In this document: piece after piece, positions 1 through 23,043 of the stretch
Layout of the letters: the number at the start of each line of letters is the position of its first letter
How positions within the stretch are numbered: the first letter of the stretch is position 1
Virus record (IMG/VR): IMGVR_UViG_3300045988_132558
Span: 1 to 23,043 of that record
Direction: 5' to 3' (one strand)
Length of the DNA: 23,043 bases
Source: a virus
Lineage: Duplodnaviria; Heunggongvirae; Uroviricota; Caudoviricetes
The notes under the pieces: generated by a model
The model's database searches: none
What the model saw: only the letters and a program-made list of their open reading frames with translations
What the model was told of the DNA's origin: nothing
Position numbers and translations under genes: made by a program

Positions 1-30
1 AAAATCGTCATCCGATGGCATTCTAAAGCG

Positions 31-519
31 TTACCCCAACCTCAAGTTCTTTAAACGATAAGTCATCGCATCGTCAGATACGCCAAAATAATGCGCCATT
101 ATATAACTTGGTTGGCCGTCAGCGTGCAGTTTTCTGACCTCATCAACCGGCATCAGAAGTTCTGCTGCGAACTTGTTCGCAAAAATTTCATCAGGATGCG
201 TTCCGGCGCTTGCGGTTTCGCCACGTAAATCAACGTACTCATATTCATCACTATGCGATGCTTGCCGGGCGATGTAATGCCCCAACTCATGCCCACATGA
301 AAAACGTTGACGAACTTTGTTGTCATCACTGTTTAGAAAGATCGCTGGATCTTGATCTTTTTGTTTAATCAGTGCGCCAGAAACTTTCCCAGGAAGATCG
401 GTAATAAAAACATCTAATCCCATGTCGTGAGCAATTTTCGCTGGATCAACAGGGAAACCACGCCCGCACCAGAACGTGTCCAGCACTCGCCGGGCGTGCT
501 CTCTTGGGTTGGTAGCCAT
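31..519 (-). CDS. ImmA/IrrE-family zinc metallopeptidase (DUF955-like), 162 aa
   Basis: ORF track 31..519 (-). HEXXH zinc motif (FSCGHELGHY) with a downstream glutamate (ANKFAAELLMP), as in ImmA/IrrE peptidases. GGAGG Shine-Dalgarno 4-5 nt upstream of the ATG. Family assigned by motif recognition only. Confidence 0.7.
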   Translation of the reverse strand: MATNPREHARRVLDTFWCGRGFPVDPAKIAHDMGLDVFITDLPGKVSGALIKQKDQDPAIFLNSDDNKVRQRFSCGHELGHYIARQASHSDEYEYVDLRGETASAGTHPDEIFANKFAAELLMPVDEVRKLHADGQPSYIMAHYFGVSDDAMTYRLKNLRLG

Positions 520-591
520 AGCTCCTCCAGTTACTGCATTACGATTGTTGGTCGAAATATAGACAACATGTTCCGTACCACATTCCTGTAA

Positions 592-610
592 AAGTGCAAA
601 TTCTGCACTT
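592..610. promoter_or_regulatory. Perfect inverted repeat AAGTGCA-N5-TGCACTT (candidate operator) in the divergent intergenic region
   Basis: 7-bp arms are exact reverse complements with a 5-bp spacer (AATTC). Lies about 75 bp upstream of the ImmA-like gene start on the - strand. The repeat is a sequence fact; the regulatory role is inferred. Confidence 0.35.
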
Positions 611-891
611 CTGGTACGATATTAACTGTTAGTAGTAAAGTCTTCCAGATATATCACTTTAAAATCGTGTGAATTGCTTGCTTTTTACGCTGCATTGTGG
701 ATGGCTCAATGTTTCCAGTAAAAACATACATGATAATCATGAGATTAGTGGTTTTTTAGCATGATCTTAAGCCTGGTGCAGAAAATATCCCTTTAACGTA
801 TACCGCATTTTATGTCACACGCCAGAAGCCACACCCCAAGCGGCCTGATAAGAAAGCATCTACTGTTTGAAGGATTTTGAAGCTTTTTCCC

Positions 892-919
892 GTGACAAGA
901 TCCAGTTAACTGTTAGAAT
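892..919 (+). promoter_or_regulatory. Candidate sigma70 promoter for the 996..2158 operon: -35 GTGACA (892-897), 16-bp spacer, -10 TAGAAT (914-919); spacer contains the 10-bp palindrome CAGTTAACTG (903-912)
   Basis: Hexamers read directly from the sequence, each 5/6 match to consensus, about 75 nt upstream of the ATG at 996. No experimental support. Confidence 0.35.
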
Positions 920-995
920 TCTTCGAGCCGAATCGGTGGTTTTAGCCCATTCGTTAAAAATAAAAAGCATAAATATCATAGAGTAAGTTCAAAAC

Positions 996-1763
996 ATGCA
1001 GGCTCAACCTAAGACTAAACACCAAGAATTGGTCGATAAGCTATCATTCTACATAGACACCAAAACGCCTATAGAAGCTTTTGTGGCAGCAGATATTCAG
1101 CATGAGATTGGTTCTTTACCACCAGAATCCCGTTCTTATGTTACTGCTTTGCTTAAGGTTGCACTTAAAGATCATGATGCCGCTGTTGAGTGGTTCAAAG
1201 ACGCCATGATGACTTCTGGTGATAATTCGGCGATAGTTGCTGGTAACTATGTGGGCTACCTGAGCTGCTCTGGTCATAATCTTTTCCATAGAATGGAAGT
1301 GTTCCGCCTGGTTGACGTATTCTGTACGCAACGGATCAGAAAAATGGCGCGGAATGCTGCTTATTGCATCGGTAACGATAGGCTTGTTAAAAAGTATACC
1401 GTTATGATGAAAGCCTTACTTGATGGCGAAGAGCGAGATAGTATTGAACGTGAGGGCGCACAAATGGCAGAAGCTATTGTAAAATTCAAAGAGGCCACAG
1501 AGCTAACCTCATCTGAAATCGAGCAATTATGTGATGCTGCTGAACAGATTGCTAACAACCACGGCGTAAATTGTATCGGCATCGAATACTTCCTCAGTGG
1601 CGGATATGACAATGCAATTATCCTTTTCGCTGAAACTGAAGATTCCGATACACTTACGACGATGAATCTTGAACTAGTTGATCTTCTTGCTCATGATACT
1701 TACATTGACCGGCCTTTTACTTCGTGGTTTAAAAGCGCTGAAATGAAAGGAGCTGAACTATGA
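996..1763 (+). CDS. Hypothetical acidic protein, 255 aa (component A of a two-gene operon)
   Basis: ORF track 996..1763 (+). Stop TGA overlaps the ATG of the next ORF (ATGA at 1760-1763), suggesting translational coupling. No family recognised. Weak Shine-Dalgarno at 996, so the start is uncertain. Confidence 0.5.
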   Translation: MQAQPKTKHQELVDKLSFYIDTKTPIEAFVAADIQHEIGSLPPESRSYVTALLKVALKDHDAAVEWFKDAMMTSGDNSAIVAGNYVGYLSCSGHNLFHRMEVFRLVDVFCTQRIRKMARNAAYCIGNDRLVKKYTVMMKALLDGEERDSIEREGAQMAEAIVKFKEATELTSSEIEQLCDAAEQIANNHGVNCIGIEYFLSGGYDNAIILFAETEDSDTLTTMNLELVDLLAHDTYIDRPFTSWFKSAEMKGAEL

Positions 1764-2158
1764 GCGTAACTGGTCAGAACTTCATTGAGTTTGCAGATAA
1801 ATGCATCGCATTTGGAGATGAAATAGGATTCAGAAACGCGGTGGGACGTTCATACTATGGCGTGTTTCATGAAATCTGCAGCAAGTTAGAGCACTGCTAC
1901 GTACTGACATCTCATGAAGGTGTGCGTAAGTATTTAATGAGTGAAGCTCAGTGTAAGAAAGAGCCTTACGATAAAACAGCCCTGAGAAAGATTGGTGTCC
2001 TTTTACATCATCTGCATGTTCAAAGGAAATGGGCTGATTACACACTTGAGCGTGACTTGACCAAGGCTGACGCCGAATCTGCGATGAAATCCGCAAAGGA
2101 AGCCATGAAGCAAATCAAGACAATGCATGAGACGGTTTATCCGCCTTCCGCTGCATAA
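1760..2158 (+). CDS. Hypothetical protein, 132 aa (component B); weak HEPN-like R-x6-H signature
   Basis: ORF track 1760..2158 (+). AGGAG Shine-Dalgarno about 9 nt upstream of the ATG. Motif RSYYGVFH and a predicted all-helical, Lys-rich C-terminus. The HEPN assignment is tentative. Confidence 0.5.
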   Translation: MSVTGQNFIEFADKCIAFGDEIGFRNAVGRSYYGVFHEICSKLEHCYVLTSHEGVRKYLMSEAQCKKEPYDKTALRKIGVLLHHLHVQRKWADYTLERDLTKADAESAMKSAKEAMKQIKTMHETVYPPSAA

Positions 2159-2174
2159 GTAACATAGTCCTTAG

Positions 2175-2194
2175 CCCCACCCTGGTGGGGTTTT
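2175..2194 (+). terminator. Rho-independent terminator after the two-gene operon
   Basis: GC-rich stem CCCCAC/GTGGGG with a 4-nt loop followed by TTTT, 17 nt after the stop of the 1760..2158 ORF. Confidence 0.55.
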
Positions 2195-2444
2195 ACGCCT
2201 GGCTGCTGAGGCAGGTGTGTTTAAACAAATCCCCGCGAGATGCAGTGGGTCAGTTCTTTTTCCCTTTTCGTCGAGCGCTTCTTTTACCCACTCTTCAAGT
2301 TTCATTTTGCGAGCTCTGGCGCTGTTGTTCCATACTGCTTTTTGAGAGCCGTTACAGGAACGCCTTTTTCTCTCCAGTCATTATCTTTCCCTGGAGTACT
2401 GATAAAGACGACTCCATCAACAAACATTTTATGATGTGATGTAC

Positions 2445-2469
2445 AAAAAGAAAAATCCCGCTATGCGGG
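2445..2469 (-). terminator. Rho-independent terminator oriented for - strand transcription
   Basis: On the - strand: stem CCCGC-ATA-GCGGG followed immediately by ATTTTTCTTTTT. On the + strand the T-run is displaced, so orientation is minus. Confidence 0.45.
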
Positions 2470-2699
2470 GTTAACCTGATTTTTTTTTCGCTTCTTACTT
2501 CTTATCCCACATTCCATGCATTCTTTCTATCTCAGCATCAGTTAAATCATCCAGCCCAACAATTTCAGAGCCGTGACGATAAACGAAAACGCACACACTC
2601 TCCAACGTTAGTCAAAAATAGTCACGCGCCGCGCAGCACCCGCGCTCACTCGATTATTTATAATACCTATGGATTATTTATATATCATATGGGGATATT

Positions 2700-3332
2700 A
2701 TGAATGGTTTTTACGACGACTGGCCTGAAACGTTCGTCACCCGACTGGACATGTTGCGAGTGCTGGATAACAGAGGGGCAACCCGGAGACTCTACACAAA
2801 ACGTACAGGGGCGATTTACAACGCGCTGGCAGACGAGGTTCGTGAGGCTGTGACTGGATTCAATACCAGTGAACTCGACTTAGGACCACTCTACCGGTAT
2901 TACAAATGTGGAGGAGAGGGCGACGCGCTGGCAGACACACTGATCGCACTGGCGCCGACTGTGTGCAGGCGCGTAATGATTTCCCCTGACGTATACACAA
3001 TACCGTACCTGTTTTTTGCGCTGTTGATAGCGCGAGGAGAGGACGACGATGCACGTGATTTTTTCAATATGATGATGCGGCCACTAATCGTGGCGTACCG
3101 GTTCAAACAACTGGCGCGTTACCTGGGAACAAAGGGCGGAGGGAGGCCACAGCACAGGCTAAAAGACGAGGCATTACAGATTGCAGAGGTTTTTTTCACA
3201 AATAACCCCCACGCACGGGTTAGTGCGGCGGTGGCACGTATTAACGAAATTCTCGTAAAAAAATATGCTGACGTTCCGGCGGAATCAACTATTAGAAAAT
3301 GGTTAACCCCTGTTTATGGAAATGAAAAATAA
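2700..3332 (+). CDS. Hypothetical protein, 210 aa
   Basis: ORF track 2700..3332 (+). GGGGA Shine-Dalgarno-like sequence upstream, and a TATAAT hexamer at 2667-2672. No family recognised. Confidence 0.5.
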   Translation: MNGFYDDWPETFVTRLDMLRVLDNRGATRRLYTKRTGAIYNALADEVREAVTGFNTSELDLGPLYRYYKCGGEGDALADTLIALAPTVCRRVMISPDVYTIPYLFFALLIARGEDDDARDFFNMMMRPLIVAYRFKQLARYLGTKGGGRPQHRLKDEALQIAEVFFTNNPHARVSAAVARINEILVKKYADVPAESTIRKWLTPVYGNEK

Positions 3333-3374
3333 TAACCATAAACCGTTTTTTCCGGGAATAAACCGTTTAATCAA

Positions 3375-3389
3375 ATTCACGAGGTGAAT
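3375..3389. promoter_or_regulatory. Inverted repeat ATTCAC-GAG-GTGAAT (candidate operator)
   Basis: Exact 6-bp arms with a 3-bp spacer, about 90 bp upstream of the small ORF at 3482, next to a TTGACG hexamer at 3418-3423. Confidence 0.25.
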
Positions 3390-3481
3390 GTAATTGTTCA
3401 TTATCCCCCCATTGTATTTGACGTTATGACAAATGGTCACGAATACTGTATAAATATACAGGATTTCTGTCAGGGGGAAAT

Positions 3482-3661
3482 ATGAACACACACAAGGCAA
3501 TCAGCAAATTACCGGATACGTGCCGGGCTGTAATCAAACGAGAAGAAGGGCGCGTAGTGAGTGTGCGCGTTCTCAGCAACGACGAGCGGATTGCCAGCCT
3601 GATGGCGTTTCTCGAGTTGGCAGAAATAGCTGGATATACTATTACACCCCCTGAAGCGTAA
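3482..3661 (+). CDS. Small hypothetical protein, 59 aa (below the ORF-track cutoff)
   Basis: Found by manual translation: ATG at 3482 preceded by GGGGGA about 5 nt upstream, open for 59 codons to TAA at 3659-3661 (MNTHKAISKLPDTCRAVIKREEGRVVSVRVLSNDERIASLMAFLELAEIAGYTITPPEA). Confidence 0.35.
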   Translation: MNTHKAISKLPDTCRAVIKREEGRVVSVRVLSNDERIASLMAFLELAEIAGYTITPPEA

Positions 3662-3737
3662 AACACGGTATAATACTGGTGCTGGATTGAACACCCGGCA
3701 CCACTTCTGAACACTGCCGCGCCACCTGGAGTTAACC

Positions 3738-4334
3738 ATGGCGCAGCATTCATTTATCAGGGTATCCGGCGGTTCGCTAATACCCGCGACACCAGACACG
3801 CAACGCTGGTTGACTGAACGAGTCAAACCAGGTGCTGTTGTGTATGCAGATTTCAAACAGGCGCGTAATCCCGCGTTTCATCGTAAATTTTTCTCACTTC
3901 TCAACCTGGGCTTTGATTACTGGCATCCCTCCGGAGGGGCTATTTCTCCTGCGGAGCGCGAACTGGTTCACGGATACGTTAAGTTACTGGCGTATTACGG
4001 TGGGCATGGTGATGTCATGGCTGAGCTGGCTGATCAGTATCTTCTCGATGAGTCGGAAAAGCGCGCGGGGAATATCAGTGCGGTGAAGTCGTTCGAGGCG
4101 TTTCGCGCCTGGGCGACTATGGAAGCTGGATTTTATGACGTTCATCAGATGCCAGATGGTAGTTTGATGCGTGTACCTCGTTCAATTTCGTTTGCAGCGA
4201 TGGACGATCTTGAGTTCGGTCAACTGTATTCAGCCGTTTTAGATGTGCTGTGGAATTATATTTTGTTCCGCACGTTTGCCTCTCAGGAGGCCGCTGAAAA
4301 TGCTGCCGCGCAGCTGCTGGATTACACATCATGA
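3738..4334 (+). CDS. Phage nin-region protein, DUF1367-like (about 200 aa)
   Basis: ORF track 3738..4334 (+). Size and position directly upstream of a YbcO-like gene match a pairing I recall from enterobacterial lambdoid prophages. Stop overlaps the next start (ATGA at 4331-4334). Family name from memory only. Confidence 0.45.
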   Translation: MAQHSFIRVSGGSLIPATPDTQRWLTERVKPGAVVYADFKQARNPAFHRKFFSLLNLGFDYWHPSGGAISPAERELVHGYVKLLAYYGGHGDVMAELADQYLLDESEKRAGNISAVKSFEAFRAWATMEAGFYDVHQMPDGSLMRVPRSISFAAMDDLEFGQLYSAVLDVLWNYILFRTFASQEAAENAAAQLLDYTS

Positions 4335-4624
4335 AGAAAATCGACCTGAGAAAAGCTGCACGCGGTCGCGCTTGTACTGTGCGTATCCCCGGTGTGTGCA
4401 ATCACAATCCTGAAACCAGCGTTCTGGCTCATTATCGTCTCGCCGGAACGTGCGGCACAGCCATCAAACCTCACGATATGCAGGGCGCTATCGCCTGCAG
4501 TGCGTGTCACGATGCTATCGACGGACGTACAAAAACGGATTACGAGTACGACTCATTGTTGTTGATGCACGCTGAGGGTGTTCTCAGGACGCTGGCCATC
4601 TGGCGCGATGAGGGGGTTATCTGA
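4331..4624 (+). CDS. DUF1364-family protein, YbcO-like (nin-region putative nuclease), 97 aa
   Basis: LRKAARGRACTVRIPGVCNHNPETSVLAHYRL...IACSACHDAIDGRT closely resembles my recollection of E. coli DLP12 YbcO, including the conserved Cys cluster. Overlaps both flanking genes by ATGA. Confidence 0.6.
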   Translation: MKKIDLRKAARGRACTVRIPGVCNHNPETSVLAHYRLAGTCGTAIKPHDMQGAIACSACHDAIDGRTKTDYEYDSLLLMHAEGVLRTLAIWRDEGVI

Positions 4625-5295
4625 TGAGCAACGAATATTTGCTGGAGTTCACCCGAATTAAGTTGCGGAGCGTGCTACTGGATTTATCCGGGGGAACGAA
4701 AGGGCAACTGGAAGCGCTGAGCGAGCACCCACCGGCAGACAAAAACTTTTACCAGCGCAAAAACATTCACCGCGTGGAGCTGGAAGATCGTATGGTTGAC
4801 GCGTTGGTAACACCCGTTTACGCGCTGGAGACGTTCGGTAGGCGTCGCCCGGCACCGCCGATTAATGATTTTGAATTTGCTGATTCACCGTGGCGCCGCG
4901 CCGTGAACTCGCTCGACGTTAGCCAGCAGGCGTGGTTGCGCTATTGCTACGGTGGTGACCTTGCGTTCAAGCACCAAACAGCCATTTGTGAGGCTGTCTG
5001 GAATCGCTATAAAGCAAACATCCCCGCGTCAACTCAGAGAAAAGTAGTCAAGCGCCTGCTTTCGCTGGTGTGGTTGTCCGTGCAGGCGGTCGCAGCAGCA
5101 AATAAACGCGAGGACTTTAAGGAGATGGCTGGATCTGCGCTAGCTGGAATGTTGTCTGTTTCTCGTTCCACCTGGTGCGAAACATACTCCCCGCACTGGG
5201 AAGGAATGAAAGAGGCGGTGAGAGCACTTGATGAAGTGGCACTTTTTGCAACTTTGCATCATTATCAGAACCATTTAGACGACGTTTGCGTATAA
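4624..5295 (+). CDS. Putative late-gene antiterminator (Q-like) by position, 223 aa
   Basis: Last gene before the lysis cassette and directly upstream of a promoter-like element and intrinsic terminator (5291-5390), as for lambdoid Q-PR'-tR'. No confident sequence match, and no Cys4 zinc finger of the lambda Q type. Confidence 0.4.
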   Translation: MSNEYLLEFTRIKLRSVLLDLSGGTKGQLEALSEHPPADKNFYQRKNIHRVELEDRMVDALVTPVYALETFGRRRPAPPINDFEFADSPWRRAVNSLDVSQQAWLRYCYGGDLAFKHQTAICEAVWNRYKANIPASTQRKVVKRLLSLVWLSVQAVAAANKREDFKEMAGSALAGMLSVSRSTWCETYSPHWEGMKEAVRALDEVALFATLHHYQNHLDDVCV

Positions 5296-5345
5296 TGCTT
5301 GCAAAACCGAACAAAATAGGCCATATTTAACGCTAATTTGGTATG
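5291..5345 (+). promoter_or_regulatory. Candidate late promoter region (PR'/qut analogue)
   Basis: Perfect TATAAT hexamer at 5291-5296 overlapping the stop codon of the upstream gene; TTGCAA at 5299-5304. A convincing -35/-10 pair could not be settled by eye. Confidence 0.3.
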
Positions 5346-5363
5346 TTGCCAAATTTCTAAGAA

Positions 5364-5390
5364 CCTCGCCACGGCGGGGTTTTGTCGTTT
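5364..5390 (+). terminator. Rho-independent terminator (tR'-like) between the putative Q gene and the lysis genes
   Basis: Stem CCTCGC/GCGGGG (one G-U pair) with a 4-nt loop, followed by TTTTGTCGTTT. Confidence 0.5.
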
Positions 5391-5407
5391 CTGAATCAGG
5401 AAAAATC

Positions 5408-5791
5408 ATGTCTGAACCTCTAACCGCTGGCGTTGCTGCTGGCTCGGCGGGGGTGACGTTTGCTGCGTTATTTCCTGAGGCAACACCTGCAGTGATGATC
5501 TGTGCGCTGGCAGGCGCAGCTCTCTATGTGTTGTCGTCCGGGCAGCATCGATTCTGGAAGCAGGTTATTTTCGCACTCATTTCGTTTGTTGGCGGTGTGT
5601 ATTGCGCTGAGACAGCATCAGCCATCATTACCGGTATTCTGAACGCGGTGCTGAGTCACCTGAACCCTCCCGTAACAGTAAAAGTCTCTCCCGCCATTGG
5701 TGCACTGGTTGCATCAGTAATCAGCGTTACATCACTGTTGCGAATCATGTCACAAGCTCGTTTATGGAAATCAGATAAGGGGATGAAATAA
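5408..5791 (+). CDS. Putative holin (multi-pass membrane protein), 127 aa
   Basis: ORF track 5408..5791 (+). Several hydrophobic segments and a charged C-terminus (KSDKGMK). First gene after the late terminator, upstream of the endolysin. Confidence 0.45.
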   Translation: MSEPLTAGVAAGSAGVTFAALFPEATPAVMICALAGAALYVLSSGQHRFWKQVIFALISFVGGVYCAETASAIITGILNAVLSHLNPPVTVKVSPAIGALVASVISVTSLLRIMSQARLWKSDKGMK

Positions 5792-6075
5792 TGACCCTGC
5801 ACTCTGTTCTCATCAATGCCAATGCAATTATCTGTCTGATGCTGGCATTGCGGTTAATGTTTTTTCAAAAAACAGGCCGCTATCGTTTTTTCATCTCACT
5901 AACTGCTTACCTGGCGATTCTGTCTGCTGCGTGGATAGCCCTACGAATTTTTTACGGGAAATATACGCAGGTTGATCCCGCAGAGTTCTTTCTCAACCTC
6001 ACCATCTGTATTGCTGTCTGGCGGGCACGAGGAAATATTTCAAAAATAACAGGAGACAGGTATGACCGATCCTAA
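5791..6075 (+). CDS. Small membrane protein (second holin or antiholin candidate), 94 aa
   Basis: ORF track 5791..6075 (+). Two or three hydrophobic helices; start overlaps the previous stop (ATGA at 5788-5791); within the lysis cassette. Confidence 0.35.
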   Translation: MTLHSVLINANAIICLMLALRLMFFQKTGRYRFFISLTAYLAILSAAWIALRIFYGKYTQVDPAEFFLNLTICIAVWRARGNISKITGDRYDRS

Positions 6076-6541
6076 ATGGCTAATTGAGGCACGAAAAAAT
6101 CTCGGCATTCGGGAAATGAAAGGGAAGCAACATGCTGCAGAAATTGTGCAGTACTGGAAAGATATCAAACGCGGCGGCATTAAGGATGATGAAACCCCGT
6201 GGTGCGCTGCCTTCACCGGAGCAATGCTGGAACGTGTAGGTATTCGCTCAACGCGTTTTGAGTCTGCGAATTCTTATCTCGATTGGGGTAATGAACTGAA
6301 GGAACCCGCCTATGGATGCATTGCTATTCTGTCTCGGTCTGGCGGCGGTCACGTTGGCTTTGTTGTCGGGAAAAATGCCGCCAGGGATTTAATGATTTTG
6401 GGTGGCAACCAAGCAGACGCAGTGAATATCAAAGCGTTTCCGAGCTCACGCGTTACCGGCTATCGCTGGCCAGCAGGTCAAACGGATGTTCCACAATCAC
6501 TTCCATTGGTGAATGCTGAGAAATCTATCTCAGAAGCGTAG
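6062..6541 (+). CDS. Endolysin candidate, Cys/His peptidase type (CHAP/NlpC-P60-like; TIGR02594-like), 159 aa
   Basis: ORF track 6062..6541 (+). AGGAGA Shine-Dalgarno upstream. Candidate catalytic Cys (PWCAAF) and His (GGGHVGFVVG) in the spacing typical of cysteine peptidase endolysins. Family from motif and position. Confidence 0.5.
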   Translation: MTDPKWLIEARKNLGIREMKGKQHAAEIVQYWKDIKRGGIKDDETPWCAAFTGAMLERVGIRSTRFESANSYLDWGNELKEPAYGCIAILSRSGGGHVGFVVGKNAARDLMILGGNQADAVNIKAFPSSRVTGYRWPAGQTDVPQSLPLVNAEKSISEA

Positions 6542-6548
6542 GTAAAAC

Positions 6549-6740
6549 GTGAAAAAACTTCTCTTAGCTGTCGCGTTCTTCACTATGGCAGGCTGTACAC
6601 ATTCGACATACACCGAAGCGACTCGCGCTGACGGCAGCAGCATTAAACACGTGATGATCGCGCCGGGTACGAAAATTACCACTGCGGACGGTGGTTGTAT
6701 TGATTCAACTGGTGTCGTAACGGCTTGCCAGTCAAAGTGA
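6549..6740 (+). CDS. Small lysis-associated lipoprotein (o-spanin/Rz1-like candidate), 63 aa, GTG start
   Basis: ORF track 6549..6740 (+). Signal peptide with lipobox (LLLAVAFFTMAGC) and a second Cys pair in the mature part. No separate i-spanin (Rz-like) ORF seen. Confidence 0.45.
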   Translation: MKKLLLAVAFFTMAGCTHSTYTEATRADGSSIKHVMIAPGTKITTADGGCIDSTGVVTACQSK

Positions 6741-6841
6741 TTGTAACTTGCTGTTTTCGATATTAAGTACCTTGAATTAGGTTTACGAGTTGGCATTATA
6801 GAAAAACTATATGGTTCACTAATGTGACATAAGGAAATATT

Positions 6842-7090
6842 ATGCCTAAGTTAAAACTTGTTAAGACATTGCTATTGCCAGGTAATAATAAGTATGAGAT
6901 TTATGCAAGAAATGAATATAGCAACGTAGAACAAATTATTCACTATAAACTGCGCTCTTGTAAGAACGAGCAAGGCCAGGATGGAATGTCTGAGGCGCAA
7001 TGGGTTATTTATAATCCATTGTTTCCATTACCAGATGACCGCAATTATGCAAGTGTATCAAATATAGACGACTATCTGGTCGATTGCTAA
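6842..7090 (+). CDS. Hypothetical protein, 82 aa (moron)
   Basis: ORF track 6842..7090 (+). AAGGAA Shine-Dalgarno upstream, AT-rich promoter-like region 6770-6800, strong terminator just downstream (7101-7121). Confidence 0.45.
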   Translation: MPKLKLVKTLLLPGNNKYEIYARNEYSNVEQIIHYKLRSCKNEQGQDGMSEAQWVIYNPLFPLPDDRNYASVSNIDDYLVDC

Positions 7091-7100
7091 GTGAAATCAA

Positions 7101-7121
7101 ACCGCCTATGGGCGGTTTTTA
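7101..7121. terminator. Bidirectional Rho-independent terminator
   Basis: Stem ACCGCC-TATG-GGCGGT flanked by AAA upstream and TTTTT downstream, between the convergent genes 6842..7090 (+) and 7164..7634 (-). Confidence 0.6.
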
Positions 7122-7163
7122 TTGCCATCACCATGGGAAGACATATAGTAATGGCATTTATCA

Positions 7164-23043: not shown

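Follow-up and report, generated by a model that had tools for sequence, protein, structure and literature searches.

An ImmA peptidase operon and a mobile HEPN-type gene pair with a TPR-like partner abut at a mosaic junction in a prophage accessory region

At the left end of the phage sequence analyzed here (the window, a stretch of 23,043 nt), a gene for an ImmA-type zinc peptidase lies divergent from two overlapping genes encoding proteins of 255 and 132 aa. An earlier examination of the same DNA, made without database searches (the sequence-only reading), had grouped the three genes as one candidate accessory module. On such a model the peptidase would control the operon divergent from it, perhaps through cleavage of a regulator or of the 255-aa protein itself. 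The question raised by the locus is whether peptidase and gene pair do belong together. All the features described in that reading are present where it had placed them: on the minus strand, the peptidase gene (31..519) and the first seven codons (MPSDDDF; 1..21) of a gene that runs off the window, and on the plus strand the genes for the 255-aa (996..1763) and 132-aa (1760..2158) proteins, with the promoter and the hairpin that flank them. The block was also correctly described as richer in AT than the structural genes, GC content being 0.39-0.45 over positions 501-2500 and 0.50-0.60 in the latter.

A megablast search with window positions 1-2700 against 5,426 complete Escherichia coli genomes matched positions 1-759 in 434 of them, at 95-99.6% identity. 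These matches always end at position 758/759, none of the 434 genomes carries positions 760-2696, and neither 760-2700 nor 886-2196 has any match among the 5,426. Blastn comparison with the sister prophage GF131 (L001) gave the same boundary, with 99.6% identity over 1-759, 89.6% over 2697-6712 and nothing in between; 720 bp of unrelated DNA stand in GF131 in place of the variable segment (760..2696), and unrelated small genes occupy the place of the pair in sister prophages. The pair, in turn, is found at about 26 other loci across the Gammaproteobacteria, none of them with ImmA. At 22 of the loci with diverged copies (about 15 distinct), no ImmA homolog lies within 5-8 kb.

These results establish a mosaic junction at 759/760 that divides the ImmA segment, including the non-coding DNA that travels upstream of ImmA (520..759), from the pair. 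ImmA and the membrane protein encoded with it are conserved backbone in this prophage lineage, and the pair is variable: it is missing, with the ImmA segment kept, in the 434 E. coli genomes, and other small genes replace it in the sisters, which settles the variable presence that the sequence-only reading had marked for checking. What survives of the three-gene module is the variable accessory cassette of toxin-antitoxin (TA) or defense type that the pair makes up; ImmA is neither part of that operon nor its gate. The explanation that we favor overall, by a modest balance of probability, is that two independent two-gene modules, each with its own proposed roles, abut at a recombination junction at 759/760. 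The junction would lie in a Gifsy/lambda-like prophage of E. coli, within a variable region for accessory and defense genes.

The identification of the peptidase as an ImmA/IrrE-family (M78) zinc metallopeptidase was borne out by profile searches. The 162-aa protein matches PF06114 (E=7.7e-18; 64.9 bits, the cut-off being 22) and the PADLOC capP profile (E=2.4e-25), falls in phrog_87 (metallo-protease) and carries the HEXXH zinc site in its translation as H77-E78-L-G-H81. It shares the M78/IrrE-type peptidase domain with ImmA of ImmA/ImmR and with CapP of CapP/CapH, but consists of that domain alone (capP profile positions 3-151 of 242). Furthermore, those systems pair the peptidase with a helix-turn-helix (HTH) repressor, whereas here no HTH gene is adjacent; as had been reported, the intergenic region (520-995) contains no HTH ORF. 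The suspicion that a partner might lie outside the window was correct as to the gene and mistaken as to its kind. The minus-strand ORF that begins at nt 21 comes second in the ImmA operon. It is a conserved 201-aa gene, seen at full length in the identical prophages L003-L009 and in GF131, and its product is a membrane protein (phrog_5346) with a transmembrane segment at residues 144-162 by Kyte-Doolittle analysis, not an HTH repressor. A homolog lies directly 3' of ImmA in 11 of 11 other viral loci, with no Pfam domain in any of the 11, and the two genes also occur together in other phage contexts, after lysis genes or beside tail or methylase genes. ImmA and the membrane protein, with the upstream DNA (1-759, minus strand), form an operon separate from the pair. 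The likeliest target of the peptidase is its own partner, or else a repressor encoded elsewhere, rather than the divergent genes. The two proteins could make up a membrane effector under protease control, of a kind not described before, and ImmA-type peptidases, it would appear, can have non-HTH partners, which is of consequence for their annotation.

A rather doubtful alternative for this module is that ImmA is the induction protease of the prophage, acting in trans on a 130-aa XRE-type repressor by the logic of ImmA/ImmR, with the membrane protein as a passenger. The sister prophages GF131, GF43 and SA186 all encode the same 130-aa HTH-only repressor (HTH_3 at residues 7-58), which has no LexA-like S24 domain, and all keep ImmA and the 201-aa gene as conserved backbone; a fused family, phrog_2439, is moreover matched by the repressor in its N-terminal part and by ImmA in its middle part. 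The co-occurrence is uninformative, however, because these three genomes represent one lineage, and the repressor is encoded about 10 kb away from ImmA rather than next to it. Against this reading stand also the joint movement of ImmA and the membrane protein between phage contexts and a perfect LexA box (3444-3461) 5' of a 59-aa ORF at 3482, which offers an alternative, SOS-antirepressor route to induction.

The other module, on the plus strand, is a self-contained mobile cassette (886..2196). DNA identity of about 71% to copies in Enterobacter (L010/L011) and Pectobacterium (L016) begins at 886-888 and extends to 2118 in the former and 2196 in the latter. A sigma-70-type promoter-like site, GTGACA-16-TAGAAT with an extended -10 TG (892..919, 10 of 12 matches), precedes the genes. 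Of 18 upstream regions of homologous cassettes, 16 can be aligned with its GTGACA and TGnTAnAAT elements, so that the promoter attributed to the pair proves to be conserved 5' of most homologous cassettes. The perfect palindrome noted in its spacer (CAGTTAACTG, 902-911) is present, but among the homologous upstream regions it occurs in the window and L016 only, which rules it out as a conserved operator. Without a DNA-binding domain in the 255-aa protein or conservation of the palindrome, classical type II autoregulation is not evident. The translational coupling of the two genes was likewise confirmed: their ORFs share an ATGA overlap (1760-1763), and a strong Shine-Dalgarno sequence, AAGGAG, precedes the 132-aa gene. 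The terminator-like hairpin 3' of the pair (AGCCCCAC-CCUG-GUGGGGUU followed by UU, 2173..2194) is real by folding (stem 2173-2180/2185-2192) and falls inside the stretch that is shared with the copy in Pectobacterium; a consensus terminator scan did not list it because its T tract is short, four T only.

The 132-aa product is a HEPN protein of the AF0298/UPF0332 type, a clade in which the canonical members serve as toxins in MNT-HEPN pairs. It has the four-helix up-and-down HEPN fold, and hhalign aligned its family to the PF05168 protein P0177 with a probability of 95.9% (E=5e-9). P0177, the nearest relative recognized by Pfam (33% identity over 94 columns), has an overlapping PF01909 MNT gene as its upstream neighbor. 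The single sequence has no PF05168 match at E<=1. Searched against 5.8 billion sequences, the family profile does reach a PF05168 protein (E=4.4e-4), and it also reaches the PDB HEPN chains 9xbd/9xbc at E=0.03-0.1. The classical Rx4-6H endoRNase motif is absent, the protein reading R89-K-W-A-D-Y94 with an invariant Tyr in place of the His. Residues R89, H52, D93 and Y94 do not vary even in members of about 28% identity, and for R89 and H52 this holds across 21 sequences. In the structure model, the helices on either side of H52 span residues 21-42 and 72-94. The AF0298/UPF0332 HEPN-T clade (PDB 2hsb) was defined by Anantharaman et al. 2013 as MNT-associated, with an alternative conserved His in an insert between helices 2 and 3 (PMC3710099). 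The protein encoded here has the hallmarks of that clade, in that the motif Arg is kept (R89), the motif His is absent and an alternative His is conserved (H52). We infer that it may act as a dimeric, metal-independent RNase through R89 and His52, Tyr94 replacing the classical His. With that His gone, the putative catalysis would depend on the alternative site, which, to our knowledge, has been proposed for AF0298-type proteins and never demonstrated biochemically.

The 255-aa protein combines a TPR-like solenoid of helix-turn-helix repeats (residues ~8-168) with a small alpha-beta-beta-alpha-beta domain (172-247). Judging from its sequence family, it appears to be non-enzymatic: the alignment of 50 members has no invariant column, and the family shows no conserved catalytic, GS or DxD-type residues. 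The topology of the C-terminal domain, and strings such as 'FLSGG...DNAIIL', brought to mind a degenerate MNT, a possibility left unsupported by an hhalign probability of 0.5% against MNT; a PDB profile search and per-member Pfam scans of this domain returned nothing consistent (RsfS only at E~1). The protein has no PF01909 match, and an adjacent PF01909 MNT antitoxin is absent from all loci examined. The 255-aa protein occupies the position that in those relatives belongs to the MNT adenylyltransferase antitoxin. The lack of PF01909, the hhalign result, the lack of conserved GS/DxD-type residues and the R-x4-Y motif of the HEPN protein make neutralization by AMPylation unlikely, and the TPR protein may instead neutralize its partner by binding. 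The RNase would then be freed, and translation stopped, when the TPR protein is lost or titrated or when a phage product occupies its TPR surface, with abortive infection or prophage addiction as the outcome.

This pairing holds throughout the family. In tblastn searches of 31 loci, a 132-aa homolog follows immediately 3' of every diverged 255-aa homolog (22 loci, about 15 distinct, at 42-73% identity); the partner gene comes first, and in all other loci it overlaps the HEPN gene or is separated from it by a gap of at most ~25 nt. The genes still overlap in Erwinia, Citrobacter, Proteus and Serratia, where the TPR protein is ~20-27% identical, and the identities of the two proteins co-vary (r=0.93 across 15 loci). 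The family is confined to the Gammaproteobacteria and mostly prophage-borne, with no homologs in GenBank phages, PLSDB plasmids or complete E. coli genomes. In Enterobacter the cassette sits beside HicAB in the gap between Q and the lysis genes; elsewhere it is found after Q, after the tail fibers at the prophage end or beside the integrase, and one distant copy (Erwinia) lies among metabolic genes, with no recognizable prophage or defense island. Immediately to the left of the ImmA operon, the prophage of the window carries a PD-T7-5 homolog (E=2e-102), in a slot that sister prophages fill with PDC-M25A/B, PDC-S31 or a GIY-YIG nuclease. PD-T7-5 is a validated system, and the same prophage hotspot holds such systems.

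Single-sequence scans against Pfam, NCBIfam and PADLOC gave no assignment for either protein of the pair, in keeping with the earlier failure to place them in a family; the only PADLOC-DB 2.0 match was a chance-level hit of the 255-aa protein to DndA (E=0.021). A search of the literature on UPF0332, PDB 9xbd and HEPN+TPR defense systems found no characterization of the pair, and DS-28 of DefensePredictor, a HEPN nuclease with a hypothetical protein, was ruled out as the same system, the sequences being unrelated and the gene order reversed. The closest parallel is type VII HEPN-MNT (HepT/MntA), in which a small HEPN gene also comes second and overlaps its upstream partner, and in which a conserved Tyr also stands just after the motif Arg. 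The partner there is a nucleotidyltransferase, however, in place of the TPR plus alpha/beta protein of the window, and the motif is R-x4-H-x-Y rather than R-x4-Y; likewise, the AF0298/UPF0332 clade is MNT-associated, whereas the sub-family described here is TPR-coupled. HepS, a single-protein HEPN abortive-infection system of the Gifsy-1 prophage (PMC13043305; PDB 9oik), is a tetrameric anticodon nuclease of 218 aa that senses its trigger itself (PMC13043305); the 132-aa protein, by contrast, always comes with a separate TPR partner and has no detectable sequence relationship to HepS. Operon partners with TPR or Sel1 repeats have been listed for other HEPN families, namely LA2681 and AbiU2, the latter with a Sel1-repeat gene (PMC3710099, Table 1). 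These share with the window the coupling of a HEPN effector to a helical-repeat partner, a recurrent theme in predicted conflict systems, but they are different HEPN families that keep Rx4-6H, and no sequence link to the pair was found. We know of no LA2681/AbiU2-type HEPN-plus-repeat operon that has been characterized as this architecture.

The pair is, in sum of its genes, a mobile prophage cassette of a HEPN-type protein and a novel repeat-protein partner; it is probably a TA or anti-phage module, and most likely a self-promoted toxin/neutralizer cassette, abortive-infection-like, in a prophage defense hotspot. We tentatively put forward, as a conjecture somewhat short of probable, a more specific version: a new two-gene abortive-infection system in which the TPR protein has taken over from the MNT the control of an AF0298-type HEPN RNase and also serves as sensor, a phage protein or peptide in the TPR groove freeing an RNase that uses Arg89 and His52, while ImmA and the membrane protein could separately be a protease-gated membrane effector. 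If the favored model of the pair is right, the compact (1.3 kb), self-promoted and easily cloned cassette would be a new candidate defense/TA system. It would exemplify partner swapping, a toxin clade normally under covalent AMPylation being placed under a binding-only repeat protein, and it would open to genetic study the alternative active site predicted in 2013 for AF0298-type HEPN domains, so that this prediction could be tested.

We consider it unlikely that the pair is no toxin system at all, its HEPN protein binding RNA or nucleotides without catalysis, a role proposed for MtlR and the HEPN domain of human sacsin, and serving with the TPR protein a regulatory or lysogenic-conversion function for prophage or host. 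The missing catalytic His, the empty PADLOC result, the non-defense neighborhood of the Erwinia copy and the existence of non-catalytic HEPN domains (PMC3710099) are consistent with such a role. So is the TPR gene split into two ORFs in a few assemblies (161+99 aa on one contig, for instance); one would not expect this of an essential antitoxin, except where the split is a sequencing error or the toxin has been inactivated as well. However, the four HEPN residues are invariant and shared with an MNT-paired toxin-type HEPN protein, which speaks for conservation of an active or regulated site, and MNT-associated HEPN proteins without the classical motif still score as toxins in genome-scale screens (PMC3710099). 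The moron-like mobility of the cassette, its tight coupling and its HicAB and PD-T7-5 neighborhoods also speak for the toxin/neutralizer reading.

Equally improbable in our estimate is a plain addiction-type TA that stabilizes the prophage with no anti-phage role, the TPR protein being a labile antitoxin. Its gene order and overlap are those of MNT-HEPN pairs, and the placement of the cassette beside another TA in Enterobacter and at prophage ends would suit it; by sequence alone it is inseparable from the defense reading. Nevertheless, simple antitoxins are not usually as large as this TPR solenoid of 255 aa, nor as ligand-binding-like, and known or candidate defense genes fill the slot in sister prophages.

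Finally, a single ImmA-gated three-gene module is highly improbable and is contradicted by the distribution data, since the divergent adjacency in the window and all identical prophages, the gating of defense operons by ImmA-type peptidases in CapH/CapP and the rank of capP as best PADLOC match of ImmA have against them the mosaic junction, ImmA without the pair in 434 genomes, the pair without ImmA in the 22 loci with diverged copies (about 15 distinct), the invariant partner that ImmA has of its own and the want of an HTH substrate gene. Divergent adjacency in prophage accessory regions can, it follows for annotation, be an accident of recombination. An 11-nt string, TTAACTGTTAG, found both 5' of ImmA (622) and in the promoter of the pair (906), had seemed to favor a common operator. 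The copy at 906, however, is native, as GTTAACTGTTAGAAT, to the ImmA-less cassettes of Enterobacter (L010), Pectobacterium (L016) and L020, which rules out such an operator and indicates that the repeat is older than the juxtaposition of ImmA and the pair.

The ORF map bore out the three genes proposed in the sequence-only reading, an ImmA/IrrE (M78) peptidase gene (162 aa; 31..519, - strand) divergent from genes for proteins of 255 aa (996..1763, + strand) and 132 aa (1760..2158, + strand), and confirmed that the space between the divergent ImmA and 255-aa genes holds no HTH ORF. The 255-aa and 132-aa genes are coupled: their stop and start codons share ATGA at 1760-1763 (+), and 8 nt upstream stands a strong Shine-Dalgarno sequence, AAGGAG. 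For the promoter postulated for this pair, a consensus scan gave a promoter-like site, GTGACA-16-TAGAAT with TG (892-919, +), whose spacer contains the palindrome CAGTTAACTG; the postulated terminator folds as RNA into a hairpin (2173-2192, +), behind which comes a short T run. GC content is 0.39-0.45 in the region of the pair, against 0.50-0.60 in the structural genes, in keeping with the AT-richness noted earlier. Neither protein of the pair, unassigned in the sequence-only reading, has a match in Pfam, NCBIfam or PADLOC, and their PHROG families (phrog_17809, phrog_5176) have no assigned function.

The three genes had been read as one accessory module, but that module straddles a mosaic junction. 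By megablast, 434 of 5,426 complete E. coli genomes match window positions 1-2700, all of them only at 1-758/759 (ImmA plus 240 bp upstream of it); 760-2700 has no match in these genomes, and sensitive blastn found no copy of 886-2196 in complete E. coli genomes. The sister E. coli prophage GF131 matches the window at 99.6% in 1-759 and at 89.6% rightward of 2697, and carries between these stretches 720 bp of unrelated DNA with a 79-aa gene. The same slot in the sister prophages GF43 and SA186 holds yet other small genes. The pair is thus variably present at one site in related prophages, a point that the sequence-only reading had proposed to test. Some 100 E. coli draft contigs do encode the exact 255-aa and 132-aa proteins, and in every case the prophage is that of the window. 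Directly right of the slot lies conserved backbone (2700-3332, +, ~89% DNA identity to GF131) encoding a 210-aa protein of phrog_5215, without assigned function and with a weak HTH_32 match (E=0.15).

Homologs of the 255-aa protein are present in many Enterobacterales, in differing contexts: between antiterminator Q and lysis genes, adjoining HicAB, in Enterobacter sp. 638; after Q in Serratia; and at the prophage end, after tail fibre genes, in an Enterobacteriaceae strain and in Pectobacterium. With the locus set enlarged by 15 further IMG/VR loci, tblastn over all loci placed a 132-aa homolog directly downstream of every diverged 255-aa homolog (22 fetched loci, ~15 distinct; 42-73% identity), and found an ImmA homolog in none of the flanks. 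Over 15 loci, the identity of one protein rises and falls with that of the other (r=0.93). DNA homology (~71%) to the Enterobacter and Pectobacterium copies begins at 886-888 and ends at 2118 and 2196, respectively; both spans take in the promoter, and that of Pectobacterium the hairpin as well. Among 18 upstream regions, 16 can be aligned at the -35 GTGACA and at the extended -10 TGnTAnAAT; the promoter palindrome does not align. The pair is therefore a mobile unit in its own right: of the module originally proposed, its accessory nature stands, and the inclusion of ImmA falls with the junction at 759/760 and the 22 ImmA-less loci.

The 132-aa protein yields a confident structure model (pLDDT 87), and the exact protein carries the JGI label UPF0332. 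Its family profile reaches a PF05168 HEPN protein (hhalign probability 95.9%) that is preceded on its own contigs by an overlapping PF01909 MNT, forming a canonical MNT-HEPN pair. In a 21-sequence alignment that includes this MNT-paired relative, R25, R30, Y32, Y33, G34, H52, R89, D93 and Y94 are invariant; since R89 and Y94 are among them, the classical Rx4-6H motif reads R-x4-Y here. The AF0298-type HEPN-T clade has likewise lost the motif His while retaining the Arg, and has a second conserved His in a helix 2/3 insert, which has been proposed as an alternative active site (PMC3710099). The 132-aa protein resembles this clade, with H52 located in the corresponding insert, and any RNase activity would presumably run through such an alternative site, itself a proposed one. 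Recently deposited 'HEPN domain-containing protein' chains (PDB 9xbd and 9xbc) align to the family and differ in the aligned stretch by Tyr to Phe at the Y94 position (sDYdL vs sDFdL), which suggests that the depositors consider this Tyr functionally important; a literature search found no paper on either entry.

The model of the 255-aa protein (pLDDT 88) comprises a TPR-like solenoid (helices 8-168) and an alpha-beta-beta-alpha-beta domain (172-247). Sequence searches of Pfam and PDB gave no relative of the C-terminal domain, and its candidacy as an MNT relative is unsupported, no sequence relationship to an MNT having been found. Because a 50-sequence alignment of the family contains no invariant column, the protein is predicted not to be an enzyme. 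Among 1.84 billion representatives, searched exhaustively by HMM, ~80 are full-length relatives (250-265 aa, down to ~18% identity); those that bear names all come from Gammaproteobacteria (Serratia, Pantoea, Citrobacter, Hafnia, Proteus, Yersinia, Moraxellaceae, Pseudaeromonas) and are all annotated as 'hypothetical' or 'TPR protein'. The genes of distant HEPN-like homologs in Erwinia and Citrobacter each overlap an upstream gene of this family (261 and 256 aa), and in Proteus and Serratia overlapping HEPN-like genes follow distant TPR members. Since these distant members are also paired, the TPR/HEPN pairing is universal across the family.

In architecture the two genes match MNT-HEPN toxin-antitoxin systems, with a non-enzymatic repeat protein in place of the adenylyltransferase. 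On the most economical reading, the HEPN protein would be an RNase effector kept inactive through binding by the TPR protein, translated first and coupled, and the TPR surface could plausibly bind a phage product or be where regulated loss occurs. A precedent is HepS, a Gifsy-1 HEPN protein activated by phage tail-tip proteins (PMC13043305). Genomic context supports an accessory or defence role. PADLOC on the extended locus, a check suggested at the outset, returned nothing for the pair. It did find, next to the ImmA operon on its left side, a 339-aa homolog of the single-gene defence system PD-T7-5 (E=1.8e-102) in the prophage of the window (5156-6175 of the identical prophage L003, ~1.8 kb left of the window start). 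In sister prophages the same slot holds PDC-M25A/B (GF131), PDC-S31/DUF2971 (L005), a GIY-YIG nuclease (GF43) or an unassigned 232-aa protein (SA186). The slot is a defence hotspot, located between replication genes and ninB. Three observations call for caution with this picture: one distant copy, in Erwinia, sits in a metabolic neighbourhood; an autoregulatory DNA-binding domain is lacking; and in a few E. coli assemblies the TPR gene is split into two ORFs (e.g. 161+99 aa on one 48-kb contig; P0180+P0182 and P0184+P0185 in the 255-aa protein cluster). Such a split, if real, would be hard to square with an antitoxin that the cell cannot lose, except where the HEPN gene is damaged too. Searches of PADLOC, GenBank phages, PLSDB plasmids and complete E. 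coli genomes, and of the searchable defence literature, did not turn up the pair. Partner swapping in toxin-antitoxin systems is well known. Since HEPN effectors with helical-repeat partners have also been noted computationally, for other HEPN families (PMC3710099), the pair is not a new category.

ImmA, whatever its substrate, is not part of the HEPN cassette. Its assignment as an M78/ImmA-IrrE peptidase held (PF06114, E=7.7e-18, 64.9 bits against a cut-off of 22; HEXXH at H77-E-x-x-H81), and the off-window partner that had been surmised is a membrane-protein gene that runs off the window (1-21, - strand; 6421-7026 in L003), homologs of which come directly after ImmA in 11/11 IMG/VR loci (L038-L048; ImmA 77-100% identity). 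The encoded protein has a clear TM segment (residues 144-162) and matches only phrog_5346, without function or assigned family. Its homologs (132-204 aa) conserve the first ~30 residues, with an N-terminal helix, and the last ~95, which carry the TM segment; the low-complexity linker in between is variable, also in length. These loci differ in phage context, lying after lysis genes or beside methylase, tail or ORF6N genes, and in the E. coli lineage the operon is conserved and flanked by two variable slots. ImmA and the membrane protein form an uncharacterised peptidase plus membrane-protein module found in several phage contexts. An 11-nt exact direct repeat, TTAACTGTTAG, at 622-632 upstream of ImmA and 906-916 in the pair's promoter, was considered as a link between the two and looks coincidental, because the 906-916 copy is native to ImmA-less cassettes in other genera.

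The repressor of the E. coli lineage is a 130-aa XRE HTH protein with no S24 domain, so ImmA may act on it in trans, in an ImmA/ImmR-type role; a perfect LexA box and the ORF behind it offer an alternative SOS-antirepressor route. That box, TACTGTATAAATATACAG, lies at 3444-3461; ~20 nt separate it from the RBS of the ORF behind it, which encodes 59 aa (3482-3661, +; phrog_340, function unassigned) and stands just before ninB. Because of the box and of the sister prophage's repressor without S24 cleavage domain, the 59-aa gene is a candidate SOS-controlled antirepressor, following Gifsy/186 Tum logic. Across the whole window there are 14 sites that fit CTGT-N8-ACAG with at most one mismatch, where 6.7 ± 2.7 are expected (0/100 shuffles reach 14), and the sole perfect site among the 14 is that at 3446.

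Follow-up and report, generated by a model that had tools for sequence, protein, structure and literature searches.

A mobile prophage cassette pairing a HEPN-T-like protein with a TPR-like partner

The HEPN fold is typical of toxins that cut RNA, and HEPN nucleases serve as effectors in Cas13, Csm6, RnlA, HepT, HepS and many abortive-infection systems. In a Caudoviricetes sequence (IMG/VR record IMGVR_UViG_3300045988_132558, positions 1 to 23,043), a 132-aa ORF had been suspected, from the letters alone, to encode a HEPN-like protein, mainly on account of a short RSYYGVFH (R-x6-H) stretch. The questions raised by this locus are whether the protein really belongs to the HEPN superfamily, which of its residues could form an active site, and what it does together with the gene that overlaps it. 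The whole stretch of 23,043 nt that was analysed is called the window in this report, all positions refer to it, and the features are collected in Table 1.

Table 1. Positions in the window of the two-gene cassette, its candidate signals and the motifs of its HEPN gene
Feature	Position	Strand	Remarks
Mobile two-gene cassette	888..2196	+	Promoter-like site, partner gene, HEPN gene and terminal hairpin; delimited by homology to the Pectobacterium carotovorum locus (L011)
Sigma-70-like promoter candidate	892..919	+	GTGACA-16-TAGAAT with TG; 10/12 consensus; best in 450-2750
Partner gene, 255 aa	996..1763	+	Proposed antitoxin or sensor; directly upstream of the HEPN gene
HEPN-T (AF0298-like / UPF0332) protein, 132 aa	1760..2158	+	ORF; proposed effector or toxin
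E21-x3-R25 (E21-I-G-F-R25), Ex3[KR] motif	1820..1834	+	Start of helix 2; each residue in 95/95 relatives
R30-SYYGVF-H37	1847..1870	+	Helix 2; family-conserved, outside the canonical motif position
H52, alternative His	1913..1915	+	Helix2-helix3 insert; 94/95 relatives
R89-K-W-A-D93-Y94, canonical motif position	2024..2041	+	Arg kept, His absent; model helix 3 = 72-94
Terminator candidate	2173..2192	+	GC-rich hairpin then U-run; 15 nt past the stop codon

Family and fold of the 132-aa protein

The ORF is present as the initial annotation described it, and RSYYGVFH corresponds to residues 30-37 of a protein beginning with MSVTGQNF. Its start codon overlaps the stop codon of the 255-aa ORF by 4 nt in an ATGA at 1760-1763, and an AGGAG is located 7 nt 5' of the ATG. 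The gene is real and under constraint: dN relative to the Pectobacterium copy is 0.16 for the HEPN gene and 0.18 for the partner gene, with synonymous sites saturated. Because of this saturation, dN/dS is mostly uncomputable, and the sole ratio obtained is 0.07, for the partner against the Pectobacterium copy. The AlphaFold2 model, made with 15 close homologues (mean pLDDT 87.2, pTM 0.82), is helical throughout, as had been predicted, with helices at residues 5-18, 21-42, 52-60, 64-67, 72-94 and 102-126.

When the 132-aa protein was searched alone, no family was assigned in Pfam (no PF05168 at E <= 1), NCBIfam or PADLOC, and PHROGs placed it only in phrog_5176, a family of unknown function. 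An exhaustive profile search gave 1179 related cluster representatives (50%-identity clusters, E <= 1e-3); the best 150 of these are all stand-alone proteins and, apart from a few short fragments, nearly all have about 115-155 aa. A family alignment was constructed from 95 diverse relatives with 23-57% identity to the window protein. The profile of these 95 members matched, over nearly the full length, the solved structures 9xbd (E 1.6e-13) and 9xbc (E 1.9e-12), which are named HEPN, and 2hsb (E 1.2e-8), which is AF0298 and is named “UPF0332 protein”. The profile of close homologues alone reached 9xbd only at E 0.028. Pfam HEPN PF05168 was matched individually by 38 of the 95 relatives (best 1.3e-7), many relatives carry the label “HEPN domain-containing” or “UPF0332 family” given by NCBI or JGI, and the JGI label on an identical E. 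coli protein is UPF0332 family.

We conclude with high confidence that the 132-aa protein has a HEPN fold, and the profile comparisons identify it as a divergent member of the AF0298-like HEPN-T / PF05168 / UPF0332 family. The HEPN-like domain suspected at the outset has thus gained strong support from the 95-member profile and from the fold evidence. The profile search that the initial annotation had suggested gave opposite answers depending on the query, with no family match for the single sequence and matches to 9xbd and 2hsb for the 95-member family profile. Since a direct profile search would wrongly speak against HEPN, a family profile and a structure are needed.

A mobile cassette with an obligate partner

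In the model of the 255-aa partner (pLDDT 88), helical repeats at residues ~8-140 are followed by a long helix and by a small alpha/beta unit at the C-terminus, and the predicted fold is TPR-like. No family was assigned to it in Pfam, NCBIfam or PHROGs, and its only PADLOC match, to DndA at E 0.021, is noise. A minimal nucleotidyltransferase (MNT) was considered as the partner and rejected, the protein found being TPR-like with no nucleotidyltransferase fold or motif, and an adjacent or fused MNT gene was found in none of 42 loci.

The gene for a TPR-like protein of ~245-285 aa is located directly upstream of the HEPN gene in all 42 loci; the pairing is obligate, in that it is universal in the sampled loci. 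The 28 loci on IMG/VR viral contigs have, without exception, an ORF of 250-284 aa that matches the partner HMM (E <= 7e-21) and ends a few bases from the HEPN start. Fourteen further independent contexts come from E. coli (copies L002-L007), Pectobacterium, an Enterobacteriaceae isolate, Serratia (where the HEPN ORF is present but uncalled), Vibrio, Kosakonia, Salmonella, Pseudomonas, three metagenome contigs and three sequenced phages (Klebsiella phage ST405-OXA48phi1.3, Klebsiella phage vB_Kpn_Chronis gp57-58 and Pseudomonas phage YMC11/02/R656). In the contexts from Vibrio onwards in this list, the pairing persists with HEPN relatives at 22-35% identity. The two genes overlap by 1-14 nt in 28/28 IMG/VR loci and also overlap in most other loci, with a few abutting or being up to ~11 nt apart. 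In type II toxin-antitoxin operons, it is typical that the restraint comes first and is followed by an overlapping effector.

For most of the 14 other contexts, HMM or hhalign comparisons support that the partners are homologous, and distant partners show 16-27% identity among themselves. When partner sets were compared by hhalign, the close partners (A3) were connected with an intermediate set (A4; 97.8%, E 1.2e-12), and this with the most distant set (A5; 96.5%, E 8.4e-10); A3 compared directly with A5 was not significant, and the link is made only via A4. A tblastn search of the partner against phages gave no match because the partner diverges too fast, and HMM and hhalign searches were therefore needed. 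One polar residue, the Asn in an N-x-x-L motif, is invariant among four distant partners, and C-terminal residues conserved in the close partners are not kept in the distant ones. With a TPR-like fold and a single invariant polar residue, the partner looks non-enzymatic.

The boundaries of the cassette are given by comparison with other prophages. A related prophage of E. coli strain YZMc3-1 matches window positions 1-759 and 2709-4000 and has other DNA between them, and 760-2708 is therefore a variable prophage slot. The homology to the Pectobacterium carotovorum copy (71% over 1317 nt), which sits at a different prophage position, covers only 888-2196 within window 1-4000. This segment is a self-contained unit that moves between accessory slots of temperate phages, and its GC content is 41-45% versus 50-55% in the nin/Q region. 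The promoter candidate is located shortly after the left boundary of the cassette; the promoter scan overall was not enriched over shuffles. The hairpin, with an MFE of -13.1 kcal/mol, has a z of only -1.2 versus shuffles and received no call in the terminator scan, so that it is a weak terminator candidate.

The window copy is located between the replication and nin/Q genes of a lambdoid prophage, and other copies are found after Q (Serratia), after tail-fibre genes (Pectobacterium and the Enterobacteriaceae isolate), next to integrases (Kosakonia, Salmonella and Pseudomonas) and, in a P2-like Vibrio prophage, between its portal gene and its replication genes. The last position is presumably the P2 old/tin anti-phage hotspot, judging from the P2 gene map. 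This hotspot has been described (PMC9122126). In the prophage that contains the window, a homologue of the defence gene PD-T7-5 (339-aa gene, E 1.8e-102) is located just outside the window, ~1.8 kb to the left of position 1, which gives the cassette a defence-island context.

A divergent gene at 31-519 encodes an ImmA/IrrE peptidase with a PADLOC match to CapP/RmrA. We considered this peptidase as a member of the system and rejected it, since it belongs to a conserved flank shared with a cassette-less prophage and is missing from all other cassette contexts.

At the megablast level, phage genomes gave no match to window 900-2300, and the cassette was found in none of the complete E. coli genomes. 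The Rfam scan of the window gave no RNA family, and the HEPN protein matched none of the 5027 defence models of PADLOC-DB 2.0.0. Neither accessions nor peptides of the two proteins are present in the DefensePredictor supplements searched. The two-gene architecture and the mobility fit a type II-like toxin-antitoxin or abortive-infection cassette. Addiction modules, superinfection exclusion or anti-defence genes would also be compatible with the location in accessory slots of prophages.

Conserved residues and proposed mode of action

[quoted passage not shown] In the family typified by AF0298, the Arg is retained and the His is typically absent, often being replaced by Asp; a second conserved His, in the helix2-helix3 insert, has been proposed as the replacement catalytic His of AF0298-like HEPN-T proteins (PMC3710099). 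Some HEPN domains that lack the canonical His are non-catalytic binders, among them those of sacsin and those at the C-terminus of nucleotidyltransferases (PMC3710099).

In the window protein, no Rx4-6H was found at the end of helix 3: there is no His at +5 to +7 from R89, and position 94 is Tyr in 95/95 relatives. The segment R89-Y94 aligns to “RNRSDY” of 9xbd and “REESDY” of 2hsb, and D93, an Asp in place of the motif His, aligns with the equivalent Asp of both structures. R89 and D93 are, like Y94, found in all 95 relatives; E21, R25 and Y33 are also invariant, and R30, Y32, H37 and H52 are conserved in at least 96%. In the alignments, H52 corresponds to the His of “SKTH” (AF0298) and of “SSH” (9xbd). 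Judged from the alignment, this conservation across 95 relatives is enzyme-like and matches the “alternative active site” of AF0298-like HEPN-T proteins (PMC3710099).

Two PDB entries differ at the residue that corresponds to Y94: 9xbd is the wild type, and 9xbc is a variant with Phe in place of Tyr. This suggests that the depositors regard this Tyr as functionally important. Our literature search found no paper on 9xbd or 9xbc, nothing relevant on the function of UPF0332/COG1895/AF0298, and no report of RNase activity of an AF0298-like HEPN-T protein.

The reading that we favour, and regard as a little better than evenly supported as a whole, is that of a toxin-antitoxin-like or abortive-infection cassette, in which the HEPN protein is the RNase effector and the TPR-like partner is its restraint and probably also the sensor. 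We infer that the HEPN protein would dimerise and act as a metal-independent RNase, whose non-canonical site would be composed of R89/D93/Y94 at the end of helix 3, H52 in the helix2-helix3 insert and E21/R25 in helix 2, perhaps together with R30/H37. The partner would bind the HEPN protein and hold it inactive, until it is titrated, displaced or degraded, e.g. when it binds some protein from an infecting phage. The HEPN protein thus released would cleave RNA and cause growth arrest, either in a toxin-antitoxin-like manner or as an abortive-infection defence. The genomic context makes a link of the HEPN protein to abortive infection or toxin-antitoxin systems plausible. More tentatively, the cassette may represent an undescribed, widespread two-gene anti-phage system, in which a rapidly diversifying TPR-like sensor/antitoxin would free an AF0298-type HEPN nuclease upon recognising a phage protein.

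We consider it unlikely that the HEPN protein is instead a non-catalytic adaptor or regulator binding a ligand, a nucleotide or RNA, as in sacsin or kanamycin nucleotidyltransferase, with the effector activity residing elsewhere, for example in the C-terminal alpha/beta domain of the partner or in a recruited host factor. The absence of the canonical catalytic His would agree with such a role, but ten polar or aromatic residues of the HEPN protein, including the Ex3R, the motif Arg and the insert His, are invariant or almost so at 23-57% identity. The single invariant Asn among distant partners argues against the partner being the enzyme. The contrast between one Asn in the partner and ten residues in the HEPN protein is what would be expected if the former served for binding or sensing and the latter were an enzyme.

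A plain addiction module, which stabilises the prophage and has no role against other phages, would likewise explain the toxin-antitoxin-like architecture with overlapping genes and the finding that the cassette is always on mobile elements. We regard this as quite improbable, because the cassette recurs in slots that collect defence genes, i.e. beside PD-T7-5, next to integrases and apparently at P2 old/tin. In addition, TPR domains are sensors in several defence systems (PMC9122126). Addiction and defence roles are compatible with each other and not mutually exclusive.

As a further alternative, R30-x6-H37 could be the catalytic Rx4-6H of a canonical HEPN RNase, only shifted towards the N-terminus. 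R30 and H37 are conserved in 91/95 and 93/95 relatives (Y32 and Y33 between them in 94/95 and 95/95), and they are seven residues apart on the same face of helix 2. The stretch aligns to “sRAYYAMFY” in 9xbd and “sTAYYAMFH” in AF0298, and R30 is thus a Thr in AF0298. The helix 2 element “YYaxfH” recurs in the solved HEPN proteins 2hsb and 9xbd, and we take it to be a core element of the PF05168 profile. Of 20,000 shuffles that preserved the composition, 62% contained one or more R-x(4-6)-H (mean 0.93 per shuffle), so that the pattern match is no better than chance; what is beyond chance is the conservation of R30 and H37. The 132-aa protein has a second match, R76..H83, and, as position 83 is neither invariant nor near-invariant in the alignment of close homologues, this one appears not to be conserved, on weaker grounds. 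Since the canonical motif belongs at the end of helix 3 (PMC3710099), where the 2hsb and 9xbd alignments put R89..Y94, a catalytic R30-x6-H37 is very doubtful, while both residues may line the same pocket as the site at the canonical position. RSYYGVFH, proposed in the initial annotation as a HEPN signature, therefore holds as a family-conserved element and fails as the canonical site, and the caution expressed there about its N-terminal position and edge-of-range spacing was justified.

Least probable of all is a module for phage counter-defence or lysogeny control, e.g. with the HEPN protein processing host or phage RNAs at prophage induction: it is favoured by carriage on temperate phages, including the isolated vB_Kpn_Chronis (gp57-58; Klebsiella) and YMC11/02/R656 (Pseudomonas), and by a location among early or nin-region genes in some phages, but its own promoter-like site, lower GC and position-independent mobility are features of a moron expressed from the prophage, and the non-conserved position in phage genomes argues against an integrated life-cycle role.

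Significance and comparison with known systems

The AF0298-like HEPN-T/UPF0332 branch without the catalytic His has had structures since 2006 and no demonstrated activity in the searchable literature. The cassette, being small and self-contained, with a clear set of invariant residues as targets for mutation and an obligate partner of a new type, provides a tractable handle on this branch in E. coli. If the defence role is true, it would add a new two-gene system to the prophage repertoire and a further example of an RNase coupled to a repeat-domain sensor. If the more tentative reading of a widespread anti-phage system is true, it would give the H-less HEPN-T/UPF0332 clade its first functional assignment and the first demonstrated His52/Arg89 “alternative” site, and this clade would have swapped the ancestral nucleotidyltransferase partner for a protein-binding sensor. 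Even without a defence role, annotation is corrected for proteins that all the examined records from E. coli, phages and other enterobacteria call hypothetical. The HEPN domain call itself is unsurprising in hindsight, and the TPR-HEPN-T cassette is a concrete, testable candidate for a prophage defence or toxin system.

The closest known proteins are the AF0298-like HEPN-T proteins (PF05168/UPF0332/COG1895; 2hsb, 1ufb, 1wol, 9xbd). They have the same size as the window protein (~125-135 aa) and share with it the “YYaxfH” of helix 2, the insert His and the “R-x3-D-Y” at the end of helix 3; the canonical His is lost and the Arg retained in both (PMC3710099). The window protein differs in being below Pfam detection, its membership being seen only via the family profile, and in its clade R30 and E21-x3-R25 are invariant or nearly so, whereas AF0298 has Thr at R30. 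That lineage is usually paired with a minimal nucleotidyltransferase, whereas the partner here is TPR-like. MNT-HEPN modules are described in a survey as expanded in archaea and thermophiles (PMC3710099), whereas the hosts here are prophages of Gammaproteobacteria.

In the type VII HepT/MntA systems (Shewanella SO_3166/SO_3165, 5yep; Aphanizomenon 7ae2), HepT belongs to the DUF86 branch and has the canonical RX4HXY with an AMPylatable Tyr, together with the antitoxin MntA. The window protein has R-x3-D-Y without the His, and neither RX4HXY nor MntA is present. Since the partner is not a nucleotidyltransferase, neutralisation by AMPylation in the HepT/MntA style is not expected.

HepS of Gifsy-1 (PMC13043305), Tha of S. 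aureus prophages (PMC11087260) and AbiV are either single larger proteins, as HepS with 218 aa in the PDB chain, or protein-RNA pairs, as AbiV (10.1101/2024.05.05.592566). The 132-aa protein has no significant sequence relationship to these proteins, the AbiV and other HEPN models of PADLOC giving no match, and in the present cassette, unlike in these systems, sensing or restraint would fall to a separate TPR-like protein. The novelty of the cassette is in its obligate partner and its genomic lifestyle, the effector fold being already known.

Defence-related genes around the HEPN cassette

In the prophage to which the window belongs (L002), a 339-aa gene to the left of the window was strongly matched to the anti-phage defence protein PD-T7-5 by PADLOC (E 1.8e-102), and the equivalent position in the sister prophage L004 is occupied by a DUF2971 gene and a 291-aa gene instead. 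Thus, the interval that separates the replication genes from the nin genes behaves like a defence island. In the related prophage of E. coli YZMc3-1, whose same region (L001) is without the HEPN cassette, SMEK-domain and SAM methyltransferase genes lie nearby (L001:2029-2928), and the DefensePredictor supplement lists a SMEK-domain protein among candidate systems.

The metallopeptidase gene at the left end of the window gave CapP as its top PADLOC match (E 2.4e-25), followed by RmrA models. It is a gene of the conserved flank rather than of the HEPN cassette. Within the window, no HTH repressor partner can be seen for it, and a 201-aa gene without family comes after it, outside the window.

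Features in and around the window
Feature	Location	Strand	Remark
PD-T7-5 homologue, 339 aa	L002:6392-7411		about 1.8 kb to the left of the window start, in the window's own prophage
ImmA/IrrE (Peptidase_M78) metallopeptidase gene	31-519	-	PADLOC match
Terminator-like hairpin	2469-2457	-	within 2197-2708
Terminator-like hairpin	2635-2623	-	within 2197-2708
Promoter-like site	2688-2660	-	within 2197-2708
Unknown ORF	6842-7090	+	within 6800-8500
Unknown ORF	7164-7634	-	within 6800-8500
Unknown ORF	7920-8483	-	within 6800-8500
Intact HEPN ORF, Klebsiella phage ST405-OXA48phi1.3 (MK416008)	L021:3501-3896		mis-annotated in public record
Intact HEPN ORF, Serratia rubidaea LS483492	L008:6759-7154		mis-annotated in public record

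Slot remainder and second slot

After the cassette, the variable slot continues for about 510 bp (2197-2708), in which there is neither a convincing ORF nor an Rfam match. With its promoter-like site and two terminator-like hairpins, this segment may represent a remnant, or it may be a small transcript. The stretch at 6800-8500, which separates the lysis genes from the terminase, has a low GC content (37-44%), and none of the three ORFs there has a Pfam or PADLOC match. Since a Lar-like restriction-alleviation ORF is present at this place in the sister prophages L004 and L007, the stretch is a second variable accessory slot.

Public records and solved relatives of the HEPN protein

The HEPN ORF is broken into two small CDS in the Klebsiella phage record and left uncalled in the Serratia genome; there, the ORF and the beginning of a methyltransferase gene overlap. 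The nearest solved relatives by sequence are PDB 9xbd and 9xbc, for which our literature search found no associated paper. Their chains differ by Tyr-to-Phe (RNRSDY versus RNRSDF) at the equivalent of Y94 in the window protein, a difference hinting that this Tyr is under test by someone.

Follow-up and report, generated by a model that had tools for sequence, protein, structure and literature searches.

A conserved lone lipoprotein in the spanin position of a temperate Escherichia coli phage lysis cassette, a candidate stand-alone factor for outer-membrane disruption

The stretch of DNA analysed here (23,043 nt, hereafter the window) contains the late lysis cassette of a temperate E. coli phage whose head is of the lambda type and whose tail is contractile and of the P2 type. 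Four tightly packed ORFs lie 3’ of a Q antiterminator gene, all of them at the positions where an earlier sequence-only reading had placed them. That reading had described two small membrane proteins, an endolysin of the Cys/His papain-like peptidase type and a lone lipoprotein, and this anatomy is right. The features are as follows.

4624-5295, + strand: Q-type late antiterminator (Phage_antiter_Q, 1.1e-33; phrog_304, 8.9e-72)
5360-5383, + strand: terminator-like GC-rich hairpin followed by a T run, located after Q and before the first lysis gene (consensus scan, 10-bp stem)
5408-5791, + strand: holin-like membrane protein 1, 127 aa (Phage_holin_8, phrog_198)
5791-6075, + strand: holin-like membrane protein 2, 94 aa (Phage_holin_3_7, phrog_217)
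6062-6541, + strand: predicted endolysin, 159 aa, TIGR02594 / NlpC-P60-CHAP (TIGR02594 HMM, predicted fold, conserved residues)
6549-6740, + strand: predicted lipoprotein precursor in the spanin slot, 63 aa (lipobox, conservation, dN/dS, position)

Gene order, coupled layout, the lipoprotein signal and the assignments to families and folds described below all follow from the sequence. The two holin-like genes overlap in a TAATG, the second of them overlaps the endolysin gene by 14 nt, and a gap of 7 nt separates the endolysin and lipoprotein genes. Such packing would fit coupled translation. The Q-type antiterminator is predicted to drive the cassette and the hairpin, judged by its position, is likely a tR’-type terminator that is read through by Q. 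A consensus scan revealed neither promoter- nor terminator-like sites between the endolysin and lipoprotein genes. Since the lipoprotein gene is coupled to endolysin or holin and lacks a promoter-like site, late rather than lysogenic expression is predicted. A read-through fusion of endolysin and lipoprotein is ruled out, as the two genes are in different frames. Moron genes follow immediately 3’ of the cassette; the GC content of this block is 0.36-0.45, and that of the lipoprotein gene resembles the lysis genes (about 0.50). The cassette is present in 462 of 5,426 complete E. coli genomes (about 8.5%).

The two small membrane proteins noted from the letters alone both match holin families. 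The 127 aa protein matches PF16931 (Phage_holin_8, 2.1e-11, above the cutoff) and the holin family phrog_198 (2.7e-34). Its hydropathy profile shows three hydrophobic stretches (residues 16-46, 53-71 and 89-115), possibly representing four transmembrane domains (TMDs). The 94 aa protein matches PF05449 (Phage_holin_3_7, 1.1e-18, above the cutoff) and the holin family phrog_217 (4.6e-31). Two TMDs were located by hydropathy (residues 1-26 and 32-55); a third at residues ~66-77 was read by eye and fits the 3-TM Pfam family. We consider this protein a putative 3-TM holin or antiholin partner. Family match, several TMDs and a position 5’ of the endolysin gene are thus found for both proteins.

The 159 aa protein matches TIGR02594 (2e-39, 134.9 bits at a curated cutoff of 70.55) and weakly CHAP (24.0 bits, just below the cutoff of 26). 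Cys48, His97 and Asn116 are invariant in 31 homologues. The AlphaFold2 model (pLDDT 83.8, pTM 0.84) has its best Foldseek matches among NlpC/P60 D,L-endopeptidases (MepS, LytE, 4xcm) and Tse1 (E 7e-5 to 2e-2), while no solved structure was detectable by sequence search among close relatives. In its HMM match, its predicted papain-like fold and its Cys-His-Asn set the protein resembles the TIGR02594 / NlpC-P60-CHAP peptidases. Hence we assign it to the papain-like cysteine peptidases of this type, as a predicted peptidoglycan hydrolase. The Cys/His peptidase type proposed by the sequence-only reading is confirmed at this level, but such an endolysin is less unusual than was implied there: TIGR02594 is widespread and already annotated, in Pseudomonas phage ZC01 as a putative endolysin and elsewhere as a domain of T6SS effectors. 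Full-text literature searches found no biochemical study of the family. The protein shows no signal or SAR sequence and, by hydropathy, no TMD. It would therefore depend on a holin. Both holins and the endolysin are ordinary types.

The lipoprotein gene has a GTG start with an AGG Shine-Dalgarno-like sequence 6 nt upstream. Positions 6549-6593 encode the predicted signal peptide and 6594-6596 the codon of the lipidated Cys16, followed by a mature part of 47 residues. The signal has MKK as its n-region, then a hydrophobic core, and ends in the lipobox M-A-G-C16, which reads L-A-G-C in relatives. LPAM_1 is matched by 14 of 27 family members, the window copy not being among them. Thr at position +2 predicts sorting to the outer membrane. 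The mature part contains three acidic and three basic residues plus two His and is predicted to be rich in strands. Cys50 and Cys60, located 10 residues apart at the C-terminal end, are nearly invariant. No hydrophobic segment follows Cys16 according to hydropathy (C-terminus ...TGVVTACQSK). The AlphaFold2 model is of low confidence (pLDDT 59.6) and hence too uncertain for a fold search. Searches of Pfam, NCBIfam, the function-bearing families of PHROGs and PADLOC gave no Rz1, Bor, Cor, Lysis_col, entericidin or defence match; for Lysis_col and Entericidin this holds for all 27 family members at E up to 10. The lipoprotein differs from the spanin families in having no Pfam or PHROGs match to them beyond the signal peptide. 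The sole PHROG match to an ‘Rz-like spanin’ family (E 0.03) covers residues 1-45, about one third of which is signal peptide.

Homologues of the lipoprotein form 68 clusters. The family is very small: a profile search of 1.84 billion representatives returned 12 clusters, none of them informative beyond the family itself. Strong purifying selection acts on the mature part (median dN/dS 0.117, with dS saturated). Together with the 68 homologous clusters this argues for a real gene and rules out a decaying remnant or a chance ORF at 6549-6740. Mature lipoproteins are 71-83% identical where the co-resident endolysins of the same pairs are 62-72% identical, a comparison from which L028/L030 (92% vs 88%), a nearly identical pair, and the frameshifted copy of L031 were left out. 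Such conservation is far above what is usual for spanins. Distant members (L124-126) are 38-47% identical over the mature part in a manual comparison of printed sequences. The family occurs in E. coli and Salmonella, where the E. coli annotation reads only ‘hypothetical protein’, and full-text searches found no literature on it. It is seen almost only in prophages and not in isolated phages. The gene was found in only one of 50,697 phage records, and this record, going by the title of a preprint, appears to derive from a prophage of a clinical isolate.

In different phage lineages the homologues are located directly after a holin or after one of four unrelated endolysin types, a count in which the GH24 context has one inserted gene between lysozyme and lipoprotein. 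The endolysin is of the TIGR02594 type in the window and in L008, L026, L028, L030 and L042, Peptidase_M15_4 in L004-7, L029 and L033, Peptidase_M15_3 within a BPP-1-like podophage module in L009-12, and a GH24 lysozyme in L025 and L027 (PF00959, 3.9e-49). The latter context rules out that the lipoprotein is specific to peptidase-type endolysins. For the distant members L124-126 the overlap is with the end of a Phage_holin_3_1 holin gene. Holins beside the lipoprotein belong to at least four types, namely the pair of Phage_holin_8 and Phage_holin_3_7, the c7 family, Phage_holin_3_3 and Phage_holin_3_1. Given that the accompanying endolysins are of four unrelated types and the holins of at least four, specific binding to either partner is ruled out. 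In some loci (L028, L030, L124) the lipoprotein start overlaps the upstream stop codon. Linkage to lysis genes is seen in every phage context, covering modules of myo-, podo- and sipho-type. BPP-1, itself counted among the spanin-less phages, is uninformative as a parallel since its post-endolysin gene bbp1 encodes a membrane protein and not a lipoprotein.

In related cassettes the position after the endolysin is used by spanins. An automatic test was applied to 72 viral loci whose endolysin is a homologue (52-99% identity). A pair of i-spanin and lipoprotein passes it in 30 of them, and about 10 more show a spanin pair on inspection. These pairs usually start at -3 relative to the endolysin stop. 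The lipoprotein gene starts 7 nt past this stop and thereby sits in the slot of their i-spanins. The same test detected no spanin pair in any of the 42 loci with the lipoprotein, including 41.5 kb of the SE11 prophage. The test requires adjacency, and the loci comprise the window, the 41.5-kb SE11 stretch and about 4 kb on each side for the others. For the SE11 prophage (41.5 kb) the annotation lists no spanin, which is the sole argument there against a distant lone partner. In a Klebsiella relative the holin and endolysin are the same, but lipoprotein and spanin are both missing. Hence the third lysis component may be dispensable or this prophage may be defective.

To the sequence-only reading the lipoprotein had no obvious inner-membrane spanin partner, and a hydropathy scan of all ORFs in the 23-kb window from 60 aa upwards supports this. 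N-terminal TMDs are confined to the two holin-like ORFs with their internal starts, one internal alternative start in the ORF 2700-3332 and minus-strand antisense ORFs; a type II membrane ORF was not found in the window. A partner embedded in another frame, which had been offered as an option, was searched for and found neither in the window nor in the 42 homologous loci. No larger + strand ORF overlaps 6549-6740 and no ORF with an N-terminal TMD exists in any frame around 5408-7100, ruling out an embedded or out-of-frame partner. A 282 aa protein with TMD and coiled coil, encoded 5’ of the holin in Citrobacter loci, was rejected as a general partner, being present in only 5 of 36 loci.

Taken together we infer that the lipoprotein takes the place of the spanin as an outer-membrane lysis factor acting on its own, and we give this reading a probability of about one half. 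The option of a lipoprotein working alone had been raised before; it is the one best supported by position and by the complementary distribution with spanins. In the proposed course of events, Q-dependent transcription would pass the terminator-like hairpin and enter the four coupled genes. The two holin-family proteins would permeabilise the inner membrane at a set time. The cytoplasmic NlpC/P60-CHAP peptidase would be released thereby and presumably cut the peptide stems of the peptidoglycan. The lipoprotein would be exported, lipidated at Cys16 and, with Thr at +2, directed by the Lol pathway to the inner leaflet of the outer membrane. Its task, as the outer-membrane component of the cassette and stand-alone substitute for an Rz/Rz1 spanin, would be to breach the outer membrane, or to weaken it, after wall loss. 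As no inner-membrane partner is involved, this would not occur by fusion of inner and outer membrane. Disulfide-linked self-assembly via Cys50/Cys60 is a possible mode; alternatively, the lipoprotein may engage a conserved host envelope protein. What speaks against a stand-alone lysis role is the nature of the mature peptide, which has 47 residues, no TMD and no cationic or amphipathic character, and no known mechanism of outer-membrane disruption fits. The rarity of the gene among phage records, the Klebsiella relative and the Superficieibacter copies treated below count against it, too.

The lipoprotein shares features with several known systems. Like the o-spanins lambda Rz1 and T4 PseT.2 it is a predicted small outer-membrane lipoprotein encoded directly after the endolysin, with C-terminal periplasmic cysteines. 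Spanins generally have cysteines in the periplasm; in the T4 o-spanin a pair of them, 11 apart, is required (PMC6139136). The T4 o-spanin family is also similar in not being proline-rich and in having two cysteines, which are ~10 residues apart in the lipoprotein. Proline accounts for 2-4% of the lipoproteins vs 12-14% of neighbouring o-spanins; the mature part of the window copy contains a single proline, in contrast to 10 of 40 residues in Rz1. Unlike in two-component spanins, an embedded, overlapping or adjacent i-spanin gene is missing. The unimolecular spanin T1 gp11 likewise fills the spanin slot with one gene whose product has a lipoprotein signal at its N-terminus, and for our lipoprotein the low-confidence model predicts a beta-rich periplasmic part. 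However, it has about half the length of T1 gp11 and lacks the defining C-terminal TMD, and hence cannot anchor in both membranes.

The only alternative to spanins known as of January 2026 is the disruptin peptide (PMC6139136; PMC12819732). Disruptin (phage phiKT gp28) and the lipoprotein have in common that a single small protein is proposed to replace the spanin in a spanin-less phage. In contrast, disruptin is cationic, amphipathic and helical without lipoprotein signal, whereas the lipoprotein is near-neutral, rich in Thr/Gly/Ala, strand-prone and predicted to be lipid-anchored. Colicin lysis proteins (bacteriocin release proteins) and entericidin B are very small lipoproteins rich in Thr/Gly/Ser/Ala that permeabilise the envelope or cause quasi-lysis on their own. 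The lipoprotein resembles them in size and composition, as a functional analogy only, and differs from colicin lysis proteins by its location in a phage lysis cassette instead of a colicin operon. At somewhat less than even odds we propose that it is the first member of a third class of phage outer-membrane disruptor, next to spanins and disruptins. Such a class would be lipid-anchored, ~47 residues long and disulfide-containing, would act from the periplasmic face without an inner-membrane anchor by self-assembly or by hijacking a host protein, and would be swappable among unrelated holins and endolysins.

The main rival explanation, which we consider less likely, is a moron that rides at the end of the late operon and benefits the lysogen by superinfection exclusion, receptor masking or serum/envelope protection. 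It would function like Bor, Cor or T5 Llp without homology, and these prophages would then have no outer-membrane disruptor. Two Superficieibacter genomes carry an intact orphan copy that is flanked by cybB and frmR, away from any phage gene. The copies are apparently under selective constraint, judging from a dN of 0.08 at saturated synonymous sites and from an ORF that aligns without indels while its flanks do not. As these constrained copies adjoin no phage genes, a use outside lysis is indicated. Moreover, a fixed defective prophage in the Citrobacter freundii complex retains the gene, the family is almost confined to prophages and further morons follow in the window. The high conservation would fit binding to a conserved host protein, and the Klebsiella relative points in the same direction.

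Lambda Bor, phi80/N15 Cor and T5 Llp are small phage-encoded outer-membrane lipoproteins as well, but homology is not seen. Lambda bor also adjoins the lysis genes; it is transcribed from a promoter of its own on the opposite strand and occurs together with Rz/Rz1. The genes of Cor and Llp go with those for the tail or for receptor binding. In contrast, the lipoprotein gene is on the same strand as the endolysin, is coupled to it, excludes spanins and travels with lysis genes and not with receptor-binding genes. Since lambda carries both bor and Rz/Rz1, exclusivity with spanins is not predicted for an unrelated moron. The start/stop overlaps in some lineages and the missing promoter-like site argue against it, too. 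Hence the Bor-like surface protein suggested by the sequence-only reading fails on homology to Lambda_Bor and Cor and on gene layout, whereas the broader idea of a host benefit is kept alive by the chromosomal orphans. Above all, a moron gives no account of the absence of spanins in all six independent phage contexts, when spanins occur in about 87% of phages of Gram-negative hosts and none is recognisable in about 13% (PMC6139136).

We regard it as improbable that the lipoprotein is a true o-spanin forming a periplasm-spanning complex with an unrecognised partner, be it a holin-like protein, a distant prophage gene or a host inner-membrane protein. Kongari et al. found 31 genomes with a lipoprotein gene without linked i-spanin and allowed for distant or atypical partners. 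The outer-membrane signal, the spanin slot and the conserved C-terminal cysteines would be expected of an o-spanin, and the window has two holin-family proteins where one normally suffices. However, no conserved protein accompanies the lipoprotein and the holin types vary by context. Neither a type II membrane ORF in the window nor an adjacent pair in the SE11 stretch or the other loci was found, 47 residues are short for bridging the periplasm, and the proline-rich character is missing. A periplasmic regulator that senses or modulates lysis timing or protects against lysis from without is very improbable: the close association with holin and endolysin genes would be in keeping with any part in lysis and the lipoprotein shows no membrane-active-peptide feature, but the absence of spanins is left unexplained.

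The lipoprotein family represents a concrete and easily tested candidate in E. coli and Salmonella for how spanin-less phages open the outer membrane, and may be a new phage means of breaking it. If it is an exclusion or fitness factor instead, the question becomes how these prophages lyse their hosts without an outer-membrane disruptor. If it works alone, the outer membrane would be breached with neither membrane fusion nor a cationic peptide, and the lipoprotein could reveal a conserved weak spot of the envelope that is exploitable by endolysin-based antibacterials.

The window is a prophage, and its four lysis ORFs (the cassette) are located between the Q antiterminator and the terminase. 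DUF1367 and YbcO proteins, baseplate protein V and a tail sheath are encoded in the window as well, and lambda-type terminase, portal and capsid lie downstream of the cassette (all family matches). The four-ORF layout proposed by the sequence-only reading was found at exactly its coordinates:

4624-5295, Q antiterminator (family match)
5360-5383, terminator-like hairpin ahead of the first cassette gene
5408-5791, 127-aa holin-like protein
5791-6075, 94-aa holin-like protein
6062-6541, 159-aa endolysin
6549-6740, 63-aa lipoprotein
6815-6843, promoter-like site within the low-GC block
6842-7090 (+), small ORF, phrog_16949 (family without assigned function)
7164-7634 (-), small ORF, no family match
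7674-7853 (+), small ORF
7920-8483 (-), small ORF

The cassette ORFs appear packed for coupled translation. The first two share a TAATG overlap, the second and third overlap by 14 nt, and a 7-nt gap with an AGG ribosome-binding sequence separates endolysin and lipoprotein genes, between which a scan revealed neither a promoter-like nor a terminator-like site. In GC content (~0.50) the lipoprotein gene equals the lysis genes; the 1.6 kb downstream of the cassette has 0.36-0.45. This low-GC block between cassette and terminase (6740-8350) looks like a moron/accessory island. It carries small ORFs on both strands, and the content at this position differs among relatives.

The cassette is common and real, with nothing unusual about the holins and endolysin. 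A chromosomal prophage matching the region at 95-99% identity is present in 462 of 5,426 complete E. coli genomes, and one phage record, ON470624, matches it at the same level. RefSeq labels the products, in gene order, as putative holin, phage holin family protein, TIGR02594 family protein and hypothetical protein. The two holin-like proteins each have several hydrophobic helices. Above the Pfam cutoffs, the 127-aa one hits Phage_holin_8 and the 94-aa one Phage_holin_3_7, and both hit PHROG holin families (1e-31 to 1e-34). For the 159-aa protein the TIGR02594 match has an E-value of 2e-39. AlphaFold2 modelled it with confidence (pLDDT 83.8, pTM 0.84), and the solved structures closest to the model are the NlpC/P60 D,L-endopeptidases MepS, LytE and T. 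thermophilus 4xcm as well as the T6SS amidase Tse1; Cys48, His97 and Asn116 do not vary among 31 homologues. "Peptidase-type endolysin" was thus a correct description of the predicted protein. It is not new, since annotations of TIGR02594 proteins as putative phage endolysins and T6SS effector domains already exist and the homologue search returned >1,700 clusters. A hydropathy scan found no signal or SAR segment, hence the enzyme should need a hole-forming holin.

The lipoprotein family is genuine, under constraint and very small. Its signal is standard (MKK, a hydrophobic core and M/L-A-G-C16), and Thr at +2 predicts outer-membrane sorting. Homologues form 68 clusters in E. coli, Salmonella, Citrobacter, E. 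fergusonii and E. albertii; separate searches added copies in Enterobacter, E. whittamii and Superficieibacter. Signal peptides are variable; the 47-residue mature part is nearly fixed (consensus C-THTTYTEATRADGSTVKHVAIAPGTKITTAxGGCIDSTGAVTTCP), including two cysteines, spaced 10 residues apart, that hardly vary. Median pairwise dN/dS of the mature codons is 0.117 with saturated synonymous sites. Compared over one set of genome pairs, the mature peptide shows 71-83% identity and the endolysin 62-72%, leaving out the near-identical pair L028/L030 (92% vs 88%) and the L031 copy with its frameshift (L-numbers denote homologous loci in other genomes or contigs). A profile search with the mature part retrieved just 12 representative clusters among 1.84 billion. 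Beyond the lipid-attachment site nothing was matched in Pfam, NCBIfam, PADLOC or function-bearing PHROGs, and full-text literature searches returned no work on the family. The strand-rich structure model was set aside because of its low confidence (pLDDT 59.6).

In most E. coli relatives the alignment ends at ~6709-6713, within the last 10 codons of the gene. This recombination junction yields alternative C-termini after Cys50 (..VVTACQSK, ..AEASCLGGK, ..AVASCPVGK); a few alleles are truncated and devoid of Cys60. In L031 (4001-4168) the copy is a pseudogene, frameshifted after ~20 mature residues beside intact holin and endolysin genes.

The main result is the placement of the homologues behind varied lysis genes:

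Directly after a TIGR02594 endolysin: window, L008, L026, L028, L030, L042
Directly after a Peptidase_M15_4 endolysin: Citrobacter L004-L007; L029, L033
Directly after a Peptidase_M15_3 endolysin: L009-L012, Salmonella
After a GH24 lysozyme, one KilA-N or ANT gene inserted: L025, L027
Overlapping the end of a Phage_holin_3_1 holin, behind a siphophage tail module: distant members, L124-L126

The distant members are 38-47% identical over the mature part by manual comparison. The Salmonella copies sit between holin and capsid gene in a BPP-1-like podophage module. Holin types vary too, and in several lineages the lipoprotein start codon overlaps the preceding stop codon. Other genes were recorded at these loci: a 53-aa ORF with two hydrophobic helices between holin and GH24 lysozyme (L025 88-249; L027 2462-2623); a second, unrelated 82-aa lipoprotein (MKKTLLAALFLSLTAC...) with no Pfam match directly after the family member (L030 4199-4447); an AcrIF11-like ADP-ribosyltransferase gene between holin and TIGR02594 endolysin on the opposite strand in Klebsiella (L037 2131-2592, -) and just upstream of the holin in Enterobacter (L042 1940-2401, -); and a "lysozyme inhibitor LprI family protein" annotated in the early region of the E. 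coli SE11 prophage (L036 8741-9664, -).

Spanins were sought as type II membrane ORFs and lipobox ORFs in the DNA downstream of endolysin homologues (52-99% identity) on 80 viral contigs, 72 with enough sequence. An i-spanin and lipoprotein pair passed the automatic test in 30 of the 72, and inspection added ~10. Typically the i-spanin start lies at -3 from the endolysin stop codon, with a proline-rich lipoprotein embedded or overlapping. Five of the 72 carry the family lipoprotein at +8. Fourteen have neither, 11 of them one block with a stand-alone endolysin (L050-L060), taken by analogy with L040 to be a P1-like plasmid-prophage setting. The same detector found a spanin pair in none of 42 lipoprotein-carrying loci, including the 23-kb window and 41.5 kb of the SE11 prophage, whose annotation lists no spanin either. 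The embedded partner considered by the sequence-only reading is rejected, and its option of a lipoprotein working alone is the best supported of its three.

Lambda carries bor and Rz/Rz1 together. Spanins occur in ~87% of phages of Gram-negative hosts, BPP-1 being listed as spanin-less (Kongari et al., PMC6139136). Given this frequency, six independent cassette contexts all devoid of spanins would be very unlikely if the gene were an unrelated passenger.

The main rival, a lipoprotein of host benefit or exclusion, is clearly less probable, albeit a serious candidate. Several observations count against spanin replacement. In two Superficieibacter genomes (L034 4001-4201; L035 4001-4201) an intact copy lies between cybB (cytochrome b561) and frmR-frmA with no phage genes within 4 kb. 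The orphan ORF aligns without indels and its flanks do not; synonymous sites are saturated at a dN of 0.08, so these copies look still constrained, part of which may date from a phage past because synonymous divergence exceeds that of flanking genes. S. electus carries, besides its orphan, a prophage copy behind an M15_4 endolysin (L033). Moreover, many Citrobacter assemblies have, likewise at frmRA, a defective prophage (L004-L007, ~2300-7600) that keeps holin, M15_4 endolysin and lipoprotein (Cys50 changed to Gly) without structural genes; this remnant could be a domesticated lysis module. It also encodes a YecR-like lipoprotein and, upstream of the holin, a 282-aa TMD and coiled-coil protein. 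In a Klebsiella relative that shares the holin and endolysin, lipoprotein and spanin are both absent, and the lipoprotein gene is present in only 1 of 50,697 phage records, which appears prophage-derived from a preprint title.

An o-spanin with an unrecognised partner is improbable given the 42 loci, though 31 genomes with a lipoprotein and no linked i-spanin are known (Kongari et al., PMC6139136). That the protein regulates lysis we consider very improbable. A unimolecular spanin is ruled out by the missing C-terminal TMD and a disruptin by a sequence neither cationic nor helical; colicin-lysis and entericidin models gave no match.

As of January 2026 only spanins and disruptins are recognised as outer-membrane disruptors (PMC12819732), and no known disruption mechanism fits a 47-residue, near-neutral, lipid-anchored peptide, which runs counter to spanin replacement. 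Taken together, we put at roughly 0.5 the probability that the lipoprotein takes the spanin's place as the cassette's outer-membrane component; it would then act from the outer membrane with no inner-membrane anchor.

Follow-up and report, generated by a model that had tools for sequence, protein, structure and literature searches.

A small AT-rich, probable moron cassette between the lysis and terminase genes of a lambdoid prophage

ORF82, the small gene that follows the lysis cluster in the window (the whole stretch of viral DNA analysed here, 23,043 nucleotides of IMG/VR record IMGVR_UViG_3300045988_132558), lies in a cassette that is a typical phage moron and not new in kind. The best explanation of the data, held with moderate confidence, is that of an accessory moron in the Juhala/Hendrix sense, a term reportedly defined by Juhala et al. 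in 2000, expressed in the lysogen from a predicted promoter of its own. Morons have a GC content unlike that of the surrounding genes, and their own promoter and terminator, with expression from the repressed prophage (PMC3594210). A preliminary description had proposed this architecture for the region; the add-on character with sharp boundaries, the deviant GC and the cassette's own conserved terminator all stand, whereas the promoter comes down to a conserved box with a weak −35 element. It is in morons that prophages keep genes that change their hosts (virulence, stress tolerance, phage resistance), and most of them are uncharacterised. ORF82 provides a clean, well-delimited example of about 350 bp, in a slot that recurs in many unrelated lambdoid prophages; as matters stand, it is one more hypothetical accessory gene.

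The ORF82 gene and its product

The lysis cluster upstream of ORF82 is annotated at 5408–6740 and comprises two holin genes (5408–5791 and 5791–6075), a TIGR02594/CHAP endolysin gene (6062–6541) and, at its end, a gene for a 63-amino acid lipoprotein (6549–6740, + strand, lipobox MAGC). Directly after it the sequence turns AT-rich, as had been noted by eye: the GC of 6741–7121 is 0.352 versus 0.493 for the whole window, and across 6700–7100 it drops to 0.335–0.375, the lysis genes lying at about 0.49–0.53. Just 0.5% of all 381-nt segments are as low in GC, and the sole other region of the window with equally low values is 20965–21430. This deviation, expected of a moron, recurs in 12 of 12 loci measured, where ORF82 has a GC of 0.34–0.43 versus 0.45–0.55 in the flanks; over the 160 nt 5' of the ORF82 ATG the value is 0.38. 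An Rfam scan (E up to 1) and a tRNA scan were empty.

ORF82 itself (6842–7090, + strand, 82 amino acids, ATG start, from the ORF list and its translation) is preceded by the Shine-Dalgarno (SD) sequence AAGGAA (6831–6836, + strand, 5 nt before the ATG, read from the sequence), so that the small gene with a good SD of the preliminary description is found again here; an A/G-rich SD is kept at the equivalent place in all family loci. The protein (9.6 kDa, pI 5.2, GRAVY −0.61), in which no signal peptide or membrane segment is recognised, can be assigned by sequence to phrog_16949, a family annotated as "unknown function" (E 8.7e-50, 168 bits, residues 1–82 on profile positions 1–82 of 83). Its homologues (n = 24) are 53–83 amino acids long, 21 of them being full-length (77–83), and the family occupies 26 distinct loci in Enterobacterales. 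Both the sequences and the structural model argue that ORF82 is a genuine protein-coding gene. In the alignment of 21 members 14 residues are invariant, and the length of 77–83 amino acids is kept down to 34% identity; dN/dS is 0.23–0.36; and AlphaFold gives a confident model (pLDDT 89, pTM 0.75), predicted to consist of a four-stranded antiparallel sheet followed by a C-terminal helix. A short ORF in AT-rich DNA might be thought spurious or decaying junk, the more so as truncated and frameshifted copies occur (P0005, P0006). Such copies indicate that ORF82 is dispensable; the idea of a spurious or decaying ORF is scarcely credible, and is already refuted by the constant length, the invariant residues, dN/dS values below 0.4, the confident model and the conservation of the SD sequence and terminator.

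The product had been described as unrecognised, and the homology and structure searches now run bear this out, with phrog_16949 as the only match: no sequence or fold relative with known function was found in Pfam, NCBIfam, PADLOC, PDB or BFVD. The best Pfam match to the family is DUF5755, which 3 of 21 members reach (E 0.039; 14.5 bits, the cut-off being 25), NCBIfam gave no match for ORF82, and the best match among PDB sequences reaches only E 0.6. In PADLOC-DB v2 (E up to 1) no family was found for ORF82, the convergent ORF156, the lipoprotein or the ORF at 7920–8483. A HMMER search of 1.84 billion representatives with ORF82 returned 6 matches in total, one of which, an 820-amino acid Ig-like repeat protein (P0010), is spurious, and a scan of genome contigs recovered one locus only (L028). 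The searched literature holds no mention of phrog_16949 or of the RefSeq protein WP_001125258. A spanin or other lysis-cassette role was also considered, the marks being an N-terminal membrane segment for an i-spanin or a lipoprotein signal for an o-/u-spanin, plus an Rz/Rz1 match. It was rejected, since by eye ORF82 has neither a hydrophobic segment nor a lipobox and no lysis family in Pfam or PHROGs matches it; in three loci (L010, L018, L020) the homologue comes after a complete Rz-containing cassette.

No structural neighbour of the ORF82 model was found. Borrelia Pur-alpha (3nm7) appears among the Foldseek PDB matches, and the PUR repeat or Whirly-like fold shares with ORF82 the order of elements (four antiparallel strands, then a helix, within some 80 residues). 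No significant superposition of the model on either a PUR repeat or a Whirly domain was obtained. The product, in which no enzymatic motif is seen, would be a small, soluble protein of beta-sheet and helix, probably oligomeric, that most likely binds another protein or a nucleic acid. Our best guess is a role in prophage-host or phage-phage conflict (exclusion or counter-defence) and not in virion production; if ORF82 is such a factor, a small new family is added to those of defence and counter-defence.

Distribution, genomic slot and origin of the inserted block

ORF82 is carried by 9 of 5426 complete E. coli genomes, and 450 carry the adjacent endolysin/lipoprotein DNA, with a break at window position 6712. 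In E. coli E24377A, SE11 and CFSAN061769 the segment 6741–7121 is present at 100% identity. The preliminary description had held that a core late gene of related phages, together with a lack of expression in the lysogen, would speak against a moron. In fact, only 9 of the 450 E. coli genomes with the endolysin region have ORF82, and it is absent from 50,697 deposited phage genomes, tblastn of ORF82 and of its distant homologue P0016 giving no match in these records. Beyond E. coli, it has been found in Shigella-type, Salmonella, Hafnia, Atlantibacter and Kosakonia prophages, and also in metagenomic loci. The gene is co-oriented between the lysis and terminase genes in 23 of 25 other loci, in a slot that spans at least five endolysin types, three Q/antiterminator families and at least five terminase types. 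In Hafnia, ORF82 is intact with its box and terminator beside integrase remnants, and in Kosakonia it is intact with no box and a weak hairpin only; in both, the flanks examined contained neither lysis nor terminase genes.

Comparison with the ST131-type prophage L002 defines the boundaries of the extra DNA. Homology stops at 6712 and resumes at 7866, the 1153 bp at 6713–7865 replacing 36 bp of L002. The discrete limits expected of a moron are thus present, but the earlier view of 6741–7121 as a self-contained unit has to be given up, the extra DNA consisting of two modules from different sources. Module A (6713–7122, + strand) contains the 3' end of the lipoprotein gene, the leader, ORF82 and the terminator; the same unit of lipoprotein end, 101-nt spacer, ORF and terminator occurs in seven Salmonella loci, the similarity of the window to L003 and L028 ends at about 7127–7137, and by sequence the module appears closest to the Salmonella and Atlantibacter copies. 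Module B (7123–7865, both strands) contains ORF156 (7164–7634, − strand, 156 amino acids), antisense to and convergent with ORF82 on the same terminator region, and ORF59 (7674–7853, + strand, 59 codons), a foreign small-terminase remnant matching the N-terminus of phrog_51 and phrog_32222. Positions 7123–7845 are 86% identical to 4788–5512 of the Enterobacter prophage L053, which points to module B as a second, unrelated import, closest to Enterobacter prophages and with no apparent functional tie to ORF82. The two modules differ in their closest relatives and their junction lies exactly at the terminator.

This arrangement bears on whether either neighbour could be a partner of ORF82. On the upstream side, the lipoprotein and ORF82 might form a two-gene module, the lipoprotein acting in lysis or exclusion and ORF82 serving it from the cytoplasm as a partner or regulator, since the lipoprotein gene, the 101-nt spacer and ORF82 follow one another without interruption and are conserved as a block, both in the window and in seven of seven Salmonella loci, and the window lipoprotein gene is 71–76% identical to the gene preceding ORF82 in the latter. 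Nevertheless, this is improbable and largely refuted by distribution, and the lipoprotein gene is taken as lying next to the ORF82 cassette and outside it: the lipoprotein, which has weak lipoprotein-family matches only, is encoded in 441 E. coli genomes that lack ORF82, and the gene upstream of the ORF82 homologue is small and unrelated in L010, L011 and L014 and missing in Kosakonia. Moreover, the first 112 nt of the lipoprotein gene are 65–67% identical to Salmonella, compared with 90% for ORF82, and such uneven divergence points to recombination within the lipoprotein gene, whose last 28 nt (6713–6740) belong to module A, and not to co-inheritance. On the downstream side, a functional pair of ORF82 and ORF156 with a bidirectional terminator in common (for example, toxin and antidote or a two-component defence) is suggested by genes that are adjacent and convergent, both missing from the ST131-type relative and both contained in the same nine E. 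coli genomes. This pairing is more improbable still and is refuted by distribution, given that ORF156 occurs at none of the Salmonella, Hafnia, Shigella-type or metagenomic ORF82 loci, that its Enterobacter and Klebsiella homologues have no ORF82 neighbour, and that the modules come from different closest relatives and meet exactly at the terminator. Both genes are uncharacterised Enterobacterales prophage accessory genes of the same lysis-to-terminase slot, but their sequences are unrelated and their distributions independent, and the ORF156 family is always antisense and directly upstream of the small terminase gene.

The accessory moron read from these data combines an AT-rich leader, in which a conserved box and a short hairpin lie, with an SD sequence, a reading frame some 82 codons long and a predicted intrinsic terminator, and would move between lambdoid prophages by recombination in or beside its flanks. 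Its landing slot would always be the permissive site after the lysis and before the terminase genes, in the orientation of the late operon, and it would have reached the window as module A, abutting an independent antisense moron (module B) at a common terminator. Like the classical lambdoid morons (lambda bor, HK97 gene 15), ORF82 is an extra gene in a syntenic slot, with deviant GC, its own terminator, a putative promoter, and presence in a minority of close relatives. In lambda, bor lies downstream of the lysis genes and antisense to the late operon; its post-lysis slot is the one used by ORF82, which in contrast runs in the direction of the late genes. ORF82 resembles neither Bor nor gp15, nor the product of any other characterised moron, in sequence or fold.

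Terminator and leader

The predicted intrinsic terminator at 7099–7123 is an 8-bp perfect stem with loop TATG and a T-run (AAACCGCC-TATG-GGCGGTTT at 7099–7118, then TTATT). For the hairpin alone (7099–7118) the folding energy is −11.9 kcal/mol (+ strand) or −12.4 kcal/mol (− strand), and the terminator scan reports 7099–7123 on the − strand. Of the two U-tracts, that of the + strand (TTTTTATT) is good and that of the − strand (TTTGATTT) weaker. A near-perfect, strong bidirectional terminator had been claimed. The perfect stem and the T-run were confirmed, and the element is bidirectional in position because the convergent 156-amino acid ORF ends at 7164; on the other hand, it is a short hairpin of canonical form and not of exceptional strength, because its z-scores against shuffles in 51-nt context are only −1.5 (+) and −2.5 (−). 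Of the 26 family loci, 24 have a hairpin with T-run 3' of the ORF, built on about nine different stems, so that across the family the terminator, a predicted element expected of a moron, appears to be conserved as a structure and not as a stem sequence.

The AT-rich leader (6741–6841, + strand) is a 101-nt intergenic region, 81–83% identical to the Salmonella loci. It contains a conserved box, TGGCATTAT (6791–6799, + strand), of the family pattern TGnCAYnnT, which 24 of 26 distinct loci have at a fixed distance of 50–55 nt upstream of the start codon, although synonymous sites between lineages are saturated (pS 0.62–0.89); its free base takes all four values, and elsewhere in the ORF82 loci TGGCAT is not enriched above chance. 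The box can plausibly be understood as an extended −10 element (TG, a free base and the hexamer CATTAT), and the transcription start would then be near 6806, if it lies some 7 nt past the hexamer. A candidate −35, TTGAAT (6772–6777, + strand, 4/6 match, read from the sequence), precedes this candidate −10 by 16 nt, and other −35-like hexamers (TTGATA, TTGCCA, TTCAAT and others; 3–5/6, by eye) are seen at the equivalent place elsewhere with 15–18 nt spacing. Alternatively, the box is the 5' arm of a helix over the start codon, 6792–6800 pairing with 6838–6846. A consensus promoter scan (at least 9/12) found no site able to express ORF82; its only + strand match in the leader (6815–6843) has a −10 that overlaps the ORF82 start codon. 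The candidate promoter is thus built on a non-consensus hexamer (CATnnT) and a −35 of 3–5/6. Of the promoter-like leader that had been proposed, the AT-richness, the box and a weak −35 were recovered, but not a consensus match, and the box can also be read as RNA structure; this promoter is the weakest of the elements noted earlier, and probably a weak promoter.

RNA structure is indeed predicted in these leaders, in which inverted repeats are also found. In the window a small hairpin, TCAC-TAAT-GTGA (6816–6827, + strand), forms part of a weak structure at 6807–6834 in a single-sequence fold, and all 6 pairs of the family consensus leader hairpin show compensatory changes, 80.8% of cells being paired versus 24–49% when the partners are slid. 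Complementarity between the box region and the SD/start region is seen in most lineages tested, and for 10 of 19 leaders its energy is more extreme than that of 98% of shuffles. The helix varies by lineage, being anti-SD in L014, L024, L028 and L039 (in L039 as a perfect 10-bp match) and anti-start-codon in the window. Predicted ribosome-binding-site accessibility in the window is 0.60 for a transcript starting after the box versus 0.30 for read-through (5% of shuffles as low), and it is lower in the long transcript for 13 of 14 leaders. Other readings of the box were rejected. The sigma-54 reading of TGGCAT fails in that the −12 TTGC element is not conserved (by eye), and a uORF beginning at (A/T/G)TG-nCA varies in length from 2 codons up, with no SD and no frame conservation (by eye). 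An antisense 88-amino acid ORF starting from the box (6530–6796, − strand) lacks an SD and has no counterpart in L039. Covariation of the free base with ORF codon 2, where 7 of 13 lineages pair, is indistinguishable from chance (by eye).

Expression in lysogeny and in lytic growth

While the prophage is repressed, a weak promoter of the extended −10 type (6791–6799, with −35 TTGAAT), active constitutively, would produce a short mRNA from about 6806 to the terminator at 7099–7123, and in lytic growth Q-antiterminated transcription from upstream would read through the whole cassette. A Q gene and a terminator-like site (5360–5383) lie upstream of the lysis genes and ORF82, and the terminator scan of the window found no terminator between the lysis genes and ORF82, which would make ORF82 part of the late transcript; inside a Q-dependent late operon and co-oriented with it, as in 23 of 25 other loci, ORF82 is expected to be transcribed late as well. 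Its absence from most relatives and its retention in prophage remnants are indirect hints of expression from the repressed prophage and of dispensability in the lytic cycle. Since an autonomous moron does not need co-orientation with the late operon, this orientation suggests that late read-through matters.

The same facts allow a possible but doubtful alternative, in which ORF82 is a late-operon accessory gene with no promoter of its own, expressed only in Q-dependent lytic growth as a counter-defence factor or a lysis or packaging helper; the box and hairpins would be mRNA-structure or processing signals, and the terminator would insulate antisense neighbours. The place of ORF82 in the late transcription unit and the uninterrupted path from the Q gene agree with it, as do the negative consensus promoter scan, the presence of counter-defence genes in the same slot of related phages (an Acb2/Tad1-like gene in L056) and the overlap of the box with the anti-SD and anti-start arms, because reading the box as an RNA helix requires transcription that starts upstream of it. 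However, a late-operon gene would not be expected to be so sporadic (9 of 450 relatives), nor to persist intact in Hafnia and Kosakonia remnants with no detected late operon, Hafnia retaining the box and terminator. The free base of TGn takes all four values, as an extended −10 predicts, and 24 of 26 loci have a terminator immediately 3' of the ORF. Q-modified polymerase ignores terminators, and the conserved ORF82 terminator is therefore best explained by transcripts that are not antiterminated. On balance, an accessory moron with a predicted lysogen promoter remains the preferred reading.

Both properties of the box could be combined in that moron. In longer read-through transcripts the box region may pair with the start-codon/SD region and reduce translation. 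The logic is that of fold-back inhibition of read-through transcripts in IS10/Tn10, reportedly described by Davis, Simons and Kleckner in 1985 (Cell 43:379, cited in PMC13181058), where the SD and start are sequestered only in transcripts entering from outside; the ORF82 cassette differs in having no transposase and a helix that changes between lineages, and the effect predicted for the window is modest (0.60 versus 0.30). To our knowledge, read-through insulation of the IS10 type is undescribed for phage morons. The joint claim, namely that the box serves at once as the −10 of a weak promoter active in lysogeny and as the 5' arm of a helix hiding the SD or start codon, that the protein is made from its own short lysogen transcript and silenced on late read-through, and that the product is a new exclusion or counter-defence factor, is speculative and, taken as a whole, unlikely. 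If the leader works as proposed, it shows how a sense-oriented moron in a strong late operon stays lysogeny-specific.

Finally, seven E. coli genomes have type I-E CRISPR arrays with a spacer that matches ORF82 at 32 of 32 positions (protospacer 7003–7034, + strand, with the PAM ATG at 7000–7002).

The late region and the elements of the cassette

The window is the late region of a lambdoid prophage. The Q antiterminator gene (4624-5295) and a terminator-like site (5360-5383) are followed by two holin genes (5408-5791 and 5791-6075), a TIGR02594/CHAP endolysin gene (6062-6541) and the gene for a 63-aa lipoprotein (6549-6740), which lies immediately before the cassette (6741-7121). After the cassette come the small terminase gene (8538-9104) and the gene for a GpA-type large terminase (8992-10953), 3' of which lie lambda-like head genes and then a contractile tail. 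No Rz/Rz1 spanin pair is recognisable in the lysis cluster (5408-6740; two holins, endolysin and lipoprotein), and the 63-aa lipoprotein is devoid of a C-terminal membrane segment and reaches no better than an E-value of 0.03 against an Rz-like spanin family. Since a KilA-N gene intervenes between endolysin and lipoprotein in the Salmonella loci, the latter may not belong to the lysis genes but be an accessory lipoprotein. Further downstream, a GTG-started ORF of 187 aa (7920-8483, - strand) matches phrog_5191 only by its C-terminal 84 residues, and its counterpart in E. coli E24377A is an 81-codon gene in the RefSeq annotation; therefore, this ORF is probably over-extended. An antisense gene at this place is also found in the ST131-type relative. 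E24377A carries the same prophage (L001) with the IS21-family element ISEc62 within the portal gene (in the region 14310-16452), so that this copy is defective; the portal ORF of the window (11183-12754) has no interruption.

An AT-rich leader, a small ORF with a good Shine-Dalgarno (SD) sequence and a terminator had been proposed to follow the lysis genes, and every one of these elements is present. The GC content is 0.34-0.38 over 6700-7100, and that of 6741-7121 is 0.352 vs 0.493 window-wide, within the lowest 0.5% of 381-nt windows. ORF82 (82 codons, 6842-7090) is preceded by the SD sequence AAGGAA (6831-6836) and followed by a perfect 8-bp hairpin, AAACCGCC/GGCGGTTT (7099-7118; -11.9 kcal/mol on the + strand and -12.4 kcal/mol on the - strand), and then TTATT. 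In position, this hairpin is bidirectional, as the convergent 156-aa ORF156 ends at 7164. The only other equally AT-rich stretch of the window (20965-21430) takes in the C-terminal part of a tail-fibre gene (20322-21239) together with the spacer that precedes the tail sheath gene. The top sigma-70 consensus match within 5200-8700 (TTGCCA, 16 nt, TATAGT; 10/12) is located at 7122-7149 on the + strand, directly 3' of the ORF82 terminator, and reads rightward, antisense to ORF156; by eye, its -10 is not kept in the Atlantibacter locus.

Moron-like architecture and the history of the block

The family set comprises 26 distinct ORF82 loci. Of the 25 other loci, 23 have the gene on the same strand as the late genes, with a lysis gene upstream and/or an HNH or terminase gene downstream, in backgrounds that include at least five types of endolysin (TIGR02594/CHAP, two lysozyme groups, Peptidase_M15_4, GH19-like and a 158-aa type), three Q/antiterminator families and at least five large-terminase types. 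The two exceptions are from Hafnia and Kosakonia, where the gene adjoins integrase remnants amid defence-type genes, and no lysis or terminase genes were found in the flanks examined. In Hafnia (L014-L016, 3345-6252), integrase fragments and a CAP12/PCTIR TIR-domain protein are nearby; in Kosakonia (L017, 5540-8924), integrase fragments and a SieA-like protein. The GC content of the ORF is 0.34-0.43 vs 0.45-0.55 for the flanks, in all 12 loci measured. A hairpin and T-run are found 3' of the stop codon in 24 of the 26 loci, and about nine different sequences make up the stems; as compared here, the terminator is conserved as a structure and not as a sequence. Similar long palindromes, GTCATTACAAAGCC...GGCTTTGTAATG, flank the cassette on both sides, about 420 nt apart, in the compared loci L018 (5882-5920 and 6302-6343) and L042 (3896-3941 and 4303-4332), and in six lineages, the window among them (7119-7128), TTATTGCCAT was seen by eye 3' of the terminator. 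These sequences may be recombination or insertion boundaries, or extra terminators.

Morons are recognised by insertion polymorphism, deviant GC and a terminator of their own (PMC3594210), and the concept of accessory loci has been also described (PMC7067206). The ORF82 cassette displays the three hallmarks. A conserved terminator right after a gene within a Q-antiterminated operon finds its simplest explanation in non-antiterminated transcripts from the cassette's own promoter, and the retention of an ORF82 homologue in two prophage remnants (Hafnia and Kosakonia; box and terminator kept in Hafnia) points the same way. On the other hand, ORF82 might be a late accessory gene of the late operon, with which it is strictly co-oriented; this is the less likely reading, and we lean, by a little, towards ORF82 as an autonomous moron. 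The moron proposed in the preliminary description is largely right on architecture (insertion polymorphism, deviant GC and terminator), and its own promoter is plausible. Genes of this kind are well known, so the interest of the case is modest.

The same description spoke of a self-contained unit, and here the unit and its history turned out to be more complex. No family member was found in 50,697 deposited phage genomes; among 5426 E. coli genomes, nine carry this version of ORF82 and 17 the divergent version of its distant homologue P0016. A 1.2-kb query across the cassette has matches in 450 E. coli genomes, and in 441 of them the match ends at about 6712, among the final 28 nt of the lipoprotein gene. 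In comparison with the ST131-type relative (L002), 36 bp are replaced by window 6713-7865 (1153 bp), a block composed of two modules. Module A (6713-7122) contains the 3' end of the lipoprotein gene, the leader, ORF82 and the terminator, a unit shared with seven Salmonella loci and with Atlantibacter. Module B (7123-7845), 86% identical to an Enterobacter prophage (L053), contains the antisense ORF156 (7164-7634, - strand) together with ~160 nt from the start of a foreign small terminase gene of the Terminase_2 type; the latter persists as a 59-codon ORF (7674-7853, + strand). Because L053 has a different hairpin at the same place after ORF156, Modules A and B join at the terminator. ORF156 homologues (a family of 156-aa hypothetical proteins from Enterobacter, Leclercia, Citrobacter, Klebsiella, Pectobacterium and Yersinia prophages) are antisense and directly upstream of a small terminase gene, and none has ORF82 as a neighbour in the loci examined. 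From this separate distribution, together with the junction at the terminator, ORF82 and ORF156 are two morons independent of each other that share a slot. Linkage with the lipoprotein is likewise secondary, since the lipoprotein occurs without ORF82 in 441 E. coli genomes and the gene upstream of ORF82 is unrelated to it in the other lineages compared. Moreover, the identity to Salmonella is 65-67% over the 5'-most 112 nt of the lipoprotein gene vs 90% for ORF82, which indicates a crossover within the lipoprotein gene.

A conserved leader upstream of ORF82

In 24 of 26 loci, the box TGnCAYnnT (window 6791-6799) precedes the start codon by 50-55 nt, its free base taking all four values. Synonymous sites are saturated or nearly so when the main lineages are compared (proportions of differences 0.62-0.89), and therefore the box is constrained and not inherited by default; TGGCAT is not enriched elsewhere in ORF82-bearing phages. 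A short hairpin between box and SD has compensatory changes in all six pairs, with 80.8% of alignment cells paired vs 24-49% when partners are slid; on four of five measures, 1-10 of 500 shuffles reach the observed value, and 62 of 500 on the fifth.

The box might act as an extended -10 promoter, made up of TG, one free base and the hexamer CATnnT, whose second (A) and sixth (T) bases are conserved. By eye, most lineages have a -35-like hexamer 15-18 nt upstream of the candidate -10: TTGAAT in the window (6772-6777, spacer 16), and TTGATA, TTGCCA, TTCAAT or similar elsewhere. CATGAT is the -10 of the weak constitutive lacI promoter. Transcription would start at about 6806, assuming a start ~7 nt past the hexamer, and give an mRNA of ~315 nt ending at the terminator. 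In a second reading, the bases overlapping and following the hexamer are complementary to the SD or the start codon. The predicted SD-region duplex is -8.5 to -12.9 kcal/mol in L014 (Hafnia), L018, L020/L042, the L024 group and L039, energies that no more than 2% of shuffles attain; it is weaker in L026 (-6.3) and L028 (Atlantibacter, -8.4), where 4-6% do. Perfect or near-perfect inverted repeats of 10-13 nt are present in L039, L024 and L018. Anti-SD stretches lie at L039 3304-3351, L024 5951-5998 and L018 5952-5990, and also in the L014 and L028 leaders. The stretch (10-13 nt overlapping or following the box) differs in sequence among lineages, e.g., TTCTTTCCTT/AAGGAAAGAA and CATTCTCCTT/AAGGAGATTG; in the window it is the start-codon region that pairs, GGCATTATA (6792-6800) with TATTATGCC (6838-6846). 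In 13 of 14 lineages, which are not independent and several of which have a small effect, the ribosome-binding region is predicted to be more accessible when transcription begins 3' of the box than when it reads through from upstream; in the window the values are 0.60 vs 0.30, and 5% of shuffled extensions give one equally low. Both readings are compatible with each other and, combined, resemble the fold-back inhibition of IS10, which reportedly (Davis et al., 1985, as cited in PMC13181058) leaves transcripts from outside promoters untranslated. This likeness is suggestive only.

The ORF82 protein and a CRISPR spacer against its gene

ORF82 is a genuine gene, with a full-length match to phrog_16949 (E-value 8.7e-50) and dN/dS of 0.23-0.36 against the Salmonella homologues. 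Protein searches (word-indexed and exhaustive) and a subsequent profile search gave 24 homologues of 53-83 aa, 21 of them full-length (77-83 aa), from E. coli/Shigella, Salmonella, Hafnia, Kosakonia and metagenomes. The family is invariant at 14 positions (L6, V7, T9, K17, Y18, E19, I32, I33, H34, Y35, L37, W54, P64 and N74). The protein (9.6 kDa, pI 5.2, GRAVY -0.61) has no recognisable signal peptide or membrane segment, and no above-threshold match was obtained in Pfam, NCBIfam, PADLOC or PDB sequences. It had been called unrecognised, and this still holds, as homology and structure searches gave no relative of known function. An AlphaFold model from a 21-sequence alignment (pLDDT 89, pTM 0.75) predicts strands at 5-11, 16-22, 28-40 and 51-61 and a helix at 72-80, the same element order (four strands, then helix) as in the PUR repeat. 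The PUR-type structure 3nm7 is among the Foldseek matches (E-value 1.7, TM 0.20), and this possible kinship is a lead, not a result. ORF82 encodes a small soluble protein in which conserved residues, e.g., I32-I33-H34-Y35, occupy consecutive positions of one modelled strand; therefore both sheet faces are constrained, as would suit an oligomer or a tight complex. ORF82 keeps company with anti-repressor-like KilA-N/Bro-N genes and DNA-modification genes, and an Acb2/Tad1-like gene also occupies the slot in ORF156-bearing phages; a role in phage-host or phage-phage conflict would fit this company.

A spacer identical to window 7003-7034 (32/32) is present in type I-E CRISPR arrays of seven complete E. 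coli genomes, in an array adjoining cas2e/iap (e.g., E. coli strain 1943, NZ_CP023359.1; L027, 1501-1536). ATG, a functional I-E PAM, lies directly 5' of the protospacer (7000-7034 including ATG). None of the seven spacer-bearing genomes has the ORF82 gene, and none of the nine ORF82-bearing E. coli genomes has the spacer. The protospacer is identical in the Salmonella loci L003-L008.
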